Source of the DNA: Parasitella parasitica NRRL 2501
Taxonomy: Eukaryota > Fungi > Mucoromycota
DNA: 64,000 nucleotides
Direction: 5' to 3'
Assembly (NCBI GenBank): GCA_025201805.1
Contig: MU619241.1
Coordinates: 90,368 to 154,367, forward strand
The notes below the pieces were generated by a model. It saw only the letters and a list, made by a program, of their open reading frames with translations. It made no database searches and was not told the DNA's origin. The position numbers and the translations under genes are program-made. Below, in pieces: positions 1 to 64,000 of the stretch (within the stretch, counting starts at the first letter, position 1; every line of letters starts with the position of its first letter).

Positions 1-470
1 GATTACAAGGAGAGAGTGTTCGACGCGCTCTGCTGAACGCTGGTTTCGGTTCTTACTGTGAAATGACTGGACCAGACAGCTCTGGGGATTGCTCTCTGGT
101 CTCATTAGCCTCAGCAAATGAGCAGCCTGTGCCTTTGTCTTCTTCCTCAAACGCATCTCCAAAATTACCCATGCAAAATGTGGTTGTCAACCATAAGGAA
201 GGGTTGGATTCAAGAAATTTTATTTATGACCTGGAAACAGGGTCTGCGATAAAAACAGGTGAATCGCTCTCCAGAACTGATGCATGTAATCAAAACGCAC
301 CTAATCATAATAATAAGGAAAACACTACTCCTGCGACGCCAACAGATCGCTTTCCGTGCTTTCATTGGGACGTGGATTCAGCTGTTCGCTCCATCTGTAA
401 AAGATGGCATGAAAAAACTCGAAAAACACTAAAAATAGAGAAAATGGATACCGGCATTGCCATCAATTAG
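1..470 (+). CDS. 3' end of SulP/SLC26 sulfate permease (STAS domain C-terminus); gene starts before the window
   Basis: The frame is open from nt 3 (LQGESVRRALLNAGFGSY...PTDRFPCFHWDVDSAVRSI). 'RRAL..AGFG' and 'FH.D.D.AV' are typical of fungal sulfate permease C-termini. Confidence 0.7.
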   Translation, partial: LQGESVRRALLNAGFGSYCEMTGPDSSGDCSLVSLASANEQPVPLSSSSNASPKLPMQNVVVNHKEGLDSRNFIYDLETGSAIKTGESLSRTDACNQNAPNHNNKENTTPATPTDRFPCFHWDVDSAVRSICKRWHEKTRKTLKIEKMDTGIAIN

Positions 471-964
471 CTTGCATCCTTTAGTGTATCCATATTTTGT
501 TACAAATATATTATTCAATAAAATAGATTTCATTTAGTTTACACAAGCATATTTTACTCTGGTATCACCTTATGCACTGTAAACATGCAAAGCAGACCAT
601 GATGGATTAGCTTTACAATTCTGCTGCGTCAGAGCCGAGTGAAAATCTATTTTTACAGTATAATACAACTTTTTACAGCATACAAACTTATTGCTGACAG
701 CCACTTCCTGAGCCTATATGGATGAGATTACAAAGAGGCTAGACCATCGTATTTCTCGTTTCTCGATCCAGGCACCAAATAGATATTGTTCGATTGAGCC
801 AAGCCATTTTCATTTCTAAATCTATATTTATATTTGTTTACAGTGTTTATGTCTCCTGAATAATTATAATATAGTAAGGTATATAAATGGGTGTAACATC
901 ATCATCATGAAATGACCTACAAAACACTTGTTCTTTCGTCTCTATCTTTTGTCATTATTTCAAT

Positions 965-1510
965 ATGGTGAAATCTGGATATATTTTTGTTTCTCTCGCA
1001 GTACTTGGTTCTGTTGTTATGGCTCAAGAAGGTATGGACGATAGCATTATTATCGTTGAATCCTTTACTGATTTAGTCAATCTTAGCCACGCCCACCGCT
1101 GCAGATGGAATCACTATCCCTACTGCTATTCCAAGCAATATCGCACTTCCCACTGAAATAGCTGATGTTGTTAGCAGTTTGATCAAAAATCCCTCAGGAA
1201 TAAACTCTTATATTTCTATGGTAAAGTCATATAACTTGATTGGTAAACCTCAACCACGACTGATTAACCTGTATGCTCTATCTATATACTACAAACATAG
1301 GCCTCCGATAAAGTAAGCCAGCTGCCTTCTCAATACCAAGCTTCCGCTTATTCTGCACTGTCAGCAGCAAGTAAATCCGCCGCTGTCTTTCAGCCTACTA
1401 AACCAGCAGGAGCATCCCATTCTTCTTCTGCTGCAACTACTGGTAATACTCCCGCTTCGTTTGCTATAAACGCTCTTGCTATTGCATCTGTGTTTGCTTT
1501 TCTTTTGTAG
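965..1510 (+). CDS. Small secreted Ser/Ala/Thr-rich protein, probably GPI-anchored (3 exons)
   Basis: Signal peptide MVKSGYIFVSLAVLGSVVMAQE; GT-AG introns at about 1032-1087 and 1220-1300; hydrophobic C-terminus FAINALAIASVFAFLL* ending at TAG 1510. Confidence 0.7.
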
Positions 1511-3056
1511 TCATATTCGCTTATCTTTTTTTGCTTGAGTTTTCTACTCTTCTTTACCCAGCAATAAATCACTGTGTGCCCTATACAGTAAAACTGTTTT
1601 TCAAGTCTTTTATGTTCATAATCAGCAAATGTTTGCTGTTAAACTCGCAAAAATGCTCATACATGACAAAGTATAGCAAATTATAGGTAATATAGCAAGG
1701 ATGGGTTTATTTGCAGTGTGATATAGTATTCAATGCATCATACAACTATAATCAGGACAGTTACAAGAAGGCTCAGTTTAGGTTAGTGTAGTACAATGCA
1801 GTTGTGCAGTAAATACATAGTGGGGTTTGTTTCTTTCAACTTGAACTCATGAAAAGCTTATTCGATTTACAACAAGTATGAACAAGCCATATGTACCTAC
1901 AAGCGAGAGATTGTCTAAAATGTAGGTAATTATACAGGAAGAATATGACATCTTGCACGCGATATAGAATGCTTCAAATGATCAAGACGCTTAAATAAAT
2001 ATGAGAGGTACCCACAAAATAAAGACTATTTTTTACTAAAACAGAAAAGAATCGACCAACCTCGAAAGACTGGGCGCTCTATAAAGTTAAGACACGATTA
2101 GATAAAGAGCAAAAGTAAGTAGAAATGGTCGTCTATAAAGCAGCTGTGTTAGATGCATTAGGGGCAGCTGGAAGGCTATCATCATGAGCTTTTGCTTGGG
2201 ATTTAAAATTTTTCAAGTCAAAAAAGATACAAAGAGTAGTCCAGAGTACACAGGAAGCAAGGAAATTGCTATCTAGGCCCACATGAAGGCAAAATTGCTT
2301 GTAAAAATGCTTTAAAAGGTCAAAATTACCCATTTATTTCTATATTTCTCGCCTCATCGACCGTTTTAAGCTCCCAAAAGCACACCAAACAGTCGCTGTG
2401 GAACAACATATTCGTTTTAGCTCATTTTGGTGAATTTTTGCAGACCTTTTTTTTTCACCCAAACTTTGCCTTATGATACCTCATCTGATATCATTTTTTT
2501 GACAAGTGTCGATTTTTCAGTCGAAAAGCGGAACTTTTTACTAAGGTACACATGAGAGAAAAATGTTGGTGCGGGTTGTCTTTATATGATGGCAGTGTTT
2601 ATTTGGAGACTGTATATTGAATTTTTTGACCTTTTTTCAATAGACTAAAATGCCATATTTTTGATATTATTATTGTATTTTATTGATGAAATTAATAGAT
2701 ATATGAAGGTATTAAATAGAGCACATTCGGTTGCATAATTTTGCTTTGGTGCTTTTATTTGCCCACTATTTGTTTTTGGATGTAAAAATTCTTCAAAGGA
2801 TATATTATTTCCAAAAATGTCAAAATAGAACAAAAATGAACCAAAAAGTACCACTTGTTTTCACATTCCGCTGAATGCTTCCGTTGACAGAGCTGCCAAA
2901 CAAATGTCATGTTTTAAATGGAAATTTTATTCCCATTAACGACATTCCTTGAGAGATAATGAATTGTCAATTTTAGCAAAGAACTCAGAGGGCATAATTA
3001 ACTTTGCTTTATTCATTTTTCTTTGATATCATCATATACTGAGGTAGATGTCAAAT

Positions 3057-4487
3057 TTACTTGGATTCGGCAAGACCAACTCTGTTATTGCCAAGGTCAT
3101 AAACACTATAAAACTTGCGAAGGAAGACATCGCCAACAATCCAAAGAGGGCCAGCAGGCTCAGGGATATCCATTCCCATGAAACCAGAGATGCATTGATC
3201 TTGAACTTTGAGAACATAATCTTCACCCTTCAAACAGAAATCTTTGCCGTTAAAGACAAAGCAGAACTCAGGAAGTGTATGGACAACAGAGCAATCGAGA
3301 GTGTATTGACCAGCCCAATTCTTTTCTGCACCTAATTCGTGATTGATCAAATCAGCAATTGTGGTAGGGGCAATCAAAAGAGAGGAACCGGTATCAATCG
3401 CAGCACCAACAGGATCTAAATTAATGTAATCGCCACCAAACTTGATGTTCTCAAGTTCAATCTCCCAGTAGCCCTTTCTTCTAATAGGAGCCCAAGTGAT
3501 GTTGCCCTTAAAATGATCAGGATCGACACCACCAAAGATAAGCTCGCCACCACTTTCAGAACCTTCTTTGTTGATATCGTTCAACCAGAAAGAAAAGAGC
3601 TTTTCATCGACTAAATCTCTGTTTACCATGTGGTAGAAAGGAGGGACAGTATGTTGGACAGAGATCGTGTCATAACCAAGGCCAAAAATGCCATCAAACT
3701 TGGCTAATGCAAAAGTGAACCCTGGTTCTTTGACAGATTCCGCAAAACCTTGGTCCTCGACCTTAATGCCACCGACACGTAAAGTATCTTGACTGATAAA
3801 GCCTTCCAAAGAGCCAGTGCCGTATTGAATAGCAAATTCAGTGCCGTTCTCTTTGAAAGTCTCTGATTGAGCAGAGTTGTAGCGGCGATGCATGAAACAG
3901 GCAATCGAATTGCAATGGGTAGAAGGAACCCAAAGGTTAGAAGAGCCGGTATCGAATACAACGGAGAAGGTTTGAGGAGGGGAACCAAGTTCAATATCAC
4001 CATAATACTACGTATGCATGAAGCATGTCAGATGATCGGCATTTGACAACCTAAATGATTCCAACTTACTTGAGCATTCATGTAGTTTGAGATAGGGACA
4101 CCATGCTCCACACTTCCATCAGGCTTGATTTGGAAGGGAGTAATGCTCACATCTTGATAACGACTAGCACCAAAGTATTTTTGGGTCAAATATTCACCGG
4201 TATGAGCATAACGCTGAAGTCTTTCAGAGGGAGTTTCCTCTACCTTTTTGATGGCAATTCTGTAAATTTTTACAGTTAGTCAAGCGGATCCCTGTATTTT
4301 CCTTGCTCGTATGCTTGGGGAGGGGTATGACAGCAGAAATAATGCTGATTACTCATGCATAACCATCTCGCAAATATAGCCCGAATATATAAACCAAATG
4401 TCAAAAATGTGCTTACCTCGAGACAGCAGCTTCAGATACAGATGCAAGAGCAGTAGCAATAATGGCGGACAACGCAAAGATCTTCAT
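3057..4487 (-). CDS. PEP4: Vacuolar aspartic protease (proteinase A/saccharopepsin), 3 exons
   Basis: Signal MKIFALSAIIATALA; two catalytic motifs FDTGSSNLW and IDTGSSL; GVPISNYMNAQYYG; IVGDVFLRKFYSVYD. Confidence 0.95.
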
Positions 4488-5093
4488 TGTTTCGTTATGA
4501 GTGTCAAAATGATGAAGGAGAAAAAGGAAACGAAAATGAAAAAAGAAAACAAATATAGCTCTCTTCGGGCTTTTTGGTGCTGTGGACAGTATTGAGACAG
4601 TTCATCGTGATGTCATTTCTGATAAGAAGGTCTTGTGCCAAGCGAGAAAACACAAGCAAGAGCCATCATATGGGAAAAGCATCAACAAACCGTTTATAAA
4701 CTTTACATGCAAATGTTGGGAGACTTGAACTTGTGTCTTACATGAATACATTTCCCGTTTTGTCAAGATCGACGTAAACAAACCACATTCAGATGATTTG
4801 CATAGAAAGAATTGTGAGGGCTCTCCAGGGCTTTGAGAATTTGCTGTAAATGGCCTTGCTTGATACCAACAGTTTCGTATTAGAGAATGCTGTTGCAATT
4901 GGAAAAGCGGAAACATCTCCATCGCAGACCCAAAGGCAAAAATATCTAAATACTCGGTATTATGGCATCAAATGCAATAAGGAACAATCTGTCTCTCTCT
5001 CACTCTCTTTTCCCTCAACCCCTTTCATATTGTAATATCACATGAATTTTATTAACAAGAGTCTTCAAAGCTATAATCAAAAAACTACAACAT

Positions 5094-5798
5094 TTAGAAC
5101 TTCATGTCGTGAGGGAATTGACCCTTGTTCAAACCAAAGTTGGAAGTCAAGTATTGACGGAGGAAAGGAGTCTTGGCAATAACTTGGAGAAGAGCATTGT
5201 CGACAGTCTTTTGATCAGCAACCTTGGACTCGGGGTAAGCAGCCTTTTTTTGCTCGCCTTCGAGGAAAGCCTTCTCAGTCTTGGCAGACTTCTTAAAGTA
5301 GGCATCGTTGAACTTGGCATCAATGGAGACGGAAGCAAGGTCGAGCTTGGTAGAAGTAGCAATGACATAAGCTTGGTTGACACGTCTCAAGGGGACACCG
5401 TTGACCTTGAAGGGACCAGTGACCAAGAGAAGGCCAGAGTCGAGTTGCTTCAAAACAACAACACGCTTTCCACGGTAGCGACCTGCGAGGAGGATGACAA
5501 CAGTACCGGCAGTGATGGAGGCACGGAGAGTAGTCTTCTTGGCAGCCTTACGGTTAACCTTGGGTTGAGGGATATCCTCGGCAGGATAGAAACGAGAAGC
5601 CTTTTGAGCAGGGACAGTACGGTTTTTACCGTTCTTACCACCCTTTACCTCAACAGTCTTGTCGGTAGCAGCAGCCTTGGCAGGAGCAGCAACAGCGTTG
5701 TGCTTACGCTTGTACTGAGCCTTCTTGGAGTAGGCAGCAGAACGAGAGAAGCGAGAGACGCCAGGAGCAATGAAGCTGTTTCTAGGTGCGTGGGGCAT
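5094..5798 (-). CDS. RPL6: 60S ribosomal protein L6 (eL6)
   Basis: LRASITAGTVVILLAGRYRGKRVVVLKQL, GPFKVNGVPLRRVNQAYVIATS, C-terminal FPHDMKF; strong codon bias. Confidence 0.97.
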   Translation of the reverse strand: MPHAPRNSFIAPGVSRFSRSAAYSKKAQYKRKHNAVAAPAKAAATDKTVEVKGGKNGKNRTVPAQKASRFYPAEDIPQPKVNRKAAKKTTLRASITAGTVVILLAGRYRGKRVVVLKQLDSGLLLVTGPFKVNGVPLRRVNQAYVIATSTKLDLASVSIDAKFNDAYFKKSAKTEKAFLEGEQKKAAYPESKVADQKTVDNALLQVIAKTPFLRQYLTSNFGLNKGQFPHDMKF

Positions 5799-5803
5799 AA
5801 TAG

Positions 5804-6362
5804 CTAAAATGAGGCGAGTTAATATGATATCCTTTCTAATTCCTTCAAGCTTTAAAAGTAAATCAGCATCAATTTAAGAAGAAGAAGAAAAGTACAGATA
5901 TCCAAATGTCCAATGTGATTTTCAATTGAGTGCACAGATGTGTTAATTGCTGATTTCAAAGAATAACAGTGTTCAATAACATAAACCACACTGTCATACG
6001 TATCTGTTACTTTTACACTGGTACGCTGTATGATCCGTACAATCCAAGCGACAAATTAATCTGATCGTGCGAATTCAACTGAAAATGGAACACACAGTGA
6101 TTGTGAGAATCTTTACTGATACAGATGCACAGTTAAACTATCAACATCCATATGATCAAACCAAAGGATGGATGGCTGACTGTCAGCATCTTTCACTGGA
6201 TGTGCTGGAATATTGATGTATATTCCTTTCTTCTTCTTCTTTGCTTGATTTCAATGATGGATAGCATAATCCTTATGGAATTATACCCATCCATTATGCT
6301 GATTTAACCATCTATCTATTATTCTCCTTCCTCCCCTCGTTATCACTATCTCTTATATGTAC
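5804..6362 (-). other. Large 5'UTR intron of RPL6 (559 nt), preceded by a short non-coding exon with a pyrimidine-rich start
   Basis: Minus strand reads ccatcctctttttcgtgattgccaaag|gtacat...cattttag|ctattATG. The upstream ATG|gtgagt near 6405 would be out of frame with RPL6. Confidence 0.7.
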
Positions 6363-7810
6363 CTTTGGCAATCACGAAAAAGAGGATGGTTTGTTAAAGA
6401 CTCACCATGGATATTTAACAAACCTTCAATGTCCCGGGCGCCGCAAAACAATCGGACAGTCAACCAAAAACTTAAGCTACAGCCAATCATGGCAAAGTCA
6501 AACTATTGATAAGAGTGATTACAATGACAAGTCTCCTTGATGAGAGGTGAGAGTGCGCATCATTACAAGATAATGTTCACAACTAATCAATCTATCTTCA
6601 TGATTAAGCATGTCATCCCAAAAATGAAATTACATCTGCAAAGGCATAATATCAAAAATACCTTGGATAAATTATACATTGAAATTCTTGGCTACTCTGC
6701 AGATCAGAGATGTTAAGAGTAACGTTATTCATCAGATCGCTGTATTAGCTTTCCCTTTACACATTCGCTGAAGAACACTTTTGCTGTAGGTATCAAGGCG
6801 TCAAGGTACATTTCTCCATGGATTAGCATCAACAAGCAAATATCGCACAATCTATAAAATGTCAAGTGGTTGACATTTGCTGTTCTTCGTACAACTTTTT
6901 ATATGCGTGCATTTCCATGGTTAAGACGTGTGCCCTCTTTCTACTGTGCATCATTTATTTGTCTTTGGTTGTTTTTAGTGAAGAACTGCCAAGATTGCTG
7001 CCTCGTGATGATGAGTTAGATTTCGAGCAATGCTGTAGCCGAACAAAATGGGAAAATGATATTGTAATCATACACAAAAATAAGCAGTGTAATCTAAACC
7101 GCTCACAATAAACGCTGGAGTAGCTTGCGAGATTCACTGCCAACTTCTTTGGTGATTTTATCACTGTCAACGCTCAAGATATTCTAAAATCTCTTGCTGT
7201 CAAGGGGATTCTTCAGCATCAAATTATGTGGGGAATGCAAGCCATGGTATGTAGGACTTTATCATGAAAAAAGCATCACCACCACAACTGAGACAGACTC
7301 GGCAGAGACCGTTACATTAGTGCTTTCGAAACCGACATGAAATAGGTCAAAATCTCTGGTGTAATCACATTAACTTCAACCGACACTACAGTTGTTACCG
7401 GGTCTAAATGCTTTAAAGCCGGTGCTACTTTTACAACAACTACTGTCGAGGATTGTGCCTTTCCAAAATCAAAACATTATCAGAAATGATTTGATAAAGA
7501 TTGCTACGAAGATGATGGCGATGGCAATGAAAAAAAAAAAGAAGATGACAATTGGGAAAATGAATGATTTCCGTACAAAAACCACTGCATCTATACTGTC
7601 TCAGCAACCGAAATCCTGGCACAACTATTTATTTATACAGTTAGCTAAAAATATAATCTTGGTTATATATCCACAAATTGCAAAAAAAAAAGTTAAAAAT
7701 ATATGTATAAATTTCCATGATTGATTGTGGTTATGGAGCTCGAGCGCGTTGGAGTGATTATTAGTTACTGCTGTAAATGTTTTAAATAGTAGATATATTT
7801 TTTGCTTCTT

Positions 7811-9842
7811 TTAATCGGTCAAAGCGTTATCTGAATGAGGCAATTCCTCAAGTCTTTCGGCCTTAAGCTCCTCGTTCTTCTTGGCTAAGGTTACTTCAGC
7901 CAACTCTGTGCGAAGTTTGTCAATTTCAATCTCAAGAACACGAATCTTGGTGTCCTTTTGAGTAATCAAGTTCTTCAATTCTTCATTTTCCTTACAAAGT
8001 TCCTTCAGCTGATTCTGAGTCTATAATTATTATTGCGTTGGTTTATGCAAAAATATAGGCGCATAATAAAAACTTACATTCTTCTCGGCAGAAGTGGCAC
8101 TAGCAGATCCAGAGGAGGCAGATGCAGTATCCGGCTTGACATCGTCAACAGGCGCGGAAGGCGTGAATTCTTTCTTTTCCTTGACAGTGAAGCCAAGCTC
8201 AAGATCAATCAGCTTAGGATCGGCATCTTTACCCTCAAACCATTCATCAGCAGTAAGAGCAGGCTCATCGCTGATGCAAGGGGGGAAGATGTCGGATTGG
8301 AAAGCGTCAGACTATAGAAAAATATACGGAATGTTTAAGATCTCCTTGATTATGATATACAGGCAGAGACAAAGATGTGATATACCTTTCTAGGCACAGT
8401 GAAAGAGATGGGCTCAATCAAGGTAGTGCCAACCTTGTAAGCTCTGGCGATTTCGCATTCATTGACATGAACACCACGCTTGGGTAAGAAGCCCATACCT
8501 CTTTGAGGGTCAGTAGCCTTAAACTCAGAGAGAAGGAACAGGTCGTCATTATCGTATTCATAATAACGAATATTACCGTCACTACATGTAAGAAAAAAAG
8601 GAGGGGGGAGGCGTATAAGGAGGCAGTTTTAGCATAAGCAAAGTAAAGCTTACCCTTTGCCAGCAAGATACAACATTTTGGTACCTGCATCATAGAAAGG
8701 CATGATGACACCAGAAGAAGTATCCAAAAATTCAGATTTGATGGGCTTAGCGAGATTAGTAGCGTCCCACAAGTTCAATTGACGATCACTCATGCGAGAA
8801 AAGCCTGTGGTTGCCAAACGGTCTGTCTCGCCAAGCCATACAACGCGAGAACCTTTGATACCTTGATGGCCAGGACCTTCCTGAATGACTTTGTTGGCAC
8901 GGACATCAAATACGCGAAGCTTTTTATCTCTGCAGGTGGTTGCTAAAAGAGACCCATTGTAATTCCATGCCATGGATTGAATGATTTCATTGTGGCCCGT
9001 GATTTCCTGCTTTTCTAATCCCTTTTCAATATCCCACAACTTGATGGTGTGATCAGCACTTGAAGAAGCCAAAACATTTTCAGCAACTGGGTGGAAAAGA
9101 ACATGGCCAACTTTGCTACAAATCATGGGGTTATGCATTGTTCTCACAGCGTTAGTAAACAAACTTACCGGCCATGACCAGATAATTTCAACACAGGAGT
9201 AACCTCTTCTTGATTTTCGGCGTACTCTTCGGGGATGTTCCAAATCATAATCTTACTGTCCTCTGCTCCAGAGGCAATAACATAGTCGTTGAAGGGATTG
9301 AAGTCGGTATCAAGAACAGGGGCAGTGTGTCCTCGGTAAAGAGGATAGTTGTCAGGCAATTTGCCTATCCATACCAGCTCAATATGTTAGGCTTTTTTGC
9401 GCCGTGCAAACAAGAAAAACTTACCAAGTTGAGTGTGAGGGATTACAGCAAAAGCACCTCCACCAGAAGCGTTCCAATTAACAGAAATGAAAAGCTAATC
9501 ATTGTACCACCATATTAAGTCTTCTTCTTCTTGATTTTTCTTATTTTTTTTTTTTTTTTTTGAAAAAAAGGAGCATACCTGTTGCAGATTTGTCGCCGTG
9601 CCGTATTTTCTTTTTAATGGTATTTGTCAACTCAAGGCACACGTTATCTGCAGCTTGTGGCTTGATAATCTGATTTGTCATTTCAGGTTGCCAGCCTTTT
9701 TTTGAAAACTTACAGGATTTGCCTTGACCATGTTGGTATCCCAGGCATTGGCACTTACACGAAGATTATCATAGCAGAAATCTCGCTTGGCGCAAGTACC
9801 ATAAACGTGGCGATATTTAGAGGGGCGAACAAAGAAAGCCAT
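7811..9842 (-). CDS. CRN1: Coronin (WD40 actin-binding protein with C-terminal coiled coil), multi-exon
   Basis: MAFFVRPSKYRHVYG, GHTAPVLDTDFNPFND, HQGIKGSRVVW, TGFSRMSDRQ, YLAGKG|DGNIRYYE, PISFTVPRK, coiled-coil tail. Confidence 0.95.
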
Positions 9843-10207
9843 GACTCAGTTGCTATGGTAACGTGTTTGTGAATGAAGCCTTGTTGATTTGCAACCGTTG
9901 ACACTTACATTTAGAGGCGAGAGAAATGAATAGAATGGGGAAAGGAAAAAAAGAAAGAAGAAAGAAATTAAGAAACCAAAGATGGTATATTTAAATAGAA
10001 ACAAATTGAACGCACACGACGACCACTACTAGAAAGTCCGGCTCTGATCTTCCTTGAAGGCACAATCCCCCTCTTCACTTCAAATTATACATCACAGCTT
10101 GCAACTGTTGGCTTGCATTCGGGTTTGGACCCGTAATTTCATTGTATTTTTGTACAAATACAGATTGCAGCATAACAACGTAAAATTTTATTAGGCGTGT
10201 AGTTTTC

Positions 10208-10489
10208 CTAAGGCTTTGTTTTTAATTTTTTAGAGGCTTGTTCTTCACAAATCGAAGGCTCTTCTTCGTCTGCTTGCTCTTCTTGCTTCTGCTTTTCAAT
10301 TTCATCCTCTTCAACTGTAGCCACTTTGCTTTGCTTTTCTTGCTCTAAAATGTGTGTCAGAAATGTGTTTACTTGTTCTTTCAAGCTGAGAATATTGTCA
10401 GTCAAGGTTTTACTGTCGTCAAGAGGCACCTCTATGAGTTTACTAGTTGTGTTTTCTGTGTTATTGTACGTTGCTGTAAGGTTCGGCAT
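10208..10489 (-). CDS. GON7: Gon7-like small acidic protein (EKC/KEOPS subunit)
   Basis: 93-aa ORF with 'MPNLTATY' N-terminus and 'LKEQVNTFLTHILEQEK' helix followed by an acidic tail, the Gon7 pattern. Confidence 0.6.
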   Translation of the reverse strand: MPNLTATYNNTENTTSKLIEVPLDDSKTLTDNILSLKEQVNTFLTHILEQEKQSKVATVEEDEIEKQKQEEQADEEEPSICEEQASKKLKTKP

Positions 10490-10949
10490 GGCTGCTTGTA
10501 TCTAATGGAACACCTAGAATTTCGTATTGTTCAACAGGTAAAGCAAAAAGAAGAAAGAAAAGAAAATCAATAGGCTTCAACCCCGCCAAATATTTTATAG
10601 CACTCTAGCAATGATGGTTGTTTAAATAAGTTGAGGAAGATAACTCTTGGTATGAACGCCCTCCAACCCCAATAATGCAGCATTATTTGCCACGTTACAA
10701 AAAGCGAAAGCATGCCATGGGATTGTGTTTCTGAACAGCGTATTTGATTTGTCGGACCATATTTACAATGGGCTAAAAGCGATTGTTCACTAGCGAAAAA
10801 TGGGAGATCATCAAGCACATCAATAAAGCTCTTAAAAACCAAAATACTGGATGCCTATAGAGTTGCTTGAAATGCCACACTTGCATTTCTTAACTCTAAC
10901 CATGAGCACATTTACAGCATCGACGCTCACATTGTTATTTTTTTTTATT

Positions 10950-11400
10950 GAACAAGAAACGGCATGGTGAGCACACAGAAATGCACAGAACTCGATAGAC
11001 TTGTCAAACTCTGGGTACCAATTCTCCAGACATTGTTTCAAGGCAACAAATCAAGTGTAAATGGGCAGAGTCGAAAGCTTATTACGATGATTACAAAATC
11101 GAATACAGATTTGTAGTGTTCAAAAATGACCAGGTGGTCGCTTTGCTTGATAGCGAAGCTGCAAGATATCTTTACAATCAGAAACAAATGATGACCAGCT
11201 TGAACTCGCCGTATAAAGCAAATGCAGCATTGACTACATCATCCAGCAATCAGCATCTTTAACATTCGGAAGACCTTGATGCGCATGATTCAAATCAGCC
11301 AAAACCTATGGAAAGTCAAAAACACTGCGCTTATGTGATTGTGGACTTTATTGTATTTAGCATCACGCCATATTGTTCTTGGTCACAATAAATTCTCTGA
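10950..11400 (+). pseudogene. Frameshifted relic of an expanded Mucorales protein family (putative PD-(D/E)xK-like, likely TE-related)
   Basis: Pieces across frames read TELDRLVKLWVPILQTLFQG / IKCKWAESK..YKIEYRFVV..LLDSEAARY / DDQLELAV*SKCSIDYII, with stops and frameshifts. Confidence 0.5.
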
Positions 11401-11658
11401 ATAGTAATAATAACAAAAAAGATTCATAATTCACATAGGAGCAAGTAAATGTGTTTGGAAAACTGTAGACCTACTGCACCAATCCCAAGGAATTACTCAT
11501 AGGACATGGTTGTGAACATAGAGAAAAAGGAGGCTGCCCCATTTGAGGCTAAATGCGATCCTTTAAAGATTGTGTTGGGCCTGTCAACGGAACATAGACC
11601 TAAAGCAACGAGTATTTTGTATTCGAGTTATAGGTGATGACTGTAAAAGTAACTAGTT

Positions 11659-12399
11659 TTATTGACCACAAACTTCAAGGTTTTTGATAGAGGCATCGAG
11701 GATTAATTTTGCTTTTGTCTCTTTCATGTGGGCATTGAATTGAGCTGCGGAATTTACTTTTGGATATGGCATGTCAACAGGTACATTTTTATCAAGGAAC
11801 TTACAAAGCCCATCCCATCCCTCACCGAGCTTGTAAACATACAGTTGATCGGCAGGTATCAACTCTTTCACCTGCTTTATGTGATTTTCATAGTACATTT
11901 TCATAGCCTCCCTATCCAAATCTTCACCTTTACGCTGAAGAGGGCCATCACAAATAATTTCTTGGACAAGCTTTCTGTAATAAAAGCGTGGGTTACCTTC
12001 TTCTATAGGAGGGGGATTTTTTAAGGCAGGCCAGATGGTATTTTCCATTGATGTGAACCAATCTTGAAAATCTCTTTCAGTCAAGATAACTTTTGCGTCA
12101 GGATATTTGGCAAAAAGATGCTTGTAAAAGTAGGCTCCAGTGAAATCAGCACAAGCATCGTAGCCAGCATATACTTTATCCCAGTCAGCAGTGTCTCTAT
12201 TTACTGCAGCATTGTAAAATAGCTCACTATCTTTAAAATCACTATGTTTCATTTCCTTCAAGTGGTGGCATTTATACCTATGAAGCATGTATTAGTATTT
12301 TGCCTAGATGTACGCTACACTTCCTCACCCCAATGAATTCATAGCGAGACTGAAGCTGCTGGTGCCTGTGCGGCCAAGACTTGCATTAATGACTTTCAT
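11659..12399 (-). CDS. P-loop sulfotransferase-family protein (Sulfotransfer_4), 2 exons
   Basis: MKVINASLGRTGTSS..LG|YKCHH, YPDAKVILTERDFQDWFTS, GEGWDGLCKFLDKNVP..YPKVN. Confidence 0.9.
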
Positions 12400-12925
12400 A
12401 GATGCTGTATACAATTGCAATAATATTAAAGAAAAGAGCGCGATACCCAAACATAAAGTTGATTTTTATACATGCAGTAAAGTTAGGACTGCAGGTATGC
12501 ATTCGTGGCTCTCCTTATGAATAGCTGGCAAGTTCAGGACCTTGTGTTTCATGGATCTTCAAACAAAAAATATTTCCATGGTTGCACGAGTCTATTAGTA
12601 CAACTGGCCATTCATCTTTTGAAAGATGGAAATTACACTCTCCGTGTTTTTTTCGAGCTAGAGTTCAGCAAACTAAATGTACGGTTTATTACGTTATAAA
12701 ATGGTGCATGGTCCGTAATGATATAAAGCATTGGGGGGTAGTAGTTTGATGACCACGATTATGTATAATCAAGCTAAATATTTGTGTTGGAGTTATGTTA
12801 TATAATAAAAAGTAACGGTCGTTTGAAGAGTATCGTGCATACTTTTTTTGTAGATCTTTATACACAAACCACAGTAGATAAGGAATCCGGGTAGAATCCA
12901 GTAATCTAACCAAGGCAAATGTCTC

Positions 12926-14461
12926 TCAAGTCATGACTGTTCCATCACGAATAGATCTCTTGATACGATCCGACATCATTCTATCCTTGCGTCCGATCAA
13001 TGATGTAGCCTTCCCTGTTTGACCAGCACGAGCAGTTCTGCCTACTCGATGCAGGTAATCCACAACAGAAGTAGGGAAATCATACAAGATCACATGGTCC
13101 ACAAACGTTGTATCAATGCCTCTTGAAGCAATATCCGTACTAACCAAAACATTGTGGTCCACCTTGCTTTCTTCTCCATCACCTTCTCCCGTTTTAGGTT
13201 GTGAAAACAACTCCAAGGCTTCGGCTCGACTCATGGGAGCATCTTTATACAGCGCCAAAGCATCTAAATTCTTGGTTTGCAAGAATTTATGCACAAGCTC
13301 TACTGATTTCTTGGTATTGCAAAACACGAGCGTCTTGTCGTCTTTGATGTTCTTTTTAAGCACTTCCAGCAATGCAAGTTGTCGATTTCCTTGGAAACGT
13401 TGAAGATCAACAAAAGACTGCTTCAAGTTTGGCAAGGCTTTATGCAATGAAGGTGTCGTAATCTTGGCAAGTTGAGGGAAAAGTGTATCCAACACATTGT
13501 GAACAGAACGGGGTAACGTTGCAGACACTACAATAACCTTTTCCGGCGTCCTTCTTTTTTCAGCACTTTCCTGCACATGTTTGATAATCTTTCGACAATC
13601 GTCTCCCCATCCAGCATCAAACAAGGAATCTGCTTCATCAATAATCAAATAGCGAGTATCAGCCAGTGAAAGTGTACCATCTTTTTGATAGGCAAGTAAT
13701 GTAGTGGGCGTCGTTACTAGTATGTCTATAGGTCCGCTAGCGAGCATTTCAGATATTTGACTTCTAGGTGTGCGTCCTCCCAGTCCAGCAGCACGAAATT
13801 TGGTTATATGGCTCAATCCTTTACAACTCTTCACTACCTGACCCACCAACTCTCGCGTTGGCACCAACACAATAGCTCTGGGATGATCTAATCGTCTTTT
13901 CACAAAACCTTTTGTTTTTTCATCTTGTTTCAACATGTCAACGGTGGGTAATAAATAGGACAAGGTCTTTCCTGATCCGGTTTCTGCTGCTACCAATACA
14001 TGTCTCTTGCGACGATCCAATATTTGAGGTATGGCCAACCCTTGAATCTCGGTAGGCTTAAGTAGCTCGACGCCTCCCAACACTGTCTTTGCTGCAATAA
14101 TAGTTTCTGAACTAAGCCCTAAGTCATCAAAGGTTTTTGTGGCTAAATATGCAGACAGCTGCTTTGCATTGCTAGGTAGTTTTTCAGTGACTAAATCAGG
14201 ATCCTTTCGAAACGAAAGTCGAGCGCTAGGCTTGATGGCTTCTAGCCTTCTTTTTACTGGGACATAGGGTGCATTTGTTTTGGGTTTACTGGTTTTAAGG
14301 GCTGTTTTAAGTAGATCACGACGCTCACGGCCGTTCAGTCCATCAGGTTTCAAATGCTTTGTCAGAGATGAAACATTGGGTTTACGCAGTGCTGATCGTT
14401 TGGAACACGCTACCGATGTCGTCGAAAAAAAACGAATACAGGATTCTAAACTGTGAGCCAT
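12926..14461 (-). CDS. Mitochondrial-type DEAD-box RNA helicase (MRH4-like), single exon; alternative ATG at 14494
   Basis: Q motif PTEIQ, AETGSGKT, PTREL, DEAD, SAT, TDIASRGID, HRVGRTARAG; basic presequence-like N-terminus. Confidence 0.9.
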   Translation of the reverse strand: MAHSLESCIRFFSTTSVACSKRSALRKPNVSSLTKHLKPDGLNGRERRDLLKTALKTSKPKTNAPYVPVKRRLEAIKPSARLSFRKDPDLVTEKLPSNAKQLSAYLATKTFDDLGLSSETIIAAKTVLGGVELLKPTEIQGLAIPQILDRRKRHVLVAAETGSGKTLSYLLPTVDMLKQDEKTKGFVKRRLDHPRAIVLVPTRELVGQVVKSCKGLSHITKFRAAGLGGRTPRSQISEMLASGPIDILVTTPTTLLAYQKDGTLSLADTRYLIIDEADSLFDAGWGDDCRKIIKHVQESAEKRRTPEKVIVVSATLPRSVHNVLDTLFPQLAKITTPSLHKALPNLKQSFVDLQRFQGNRQLALLEVLKKNIKDDKTLVFCNTKKSVELVHKFLQTKNLDALALYKDAPMSRAEALELFSQPKTGEGDGEESKVDHNVLVSTDIASRGIDTTFVDHVILYDFPTSVVDYLHRVGRTARAGQTGKATSLIGRKDRMMSDRIKRSIRDGTVMT

Positions 14462-15141
14462 GGCTATTGATTTGCGTAGAGCGACGGAATTCATGTCTTG
14501 TGCTAATGTCAAAGAGGAAACATTGCTGAGGGGCCCCTAATTTTGTTTACAAGCAGACCATCATCAACAGGAAAACCAGTCTTCAGATGTAGCAGTCTGC
14601 TACAAACTACTCGATTGAACCAAACATGCAAGTGATGTTTAAATGGCCTCAAATTAGGATGCATAGATTAAGCAGATATGTTAAGACAACAAAAAGACCA
14701 TGATATACATTAATCAGATCTCTGCAAACACAACAGATACTGAACTCTAGCAGCCGTTAACACAGATCTATTTAAGCCCAATATAGCATGATCGCCTTAT
14801 TTGGGGCATTGAACGCTCAATATAAGATTGCTTTCAAAGCCAAAGGAATGTCCAAACGCAATACTTCTTTAGAATGCGTTACGTACAAGCATAGCTGATG
14901 CTCATATTAAAAAGCCACGATCCGAATATCAAAAAAGTGCAGAACCTCCCTAAGTAACCATTTATCTTACAAGGAGATATTTTTGTAGGTAATATTTATA
15001 TGTTTGTAGTAATAATAAGGTTTACAGAAATAAAAGTAGTAATATAAAGTAATATAAAAGGGGAACAGACGGACAGACAAAAAAACTAAAAAAAAAATAA
15101 AAAAAAAAAAAATGCAAAAGCTTAAGTGAAAAAAAAAAAAG

Positions 15142-15184
<43 letters not shown>

Positions 15185-15282
15185 GGGAGGGAGAAGCTGA
15201 TAAGATAAGTATAGTAAAATATATATGCTAAAGAAATAAAATATAGAAATAATAATGAATACGGTTGGTCTGTTATAGTCGA

Positions 15283-16998
15283 TTATTGAGCATAGATTTG
15301 ATTCAATCGCCAATCAACATTTTGTTGTTGTTGCTGCTGCTGCTGCTGTTGTTGCTGTTGTTGCTGTTGTTGCTGTTGTTGTTGAAGCTGCGGCTGCTGC
15401 TGCTTGTGGTGTTGTTGATGCAGAAGAAACTTTCTATCCTGTTCAGCGGTGTCCAACAAAGATCTAGTAACAGAGTTGAAAAGGTCGTCGGTGGTTGCAT
15501 CAAGCAAGCTATCAGTTGATAAAAATTTGAAGTCAGCAGGATAACTATGCTGTTGCTGTTGTTGCTGAATAGAAGGAAACGGAGACTGTGGAGGCGGTGA
15601 ATGCTGCTGCTGAGCAAGAGGCATAAACGTCGATGAGAATGTTGGATATCCAGCGCTATACATGGCAGCAGGATGAGGCAGATTAATTGAAGGAGGAGAG
15701 CCAACAGATGAAGGAGTCGTATTTACCGAGGTGGTGGTGGATTTTTCATTTTGAGACCTACCCCAAGATAAACGAATACGAGAATTGCCAATCTGATATC
15801 CATTCATTTGTCGAATAGCCAATTCAGCGCAAGAACGAGAGACGTATTGAACAAACCCACAACCTTTTCCAGGAGGAATCTTCACATAGACGATTTCTCC
15901 AAAATGCTGGAAATATTGGCGCAACTCTTCTTCGCAAATTGGAGCAGATAATCCACCAACAAATACGGTTGTGTTGCTCGACTGATTCATGGGCATCATC
16001 TCTTGCTTGTACAATGGTGATTGCAGATGTTGCAACAATGGTGATTTATTGGGAGACGTCAAGAGCGAACAAGAGGACGGAGTAGACACAGCTGTACTTG
16101 CAAACGTTTGCTGCTGCTGTTGTTGCTGTTGTTGCTGTTGGTGCTGCTGCTGTTGTTGTTGAAGCTGCAGCTGCTGGAGCAGTTGCAATTGCTGAGACTG
16201 AGATTGCAATAAAGGCTGCTGTTGCTGAGAAGGCCTGTTCTTTGGTGTTGCAACCGAAACGCGAATAGCACGAGAACCGATAAAGTATCCTTGCATTTCA
16301 AGCAAAGCTCTTTGCTGATCCAGCTGCTCTGCAAAACGAACAAACCCATAACCGCGAGTCATTCCTGTCCTAGGGTCTGTCATGATTTTAGCAGATTTGC
16401 AAGACATGTATCGTGATTGAAATGCAACCAAAAGATCAATTTCAGTAGTTTCAGGGCTCAAATCGCCCACGAAAATAGAGTATTCTGGTTGTCTGTCCTC
16501 TCTGCAATCAAAGGAGGTCAACATTAACATTTGGTTATAAAACATGCGGTCGTACGTACCTTCTGTCGATAAGACCACCGCCAGACGCCCAGTTCAATTT
16601 AAACGGCTTGAGAGAGTTAGGCATCAACACACCATTGTAGCTGTGCATGGCCCGTCTTGCAGCAACCGCAGTACCGAAATCAACAAAGGCGTAGCCGGCG
16701 CTAATACTGCTTTTACCAGTTAGCACAGCACACATTACAACACGCTATTTTCACACTGACTACTTTACCCTGTTACTTTGTCTCTAATCACTTTCACCAT
16801 GACTTTTTCGTTCAAATTAAACCACAACTGTTGGATATAAACTTCATCTTGCCACTGTTCAAGTTCTCCCATCCTAGCACATGTTGTTAATAAAGAAAAA
16901 AATCGTCATTTTGTTTGATAGAGTGAAATTTACCAAAGAGTTGTCTTTTGTTGTTCATTAGGAACCAGTTGAGAATTCAACTCAAATGGATAAGACAT
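15283..16998 (-). CDS. Triple-RRM RNA-binding protein of the NAM8/NGR1/TRNAU1AP family, with polyQ tracts
   Basis: TTLW|MGELEQW, AGYAFVDF, FKLNWASGGGL, YSIFVGDLSPE, RGYGFVRF, NTTVFVGGL, GKGCGFVQY, IRLSWGR. Confidence 0.92.
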
Positions 16999-17152
16999 GT
17001 AGCGAGGTAGAGAAAAAGAAAGCCCTCTTTTATTTTATTTTTTGTGTGTAGTATTGAAGAAAAGAAAGCGGTAGAAGGAATATCAAAAAAATTTTAAAGG
17101 ATATCAAACGGTGTCAGACACTAAATTCTATAGGTGGGAAAAACAGATTTGA

Positions 17153-18442
17153 CTATGCTGCCAGTCTTGATTTTTTAATGACGCGAGTAAATCCAAAATT
17201 GGCGTTGCTGGCCGTAGCAGTGTTTCTGCGTTTCTTGCTGTTGAAAGACGTCGATGTTATACATTTGTTGATAAAAGTAACTGCTGCCTCTGTATTGAGA
17301 TCGATGGCACGCACGGGGTCGATTTGGAAGGGAGACCTAAAGTCAAACAGCGTAAAGTATCGCAACACGAGCAATACATCAGACTGATGCTGGTGTTCAG
17401 TTCCGTTCAGCGTCAGGCAGATACTTTGGCTGGAGCAGGTTGAGCTATCAATTAGTTCCTTCACAGACTCAAAGTTGTCAGGCCAGAATGTAAATTGTTC
17501 GCTCAGTATCGCAATCACTGGTTTTTTTATTTGAACTTGTTTGTCCACCATCATCATCAGCGGTTGTGCCCAGGGATCGAGTAGGACCCCACATTGGAAT
17601 CTGCAGTTTTTCGCATTCAAAACGAGCATCTATACGTACACATTGTAAGCATGTCAAAATGTATTTTACAGCAATTCTGTCGCCTAGTTACCGTTGTTGC
17701 TCCTCCAAAGCTATGGCCTGCCATCACCAAGGATTTCATATCTAGCTTGCCTTTAAGCTGTGGTGCATTTGCCTCATTCAGCCCCTTTACAGCAATTTCG
17801 TCTAGACCAGCTACACACAAATCAACTTCAGACACTCTATGTCGAAGTTGGTGATGCCTGAACCCCCAAATTTCAGGGGGAACGTTATCATATTGTATCC
17901 ATTCATCATCAATGCCTTTTGCTAAACTTGCAGATCCATCTCTATGCTCAATGGCTACAACCACAAATCCGTGGCTGGCCAGATCAGAGCAAATGCTTGA
18001 ATAAATTAATCGATTGCCACCAAGGCCATGCGAAAATACAACAACTGGAAATGGCCTTTTTTGGTCATCTAGTATTTCTGCATCTTTATAAAATCGTGTT
18101 TTCTTGATGGACGCCAACCCCGACAACCAATTTGATAGAAATGCCGGCAATTTAGCAATATCACACAATGCTACATACCGTCTCATATTAGCGTCCTTAT
18201 GTTATGATGATGTTCAACAGCTTGCATAAATACAAACCTTTGGCGTATTGTGAGTCTGTAATCCAATTGGCTTTATGGTCATATTTTTTAATATTTGCAG
18301 GATAATATAGTCGCATCAATACAGATCTCGCCAACGACTTGTTATTATCAACTGCGGGATTTCTATTCTTCCATTCAATGTCGTGGCAACCAACAGCAAA
18401 TTTACCAGTTAAAGAAGGGAAATTGGCTAATATTAAAGACAT
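17153..18442 (-). CDS. Platelet-activating factor acetylhydrolase II-like alpha/beta hydrolase, 3 exons
   Basis: TGKFAVGCHDIE, RLYYPA, FPVVVFSHGLGGNR, IEHRDGSA, GHSFGG nucleophile elbow, LDPW, GTEHQHQSD. Confidence 0.92.
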
Positions 18443-19796
18443 TTTTTTTGCATCTAAATAGCAAGGTTTATAGAGAAAAAAGAACAAGAGTTATCTTCGC
18501 GTAATATTATATATATATTCAATCATCATGCCGAATTATCATATCATTTTGAAGCAGGAACATTCATCCATGTCAGATGAATTCATTTAAAAATCAAAGC
18601 CATCTCTCCGGCTTGATTTCGGCCAGGTCAATTTTGCCCTGAATTGATCAATGACTCACAAAAGTTAAAGATCAAGGGTTCAATAGCTCATTGTAAGTTC
18701 TCGACCAATTTGATTCTTGAACCAATATTGTCAAGTTTATTGTAGTACCCAGGGATGCATAACGCTTCTTCTTTCTGCCCATCAATTTAGCCTAGATTCA
18801 GTTTCTAAATATACTGAAAACATAGTAAACATTATTGTTCTTGCCATCGATATATATTTTTATCTAAATTTTACTACAGTTGCATGCTCTGCGGTTATAG
18901 TCGAGTCAAGGTTATAAATCTAGTGGTAATTCTACCGGATGTGGATATAAACATCCTCGGCATTTGACGTTAAATCTACATTCACCAAAGTACATGTATA
19001 AAACGCTTTTGTTTCAACTACTGTGATATGTAGCGTACATATATGATACACGACATGTGTTGGGAAGGCATATACTGTAATTTCTCGTCTAGAACGCCTT
19101 CCTGCATCTGTTCAACCCAAATTAGCATATCCCCTGACACTGTTTGCCGTTCCTGAAGACCGTAATGAACTTGAACATTCAACTGTGCATCTAAATCATG
19201 TGGAAAACATCTCTATAATTTCCACTAGAACGAAAAATCATGTAGAGCAATTTTTCTTCTCTTTTCAGAATATATGGAAATCAGCTCTTAAAGAGACGTA
19301 TACTTCGGCTTATTCTTATCAGAACAATATCCATCTTTCGGCTTATACAAACGAGCATCATCTACGTTCCAAATTATATTGTAATTTTAGATATATCTGC
19401 ATTTGTTCGCATGATGAATGATGCTCGATGCAGATATATTAAATTCATTTTAATTCTAGTTGACAACACTGCCTCGAGACATAACAAATAATATACACAT
19501 GTACATAAACTGTACAATAGAGATGATACCATGCAATGTCAAGCCTATTCTTCTAATTTGGCAAAACATGTAGTAAGCAACACACATACATATCAATCGC
19601 TTTTTTGCCTTCTAAAAAAGAACAAGTTATTTTATAAGCAAACAGTATAGTTTCTTTCTTTTTTTTTCCCGTTGTTTTACTGTTATACATGATAAAAAAA
19701 TGGGGTGGGGGTGGAGTGGGATAGAAAGAGGTTCAGTGAGTCAGGATTATAGGAAAGCAGAGTGTTTTTTTTATGTAATACATTTTATAAGATCAT

Positions 19797-21238
19797 TTAA
19801 ACCAAACCAGCATCTTGCATAGCTTGTTTCAAAGTAGTACCCAGCTTGGCAGGGGAAGGAGTGACATGAACACCAGCACGTTCCAAAGCCTTGATCTTAT
19901 CGCCAGCACCACCCTTACCACCGGAGATAATGGCACCAGCGTGGCCTATATATAATACACTATTAATCTACATAGCCCACATATACACCAATTAGAAACT
20001 TACCCATTCTACGACCAGGAGGAGCAGTTAAGCCTGCAATGAAAGAGACGACAGGTTTAGGAGTATCTCTAGTCAAATTGTATTGGGACAAGAATTCAGC
20101 AGCTTCTTCTTCAGCAGTGCCGCCAATTTCGCCAATCATAATAATACCTACACGCACAAGAGTCAGAACCTACCTCCAACACGATTATTATAAGATAACC
20201 CCTCGATCACTTACCCTCAGTCTCATCATCTTCCAAGAAAACCTTGAGACAATCAATAAAGTTGGATCCGTTCAAAGGATCACCACCAATACCAACACAC
20301 AAGGTTTGACCGAGATCAACGTCGGTAGTTTGTTGGACAGCCTCATAAGTTAAGGTTCCAGAACGTGAAACAATACCGACCTTACCACGCTTCAAGATGG
20401 AACCGGGCATAATACCAATCTTACATTGCTCGGCAGAGATCATGCCAGGACAATTGGGACCAACCAAACGAGTCTTGTTTTGAGTCATCAAGGCCTGCTT
20501 AACACGGATCATGTCATGTTGAGGGATGCCTTCAGTGATGGCAACAACCAAGGGAATTTCGGCTTCAATTGCATCCAAAACAGCTTGGGCTGCAGCGGGA
20601 GGGGGGACGTAGATTACACTAGCATCAGCTTTGGTAGCCTCAGCAGCCTAATTATATATATATATATATATACATATATATATAGATTTTTTTTTTAGTC
20701 TAAAAGTTTTCCTTTTTCATTATATCGGAATCATTTACCTCACGGACTGTGCCGAAAACAGGAAGGCCAAGATGAGTTTGGCCAGCCTTCTTGGGGGATA
20801 CACCACCCACCATCTTGGTGCCATATTCGATAGCTTGTTGAGAGTGGAAAGTGCCCTAATTACCAAAAGTTTCTTTTCAGTATTTCAAACACGTAATATT
20901 ATTTCCCAGCGAGTTTTCCCCACATCCATTCAGATATTTTAAATGGATATCCCGACATTTCTGTGAATATTTTACCTGTTTACCCGTGAAACCCTGACAG
21001 ATAACCTTGGTGTTCTTGTTGATCATCAAGTTTTTATAAGTGGATTCATAACCGCCTTGGTTGGTATAAGTACGACGAGCGACTATTGAATAAAAATCAG
21101 TACATTGATGACTGATGCGAGCTTGCTGGGCAGCGGATAATTCACTATCGCCATCGTCACTGCAACTTGGTTTTTTTTTAACAAATTACCATTGAGGGTT
21201 GAGCGTAAAACAGAAGACGTCTTGGTAGCTAATTGCAT
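19797..21238 (-). CDS. LSC1: Succinate-CoA ligase alpha subunit (mitochondrial), multi-exon
   Basis: [11 protein letters not shown]|[50 protein letters not shown]|[11 protein letters not shown]. Confidence 0.96.
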
Positions 21239-21565
21239 TTTTGTTATTAGCTAGTTTGAAGTTTTGAGAAAGAAAGAGAGAGGCGAGATTAAAGAAGAAA
21301 AAAAAAAGGTCGTTTTTAATCAGGGGTAAGCTTTCAGGGTGACGTTGGATATTACTGCAATGTGAGCGACCTGACTTTATAACAGAACGCAACCAGCACG
21401 ACCCTACTGGTGATGCCCTGAGTAAACTGGCATCGACTCATTTGTCAATGAAATCGAAACGATTTTAAACTCCTAGAAGAAAACTTTTGTAGCTGCTTAT
21501 AACATTTCCATTAAAATTGTCGCCATTTTCCTTTTCTTTTCCTTCACAAAACTATATCCGGAAAT

Positions 21566-22383
21566 ATGAATGATTTTGCCAGTGAACCTAGTGAAGGGGC
21601 AACTTCCAGCTTATTAGCTCAGAAATCCCAAATTGAAAGAGTAAGTTGTGATAATTTCTTTGGTGGGTCTCCATTAATATGTGATTGTTAGCGTTTTCAA
21701 CAGATACTCGACCAAGTTACACCTTTTACGCCTTATCGATGGATTGGGACAACTGTACTTTTAATATTGTTTATGTTTCGTGTTATCTATGCTGAAGGAT
21801 GGTATATCATTGCGTAAGTTTTGCTTTGTCAGTGCTAAACGACTCGACTATGCTTGCTAATTTTTTCGGTAAATCTAGATATGCTTTAGGTACAAAAAAT
21901 AGGATAGGACAACTGTATCAGAAATAATATTAAATCTATTGTAGGCATCTATATCTTGAACTTATTTTTGGCATTTTTGACACCAAAGTTTGACCCTTCT
22001 ATTGAAATGGACACTCAAGCAAGCGAAATGGAGGAGGGACCTTCACTTCCCATGAAAAATGACGAGGAATTCAAACCATTCATTCGTCGTTTGCCTGAAT
22101 TCAAGTTTTGGTAAATAAAAGAGTGTGAGGTAATCGGAAGATAATTGTCTACTAATAGATCAATTTGTTTTATAGGTATTCTGTAACCAAGGCAACCGTT
22201 ATTTCGATCGTTTGTTCATTGATTCCCTTTTTCGACATTCCTGTTTACTGGCCCATTTTATTAATGTATTTCATCATTCTTTTTGGATTGACCATGCGCC
22301 GACAAATCAGCCATATGGTAAAATATAGATATATTCCATTTGATTTAGGTAAAAAGAGTTATAGCAATAGAAGAAGAGTATAG
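21566..22383 (+). CDS. RER1: Golgi-to-ER retrieval receptor Rer1, multi-exon with an 11-nt microexon at 21879-21889
   Basis: GWYIIA|YALG|[62 protein letters not shown]. Confidence 0.95.
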
Positions 22384-22751
22384 AAAAATCAGAAGGAAAA
22401 ATTAATACAACTTTTATACATAATAAATTGTAAATCACTTGATAAACAGATGCCAAAACATGTATTTAAGGCAAGCAGCATTCGACAATTATATATTTTT
22501 TAAAGAATTATGTGATATCTGATTAGGTACCTTTGTCTCCTACTCAAAGCATGTTGCATTATTATACAGCAATTTTGAAACTAGAAAATATTTTCAAGGT
22601 AACATTTTCTTTTCAGTCCTCAACAACTTGCTTTATTATCCTTATCTTTTCGCTGTGTTGTACATCTAGTAAAAATGCACAGTCTTTTTTAACTGTGCAG
22701 AGTTGTTCTTTTTTTCTCAGCACTGCTTTCAACTTTTTAATACACGTGAAG

Positions 22752-23610
22752 ATGAGTATGATATTTTCAAAAGAGTTGCCACAATCCTCTCTCACAAGCC
22801 AAGATGATCAGTCTTCATTATGCATGGAGAAATTTGATAATCCTCCTCGCACATTATATGATGAAATAGGTCAACAGGAACAAGATTTCAATGTAAATAC
22901 CCAAATACGAACACAATACAGTTTCATAACAAGCTTTTGTATTTAGTTAGCAACACAAAATCAAGTAGAAAAAACTATTAGCAAAAACTCTCCATTTTTG
23001 TGTTCATATTTTTCTTCAATAGGATGAAGATTGGAAAACCCTAGTTTTTAGATTACAAGTTGAAAATACAAGCTTAGTCAATTCACTACATGAAACCAAC
23101 AATAATTTAATACGATCCAGACATGAGAAAGAGGAATTAGAGGAATTTATCCAACGGCAAACAGAAACAACCGATAGTATTGTCGCTCGGTTGAAAGATA
23201 CAGTGACAAATTTGATTGAAAATCAAAAGGTAGTGGTCTACATGTATAGAAAACACGCACTTTCAAATTGATTGATAACTACATATAGCAACAAACGAGT
23301 AGTCAAAATAAAGAAACCTTGCATGACGAAATTATCGAACAAAAGGATAACCTAATATTAGATTTAGTTTTTCAAAAAAAATATCTTTTGATAGAGAACC
23401 GTGCACTACGAGAAAGGTATAGCTAGGTTTCCATTAGGCAATGACTCCATTTGTTAATATCCAATACCTACGAACTTACATAGCCAACAAGAGATTAACG
23501 ATTACTACGGTATTCGACCAAGAAAACCAAATGACGCACTGTTTAGATTACGATCCTGTGTATATGCCCTGATAGCTCTACAGCGATTTATTAGAAGGAA
23601 TCAAATATAA
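22752..23610 (+). CDS. Short coiled-coil protein (about 206 aa) ending in a PACT-like domain (pericentrin/Pcp1/Spc110 C-terminus), 5 exons
   Basis: Exons 22752-22892, 22947-22964, 23023-23229, 23289-23416 and 23484-23610 join in frame. The C-terminus reads LDLVFQKKYLLIE...FRLRSCVYALIALQRF. Confidence 0.7.
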
Positions 23611-24509
23611 TGTCAAATTTCGCTTTTCCAGTAACATCAGCAAGCCCTATTTGAGCTTGCCGTTTCATATACAAATAAATTGATGCTTTTCCAGTTAATA
23701 AGTAGATATTTTTGGGGAATAACTCTTGTCAGTAGTATCGTAAAATTACTTGACCACAGAATGAGAAATTATCAAATGATTTTATTTCAAATTTCGACAG
23801 TGAAAACGTGAAACTGTTTTTGCGATAACTTTTGATAGAAATATCGCCTAATAGAAAGCAAGTTAGGCTCGAATAGCGATGATCATGCTTGATTGAATGA
23901 AGCATAAAACATGGTTTCCTTTGTTCTTAAACGTAGTCTACAAGCGCTTATATGCAATTTTCATATGATTTCTGCTGATAATTATCTAAACAATATCGAT
24001 TTTATTGTGGATAGAAATGTTTTTATTCTAGAGAACTGAGCTGTCGTTATTTCTTATCATAAAACTTTAGATCCATAAAATTTTACTTTTGATTTTGCCA
24101 TTGTTCAAAAATAATACTAATGAAGTTGAAGTTTTTAATCCTAAAACCAGTTATAAACTCAACTGAGAAGTACAATAATATCAGATCATGAAACATATTT
24201 CAACACGGATATAGATATGATGATATGGCAATAATAGGCATCGTTTCATTGCAGTTATGTACAAAACTGGTTTGATTTTATAATCTCAAATATTTTTGCT
24301 TATACAAACTTCTGTTGTAGAACCGAGATAAAACTTGGAAAATATAGCGAAAATTCGGCACTATCGCATAAAAGCAGATCTATTCATGAAAAATTAACAT
24401 ATACAAAGTTATCAGCAGAAAAAGCGATTTGCATATAACATATAAAAATATATACCTTGTCGTAAATGATACAAGCATGGTCAATGGTTCATTCTAAGCT
24501 AAAATGTAA

Positions 24510-24620
24510 ATGAAACTCTCGTCAGTCAATGACGAGTAGAGGTTAAAGGGAATCCGGTGAGAATACCTTTAGAACCGACAAGAAGGTTTATTTAGGGAAA
24601 AACTTTCCCTTGAGAATTAA
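24510..24620 (+). mobile_element. Decayed copy A of a dispersed repeat (Crypton-like relic); true extent probably larger
   Basis: cgtcagtcaatgacgagtagaggttaaagggaatccggtgagaatacctttagaaccgacaagaagg aligns with the reverse complement of 38620-38685. Confidence 0.55.
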
Positions 24621-24637
24621 TTACTTGTTGAGTTTAT

Positions 24638-24647
24638 NNNNNNNNNN
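24638..24647. other. Assembly gap (10 N) followed by a poly-A run
   Basis: N characters in the sequence. Confidence 1.
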
Positions 24648-25568
24648 AAAAAAAAAAAAAAAAAAAAAGCTTTATTTGTCATCAGCATCAAGTATTGAAA
24701 ATACACGTGCAAAAATTCGGGAACTTACTTCTCTCAAAATATGGCAATCATATATCATAGCATAACATTAGGTAAAATAGTCAAAATGGCAAAAGATCCC
24801 GTTGAGTTTCTGTTTCTTGAAAAGGTGTAAAGGCTGATACAAGATTCGCCAGCAGGAATGTAAACTTATGCGAATATATTTCTTGGATTATGGTGTTGTT
24901 GATGAACGCGAAATCCAACAACAGTTAATTAAAAAAAAGTTCTTGCTTTCATCTAGTTGGTGATAGCGTAAAAACAGGTGAATCGTTTGTTTTTGCTTTT
25001 GCGGCTAAAAACAATACATAAATTGACATGTTTTAAACTGTGCCTGGATTATATTATGTGGCAGCAAAGTAATAGACTAATTACCATGTGTCGTTCAGCT
25101 AACTTTGAATGGTTTTAAGGGTGTATTATATATTATGCATAGAAACAAAATTTTCTGATTCTATATGCATATGGATATATTCGACAATTTGTAAACAGAA
25201 ACTTTCACCCATTTCCTAATATTCTCAACTCCCAATCTAATTGCAGCACATGTCTTGTTGATAAAGAGGATAGTCTTCTGATAGATTCAGTGGCTGGTCG
25301 TTTAGGCACGAATCTGTCGTACGTGTGTGATAAATTAATAAGCTTTATAATTCGAACATGTCCTTATCTTTTCAAGCCAAAGGCGTAACCCTAAAATTCA
25401 CATTTGACCGACTTAAAAAAGATATATCGCTATTCAGACACAAGCCCTGATTCGTATTTGATACATAAATTAAACGTACACAATACAGAAAGACATTCCT
25501 AAAGGACATTCATACAAGAGGCGCAGAAGCAAACACAGGCAGACACGTATTAGACAAAAAGATATTTA

Positions 25569-27760
25569 TTAAACTGCTTCATCCGAATTTGTGGTTGCAA
25601 AATGGGTAATTGAAGATGAAGGTCCGCTTCCGCCACCAGTTCTTTTCTTATTGTTATTTGTAATGTCCGTATCCATTGGGTCATCCACAATCATATCGCT
25701 GCTACTTTGGTTTGATGCATTTGAGCTTGATCTTCTTCTTAGTTGGTTGTTATTATTTGGGTAAGGGCAGCATGAATTAAGCATATCTTGCTGTTCTTGC
25801 TGATCTGTATTGTTACTATTCGTGGTTGTAGTTGTACTGTTTTGACTTAAATGAAGATGTGATAATTCACTGCTCATCATACTAGGTGAGGCTGTTCCAT
25901 TGTTATTTGAAGTGGTGTTATTTGAAACACAGCGTAGAGGAAGATGGTGAAGGTGATGAAGGTGGTGATGGTGGTGATGATGGTGATGGTGAAGATGATG
26001 TTGATCAGGGGAAGCAGATCGACGGTTACTTGTGTTGATCAGGGTACAAGTATTTGATGTGGACGATGCATCCACATTTAAATTAGCAATTGAGCTAGCT
26101 TCATTATTATTAGAAACCATATCTGAACCATTTTGATCTAGTAAATCAGGTGTAGACAAACGAAGTCTTTTTATGTCATTTACATCGTTACTAGATGTTC
26201 TACGATGGTGTCTTCTACTGGAAGTTGTGCTGCTGCTATTGTTTGATTCCATCAGTGGGGAAACTGTCCCTGTAACTGTCGTCATGTCCTCAGTGCTTGC
26301 TGATGAGGATGTAGCAGCAGTGCTTGGAGAAGCGCTGCCAGACGCATTCTCCATGATAACATCATTGTCGGGATGTGTATTCTCTGCAACTAACAAAGAA
26401 GTAGAGCAAGGAGTCGAGGGCGGAGGAGGTGCCACAACAATAGATTGATCTGTGTTTACAACAGGGATGCTACTTGATGATGCTGCCGCTGCTAAAGATG
26501 TTGACAAAGCAGATGGGGATAGCAGAGAATTGTTATTATCAGAAACGTCACTAGCAGTAGTAGATGGAACCCCACGCTTTTTTCTGAGCTTAGCACCCAG
26601 AGTCTCTCTTTCCTTTCTAGCAGCTTCTTGAAGCATGACACATTTCACTTTATAATCAATATTGGCTGGGCTTTGAAGATACATAAAAAATTCAGACAAT
26701 TTTGAGAAATCCCATTCTTTTGTAAATGCTCTTAAGAATCTTTCTCTTTGAAAACTTGATGTCGTTGTATAAGGTGCAGATGATAAGACCATTGTAATCA
26801 GTGTGGTTGTATACTGCGTTGCCCAACTATGTGTCAAGTGACGCAAAAGGTGCGCTCGCCGTAGGTCACCTATTTTTGTTAATTTGTTTAAGGGGGAAGG
26901 AGATGAAAAACCATACATTTTATAAATGTAATAATGCAAAGGAGATAAAGAAGATGGTAAATAAATGTTAATATCATCATGTCTACTATTTAGGGGAAGA
27001 CCCTATACAAGCGAATGTATTACTTGCCTGCTTCATCACACCAGTCTACGGTCACATGTCGCACTAGAGTACTTATACTCTCTAGACGCCAATCGCTTAT
27101 AAGCCATTTCAAAGCATTTATAATACGAACCAAAGGATATTCATTAGCGATGCGATGCAAATACATGGCAGTGACCAGGACATTTTCTTCTGATTTTAAC
27201 CAAGAATAAAATGAAGCATCGTACAATTGATCCATACATTTAATATTGCGATAAACATCTTTCCAATTATCTTCAGTTGAATCCTTCAATACCATTGGTT
27301 TGTTCAGATTGCAATTGGCTGTGGTAGCACTCGTGAATGTGTGTGATGTGGTTGCGGATGTGGTGATGTTTGTGGATGATGTTGTTGTTGATATTGTTGA
27401 TGCTGCTGTAGATGCTGCTGTAATACCTACTGCAGTAATATTTATGGTTGGTAAAAATAAAAAAAAATTTCTTTATTTGGTTGTCATAGCAACCAATAAA
27501 CAAATAACTTGATACTTACAAGGACATCTATTTGATTTTGTGCCTGCCCATTCAGCTACAGTCAGCCCATGAAGCGGCGTACGAGAAGGTAAATGAAAAT
27601 CCAATTCTTGCGAAGGAGGTGAAGTGGGTATATAATGTAAAAAAGGGGCAGTTAATAGCGGTATATCACTAGTGTGTGTATTGGATCTTGAAGAGGATGA
27701 GGAAGACGTAGCAATAGATGTAATATTATTCGGCGGCAAGGCTGAAGAGTGACTAGGCAT
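25569..27760 (-). CDS. Uncharacterised protein: central helical domain with low-complexity Ser/Thr/Asn/His regions, 3 exons (second intron GC-AG)
   Basis: Exons join in frame (..NRCPL|GIT..WKDVYRNIKCMDQLYD..VDWCDEAG|DLRRAHLL..). Intron 26870-27027 starts with gcaagt. Confidence 0.8.
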
Positions 27761-27976
27761 GATTCTGCGATATAAAGAGAAAGCGAAAGAGAAAGAAAGT
27801 AGAAAGAGGAATAAGAAAAAAGAAAAAAGAAAAAAAGAGGGAAGATATAAATATCCCTGTTTTCCCTATACTTGCTGATATATAGTGAGTCCGACTCAAA
27901 CCGAATCAACACAAACAAAAGAGACATTTGAACTGGCTGCTCGTTGTGCAACCCCCACAAGCGCTTTATTTGGTAT

Positions 27977-28595
27977 TTATAACTTTGTGGATGGTGTGCT
28001 ACCATATCTTGGAATAGATCTCTGACTAGATCGAGTGTTTCTAACAAAATAACCACTGCTGGGGTGGTAACTAGACTCTCCATGATTTAACCAAGAATAT
28101 TGATGATCGTTATTTTGACTTGATAAGAGTGCCATGTAGGTTTCCTCCTCCCTTGTTTCGCGATCAATGATAAAACTCAAAATAACTGACACTAATAATG
28201 CGATCAACTAGAGCTGAAATGAGTATCCACTCAATTCATCAGTAGATGTAGTTACCTGTGTTGCTAATAGAAAGATTACCGCAATCGTTATATATTGATG
28301 GCACTGTTGAATACGACTGACCACTGCTTGTTTGCATCCGATATCTACACTCAAAGCGGCTGCACATGTCTTTGGAACAGCTCTGTCCTGTATTGATTCA
28401 TAGCCACAGCATTTAATGCTGCGAAACAAACTCAATGTTTGTCTGGCATGGCTTTGCTTATTGTCCTTACCTTTGCTCTAATTCCAGTAGAAATCTAGAA
28501 TCTTTTTGCTGGAAAAAATCCCAAGATTTGCTTCCATAATTGTCGAGCTAATTAAGAAAAAACAATGAATGGGTTAAGGAGTGAATACATTATGC

Positions 28596-28659
<64 letters not shown>

Positions 28660-29144
28660 CTTTCTTGATTTACTTGTGTTTGGTGAGTGTAGGCCAATCC
28701 CATAATAACTGCTTGATTGCTTAGTACAATAAACGATGTATTAAGTCATAAACCTTACTCAATTCTAGTATTAGCGCAATTGCAGTTATGCTGCTATATG
28801 TATTCAAAAACCCTGTGTGTTCCAAATGTGCACCAAAACATCCAATAAAGCTTGCTAATGTGATGATCCCACCCAGCACTAACAATGCAATGGATATTGT
28901 TTTGCTTGTCGCCGAGTTGATTAAATATGCACCTTTTCTCTCTAGGTAAGTTTTTGGCGTCTATTTATTTCATTCAATAATGTGCTGTACCTATGGATGT
29001 GATGGCAAGGCCGATAAACTGTTGCGGTATGAGTGTCTGATGTCGTTAACAAAGTGGGACTTATTTTACCATCATACACAGCTGAAAAGAACCGACATAT
29101 TCACGTAAGGTTTGAGACCTTTTATACATTGCTCGATCGTCCAT
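27977..29144 (-). CDS. Tetraspanin-family protein, about 7 exons
   Basis: Four hydrophobic segments; SFIGCFGA in TM2; large loop with IKCCGY..PKTC..DIGC; canonical splice sites reconstructed by eye. Confidence 0.8.
28598..28659 (+). repeat. About 60-nt poly-T homopolymer in a tetraspanin intron
   Basis: Seen directly. Confidence 0.95.
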
Positions 29145-29314
29145 TTTATTACAGTGTGTATACAAAGAGATTCTTTGTTTTTTGTTTGATTAAAAATACA
29201 GATTAGAAAGAGGGAAAAAAAGGGGGTGGGAGGGGGTTTAGAAACGAAGAAAAATACAAGCTACGCAATGGGAACAAACAAAAATTCACAAACACTGCTG
29301 ACATTATGCAAAAC

Positions 29315-29878
29315 TTAAATGTAACCATTCACTTGTAGCGTTTTTTTGCCATAAATGACAGTGTTTAAAGTGACAGCGCCGAGTAAAGCAATTGGGATAG
29401 GCTTCATGGATTTCATGGCAGTCTTTGCATTCAAGAAACTCCACGACAAACACCAAGCTACTTGCTTGTAAGTCTCTAATGTAACCGTAATCCTAAATTT
29501 ATCTTACCCATTGCAATTCCAGATCCATTCTCTGCATCACCTGCATTAGTCACATAACTATATTCCAGATACTGAATCGCACAACTCTCCATTCTGTTTC
29601 TACAAACTTACCCTGCTCCAGCAAAGATGCCCGTAAATGCCATGGTTTGAAACAAGCCTGGAATGCCTGGAGACTTTCGAACAGAAAGCGGCAACGTTGC
29701 CAATGCTATATCAGAATATTAGATGGCCATATCATCCAAATCCTTGCTGTACATTTGTATTACTGGCAGCTGACAATGCCCACATAGGGTAGGGCGACTC
29801 TGACTGTTTGTCAATCCATGTGCTTAACTTGTCCTGTACAGACGGTCCTGCTGTTGCTGCTGCTGATTCGGTTGACAT
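29315..29878 (-). CDS. AIM19-like small mitochondrial membrane protein, 4 exons
   Basis: MSTES..ESPYPMWALSA..TMAFTGIFAGAG|YVTNAGDAENGSGIAM|AWCLSWSFLN..NTVIYGKK; GDxENGSGI..AW is the Aim19 pattern. Confidence 0.75.
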
Positions 29879-31016
29879 GCTTCAGGGTAATACTTGAAAG
29901 AAACCTTGTATTGCTCAGGGGTACAATAGATGCCAGGCTTTTGTCAAAGAAAATGTGACGTTCATTGCTATGTATGCACCGAGCTGGTCTGCATGTTGTT
30001 TTGAATGATCCCAATGATTTACAATCCGCAAAGAGATGCTTTGGTCTGATTAGTCGACATAAAAATGCTATCGTCGTAATTTGTGTTTGATCAATAGCGT
30101 GCATATTATTTTATGCATGCAAGATTAGATACAATGGCTGACGAAACTTGAAATGCTAGTAACCACCATCTAGCTTTTTGTATCATGCTGACATGGCCTT
30201 GTCCCATAGCATAGCTTCTCAACAAGAACTGCTCATTTGAGAGACTTACATTCTTTACTGGCCATCTTTATTGTTATTTCGAATGCCATTAGACCTTAAT
30301 ACTGACTAGCCGCAGCTAGCACAACGGACTGCAACTCAACTTGTAAGTGTAAGCCTTCTCCTGCGGGCGAAAAGGTATTTAAAAAGGGGAAAATGCTCGG
30401 ATACAAATTTCGGCGATCTGTAAGAATCGAGGTCAAGTACAGTACCTAACAATACCTTTTGGAAATATATTTTGCACTAGTATAGAATATCCAAAGTTTA
30501 TAGCAAAACCATCCTGCTGCGATCTATCAGTATACCTCATCATGATTCAAACCTTGGTCGTGGTTCGTGACGGTAATGGCATGCCAGGTTGATTTTGTCA
30601 CCCCAAAAAGACAATAGCAGCATTTCCCTTCGATAAACAAGACACAGTACATTAAGGATAGGCCTACAATCATTAGGTATAGTTGCGACAGCATAAACAA
30701 ATGCAAAAATTAGTTTTGGTTAGTATTTGGAACATTTAATAGTGGCCCATTGTAGAGATTTTTCATAAATGCGTTCATCTCTTTGAACCAACTATTAATA
30801 CAATAGATAGTCGGGTATTGAGGGAAATTTCATAATTACAATCTTTCACAAAGCAGTGGCAATAACAGTGGTACAGGATGTATCAACTGCAGAACCAGCA
30901 GCTACAAACACTGCTTTGTTGATAGCAGCTTAAGCAAAAAAAAAAGTGTTTCGGGCTTGTTGTTGTTTCGCTCTCTGCTACCTTCTTTTCTCTATATCTT
31001 GACTCTTTTATCGGTC

Positions 31017-33768
31017 ATGTCTGATATTGATGCACCATTGATTCCAAAAAGAACACACGATCCAGAAGATCCAGAAGATTACAACCAAGAACAGCACAGT
31101 TTTGATGAGGACGATGAGCAGGAGAGACGTACCACAGATTACGGCACTGAAGTATACCCTTATCCAGCACATCTTCAGCCTGGTCATTTCACATCTCTGG
31201 AAAAGCTGTTCTTTTTCCTCTGTTCGCTTTTATTGATTCTGCTGTTCGTTTTCGTGGGGCTGTATGCAAGAAGCAGCCAAAAAGAAGACGATGATCCAGC
31301 GTCCAGAATGCCCTCACCCAAGACACCAAAGAATCATACTAAAGATCAGGTACAGCGAATCGACGGTTTTATGAGATTATACATGATTATTTATTTGTTT
31401 GTGTTTCTTCTTTTATAGTCTTATTGTTTGGATTACAGCTGTATCATCACTGCTGCTCATATCTTACAGGCAAGTTGGTGTCTTTTCGCTGAATGCTTGT
31501 AGTAACATTTTCTTAGGATGTGGATCGCGAATTGGATCCTTGCGATGATTTTTATGCGTACACTTGTAAGCCTTGTTTTCCGTTTGATATCTCATGTAGT
31601 TGACTGTTTGTTGTATATTGTAGGCAGTAAATGGGTTCAAAGCCATTTGATACCAGATGTTAGATCAAGGATTGACGCTTACACAATGACAACTGATGCC
31701 ATTCATCATCGGTTGGATCAGATCCTGAGCCGAGATTTTGACAGATTCAACCCAACTGAAAAGGAAGATGTCTTTTTACCCAGCCCTGATCGCATTCTCG
31801 ACAGACAATTGTTCATCAAATTAAGCGACTTTTACCAATCCTGCATGAATCAGGATGCTATCGAAGAAGCAGGTGTAGCACCATTGTACGATATATTTCG
31901 CACCATTCGCCAATTGATTCCTTTGGATCAACCCGTTCATTCAGATAATCTGCATAATACATTAGCATTCTTGTCAGATCGAGAAATATGGGCACTTTTT
32001 GAAATGAAGACCCTACCTGACTCTCTACATCCAACCAAACCCAGTCTTTCTTTATCGCAGGGACAATTAGGCCTACCTCATAGAGAACTATACGATGATC
32101 CCGAAATCATTTCGGTTTACATGCATGTAGTGACCTCCTTGTTGGATATCATATTCAAACAGGACACAGATAACGAATTTGGCTGGAAAACATGGAGTAC
32201 CATTGCAACAGCGCGCCGCATTGTAGAATTTGAAAAGAAACTGGCGCTAGCAACATTCACTGATGCCCAGCATCCTGAGAGATGGAGTGTGGAGCGACTA
32301 CAGAACGAGGCGCCCAACATTGATTGGCAATCTTTTATCAAGCATCATACAGCCTTGCCTGATCATATTCTAATTCCAACGCCAACGTTTATTGCAAATT
32401 ACAATGAAGCTTTGAGATCATCTAATGGACGCACGCTGCAAATGTATTTGATTTGGCGGACCATTTGGAAATATCTCGATGTCATGGGAGAAGAGCTTGT
32501 AGCGCCTAAAAGAAAATTAGACGCTAAATTGAGTGGGATTGAGCCAAGGGCAAAGCCTGAACGTCGTGACACTTGTATTGAGCTGATTGATCATAGTGCA
32601 ATGGGTTTGTTGATGGGTCGATACTTTGTAATGGATCACCAACAGCAACAAATAGCCCAAGCTAAATCAAAAATAGAGGAAATGGGGCACATGATTGTAA
32701 AAATACTGCAGAATCGTGTGCCTTATTTAGGGTGGGTACCGAAGGACGATGGGACTACTCGCAATGAAATCTTGACCAAACTGCAGCATATCGAATTTGA
32801 AATAGGATTCTCTACTGCAGAACCCAGTATCCACAATGTCATTTCTTTAGCCGAGTATTTTGGAGATGTTGTAATTGTTAAGGATAGTTTTTTTGACAAC
32901 ATGATGAGAAATAACAAGCATCGCGTAAGGCAAACTTGGAGGTCGCTGAGCCAGACCACTGTTGACAAGCATGCATGGAAGATAAATGCTCAGAGTGTAG
33001 ATATTTCGTATAACAGGGAGCTGAACAAAGTAAGCCAGTAGATAAAAGGGAGTTTGCAGTATCTGAGTCCTATCTGCTTAGGTGATTATTCCTGGCGGCT
33101 TGTTGCAGCTGCCATATTTTGATCCAAACGGACCTCAGTATTTGTATTTCGGAACAATTGGGTGGCTGATTGGTCACGAAATCATGGTAAGTGGAGACAC
33201 CCTCCAATCATATGAAGTAAACCAGCTCGTCTGACCCCACGTGGTTTGTTAATATAGCATGGATTTGATACAATCGGAAGGAACTACAATGTGGAGGGAA
33301 TATTCGGACAGTGGTGGACAAATGACACGATTCAGCAGCTAGATTCTCAAAACAAATGCTTGATAGATCAATACAATGCGTTCGGAATAAACGGAGAAAG
33401 AACGCTCGACAACAACTTTGCAGATCACGGTGGACTTTTGATAGAATATTTGGATGCTACTGCTACAACAATAGCAACAAAGATCCCCGGTTTAGATCCT
33501 TGGACAGAGGACCAGCTAAGTTACATACAGTTTGCTCGAATGAAGTGTAGTAAGAGTACCGCAGAACAACAGGTAAAAGTCAACTGGGAGCCACGACATC
33601 TATTATTTAGCTCATTTTTACTCGGTTTAGCTTCTTGTTAAGGACTATTCACCTGATCGACTTCGTGTGAATGGTCCATTGATCAATTCCAAGCATTTTT
33701 CCAAAACTTTTCGATGCAAGAAAGGCTCTTTTATGAACCCGAAAGATGAAAAATGTCGAGTTTGGTAA
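31017..33768 (+). CDS. M13 (neprilysin/ECE) family type II membrane metallopeptidase-like protein, probably inactive
   Basis: N-terminal TM segment, DPCDDFYAYTC, GHEIM|HGFD, C-terminal MNP..KCRVW; GC-AG intron at 31470-31516; other catalytic motifs are degenerate. Confidence 0.9.
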
Positions 33769-33871
33769 TAATTTTTCCCTCTTTTCTTTTTCCTTTTTTT
33801 TTTTTTCCTACATTTTATTTATATTTACATTGTAATATAATTTAATGATACCTTAGAAATAAAGTCTCAAT

Positions 33872-35562
33872 ATGAAATTCGGTAAACAGCTTGAAACTGA
33901 GGCGGAAGGTATCCCTTCAGAATGGAGACCCTATCTTATTCAATACAAAACTTTGAAAAAGCTCATTACTAAGGTTGCCGAGGAAATTGAAAGTAGGGGG
34001 CTCTCTACTTCCTTATTGCACGAATGCTTGGATGAAGATGGCCGTGTATCGTCTGCTGTCAAGGACGAGGAAGATGAAGGTATTCCTAAGATCAAGTACT
34101 ATTTTACAGGTAAGTTTGAATGGGACGTTCATTAGCAAAGACTCAAGCTTTGTTGCATTAGGTGAGCCGCCCAATGTCAAGCCTAATATAGAATTTATCT
34201 ACGATTCCGAAGAGCCCAAAGTTCAAAAAGCACTTTCAAGATTGCTATCATCGTCTGCTACAGCAGCAGCAGCATCAGATTATTTAGAAAGACCAAAGCT
34301 AGAATTCAAGAGGAGTCAAAACAACAAGGATTTCTTTTCTCTGTCAACCGATGCTGCTGCAACAAAAGGTGATACAACACTGGAAGATCAAGATGAACAC
34401 ATTTTGGTTAAAGCTCCGACCGTAAAACGACAACGACGAAGCTCGACGGTGACGCTGGTAAAAGAATTATTGATTTTGACTCTTGAGGAGAAAGATAGAA
34501 TCAAAGATAGAGAGTCAAGCGAGCGACTAGATTCAGAGGAAAATCGAGAAAAGCACGAAAAGCACATTAAAACATTAGTTGTCGAATTGGAACAGGATGA
34601 TGAATTTTTCAAATTTTTGATGGAAGAACTACAACAAGCTAATATGCTGCAGAATTTCACCTCGCAAAAATTTCAGCATAATATCTCTGATCTTGAAATG
34701 AGAATGACAAAAGTTGCTGCGCCAACGCAAAAAACAGACATGTACAACTGGCGCAAAATATTTTCCATTTACATGGACGCACAGATCTTTCAGGGCAATG
34801 CAGAATCAGATCGAACATTTCGTTCAGTAGAGAGAGCTAAAAAGCAAATGGCCTGGTTTATTGAACAACTTGGAAAAACTCGATTACTCAACAAGCTTAA
34901 ATCTAAAGAATCCAAGTCTGCATTCGAGCAATTTGTCGCTTTAAACACTGAGCTAATTACTATGAAGCATTATCAAATGCTGAATCAAACTGCGATGCGG
35001 AAAATCCTCAAGAAACACGACAAGAGAAGTGGACTGACTGCAAGCCAAAGCTTCCTGGAAATTGTATCTACAGACGCGCTATTTAGTCCAAAGCTGGCAA
35101 ATATGTTGTATGCCACCATCACCTCCAAAGTGACAACAATTATACCACAACCCGAAGATTATGGTAACATTTGCGGTGCCTGTGAAGAGTATATATAACT
35201 GAATCAATTATTATGTAGCTTGTCCAGTTTGTATGTCTGTAGCATGGAGACCCATTCGATTGGCGTGTAGTCATGTCTTTTGTGTTCGCTGTCTCATCAA
35301 AGCACAAAAGAAGAAAATGGATAGCTGTCCACTATGCCGCCATCCCACAGCTGTGAGATCCGCCACTGCTCTAAATTTAGATGAAGGTTTACAGAACTTT
35401 CTCAAGCTTTATTTTCCACATGAGATCAAAGAAAAGAAGCGGGAGAATGAGCGTGAACAAGCAATTGAGGATGTGCAAGCAATGACTGGAAAGAAATACA
35501 CCGAAGAACAGCTGATAAGATTGAGCCAAAATCAATCTGATGCAAAATGTAACATCATGTAA
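33872..35562 (+). CDS. SPX-RING E3 ubiquitin ligase (Pqr1/NLA-like), 3 exons
   Basis: MKFGKQL..EWRPYLIQYKTLKKLI, LNQTAMRKILKKHDK (SPX); CPVC..CSHVFCVRC..CPLCR (C3HC4 RING). Confidence 0.92.
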
Positions 35563-35695
35563 AATAGATACAGTAATTTATTATAAAGTCAAATAAAAAG
35601 ATCAAGGTAGTTGGTATATTTTTGTTGTATATTTTATACGTATTTACAAAAAAAAAAGAAAGAAAAACGCACACACACACAAACTGTTGACCAGT

Positions 35696-36338
35696 TCATG
35701 GCTGATAAGGAGGTGGGGGTAATAGTGGATTAGGCGAAGATGAGGAAGGACTGGACAAAGATATTGCGGTAATATCTAAATTTCGATCAACATTCAATTT
35801 TCTTTCATGTTGTTGTTGTGCCTTTTGTTGCTGTAGCAACCTCAATTGCAATTGATATTGTTGCATCATTGGACTCACATCTTCCACATGAGTAACTGCT
35901 GGTTTAGGTGGTTCAACATGACTATCAAAATCACTTGCAAACTGACCAAATCTCAGATTATTGCAGTTTTCAATACTTGTTTGAACCATGCTGTTTTCAA
36001 TGTCGCTCGTTACATTGGCAGCCAATTCTTTTCTGCTCTGTGAGCTACGACGATTTCGCTTTCTTCTGCACATGAGGAATATAGTAACTGCCATTGCAAT
36101 AGCACCAACAATACCAATGACAGCGGCGATTATATGTACCGTATTAAATGCAGGTGTATGTTCTGTATGTGTTGCAAATGTAGAGCCTCCTGAGGCTGAT
36201 CTTTTAACATGATTGTTGTGAATATAGGTTACACTAACGAAAAAAAAAATCAGTCAAGTTTTCTACTTTCTTCTTTTCATATAAAAGAAATCACCTATTG
36301 ACATGATTATTATAATCATTCTGTATTGGAATTATCAT
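35696..36338 (-). CDS. Single-pass membrane protein with a C-terminal PPPY motif, 2 exons
   Basis: TM segment IIAAVIGIVGAIAMAVTIFLMC followed by RRKRNRR; ends LPPPPYQP. Confidence 0.7.
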
Positions 36339-36834
36339 CGGTTTTATAGCTGAGCTTTTATTATATAGATTGTTGTATTTGAAAATGTCGTAATGCTTAA
36401 AAAACAAGCTGGGTATGGTAAACGGCCTTAATTTCCAAGTTGAGCAGCAGAAGATGATATGAATACAAGAAAGAGAAGAAGGAAGAAAGGAAGATTGTCA
36501 TAAACGACATTTTATGGGTGTTTCGGGCTTACAAAAAGTAGCTAGAAGGTAAGGAACGTCAGGAAGATACTTATGAAAGTTAATTTTACAAGCACTGCGA
36601 AAGTACGGAAATCTGTGATGAGCTTTAGGTAACCATCTACTGCAAAAAATTGGTAACAGTATTTGATTGGTTAATGTAAAACACATTTATCAGGGACCCC
36701 TTTTGTGATTTAGGCCTCTCTCCTTATACTAAACAATTAGGTTGCTTATAATAGTAATGCAATAAAGTGAAATTCATCTTGTTGAAGCCTTCTTTCTTTT
36801 TCTCCCCTTTGTAAAATTTATTTTGCGACGCAAG

Positions 36835-37682
36835 ATGCTACTAAAAAGATTGCAATCCCTATTTAATGATAATAAATCTATCAAGTAACTACATTTTCTC
36901 GCATTAATCTTGTGTTATAAAATGAATATTATTATTTACACACGCAAACAAAAAAAAAACATATTTGTTATTTTTAGAGCTCAAGTGTATTCTCAAGAAT
37001 CTATTCAACAGGTAATAAAAGAAAGGAAAGAAGAAAGCCACTCTCCTATTTTTCTAGAAATTTAATATTATTGTGCGCTTTATAGTCAGCAGCTTCTTTG
37101 CCTTGTTCCATTGCAAGATCAAATTTAAAAGACCAACAAATAGATCAGCATGTTCAATCTGGTATTCATCATCATGAATTAGGTCAGTTGGAAAAAGCAA
37201 CACATTGTTTTCGATTAGCATCAAAAGAAGGCTGCCCAATTGGAATGTTCTTGTATGGTATATCTTTGCGACATGGATGGGGTTGTAAACCAAATACCTC
37301 TCTTGCATTTCAATATCTACAGACAGCAGCAAAGCATGCCGTAGAGGATCTTCTGCATGGAGATGAATACGCACTTGCATCAAAAGGTGAACTGATCATG
37401 GCTATTTACGAATTGGGTGTCTCATTCCAACAAGGTTGGGGCGTTACCAAAAGCAAAGAAACTGCATTTTATTACTTTGAAATCGCTGCAAATCTGGGCG
37501 ATTGTGATGCCATGAATGATTTAGCATTTTGCTATATTCATGGCCATGGCGTAAAAAAAAATGTTTACAAAGCTGCCCAATTTTACAGAATGGCTGCAAA
37601 CCAGGGTCATGGCCAAATAGGAAACTCATGGATTTGGAAAGACAAATATAATATTGTAGATGATCCTGACTGGGGCAAATGA
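36835..37682 (+). CDS. Sel1-like repeat protein (DSF2-like), 3 exons
   Basis: GMFLYGISLRHGWGC, IYELGVSFQQGWGV, AMNDLAFCYIHGHGVKK, GNSWIWKDKY. Confidence 0.88.
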
Positions 37683-38554
37683 GTGTTTATTGAACAAGTT
37701 ATCTCTGCCTCAATGTATAACCACACTTTTAATCTTAGTTACGCAGCTACCTATTTGTGTTTACTGCTCTCCTTTATCTTTTTTTTTATTGCTCTTCTCG
37801 TTGTGTTTCATTGGTTATTTATTATATTATTTAAATATGATGCTAGAATCAATTCACTCCTTGACGTATAATAGAGTCAAAAGATTAATAAACACGACAA
37901 GTGTCAAACTATTACCATCATTTATATGCATCACATTTTGGATGATTCCCCTGGATATCATAGCAACATGTTTTATTGCAATAAGCAACATTCAAAACTA
38001 TATCAAATATAACCACAGCATAGCAAAATTTTAAATTAAAAAGTGAACTTATGCATCGCACTGATATTTTATACATTAACAGAGAGAATTCATTTTTAAT
38101 GCACAGAACACTTTTCTTTCTTCGTTAGCAGTTAATATATGTTACATTTATCAATACGGTACAAGCTGGTCTGTCCCGCTTCACAAATATCTTTAGTCTA
38201 TCATCGCGCAGCGCTTGATGATGGCAGCCTCTCAGTAAATAATTGTGATAATATATCTATTAAACCTTCACTTCACCACTATACGATGTAAACAAAAAAA
38301 TTTTGCTCATCAATATCAGTATGATAAACCACCTTTTCTGCTAACTCTATTTTGTAACAAAATATGCTTATAAAGAGATTCGTAGGCTACTATTAGTATT
38401 ACTTTTACCAAATAATCTGCAACACAGCTTGTAATATTTGATTACAGATAATATTTTGAGAGAGAGAGAGGCATTTTCTCGATTGCTTTTATGTGCATTG
38501 TCAATACTCAATGCTGCTAATTATCTTGATTTTCGTTTCGGTATTTTCTTGAAC

Positions 38555-38970
38555 TCAAGGAATTAAATGCTTCATTAGAGCTTTTACTTTCTTGAGAAGA
38601 GGTTTTACTCCCTTGGGCTCCCTCCTGCCGGTTCTAAAAGCGTTCTCTCCAGGTTCCTTTTGTCTACTCGTCGATGATTGATGGTGTTGCCCTGCAGACT
38701 CGTATTTCTGGAAATACTTGGTATTCTTTTCCTCATTTAAAACAGTAATAAGCGAATTATTTTTTAATATTTTAAATTGTGTCAGTATTTTACATTGCGC
38801 TAATAACTTCATCCCAGTTCCACACAACCAACAGGGATACATTGATCTAGTACATTGGCTCGTTTCGAGAATTTTAGAAAAATACAACAAATGAATTTTA
38901 AGCTTGGTCCGTTGCGTCTGGATCCTGCAATAAGCAATGATGTATTGCATACAGATCAAATATACCATAT
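38555..38970 (-). mobile_element. Decayed copy B of the dispersed repeat (Crypton-like relic)
   Basis: Shares tcgatgattgatggYgttgccYtgcaga with 50971-50998 and about 65 nt with 24520-24586. Broken frames include CLLQD.. and CRATPSIIDE. Confidence 0.55.
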
Positions 38971-39923
38971 TTATTCAAAGGATTTGGCGTATACTGAACA
39001 ATTTTGTGTCCTCCCTTTTTAAAAAGTCTATTTTATAAGCTATAAACGGTTATTGCCTATGCTACTGATCTGCCCATAATACCACATTTAACAAGAAACA
39101 AAAGTCCTCATCAAACTGGAATCATATAGTATGCGAAAAGTTAGCCCCTTTCTAATATAAATAATTTTGGATAAAAAACCCTTAATTTATGATTATCTTC
39201 AAGATTAGCATATAAAATGTCGTGACATATATACATATTGTATATGAAACAAAGAGCAACTAAGCGGCACATATTCAATTACATCAATCAAATTATAAAT
39301 AAAATTCTCAATTTATAAAGCCTGTCAGTTTTATCCTTTTCCCAGTATTTTCTCTCCTTGATTTGTCATTAAAGAAAGGGGGTTGTTATTTTTAAGAAAT
39401 GTCTGCTCGGCTATACCTATTGTCCGTACCAGTTTATGATATTCATGAAACATGTGGCAACATTTTTGTTTATTTACGTTTCCGTTTTAAGCTTGATCTT
39501 CACATGCTGGTAGATGTGGCCAAGACATTTTCATGATTTTTTGTTTATTTTGGAAGCGCGCCAGCAGCACGTTAATAATCCTCTCAGAAGATTGGATGTT
39601 ATTACAGCTTGGACATCCAATGCTCAAATGAAGTCGTAAAGCATGATCTATTATTCCGTATAAACCGGACCAAACAACAATAAGCGGTAGTAAAGAGATC
39701 AAGGTTGTTGCCGGAATGTTTTCCGGGCAAACAAACAAAAAGATTTCAACAATTACAGAAAAAATACATGTAAATTTATTAAAAATAAAATCTAATATTT
39801 ATGATACAAATAATAACAAATTGGATACTATACAATGGTGTCGTTAATCTGAAGATAGTTATAATAAGGGAATGACTGAAGAAAGTCGATTTTCTTTAGC
39901 TTGCTGTCTATATCTATGTCAAT

Positions 39924-41945
39924 CTACGTTTTATGTTTGGCGAATACAGATTCACGTGTGCCTAAATGAGCTAAGGCTTGATATGGCTTCTTGGGAGGAG
40001 GAAAAGGGCCTTGTAGTAATAGAGAAAACGCTTTTTTTATGAACCCTTTGTTTTTAGTGTTGTGTTTTTTTTTTTTGTGTTTCGGCTCATTTGTTGCAGA
40101 CGAAGCAGTCGACGGCGTTGTTGTGTTGACACTATTTGATCTCCTAATTGCTCTCCCACTTAAAATGTTTCGTTGTTTAGTGCTAGAAATAGGTAGACGT
40201 TTTGTTATTGTTGATCTGGTCGAGTTACTGCTGCCATGAACATAAATGGGTCTATTGGCTTTCATTGTCCCACCAGTATTGACAGTATGATGATAATGAT
40301 ACCGATCCAATAAAAGAGGTCGATAAGGCTTGAGCCAAGGATGATGGATAATCAAATCTAACGACGCTCTTGAGGAATCAGGAGCCAACATGCGTTTTAT
40401 TATATCTTTAGCATCTAACAATGAATGTAAGCACGAGTAAGATAATTATAGCAATAAAATCAACTTACCCTCAGAAAGCTCATTAGGGATACTAAAATCG
40501 CTATTTAACATCTTTTTGAACAGTTGCTGATCATTAGAGGCAGAGAAAGGGTACCTTCCAACCAACATTCGATATAAAAAGACGCCCAAAACCCAAACAT
40601 CCGCTAATTCACTGTGATATTCAATATTTACTGAGAGCTCTGGAGGAACGTACTGAGAATTGCCACAAAACTTGTGATATTCCGATTTTCCTTGACGAAC
40701 CATTCGCATCATATCGATGTTGCCACTGTCATCAAACAGCAAAGCCATTTCACTAGGGTTTCCATTCTGGGTTTTTTGTACTTGTATTTGCTGCTGCTGC
40801 TGCTGCTGGAATTTATTGGCAGCGAGTACCATCTTGGCAAATTTGCGCTTGCAGAGGTCCTCGTTGCCCACAAGATCAAATGGCATAAATTGATCACTAG
40901 GCGTCTTTTGAATAGCTTTGATTTCAGGCCATGGCGTATTTGTCTCGGTTTTTACTGACGAGGAAGAGGAAGCAATAGGAGGAAGGGGGCAAATAGAGGT
41001 GTCTGGTTGCTGTTCATCTGTTGTAGGCTCCTGGATACTCGGGACAGCAGCAGATGATGATGAAACAGCTTGCTTGTTGTCAGTAATATCCAGCTGAGTA
41101 GACAAAGAGGCATCTGCTGCTTGAGAAGGTGAGCTATTCTGTCGTTGCATTTGACTGTCGCTGTTTAACAATACGTTCGATTCATTTGATTCGGTTGCCA
41201 TGGTTTCGCTTTCTTCAAGAATTGGATACAAAGGTTGATAATTGTCGATTGTATGGCTTCTACTGTTTGAAGGCTGAAGAGAAAAAAAAAGAAAAAGAAA
41301 TCAGTATCCATGGGAAATAAATTTATAGGCATTCTTTCAAAAAAAAAAAAAAAAAAGGGCACTATGAATCTCTTTGTAGGTAAAACAATAACAATGCAAT
41401 TGATTGTTACATAGTAAAAATAGCAGCAGCAGCCAGACAAGCTCGGCGGCCATAATTCCCGCTTTGCTTACAAATAATTGGTGTGTGTGCAACATTGTCA
41501 TGTAATGTACGATGAATAAATGCATGATATAAAACGTGGCAGACATATTGCATTTTATAAATAGAGAGAAAGAGAGGGAAACAAGAAACATAATTACCTT
41601 GACGTTGCTATTGCTATTACTACTTGTAGATGTGAGAGACTCTATGTCTGCTGGATCAATCAATGTTGTGTCTGTTAATAGTGTCGGCATAGACGATATT
41701 GTTTTTTTGTCAACTGAAATGTCATTATGAACGGACGTAGCAGATTTATCGGGTATAAGGAATGGGAGTGGGGGTTTATCAGGAGATAGTGATCTCCAAT
41801 CAAGCGTAGTGTCATCTTTATCGTTCGTTTTGGATCTTTTGAGTTGACGCCACCAGGTTTTGATCAATGTCTTTTTGTTTCGTAAATCATTTATAAACAA
41901 TTGAGGCATTCTGTTCTTCGTTTTGCGAGTGTCATCATCCAACAT
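39924..41945 (-). CDS. Kinase-like protein retaining only a CAMK/AMPK-type C-lobe (pseudokinase), 3 exons
   Basis: FCGNSQYVPPE, ADVWVLGVFLYRMLVGRYPF, DAKDIIKRML, IIHHPWL are present; no Gly-loop, VAIK, HRD or DFG is found. Confidence 0.8.
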
Positions 41946-44900
41946 GTGTTTACTACAATCATAAAATCTGTCGTTTTGATCAGATAAAAAATCTCAGGTA
42001 CCGAAATACTTTATTATCCAAGAAGATCTATAATTGAATATGGAAGAAGAGAGGAATGTTTTCAATACAATTTGATTTAAATATAAAAGCAGATAAAAAG
42101 GAGAAGAAGAAGAAGAAGCAGAACAATATACAACGACATTTACAAGTATAGATTTTTTTTAATTCTCATACCCGAGTAAAATTTACTTTTCAGGTAAATA
42201 GGCTCTACTTTTTGTGTGTCTTGAGAAGATGCAAACTAAACCTTGTATTTCTACACTTTCTAAGAGATGGATCTATTGCACCTTGTTTTTCTTGTTTATG
42301 AGTTAGTTAATGTTATTTGGTTTTGAGTCTGTCTCAAATACAAATGCTCAAATTTTTAAAAAGCACGTACCAACAAGTGCAAAAGTCCCTTTTACATGAT
42401 TGTACATTAACTCATCGTTTGCACTAAACAAGCCCCCCTCCCCTTAACAGTTTTGCCACGCAAACACTAATAAAATCAACTATTTTGTTGATATTAACGC
42501 TTTTTCATGATGCCACCAACACTCCTTTCCAGGACGATCTTTTCAATTTATCAAATATATACATCTATATTATAGTGACACTGGGCACGTTTTTCTTCGA
42601 TACATGTTTTTCCGGAAAATCAATACGTTAGTATATCTACATACACAACAAGTGGCAATGAAATCTAAAAGTGGCAATCAATCTATTAAAAGGTACAATA
42701 ATAAATATCATACAAGATTGTTGTGTTTAGGGCGCGCGGATTTATTACATAACCCCTTTGATCTTCGGTGCTACCAGCCAATCTGGTATATACGGTACAA
42801 TATGGTGCAATGTGTGTTGTCTAACAAGAATCATATATACATTCCTTATCTACCCAGAGAAACTCCATTGTGAAAACTTCACTCGGATTTTTCTTCTTAT
42901 GTTTGTAACAACGTTATTTGTGGCGATATACAATGTGCCACTCCCCTGTAAAAACATGCGTACAAGTGTTTTTATAATACAGTACATCTAGTAAATCAGT
43001 ACAGCGTGATCAATTAATTTTAGTTCGAGATCAGACTGTAGAGAGTCTTTGATATTGTCAGTATATGAAAATCATACTAAGAAGCTAGATATATGTCTCG
43101 TGTTGTTTTCTGTTGTGTCCCATTTAGCAAATTCCTATTGTAATGCATACATGCAAACTTTGATATGATTTTGCTATTGAATTGGTATATGCATCTGCTA
43201 TGTATCTAATTTAGAGAGTTTGGATATTAGCAATGTCGAGTATATATATCTGCTATATGTAAACCATCTGTTGCTATCCTCTTTTGATTGAACTCCTTCG
43301 TTCTTTATAATATCACTGTGAAGCTGCAACATGCTATGGCCATAGCGTTATTTCTAATAAACAAGCTTTGAAAGTCGACATGTATATGCAGTGTCACCAT
43401 GTTTGTATATCAAAAGCTACCTCGGACAATCACCAGCGATGTATTCTACGCTTAAGAGACCTATCTAAAAAAAATTAAAAAAAAAGTGTACAAAATTGTA
43501 GCTTTATCTTCTTTCTCATATAATTTACCGCAGTACATCAGAGACTCAGCATTAATCTCGTACATTTTCTCTCATCAGATCCATAGAATGCCTTTATTAT
43601 ATAAATTTGTGGCCCCTCAGGCATTACTACTATTATTTTTTTAAGGTACAGACGAAGGGATGTTTTATGCTTATATAGCATGTCTATTCGTCAAATTTTA
43701 TGTAACAAAGCAGCTATTTTTTCTGCTGAATTAGCCGCCTTCAACAAAACTTGTGCTAGATAGACCGTACAACTTTGATTTAACATAAATGCAATGGCTT
43801 CGAGTTGGTGCCATCTGATAAACAGATCCTGATTATTTGAACTGAATACTCAATAAAATAATGCAAAGTCATTTTCGATGTTCATGATGTCAAGGTATTG
43901 CCAAAAAAAAAAAAATCATGCTGATTTTATAGCATTTGAACTTATGGTGCAACTGAACGATATTTAAATCCATCAAAAAACTTTTAAGGGATGTTTTTAC
44001 AACCCTATTGATCTCCAATACAGTATGACCTTGTATAAACGATTACAAGTTTTTCATGAAGAGCAGAGCAAGGTGTGTTCTAGCCATGCTGATATAGTCG
44101 CAATTAGAGTAATCAGATGCATACTTTTATTTGGGCCGGTTGATATATACTTATAGTTTTCGGCAGAAACAACGATTTTGATATAAAAATCACATATCAA
44201 TACTTCTAAGTCTCGATAAAGAACAAAGCTAGGTATATTTAAGACTTAACTGATACAACTACAATTAGGGCTATCTGATGTGTACTTTTGTTTGGACTGG
44301 ATGATGCATACATATAAAGTTACCAGCAGTTTTATATATATAAAAATTGCATATATCCCAAGCTTGAGTTCAACAAACTAGAGCAATTTTGTATTTTTAC
44401 ACTAAACTTATTCAAGACCTATTTCTCAATGAACCACACTTCAGGATAACAGCATGGTCGCTTTTGCTAAAGGGTTTCACCGTCATTACTCAAGGTCAAG
44501 GAAAAGGTCAGAAGAGTAAGGTTGAGCACGGTCCACCATTCATCATTTAGCTCAACATTAATTTCTTCGATCAATAAAAAATTTGGCCTTTCTATCATTC
44601 CCACTGTTCACTGTCGCTAAATTCATTGCATAGAGAATCCATAGCAGCAAAAAAATTTCTTGGTGAAAAGGCTACTACTTGATATCGTTTGCTTCTAACA
44701 TGCTTTGGATTGATGTAATAATACGATAAAGACATTATAAGAAGTACCCAGCTGCTTCTTTTCTTTGTAGTAGATAATGCAATTACCCTTTGGCGTATCA
44801 TTGAGAAGACACAGCATACTGTAATGATAGCGTAATTTCCTAATAAGCAAGTATTAAAAGTCAAAGATACAAGCTTATCAAACCACTAAACGGAACACTC

Positions 44901-46185
44901 CTAATTGGCATTCGCCTTGTGCTCGTAATACCCGTGAGTATGGTACATCACTGCGATTGTTAAAGGTATGGCATTATCCTGCTCTTGCAGACATATGCCG
45001 CATCTCGTAGCGCTATCACCGCGCTACTCTTTCTACGATTGCCTGGTATTTAATAATATTGCTAAAATAGGCTTCGCCAAATCTCCATACTTTCTAATAT
45101 TACCCTAGAGCTTCTAGATCTTTTTGTTTTACATGTGGGCTTTTAATATGAAACCGTTCCGGGAAAAAATGGAGTAATATCATATACCGTATCATAGTGC
45201 AGCTTTTGATTAGAGCAATCCGATAAAGACGATCTTCATACTCCATATGCAATATCTATTTAATGATGATATCCCTTACACATATCATAGGTGCCAAAAT
45301 AAGTAGCATTTCAAGATGATGTAAAATATCTCCCTCCCTAAATATTAGAAATGAGGCAAATGTTGGGTAATTAGCTTGATTATTAAGCGTGAATTTGTAA
45401 ATGTTGAACACACTTGTACCGGAAGCTAGAATGTGCTGTAGAATGTGCTGTATTATCAAAGATATTGTAAGCTACAGGCTAAGGAATTACGAGATTTTGA
45501 GTTTACATTCAATGTTATTTATCTAATTGATTTGTCCCTAGGTATAACAAACCACATATTTTACGAACTGCTAATCTAGATCTGATAAGATATTTAGCAA
45601 CCATAACCTCCCGCTCAAGAGGAGAGACATTGTGGTGTCACTCAAAATCAATTTAAAGCTCGCTCCTGGCTATCATACTTGTGTGCAGAACCTTTTTCTT
45701 TTTCTGTAAACAATTACATCTTTGTTAGAATCACTTGTTCACTTATATCTTATTTTTTTTCTATCAAAAGGGCATGGAAAATAAAACTTTTTTTTTTGGC
45801 ATCCGTGGTATGCAAATCCAACAATAAATCCAACAATAAATCTATTTATAAAGATTTTTGTTGTTCCTGGAAATTTCTTTTTTTATAGCTCGAATTTTTT
45901 TCAATGTCGAATACTGAACAAGGCTTTTTTTTTTTTTTTTTTTTTCAAGTAAAGGTAATTAAATAATGAGTAAAAGCGAAAGTTATTGTATACACAAATT
46001 AGTAGCTTTAATTGGGTATGAGGGAAAGCGAAAGGTCGAGATCTTTTACCTGATGGTTGTAATTAGCACAACCTTCCCAATAAAAAAACAAAGATTGTTG
46101 GCTTTTGGGTTTAGAATATTTAAAAGCCTTGTTTTCCTCTTTGCTTTTCTTTCTTTCCTTCTCTTTTCTCTTCAACATTTACAAC

Positions 46186-47368
46186 ATGGCAAACAAGACG
46201 GATTCTGGGTACATGTGGTTAGGAGTGTATTTTCTTCTCAACTTGTCGCTAACCCTATACAACAAAATCATCTTGAACAATTTCAAATTTCCCTACACTT
46301 TAACAACAGTCCACACATTATGTGGCACAATTGGCTGCTACATCCTCTATCTCTTGGGTGTGTTTGTTCCCGCAAAGTTAGGTAGCCGTGAAAACGTCAT
46401 CATGGTCATGTTTTCTGTGCTTTATACTATTAATATTGCTATCAGCAATGTATCATTGTAAGTTGCATCCTCTCTATGCAATCATAAACTAATGTACTGT
46501 GTATCGAATAGAAATCTTGTGTCTGTACCAGTAAAGTATACATAAACCCAAAAAGCACCACATTTCAACTAACATCTATAAATAGTTCCATCAAGTTGTC
46601 CGTGCAATGACACCTGTATTCACTGTGATCATATCCATTTTATTCCTCAAGAAATCATATCCAAACCAAATCTATTTGTCGCTGTTACCTGTAAGTGTTT
46701 GCTGTGGTGCAGAGATTTCTGTATTAACCTTAATTAATAAGGTTGTTCTTGGCGTCGGATTTGCTACTCGTGATGAGTACTCATTTACTTATACGGGATT
46801 TTTCCTCACAGTACTGGGCGCAGTGCTAGCTTCGATCAAAACAGTTGTAACAAATCGTGTTCAGGTGGGCAGGCTCAAGCTGAACCCTCTCGATCTACTA
46901 TTTCGCATGTCTCCACTTGCATTCATTCAATGCCTTGTTTATGCATACATCACTGGCGAATTACAAAGCGTAAGAGAATTTGCTGAGGAAAGCATGACCA
47001 TGAACTTGGCTTTTGGTTTATTGTTGAATGGTCTCATCGCATTTGCATTGAACATCGTCAGTTTTACAGCAAACAAAAAGACAAGTGCCCTTACAATGAC
47101 TGTAGCTGGAAATGTAAAACAGGTGTTATCTATTGTACTGTCGGTCGTATTATTCGATTACCTCATTACTACAACAAATGCGTTTGGCATAATTCTTACA
47201 TTGGTGGGCGGTGCATGGTACGGACATGTGGAGCTAAGCTTAAAGAGAAACACTACCCAACAATCAGTGTTACCAACCACCGCCAAGTATGACGATAAAT
47301 ATGAACAAAAGACCTCTTTACTTCATGAGTCACAATCCATGTCAGAAAAGAGAGAAGTTGTAGTTTAG
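46186..47368 (+). CDS. Triose-phosphate/nucleotide-sugar transporter (TPT family, similar to Mucorales tptA), with a 19-nt microexon at 46512-46530
   Basis: WLGVYFLLNLSLTLYNK, LYTINIAISNVSL|NLVSVP|FHQVVRAMTP, KTVVTNRVQVGRLKL, SFTANKKTSALTMTVAGNVKQ. Confidence 0.93.
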
Positions 47369-47605
47369 TAGACGGATTCATCTTTTGTGTATATTGTATA
47401 TTTAGTAATAAATAATAAAAAGCCCACATTTTCAGATGTAACATTAATGGACTATTGTAATAAATAAGTGTTTGCCAAATCTCATCATTTTTTATTATTT
47501 TCCTATTAATATTTCTTCACTATATCAAGGGATCACATCCAAGTTCGTTATATCGCATGAATCGACAGAGTAAATCCACGACATTTAGTCTTGATAAAAA
47601 GTGCA

Positions 47606-47645
47606 TGTTACACTATGTTACACTATGTTACATTATGTTGCATTT
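47606..47645 (+). repeat. Tandem 10-mer minisatellite (tgttacacta, about 4 copies, degenerating)
   Basis: tgttacacta tgttacacta tgttacatta tgttgcattt. Confidence 0.85.
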
Positions 47646-50600
47646 GTAATTGTTTGTTTATTTAGGCTATTTATCTTCTAGATAGGGTATCAAGTCATTG
47701 GGCATGGCTGAGTCTATCAAAGTCATTGATCTGCCATAATTGTAGATAGGAGATCATGGTAATGTACTTGAAATGTTTTACGCTTGTGTAAACTGGAGAA
47801 TAAAGTCTTTCTTTCACATTAAGAAGGTTATTCCTGTAGCACAGATCTGTGCACCAGAATAAAGGTTAAGGGCACTGTCAGATCAAAGACGCGTCGCGCT
47901 TGTTGTATAACCATACATCGTACCCTGTCAAGTAGGTTGATACTGGGAATTAATCTTGTCAATTAGTAATCTAAATAAGTTACCATAAATTTATGTACAG
48001 TCTTTTTATGGTTACTGGGAAAAAAAAAAGTAAGTAAATCATAAATGCTACAGTGTTAGTGATAATATATTATTGTTTCTGATAACAGACCTTTTATTTT
48101 TGATTAAAGCTGAGAGGTTTCTGAGAAAAGATATATGTCTTACTAAGAATATTTCAAGTAGGTACAAGAAGTATTAAATACAACTACATTTTTAGTTTCC
48201 ATTTTACATAAAAATGCCCAAGAATAGGGAACATTATATTTTTGATCAAACAGCCATTGTGCAGGAGCAATAGGTATTTTTAAATGAATGAACAATCACG
48301 AACGGGCCACAATACATAATTGTTTGAATTTCATAATATATAAATGTTGATAAGTTATTTCAGATATATTCGTTAGATACTAGTATCTAAATAAGCTCAA
48401 ATATTTAGGCAAGTCTATAGAGCTGCAAAGATATTTAAAGTAAATTATAAAACCATCAAGATATTAAGCTATCAAAGTGCATATACTAGTAAGGCATCAA
48501 GTTGTATGTATCGGTCAAATTATGCATTTACATTATGGCAGTTTTGTCCCCGGATCTAAGCCAACCATTTTATTCTATTTCTCCTTCAATTATTTATCTT
48601 TTCAAAAATCATAGCACATTCAAGCAAAGGACAACCTCTACTTTTATAACTTCACACTATCATTTTATGTTAAATCTGTTGAGTAAGTCAGGATATCCAA
48701 TATTAAGGAAAGAATATACAGTTAGGGCTCGTTTTAAAGGACGGATTGGTGTACAAAAATGTGCTTGGTATAACGAGTTATACCCTATTCAGGATGTAAT
48801 ACTTTACAGCACAGTGCCTGGAACCTGGAATCTACCAGAAGCTTATTATGACGCTTAAATTTTGTGAGTAAAATTACCCTCGACCTCAATTCTAACCTCT
48901 AGTCTACTTTCTATTCTACATGTTTAGCATTAGAATCACAAAAAAAGGGACCTTTGAATTTGCGTTGAGCATTATTATAGGTAAAAATGGTAATAGGGCT
49001 TCTCTGTCAGCAGCAATTAGCAACTTTTGTGAATTATTCACAAATATCAAGGGGTCATTACAGCAAAACATTTATTCGTTAATTATTCTCTTCCGCTTCC
49101 AACTCGATGAGCCACACCTGTTTTATCATTTCACTACGAAAGAAGGTATACTTGTCGTATCAGAAATACTTACTTTATAGAGCTATGTCATGTACCAGAA
49201 TTGATATTAACGTGATACGATCTCCAGATAGATGTTTTTTACAGCTTAAAAGTAAAAGTTTTACCTTCGTATGCCATTTTTGATTGATTTTGATAATTAA
49301 AAGTGCTCTAAAAACGCCAGAAATAGTATCCATTGGGAAAGAACTATATTATAGATGATTTTGGCGCAATTTGAGCATGATTTTTTTTTTTCGATGCAAA
49401 ATCACAGATTTTTTCAATTTTTTTCTTGTACCCACACATCCAAAATCGTCGATTATGCATTATCCTCAATTTTGACCTCAAAAATGCAACTTTTTATTAT
49501 AGTATATATTAGAGGAAAACGATGGTAAAAGATCATTCCTTGATCTGAAAGACTGGAAATACGCTCTGATTAAGCAAAATATTGACTTTTCCCTCTTGAT
49601 CTGTTTTTGAGATTTTCTAGACAGAATTCCTTCCATAAGTATACGGGAATTATGAAATGATACCAGCGTGTAGAGCACCCAAAAATACAGCTATTGTCAT
49701 AGACTGACAGCCGTGGTATACATAGTATCAGAAGATGATATCTTGCCTCAAAGGAGTAATTTTGTTTCGAAATATCCAAATTGAGTTTCTGAAAGAATTT
49801 TTTCTTTCCAGATTTTGAAAGCGTTTAATCTCCGCTATCAGAGAAAAATTGTGTTTTTTGATGAAAGTATTAGCTTTCAGATGCCGTAGCTTAACCAAAT
49901 CAAGAGAAGACCAATTTCAAACTAGTTTATTCAAATGGTGTGCTTCTTAGATTTCTAATGGTAGTGCTTGAATGTCTGTACCTGGCCTGACGATCTCACG
50001 CTCCGATTTTGAAGAATAATTTTCCGAAAAAGTCAGAAAAGTCGCTACCTTCATCTGATGTCAACTTAAAAAGTACAAAAACTTGCTCTAAGCTATAAAA
50101 ATATGTATTCAAAAAGTGTCTTATAGTCTAATGCATTACTTTGCATTACTTGTTTTTGTGTTTGAGATCACTAAGCATTGTTTTCTTCCAGTTTTTGACT
50201 TTTTTCTGACAAAGACAAACTGAAGTTCGCATATACCACATAAAAAAAAAAATCAGGCGCCTAAATTCTACGCTGGCTTTACAAAGACGCACAGCTTTGA
50301 CCGTTCCAATATTATGGAAAAGATAGCATAGGTTTGAATAGCTGCTCTACTGTGCAACTGGATATAGAGAACCCAGCTTGGTACTTTTCTGGCAAGACCT
50401 TCTACACTAGAAGACGCCAGATCAACAGAAGGTGTAAGTAAGTGCCAGAGAAAAGGAAACAATCAACCACCAGGATAACACACCCATTTATAAAAAATTA
50501 TTTGTATAGAAATTTATGAAATCCCAAGGACATAAATGTGGTTTTTTTCAACTTTGCTCTCTGTTCTTGAATCCAGTTAAAGGTTATTGATTCAAAATCT

Positions 50601-50959
50601 ACAGATACACTTACATCTAGAATCACAGACGTTGTTAACAGACAACCGTAACCTTTTTTTTGAAGACTACCTTAGATTTAAAGATATGGTTTAGATGACT
50701 TATTTCACAAAAAATTCTCTTTGTATTTTCACTATGAATGAAACAAAGCAATTAATCTTTTTCTCTATATATGGAAATCCCCACTTCAAATTTTTTAAGG
50801 AAGATATTTCTCTTCTCTCAGAAACTTCCTAGCTTTTATCAGAAATAACAGGTTCGTTACTGGAAACCCTTATATATATTATCACAATCACCATGACCTT
50901 TATCATTTACTTGAACTTTTTTCTTCAGAAACTGCGAAATGACAGTAATTGCAAAGAGT

Positions 50960-51450
50960 ATAAATAGCAGTCGATGATTGATGGCGTTGCCTTGCAGATC
51001 TGCATTTCTATCTTTGCATCTTCATGTACATTTTTTGGGCGAAAATCAATCTATATCGACGTGGTTTTATGTGAATTATTTCAAAAGAGTGTGATGTAGC
51101 ATAATGAGTGATTCTTCGAATACTCTGCCAGGATCATCACATCATTAGCTTGCCGTTTGCGCTGACCAATTAAGTTGCAGGTAACCATTAAAAAAGCGTT
51201 AAATGGCATGTAATTACCACCTTTATCTGCAGAGCTTGACTGGGCATACGAATAAAAAGGCAATTGATGATCAGAAATGAAATTTTTGCTTCCTCCGGCA
51301 TATATAGCAGAATAAACTACCAGATCAAAACAAAGCCAAGGGTAAAGTGCTTGAAAAAAATGGAAATTGAGATGATTCTGTTCAAAGTTAATGCTGCCTT
51401 GGCATTCACGACCACTACTACTTTGACCGAAAGAATGATGCATATCTACA
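50960..51450 (-). mobile_element. Decayed copy C of the dispersed repeat; Crypton/Ndc10-like tyrosine recombinase C-terminal relic
   Basis: FFQALYPW..NAFLMVTCNL..NDVMILAEYSKNHSLCYITLF resembles the NDC10_II/Crypton segment (AF.QV...L...IQD.V.M.E....HPI..H.IF). It is followed by ICKATPSIID, shared with copy B. Confidence 0.45.
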
Positions 51451-52120
51451 AGAAAGCTTTTTTGTGCAGATCGGAAAAATCTGATTTTTTTTTTTCAATT
51501 TATAGTCTAATCAAGGACAAAATAAACTTTTTAATTGCTTGTTGTAGATAAAGCAAGTTACATACACGAAATGTGCATTAAAGAAAAGTAAAATCTTAGA
51601 GGGTAGATATATGAATAAAATCATTCCAAAAATCCATGGCCTTATGTTATCTTCTTCAATTATCGGCGTGCTCTTTTCCTTTAACACTGTCATTAGATAA
51701 ATTAAATTTAAAAGCTCACAGTACAGTTAGGCTGGTGGATATTGGCAAGTAATTGACAGTTATAAAAATATAGTTGTCGAGAGACGAGATTTAATTTGTC
51801 GGTTAATGCCCGACAACTTGTCGTTCAAATACGAATATGAAATTTGTTTTAATCTTACTGTTTCTATCTAAGAATATTATTGATAAATCAAGTATAATTT
51901 TTATTATTAAAATATGGTCATCGATGCAATTCAGGCAAAAAAAAAGAGACCCAAGGGTAGGAGAAGAGATAAAAAATGAAACTGATCATGGTGTATGTGT
52001 AAAAAAAAAACATAGACATTAGGTATGGGTACTAGTAGGAGGATGGCCATAAAAATGGACATTTAAGGAAGATGCTGTACATGAAGATGAATGGATATGT
52101 AAAAGTGAGAAATTTCATAT

Positions 52121-52500
52121 TCAAAGGATGATTTCTTTCGCGAGCCTCTTCTTTTTTTCAAAGTCTTCAATTTCCACCAAAATGCTTTGACGTTCCTCCA
52201 TGATTTCTTTGATTCGACTGTCCAATTCATTCAAACGAGCCTTCTTAGTTACTTATTCATCTTCAAGGAGCTGCAAACCTTCTTCAAAAACCCTAATCAA
52301 TCAAGTAAATGTAATAAATATGAAATTCAGCAACATGTGTGCATTGAGCTTTGCGCTTTGCGTACCTTTTCCACCTTGCTGTGATTGTTCGCTGTGGGCT
52401 TTTTGGGTTTGGAGGTTGGGAAGATGATTCTGGAGGCTGGGAGGTTGACCCTGGAGACTGGATAATAGTTGGTGGTCGAGACATAGGCAAGAAACGCACC
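52121..52500 (-). pseudogene. Pseudogene of a small Pro/Ser-rich and coiled-coil protein
   Basis: Intron 52293-52365 joins ..ITARWKR|VFEEGLQLLEDE*VTKKARLNELDSRIKEIMEERQ..; in-frame TAA at 52253-52255. Confidence 0.5.
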
Positions 52501-52779
52501 AAATCAACTTAGCAGTACGTTGTGACAATGTCGTTCTTGCTTGTTGCTTTCACTAAACAAACCAATTCATCAATATTCAAGCCCATGCAGTCTTGGGTGT
52601 TGTAGAAAACAAAGGCCATAACATGATTGGAAAAGTGTAAGAAGGCAACACTACAGCAAAGGTGAGAGAGCAATCTGTTTATTGCTTTTAATCGTTATCT
52701 TCCTCGACGCGTTGTTTTTAGCATTAGAAGTAGGGCAATCGGGGTTTTTTCTTTTAGAATATGCTGAATACTTGCAATG

Positions 52780-53336
52780 GCGTTTTTATCTTTAAACCAC
52801 TCCCCCTAAAGTTTGACATTAAGCTAAGCACCAATGGTATTCATTTACATTTGATCAACAAAATTGCTTGCACTTTGAAAATTGCGAAGCCTTTGTTTAC
52901 CAAAAGAAATGATGAAAGCACACTTCAGAAACGAGTAGACTTTGCCTCAAGTAACATTAACTACGATAGTAATTGTATTTTTGTAGATGAATCAGGAAAT
53001 TTGCCAGATCCAAGAAGGGAGAAGCAGCAAAGATAGTTCCTGGAGGTAACAATGCCAAGATCTTCTCTGATTTTTCAAAAATGTTGATCGAATCTTTGAA
53101 AGATGAACGTACTCCTCGGTACATTATTTTGGATAATGCTCGTATTCACCATGCCACCATTGTTCAAGAACGACTGAATAAAATAAAGTCCAAAGAGAAA
53201 GACCTGTAGATAGCTAAAAAAAAAAAAAAAAAAAAACACATGTAGTAAAAATTTATCAATCAAGTTCAAAGGGTAATTCTGACGAAAATGAAAATTTAAC
53301 CGGCAGAATTGTCCTATATCAATTGAATAATGTGTT
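52780..53336 (+). mobile_element. Internally deleted IS630/Tc1-mariner (DDE_3) transposase relic
   Basis: CTLK..KRNDESTLQKRVDF..NCIFVDESG (first catalytic D) and LDNARIHHA (second D, about 53130) in different frames; possible TIR-like end near 53308-53336. Confidence 0.8.
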
Positions 53337-53436
53337 TGCTTCCCCTGATTGAGCATTGGAATCCCGGCTATTCCTCATTGATTCGGTGCTCAAATAATCA
53401 AATTAAGACTTTTATTTCTTTTCTCTTCATAATAAC

Positions 53437-56400
53437 ATGCAAAACATGGACCTTGCACTCGATATAACATCATCATGTCGAGTACGCGTACTGCTAGTTC
53501 CCGTTTCCCCCATCAAAAAATCAACATTTTGGCGCCATGTTGAACTTGTTCGAAAATTCAGCCTTGTTCGTCTCGGCGATGTTACGCCTGATCTTCATCA
53601 AGGTGCTAATGGTATACTAAGATCGCTGCACCTTAACAACAACAACAACAAAAAAATAAAAAAATAAAACTAATGACGATTCCTCGCCCCCCTTTTTTTT
53701 TTGTCATAGCCAAATTCAACAGCCAAGCATTTCAGGAAGGACAAATGCATTTCCAATTTGTTACGAAATACAACCAAGATCATTGCCATCTCGAAGACTT
53801 TCAGCCACATAGACGTATTTTCGGTGTAAGTGTATTTTTTTTTCAACCCCTGAATTTGCAAATGACCGAATCTATCATAGGTTATTGGTATCATGGATTG
53901 TAGAGAATGGAACGACAAGGATTTAAGTGAAGGATACAGAAAGTTTGTAGGCATGCTAAGTCAGGTACTATCGAGAAATTATCCATGTGCGACTATATCC
54001 ATGTGCTAACGGTGCAATAAAATACAGTATCCCACAGCAGTTGCAACTAGATGCTTTGCTTTCGATCCGACTGAGAGTCAGCCAGATGACACCAAAGGGC
54101 TTGTCATGATTCCTAATGTCGGAAACATGTCATTTTATATGAGCACTATGATATGCGACTTTGCAAGCCAAATTCTGGACCAATTTGCTGCAATTGTAAG
54201 TGTTTATGATACTGAGCTTTATGAAAAACTCAATTTAGGGTTTAGGCAGAGCGTATTGAAAGCTTGAACGTTTTAGAGTCGCCAGTTCCTTCTGGTTACA
54301 TGCCTAAAAGTTTTGATGCGAGCATCATAAATAACCGATTGATACAACCTCAAACTTCCAACAGTTCACCGCAACAGCCTAGCAGAAATACTCAAGCTCT
54401 TACACCATCATCCTCCGTCTCTTCTTCCTTTCTGAAAAGAGCTTCTACCACAGCCGCAAACACACGGAAAAGTCTAGTATCAACAAATTCCCCTCCTACG
54501 CCCAAACCATCATTATCCCGATCCATTACATTTACAGGGCCTCCAGCAGCCATTGCTGGAGATACTGGGAGAACATTGCAAAGAACACCCGGCCGTATCA
54601 AAAAGCTGTTGGGCGATTTTTATTTGTTAGCAGGTAGACTCCCAGACGCAGTGAAGCAGTGAGTTATTATTAGCGAATGAGCACAAGCAGTATCAAGTTA
54701 ATTGCAATCGATACAATTAGTTACGACGAAGCTATTGAGATGGCACAAACTTCATACGACTATTTATGGCTTAGTAGCGCAAAGGAAGGGCTAGCATGTG
54801 CTACTATTTTATTAGCATTTCTTCAAGCTGATGCAGGTGTAAGTAAAAGAGAAAAAATGGATGCTTTTTGTGCTCATTGAATCATACAGCACATTGTATC
54901 GAGACAAGCCTTGACAACAGAAGACGACGCAGTAGCAGATCCAACACCAACTACTACTACCGCAGCACCACCAAACGAAGAAGCCAACAAACTACCAATT
55001 ATTGTCAATGAAATAATCGAAATGTACGACGATTTGCTGCTATCATATGCTAAAGTAAACTCAACAGCCAGCATTCCCATTCCTAAGCTAATTTTTGCTG
55101 AAGCCTGTTTGAAGATTTCTCGATTTTTGATGATCATCTATTTGAATGGGGGTTGGGACAAAGATCTATTGACCAAGATTGTGCAGACACCACCATCCCA
55201 AAGTCTTTTGAAACGAGGAGCTCAACTTGAGTCGACTTCTGATCTAGAAAAATACAAAGGGAGTGGGATAACTCGATTTTTCATTGCTAAATGGATCACC
55301 AAAGTTTGGATCATGAATATAGACGACATGTCATTGATAGATCAAGTAAGAAAAAAAAAAAAACTTTTCAGTGTATTGAGTTGAGTGAATACTTGTATAT
55401 TTTTGCAGATTAACGTTATGACTCAAATGTCCTCAGTTTTGTCAACCATCGGCTATCATCGTAAATCGGCATGGTTCATGTATGAGACCTTGAACCGGAT
55501 GACCCCATTACTGATTCAAGGCAGAGCCGCCATGGCAAGTTCTAATCCCAACAAAAAAAGCGCTGAAAAAGGCGACGACGGGATTTTGGAGGTTTTGAAA
55601 AGGATTTGTGAAGTGTATGGTATTGGCGGTAAGGCACAATGAAAATTTACATGTTTACATAAAGATAACTCAACATTGGCGGGATAGAGAGCAATGTGCA
55701 AGATGGCGGTACTCTGCAAATATTGCAGAGCAAGTTCAACAGCCAACAGGAAAAGACAGATCATGCTGTTAAATCCAACATTGTTGGCTTTGGTTGGGCT
55801 GCATTACAAATCGACATATTGCGCGAGTGCATTGTCATTTCTGAGGCTATCCAAGGTACAGTCTACAGTTGAACTCTGGGGCTATGGAAACTAAATAAGA
55901 GCTTCACAATTATATAGATCACGCTTCCATGTTGTATTATACCACTGTTTTGTTGAAAAACCTATATCAGCACATATCAAAAGATGAGCAAATTAGGCTT
56001 GCTTCTTCAATTCAACGTATTGTCAACATTAGTAAAAGATCAGGCCAAGTTGACAGCAATGTCAATTACTGGGGATTCAATATTGTGAAATCTATCCAAC
56101 CAATCGCACCTATACCACGAAAAACAATATTTCAGCATCCTTTATTGATTGCCAAGGCATTGGCTGCCTCTAAGGAAGGCCGCGCTAATTCTGGTGATCC
56201 ATTTATTTACAACCCGTTTGCTAAAAAGAAAGATGACAAGGTGATTTTTACATATATTTTGCAAATGACAACCAACTTACATGACAATACAGCCTCAAAT
56301 TAACTTGATAAAAGACGAAGTCTGTGAATTCAAAGTGGCTTTAGCTAATCCATTTGGCTTTGATTTGGAACTTAGTAACATTGTACTCAGGTAAATATCA

Positions 56401-58569
56401 GATATAAAGCAAATATAGCACTTTGCAGCTCTAAACGGAATGCAAATAGCACTTCCGGCATCAAGTTTTCAGCTGTTTCCACGGCAGCAACTATCCCTGC
56501 CAACGATACACTTAGTCTCAAATTAGCTGGTACGCCTTTGGAAACCGGATCTTTGATTATTCGTGGCTGCATAATCAAGATTACTGGCTTTGCAGAACAA
56601 GAGTTTATGAATGAAAAGCAGGATGTTAAAAAAGTAGAGCAACCAAAGAACAGCAAGGATATCATACAGCAATCAATAGAATCAGAACGCTTCAAATACA
56701 CGTAAGTCAAGTTCGTCATTATAAAGCTGCAGTGTTTAATCATTACTTAGTGGGCTTCAGGCATTATCTCAAAGGCCAGATCAGCGTAATTATAACCAAT
56801 AAACCAAAGCGAACAAGTATTTACATGCAGTTGTTTAATACAGGCCAAACTCCTAGTGAAAAGAAAATCATAGAGAACATACAACAAGAAGGCTTGAACG
56901 TAATAGAAGACCAACCTTTACTAAAGATCAAATCAACCTCGTTATTGCATGGCGCGGTCATGTTGTTTGAAGGGGAAATGACGCACATTTCGATCCAAGT
57001 CGAAAACATTGGCAACATTCCTGTGGATTTCCTGACGTTATCCTTCACAGACTCTACGACGGTTCACCCTAAGCCTATCAACCCAGAATTACCAACTGAA
57101 GAACAATACGAAATTGAACTATATACCAAAGGAACTCCAGTCTTTTCTTGGGAGGGGTCAAAAGCTGATAGCAACCAAATTGGCAAAAAGATTAACCTTC
57201 CTCCAGGAGAGAATACCGAGATCGTTGTCAATATATACGGCAAACAAGGATGGTAAGCATCACCAGATTAGTATGAGACGTCGTTAGTAATCTGCAGAAT
57301 CTAGTACGGGTGGCGCTATTCATGTAGACTACGGCTATTTAGATAGAGCAATTAAAGATCAGTCAGAAAAGACATCAGAAACTACTAGCCAAGACTTGCC
57401 CACTACCTTGTATACTAGACAGCTCTACTTGCCCATTATGATAACAGTGTATCAGAACCTGGAACCTTTGAATTGGGATGTGCTGTATCTTCGGGACAAT
57501 ATGTCAGTAACAGAGGCGATGGCAAATGACGCCTGTGCCAAAATAGAAAACCTGGATATCAAGCGTATTGAATCTGCTGAACAGCCGGTTGAGGAATTGC
57601 TCGTGCTAACGCAGCGAGCAAATGACAATGACGACAAAAACCCTTACTGTCTGTTGACATTAGATGTTCGAAACACTTGGACCACACCATTCGATATCGA
57701 ATTTACGGTGGACAATTCGACCGAAAAAAATGATGCCAACATAAACAACTTGCTTAGGTCAGTAGTGACTATACAACCATCATTGACCAAGAGGTAATTT
57801 CCAAACAGTTCATGCTTCAGACATACTCAATTTCTGCACTAGAATCGTCTTGCCGCTGAAAAAACTATTCCTGACATCTGAGCAACGATTGCAGCCTATT
57901 CCCAGCTTTGATTTAAACAAGCAGTTTGTTATATCTCAGGCACCAAAGATGGCACCAGAGCAAGAACGGGCTCGTTTACAAGTGTTTTGGTACAGAGAAC
58001 AATTGCTATCACGAGTCAAAGCTAGATGGCAGTGTAGATCGAATGGCCGTAGTGGCACCATCAGTTTACGACCCTCGTTACGTTTAACCGCTCTTCAATT
58101 GAATGTGCTTAAAAAGCAAGACATTGAATTTATAGTCGACATGTCAAAGGAAGGCGTAGAAACTACGGGACATCGTCAATTCCGATGCAGAGTCAACTCC
58201 TTTGTACATATGAATGTAAAAATTGCCAATAGACAAGGTATTTTCAACTTTGGATTAAATGAATCCGCTCAGACGCTTACTTTTTGATATATTCTAGTTC
58301 GACCTGTTAAATTGATATTGCGAATTCAGCCTGTTCAGAGCTATAACGATGGAGCAAAGGAATACGATCTTACAGAAAAGCTTTTGATGCAAGGCGTATC
58401 ACAGCTGGTACTACCAGAAATACCGCCCAACGGCGAAATTACTCATGAAATTCCTCTGTGCTTTTTGTCGCGTGGTAAATTTGAATTTCTGTATCATGTC
58501 GAAGATATTCACACCAGAGAAATGTATTACGACCATGATTGGGCTTTTGTAAATGTATTTGATGAATAA
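53437..58569 (+). CDS. TRS120: TRAPP II subunit Trs120/TRAPPC9, multi-exon
   Basis: RVRVLLVPVSPI, VRLGDVTPD, EDFQPHRRIFGV, GRIKKLLGDFYLLAGRLPDA, DYLWLSSAKEG, GDPFIYNPF, LANPFGFDLE. Confidence 0.95.
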
Positions 58570-58626
58570 ACAGTTTATGTGCGTCATTTTTCTTTATATA
58601 GAAGCAAATTTGCTCGCAAGAGCTGA

Positions 58627-58630
<4 letters not shown>

Positions 58631-58661
<31 letters not shown>
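58631..58661 (+). repeat. (GA)n microsatellite
   Basis: Seen directly. Confidence 0.95.
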
Positions 58662-58664
<3 letters not shown>

Positions 58665-59022
58665 AATTATAAAGTTGATCATGGCCCTGCCACAATCCCT
58701 TCGAATTTGCATGTACGAATATGCTCTTGCCCATCAAAAAGGTACCTATGTAAAAAAAAAAAAAATCAAATACTTGTTGATAAGAGCACACAACTTCAGT
58801 TTTACGCTAATTCTGCCAAGTCGTGCTTCGTCCTATTATATTTACACGATTGTCCTCCGTTGGCCTTTCATCGTCATTTTGAAAGGTATTCTCATTATTT
58901 CAGTTGTGCCTATGGGGCGTAGAAATATCCCTGAGTTTCGTTCAGCCTAAACAGGAAATGGACATGAGTGCCGTTAATTACTATACCTGCAAACGGGAAT
59001 TGCATACTTTTTCTTCTTTAAT

Positions 59023-61427
59023 ATGGCTTTTAGAGAAACACTTTTAGAGAGATTGCGAGCCCGTGATAAAGCTGCTAATAACTTTCACGATATTATCGTT
59101 GCAAGTAAGCCATCCATCGATGTATCTTGTAATAACCGTTTCTCACAAAGAGTGTGCATATGCATTCAGATAATAGGCTCTTGCAACAAACAATAGAGCT
59201 CGAGAAAAAGAATAAGGCGATAGAGGCAGCAAGAAATGGTGGTTTCAGTACAGAAACTGCAGGGTAAATTGGCTTAACCCCAGAAGGCAGACCAAGTACT
59301 AAGACTTTTACGCTCTAGTTCAACACAGCGAGTTGCTGAACTCGATCGCAGAATACGGGAGCTCAATGAAGAGCGTGCAGATATGTATAAAACTCAAAGC
59401 GAAAATGCTCAGCGGCTTGTCAACCTCAATGAGCAATTAAGAACACGAGAAGACAAAGATATAAGGCAGACGGAAGAGTAGGCAGAAATGGTGACAGTAA
59501 CTATGCAACCCGGATAATAACCTGCCTCATGTAGAATCAAGCATTTGTCAGAGGCGGTTAAAAAACTTTCCGCCAAGTGCGAACTACAAGTGCAACAACT
59601 GAGAGAAAAAGACGTTGCGATCCAGGTAGGTAAATTAATCGAAATGTCGTATTGATCTCACACTGTTTGTAGATCCTTCAAGATGAACTAGCAGCATTAC
59701 AACTTGAGATGGTCACTACCGAGGATAAAATCAAAAAATTAAGAAAAGAAAATGATCAACTACTTGAACGGTGGATGAACAAAATGAACGAGGAAGCTGA
59801 GAAAATGAATGAAGCAACCCAGTTCTACGAAACGTACAGTGATGCATTTATAATATTCCACGCATATTAACACGGCTACCCTCTAGGGCTTTGGAGCAAG
59901 CCAGAGTTGATGCTGATAGACAAAAACTCAAGCAAGCCAGAAAACGAGGTGTATCGTCTTCAGTAGATATAACAAAATCGATTCACTTCTCTAATATAGT
60001 GCTCCCAGAGAAAGCCAGCAGGCGCATCGTAAGTGTACGAATGTCACCAAAGCCAAACAAAACTCTTAAAAGACCTGCTAGAATGTGCATGATGCGGAAA
60101 TACATTGTATAGCGGCTTCATCAATGGGAACCATGTTTGCTACTGGTGGTGCGGATAAGAAAATTAAGCTGTTTGACGCAAAAACTGGGAATAACACACA
60201 TTCGTTGAGTGGAGCTTTGCAGACGATTACCTCGATAGCATTCAATTCCACGGATGAACTGCTTTTAGGCTCTTGCACGGACAATGCAACGAGGATTTGG
60301 AGCTTAGCTACACACAGACTCAAAGTAGGCTGGGCGCCATAATGCCTTTATGTCTTGATACTAATTTTGCATAAAGCAAACATTGACAGGCCATATAGGC
60401 AAAGTCTATGCTGCTAAATTCACTGTAGACTCGAAGAGAATCGTAAGTTGTGTTTGCTGTAAATCATTGTTTGGGTGAGGCCTCTAATGCTGATTCAGAT
60501 ATCTGGAAGTCATGATCGTACCCTCAAAGTGTGGGATGTCCAAACAGGAAACAGTAAGGTGTGGTTTGCAATGTGTTTGCGTGCTTGCTCATATTGTGTT
60601 CATTTAGACATTCGAACAATATTTACGTTTTCAAGCTGTAACGATTTATGTTTGATGGATCCTGACGGACAGACAGTTATTAGTGGACATTTGGATAATA
60701 ATATCAGGCTGTGGGACGCCAGAACAGGTGTGGGGATCAAGGAGCTGACAGGAATACACAGTGGACAAATTACCTCTGTGAGCATGTCACCTGGTAAATT
60801 GGAAATACAACATACCAAAGATGCACTATACTTAAGCCTCAAGTGATAGATGGAACAACATTACTCACCAATTCAAGAGACAACACCCTCAAGGCCATAG
60901 ATGTGCGAATGTATGATATTGTGAGATCATTTCAGTAAGTGATAAAACAATGGCAGGCTACTATCGACTTGACACTCTAGGATAGGGCCGAGACATACCG
61001 TAATGGGCTTAATTGGTCACGATCAACATTCAGGTAACCTAATTTTATTAAATCACTCCTCAAGTCGTCGATGGCTTAATATAGTGTCCCTGTAGTCCTG
61101 ATGGGAAATACGTGGCAGCTGGTTCAGCAGGTGATGAAATGAAGCTTACACATACTATGGCTTCGTCTCTAATACTCTTGACTTTGTAGATGGCTCTCTG
61201 CATATCTGGAATACTAAAACAGGCAAACCAGAGCGAGCAATTTTGGAACACAGGTAAAATCAAATGCAATGTAGTATGATCGTGCAATAACGGGGGTTTT
61301 ATCCAGCTCTGTAATCTGTGGTGTCGCCTGGAATCCCACTGGAGGCTTTTTATATACTGCAGAAAAAAACAAAGCTGTCTGTATATGGGATACATCGACA
61401 GCGCCAAAAAGTAATCGGACAAAATAA
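59023..61427 (+). CDS. ATG16: Atg16 with a C-terminal WD40 domain (ATG16L-like), about 15 exons
   Basis: N-terminal Atg5-binding helix LLERLRARD; coiled coil ILQDELAALQLE..ENDQLLERWM; WD40 repeats (ATGGADKKIKLFD, SGSHDRTLKVWD, SGHLDNNIRLWD). Confidence 0.92.
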
Positions 61428-61455
61428 ATCATCTCTTATTTATTGTAAAAAGTAG

Positions 61456-61785
61456 CTATAATCTTGCGACTGGCCTGTTCTTGACGCACTGAATCAGATC
61501 AGAACCAGAAAAATGCGTGCATTGGTAGCCATGCTTCTCCAAGTATCTTTGTATTTCTTGCTTTTTTCCATAAACCATGACACCTTCAATTTTGGCAGAG
61601 TTGTTGAGGAAGGCACAGACTAATCCTCTGCCTACATTGTCATCATCAATTGTGAGTTTACTTGAATGAGCCGCGTAGCGATCGAGAAACTGTTGAAGGG
61701 TGTCAGCGAGTTCAGCTTGTCGAGACTCTAGATATTTATAAACAGCAGGTCTAGGGATGTCAGAATGTGCCATATAGCAAGACAT
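61456..61785 (-). CDS. Hypothetical protein (about 109 aa)
   Basis: Open frame with ATG at 61785 and plausible amino-acid composition; no recognisable motif. Confidence 0.45.
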   Translation of the reverse strand: MSCYMAHSDIPRPAVYKYLESRQAELADTLQQFLDRYAAHSSKLTIDDDNVGRGLVCAFLNNSAKIEGVMVYGKKQEIQRYLEKHGYQCTHFSGSDLIQCVKNRPVARL

Positions 61786-61906
61786 TTTTGGTTGAAAAAG
61801 TGGAGCAATTGAAAGCAAATGAGCATTTTAAGGAGACCTTAAATAAACGTATTTTCCAAAACGAACACACACTCTTTGCATTTCCAAATCTGTCAATGTA
61901 AGTTTT

Positions 61907-62100
61907 TACAGCCGTTCCAACACCAAAGGGCGGATTTTTAAATAAAAGGGCGGATACAGTTGACGAAACTAGGTTGGGCCAATGAAAATAAATTTTGGTC
62001 ATTTCCAAATTGAGTTGGGACACGATTACAAAAATGGGTCACCAATACGAAAATGGGACAACAAGATGAAAATGGGACATGAGTACGAACATGGAGATAA
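61907..62100. mobile_element. Putative DNA-transposon terminus with subterminal direct repeats downstream of the Fanzor gene
   Basis: TA|CAGCCGTTCCAACA start at 61907; aaagggcggat twice (61925, 61945); about five 19-20 nt units with a 'tgggac' core at 62015-62098. Confidence 0.5.
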
Positions 62101-62205
62101 TGTTAGTATCTTTCAGAAGAGTCAGAATTGTTACAGCTTCTTACCTGCAATATCTTTAAGTTGCTGACTCACCGAAGTGAGCAGCAACAACCACATTGGA
62201 GGTGG
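62100..62205 (-). ncRNA. Candidate Fanzor omegaRNA scaffold overlapping the ORF 3' end
   Basis: Hairpin ACCT-C-CAATGT-GGTT-GTTGCTG-CTCAC-[TTCG]-GTGAG-T-CAGCAAC-TTAAAG-ATATTG-C-AGGT (62203 to 62143), then AGAAG...CTTCT. The boundaries are inferred. Confidence 0.6.
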
Positions 62206-64000
62206 CGGTAGGTCTTTTGAAGACCTGGGGGCGGCCATTTCCACACCAAATTGATGTGGCAATGGTGAGCATGTTCTTCGAGGCCATGGCATCGCGATTC
62301 CAGTAANNNNNNNNNNNNNNNNNNNNNNNNNNNNNNNNNNNNNNNNNNNNNNNNNNNNNNNNNNNNNNNNNNNNNNNNNNNNNNNNNNNNNNNNNNNNNN
62401 NNNNNNNNNNNNNNNNNNNNNNNNNNNNNNNNNNNNNNNNNNNNNNNNNNNNNNNNNNNNNNNNNNNNNNNNNNNNNNNNNNNNNNNNNNNNNNNNNNNN
62501 NNNNNNNNNNNNNNNNNNNNNNNNNNNNNNNNNNNNNNNNNNNNNNNNNNNNNNNNNNNNNNNNNNNNNNNNNNNNNNNNNNNNNNNNNNNNNNNNNNNN
62601 NNNNNNNNNNNNNNNNNNNNNNNNNNNNNNNNNNNNNNNNNNNNNNNNNNNNNNNNNNNNNNNNNNNNNNNNNNNNNNNNNNNNNNNNNNNNNNNNNNNN
62701 NNNNNNNNNNNNNNNNNNNNNNNNNNNNNNNNNNNNNNNNNNNNNNNNNNNNNNNNNNNNNNNNNNNNNNNNNNNNNNNNNNNNNNNNNNNNNNNNNNNN
62801 NNNNNNNNNNNNNNNNNNNNNNNNNNNNNNNNNNNNNNNNNNNNNNNNNNNNNNNNNNNNNNNNNNNNNNNNNNNNNNNNNNNNNNNNNNNNNNNNNNNN
62901 NNNNNNNNNNNNNNNNNNNNNNNNNNNNNNNNNNNNNNNNNNNNNNNNNNNNNNNNNNNNNNNNNNNNNNNNNNNNNNNNNNNNNNNNNNNNNNNNNNNN
63001 NNNNNNNNNNNNNNNNNNNNNNNNNNNNNNNNNNNNNNNNNNNNNNNNNNNNNNNNNNNNNNNNNNNNNNNNNNNNNNNNNNNNNNNNNNNNNNNNNNNN
63101 NNNNNNNNNNNNNNNNNNNNNNNNNNNNNNNNNNNNNNNNNNNNNNNNNNNTATTGTCTTCTGGAGATGATGGAAGCACTCTTCTAGCAAATAAAACTCT
63201 GCACGTATAGCCATCAGTGTACAATCCGTTAAGAAACATTTCCTTTTTCTTCAGGCAATGTTAAAAGCTTTTCACAACTATATTTTTTTTTATCAGCAGT
63301 TTGATTCATAGATATGTGTATTAGCAGTATTTACCTTTGAATACCCAGCTTTTTGAAAGCAAAAGCTTGATAGAAGCACCTTTGTTGATGATCAAAAGAG
63401 GATTCATTGGCTTGCTTCTTTTGCTTGGCCTCTGGGAAAATTCCGGTCAGGTTCTGGGCATCAATCTTTATGAACCGCCAGTGCAATGAGGGATTTGGGA
63501 ATAAACTAAAACGTCTTGGAAGCGGGGGCTTCGTTGAGTCGGCCTTGTCCTTTTGAGCAGCTTGGGTCCTGTATATATCATCGTATTTGTTGAGAATATA
63601 CCGTAATGCCGATAAAATTTTGAAGAGTTCATTGTTTAAGCTTTCTTTAGTCAGTGGAAGCGTGGACATGCGATTTTTGACCTCTAAAATCAAAGGATTT
63701 AAGAAACTAGTAAGATTACTGGCCACATCCGGATCAAATAGGGCAAGAATATCAACAGAAACAGATGAAGGTTGGGAATTTGTAAGCACTTGGTCGTATA
63801 CGTGATTATATACCAAGTTCTTGATACAGCCGATCTTCGCATCCTAGTTTATGTAATTTTAGTATAACAATTTGAGAAATTGAACATATATATTGAAATG
63901 CTTGTTATTATATCTCGTTACTTACGGGGTACTCTGTCTTCAGTGTATATATGAAGTAGTTACATATGATGTTTTCAAAGTTTTCAATATAGTAGTTGTT
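62156..64000 (-). CDS. Fanzor1 (TnpB/IS200-IS605-derived RuvC RNA-guided nuclease); 5' end outside the window, centre in an assembly gap, one apparent frameshift
   Basis: NNYYIENFENIICNYF | ...RRFSLFPNPSLHWRFIKIDA..FYQAFAFKKL | ..FLNGLYTDGYTCRVLFAR [gap] YWNRDAMASKNM..IW.GNGRPQVF (RuvC-III NRD). Introns at 63844-63925 and 63278-63334. Confidence 0.82.
62306..63151. other. Assembly gap (846 N) inside the Fanzor ORF
   Basis: N characters in the sequence. Confidence 1.

Follow-up and report, generated by a model that had tools for sequence, protein, structure and literature searches.

We favour, with moderate confidence, reading a hairpin in the last codons of a transposon-borne Fanzor1 gene as stem-loop 1 of its omegaRNA, within a transcript that is spliced in such a way that the host flank of the element would be brought in as the guide. 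Fanzors are eukaryotic relatives of TnpB and Cas12 and are under development as compact genome editors; to our knowledge, little is known about how their guide RNAs are made in eukaryotic cells. If the proposal is true, a guide assembled by the spliceosome would be a eukaryote-specific answer to the long inverted repeat that lies between scaffold and flank, the prediction of native Fanzor guides would change, and Mucorales scaffolds for Fanzor editing might improve when used in their spliced form. The features lie on the minus strand of the window (the whole stretch of 64,000 nt of DNA that was analysed) and are collected in Table 1.

Table 1. Features of the element and of its transcript in the window
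Feature	Position	Strand	Basis or remark
Fanzor-carrying element, part within the window	61955..64000	-	left end at window-equivalent 65647
Visible last coding stretch of Fanzor1	62156..62306	-	RuvC-III motif YWNRD; tail ...ATSNVVVAAHFGESAT, then stop
Small upstream stem GCCAC/GUGGU	62190..62206	-	almost invariant
Core hairpin, stem-loop 1 equivalent	62160..62188	-	GUUGCUGCUCAC-UUCG-GUGAG(U)CAGCAAC; folding z = -5.09 and covariation
Linker UUAAAGAUAUUGCAG	62145..62159	-	exon 1 ends at 62145; run contigs
Stop codon TAA	62156..62158	-	two nucleotides 3' of the hairpin
GT-AG intron, 176 nt, GTAAGA...CCTAG	61969..62144	-	junction contigs, X1 and X2
TACTAAC branch-site-like box	62102..62108	-	no AG in the following 131 nt, until the 3' splice site
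Right terminal inverted repeat	61957..62094	-	holds GTCCCATTTTC-like direct repeats
Exon 2 within the element, UUUCGUCAACUG + UA (TA duplication 61956-61955)	61955..61968	-	contigs, fold
Predicted guide, host flank just after the TA (UCCGCCCUUUUAUUUAAAAA)	61935..61954	-	length inferred

The hairpin in the last codons of the Fanzor1 gene

To judge by its sequence, the gene that carries the hairpin is a Fanzor1 gene. Its open frame ends ...YWNRDAMASKNMLTIATSIWCGNGRPQVFKRPTATSNVVVAAHFGESAT before the stop codon, the C-terminal piece matches the C-terminus of SpuFz1 from Spizellomyces punctatus (PDB 8GKH; E = 6.7e-5), and the motifs DPGRRD and INEFKTSK were found in the visible pieces of other copies. 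On the visible parts of the protein, Pfam matched PF07282 alone, and that weakly; the middle and N-terminal parts gave nothing useful when searched against the PDB. The closest named protein was a Parasitella parasitica hypothetical protein (94% identity over the last exon), which makes the genome that of Parasitella or a near relative, and the tail ATSNVV..HSGE..A is conserved as protein across many homologues. Runs of N occupy 62307-63151 (845 nt, inside the Fanzor gene) and 24638-24647 (10 nt) of the window; the Fanzor coding DNA is mostly N in the other copies too, at differing places, and only visible pieces were used. The N-terminal part of the gene also holds a short minus-strand intron, GTAAAT...ATAG at 63280-63337, whose equivalent in the copy L007 reads through in frame.

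The core hairpin overlaps the last nine codons of the gene on the same strand. GTTGCTG (62188-62182) and CTCAC (62181-62177) pair with GTGAG (62172-62168) and CAGCAAC (62166-62160), with U62167 as a bulge and UUCG (62176-62173) as the loop, and the minus strand reads GUUGCUG CUCAC UUCG GUGAG U CAGCAAC UUAAAG from 62188 to 62154. The 41-nt core folded at -18.7 kcal/mol, and none of 200 shuffles folded as well; this core stem, first proposed in a sequence-only reading of the window, is therefore real. A 111-nt stretch around it reached -30.7 kcal/mol (z = -3.18). The best fold of that stretch includes the pairings CAAUGU/AUAUUG and ACCU/AGGU, with which the earlier reading had extended the stem to about 22 bp, and the second stem AGAAG/CUUCU that it had added, but neither the extension nor the second stem is part of the consensus structure of 13 homologues described below; the second stem lies inside the intron, and the AGGU of the putative outer stem is the 5' splice site. 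Nor did a special role for the UUCG loop hold up: among about 22 genomic copies only 4 carry UUCG, and UCCG stands in the rest and in every run contig mapped over the hairpin (X1, X2, X16); both are UNCG-type loops. A search of Rfam gave only sub-threshold chance matches, on the opposite strand.

The genomic copies are 86-100% alike and vary too little for a covariation test. We aligned 13 homologous 3' ends drawn from related families of this genome, other Mucorales assemblies and metagenomes (alignment A1). RNAalifold placed an outer helix at columns 25-27/51-53 and an inner helix of seven pairs at columns 30-36/41-47. In the consensus hairpin 90.5% of cells were paired, against 22-45% when the partners were slid, and the inner helix was 88.5% paired and showed covariation. 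Double changes occurred in 14 cells at five pairs (pair 31-46 was seen as AU, UA, GU, CG and UG), and the observed score was reached by none of 500 shuffles; some stem columns never vary. In the homologue L097 the inner stem is a different one (CACC/GGUG) and the protein tail, AAPSSVTA, is shorter and different too, yet the hairpin persists, with a bulge in the same position. The hairpin ends just before UAA in all nine homologues folded, and two homologues, L091 and L096, folded no better than their shuffles. The small upstream stem is nearly invariant, so that covariation speaks neither for nor against it. Across these 13 Mucorales 3' ends the hairpin has been preserved by compensatory changes, and the view in the earlier reading that RNA structure shapes the protein tail is very likely right, the conserved tail codons being constrained by the hairpin.

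Furthermore, the hairpin stands where a published Fanzor scaffold has its first stem-loop. The 71-nt omegaRNA of PpFz1 from Parasitella parasitica consists of a hairpin, CCAAAG-UUAUCG-CUUUGG, followed by UCAAUUAAUGCAG GUAAGCAACAU, with the guide from about position 50, and both it and a second Parasitella omegaRNA run from hairpin to stop codon to AAUGCAG/GUAAGC (Saito 2023, PMC10432273; Xu 2024, PMC11423790). The window has the same order of hairpin, stop codon and AUAUUGCAG GUAAGAAGC; in both cases a Mucorales Fanzor1 has a hairpin over its last codons, a stop and (U)GCAG/GUAAG. By cryo-EM, stem-loop 1 forms seven pairs in three Fanzor1 complexes and lies on the RuvC and TNB domains (PMC10432273, PMC11423790). 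The PpFz1 scaffold is small, with two stem-loops of which the first sits on RuvC/TNB; the likeness to the window hairpin is one of layout, and the stem sequences are unrelated. A covarying stem-loop 1, CUUGAG/CUUAAG, is also given for the second Parasitella locus in the table of Saito 2023 (PMC10432273). Three patterns of the PpFz1 omegaRNA sequence found no match in this genome, where it may be absent or within N. Because the hairpin covaries and occupies the place of PpFz1 stem-loop 1, it very likely belongs to the scaffold of the Fanzor guide RNA, in agreement with the sequence-only reading.

The element and a probable intron behind the stop codon

The Fanzor gene lies in a Tc1/mariner-type element with a TA target-site duplication and terminal inverted repeats of about 125-140 bp. 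The whole element measures 3,693 bp (61955 to window-equivalent 65647). Its 3' region exists in many copies (at least 40 matches, 86-100% identical), and all copies end exactly ...CGTCAACTG/TA (CAACTG/TA) before unrelated flank; inverted copies of the last ~125-140 nt occur ~3.7 kb away, and the left end reads TA/C(T/A)GTTGAC. The interior of the element reads mostly as N; its length leaves little room beyond the Fanzor gene, so the element is probably non-autonomous. The hairpin is just internal to the right inverted repeat, about 200 nt from the element end. Since a guide must come from the flank, this distance was a puzzle.

Several minor observations concern the repeats. The right inverted repeat contains five to six direct repeats of ~11 nt (61975-62090, minus strand), GTCCCATTTTC-like and ~20 nt apart, whose number differs among copies because entire units have been inserted or deleted, and which may be transposase binding sites. 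The copy L007 (contig C99 of this genome) has a 4-nt duplication at the element tip (CGTCCGTCAACTGTA). Runs X16-X19 (organism I) contain very deep short contigs that are 85-99% identical to the inverted repeat and to the region of the hairpin, and related elements are thus abundant in the runs of that other organism.

Contigs of public runs were mapped onto 61500-62306; that X1 and X2 are RNA is only a guess, and contigs cannot reveal RNA ends, strand or level. One X1 contig matched the flank of this very locus (61500-61954) with no mismatches, went on through the element tip to 61970 and jumped to 62147. Two further contigs, one from X1 and one, whose flank is different, from X2, begin TACAGTTGACGAAA and resume at 62145. 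Read on the minus strand, ...GAUAUUGCAG (62145) is joined to UUUCGUCAACUGUA (61968-61955), and the 62145/61968 junction sequence, present in the contigs of two runs, has no match in the DNA of the genome. The sequence removed, GTAAGA...CCTAG, which follows an exonic CAG, has canonical splice sites. It begins 11 nt past the stop codon, with 10 nt in between, ends 14 nt before the element end, and spans the spacer and the whole right inverted repeat except its tip. Splicing is the best reading of these contigs, because the splice sites are canonical, the flank is identical and the junction is absent from DNA. The earlier prediction of one continuous RNA of 100-150 nt, from 62205 to about 62090, accordingly failed, 62144-61969 being removed; with the RNA spliced, both that extent and the outer stems were wrong. 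A 5' splice site at GGTGAGT in the 3' arm of the hairpin was discounted, as the contigs read through it.

The interior of the intron was examined for a branch site. Between the TACTAAC box and the 3' splice site lie 134 nt, an unusual distance for a branch site, and no consensus box was found nearer. Only 0.9% of shuffles were free of AG over the zone that follows the box, as were 21 of 9002 minus-strand windows. A box of this kind followed by an AG-free zone would be expected of a distant branch site. In addition, X1 had no depth at 62094-62120, despite at least 20 genomic copies of that stretch.

Layout of the spliced RNA and the proposed guide

The spliced RNA folded into the small upstream stem, the core hairpin, a 10-nt linker and a hairpin UGCAGUU-UCGUC-AACUGUA, after which the flank begins. 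The seven pairs UGCAGUU/AACUGUA span the exon junction and end on the TA; the last five bases of the linker, UGCAG (62149-62145), belong to its 5' half. Scaffold, TA and flank adjoin in this way only in the spliced form, in which contigs pass from 62145 to 61968 and into the flank. One X1 contig runs from exon 2 into the flank of this locus, and flanks differ between copies. The same layout is predicted for L092 and L097 in other genomes and for the L057/58 and L064 families in this one: a 5' splice site soon after the stop, an intron over the inner repeat, 10-14 nt left over, and a U(A/G)CAGU...ACUGUA hairpin. The consensus of splice site and transposon tip by itself accounts for the CAG/CUG pairing at the junction, but not for U at -5, a purine at -4 or U at +1. 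The right tip is ACTGTA in all tip-aligned copies and the left tip ACAGTA in 7 of 16; the latter would break the junction hairpin, and the tips are thus not strictly symmetric.

We propose that transcription would pass the stop codon and the right inverted repeat into host DNA, and that the spliceosome would then remove the 176-nt intron and link ...SL1-UUAAAGAUAUUGCAG to UUUCGUCAACUG-UA-flank. At the junction another short hairpin would form, with its end at the TA duplication; the host flank would come directly next, as guide, and the target would be the empty site, T-TA followed by flank. Trimming of the spliced RNA to a small RNA, its binding by Fanzor and its use for cleavage are predicted steps.

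The flanks themselves are biased on one side. The base before the left TA was T in 16 of 16 insertions (left ends L098-L113), preceded by A in 10 of the 16 (often ATTA), and the first base after the right TA was unbiased (A5, C8, G7, T4; n = 24). A symmetric preference of the transposase would show on both sides, and the asymmetry therefore fits a target-adjacent motif (TAM). T-TA on the left flank looks like a candidate for such a motif, and it is a testable one.

Among known systems, SpuFz1, which is alike at its C-terminus, has a scaffold that reaches the tip of the right inverted repeat including the TA, and its guide consists of 14-15 nt of flank; as in this element, a conserved motif precedes the left TA (CA-TA in SpuFz1, T-TA here). 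Unlike in SpuFz1, about 200 nt separate the hairpin from the element end here, of which 176 nt are spliced out. A comparable arrangement is that of ISDra2 TnpB, whose reRNA/omegaRNA covers the 3' end of the gene for the nuclease, stops at the right end of the element and reads into the flank, with a target-adjacent motif on the left; in contrast, ISDra2 is a bacterial IS200/IS605 single-strand transposon without a spliceosomal intron. IStrons, which combine a group I intron with TnpB, also bring together splicing and guide-RNA formation in one transposon transcript, but there the self-splicing intron competes with the omegaRNA, whereas here the spliceosome would build it (PMC10690162). A 2026 review states that the 3' duplication belongs to the scaffold in solved Fanzor structures, which fits a spliced layout ending on TA, and spliceosomal maturation of Fanzor guides goes unmentioned in it (PMC13565253). 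We found no report of such maturation in the full-text literature searched, a body that leaves most subscription papers outside. Relative to that literature the proposed spliced assembly of a Fanzor guide RNA would be new, while the hairpin as stem-loop 1 matches a published type.

Alternative explanations and further Fanzor1 families

The hairpin could instead be stem-loop 1 of a short unspliced omegaRNA, with the fixed sequence after GCAGGUAAGAAGCUG (~62133-62114) as guide and splicing as the ordinary removal of a 3'-UTR intron. The RNA bound to PpFz1 on expression in yeast was indeed unspliced, and cleavage was obtained when it was used in a TAM screen (PMC10432273, PMC11423790); an unspliced short hairpin, GCAG/CUGU, is also possible in this copy. 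However, no insertion site can be marked by a guide that all copies share unchanged, and X1 lacks depth over part of the intron even though the genome holds many copies of it. Moreover, the 'guides' of the two Parasitella loci, 58 and 59 in the supplementary table of Saito 2023, are nearly identical (GUAAGCAACAUCCA.CAAACAGAGC...), with locus 59 extending to an ACTAAT box. Guides from unrelated loci would be expected to differ; near-identity means that the RNAs recovered from yeast continue within the element instead of entering flank, and these 'guides' look like intron sequence. The expression yeast may simply not splice GUAAGC introns. We consider this explanation unlikely.

PpFz1 thus differs from the window in that its RNA was unspliced and its 'guide' is conserved element sequence, whereas GUAAG is used here as a 5' splice site. 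It is tempting to go further and regard the spliceosome as obligate for making guide RNA wherever a Mucorales Fanzor1 element has long inverted repeats: loss of the repeat would leave a compact scaffold of two hairpins next to the host flank, and the Parasitella omegaRNAs obtained from yeast would be unspliced precursors whose 'guide' is intron. We put this forward tentatively, at slightly less than even chances. PpFz1 RNA is active in vitro without splicing, and splicing may therefore not be required.

An equally improbable explanation is that the hairpin acts in cis on the mRNA, in the use of the 5' splice site, in termination or in stability, with no guide role, and that the intron just strips the repeat from the 3' UTR. 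The 5' splice site follows 15 nt after the hairpin, its AGGU is paired in the unspliced fold, and an exon junction so close after a stop codon, here 10 nt, would escape nonsense-mediated decay. Against this, the pairing that would mask the splice site is not conserved, position and layout match the Fanzor-bound stem-loop in cryo-EM, and a junction hairpin ending at the TA would be left unexplained, as would the T bias of the left flank. That the hairpin is a by-product of the conserved protein tail, or a DNA palindrome such as a transposase site, with no RNA role is very improbable: the conservation of the tail in many homologues and several invariant stem columns agree with it, but double compensatory changes at five pairs, the hairpin that L097 keeps with another inner stem and tail, and a location not within the inverted repeats, to which a transposase would bind, all argue against it.

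The genome contains at least four or five further Fanzor1 families, with C-termini 40-58% identical. They were found on contigs including C15, C88, C10, C21, C8, C44 and C77, and also on C149, C39, C33, C48, C104 and others (L055-L064, L067, L081). Several of these families reside in TA-flanked elements that show a stop codon, a 5' splice site, an intron and a short terminal exon.
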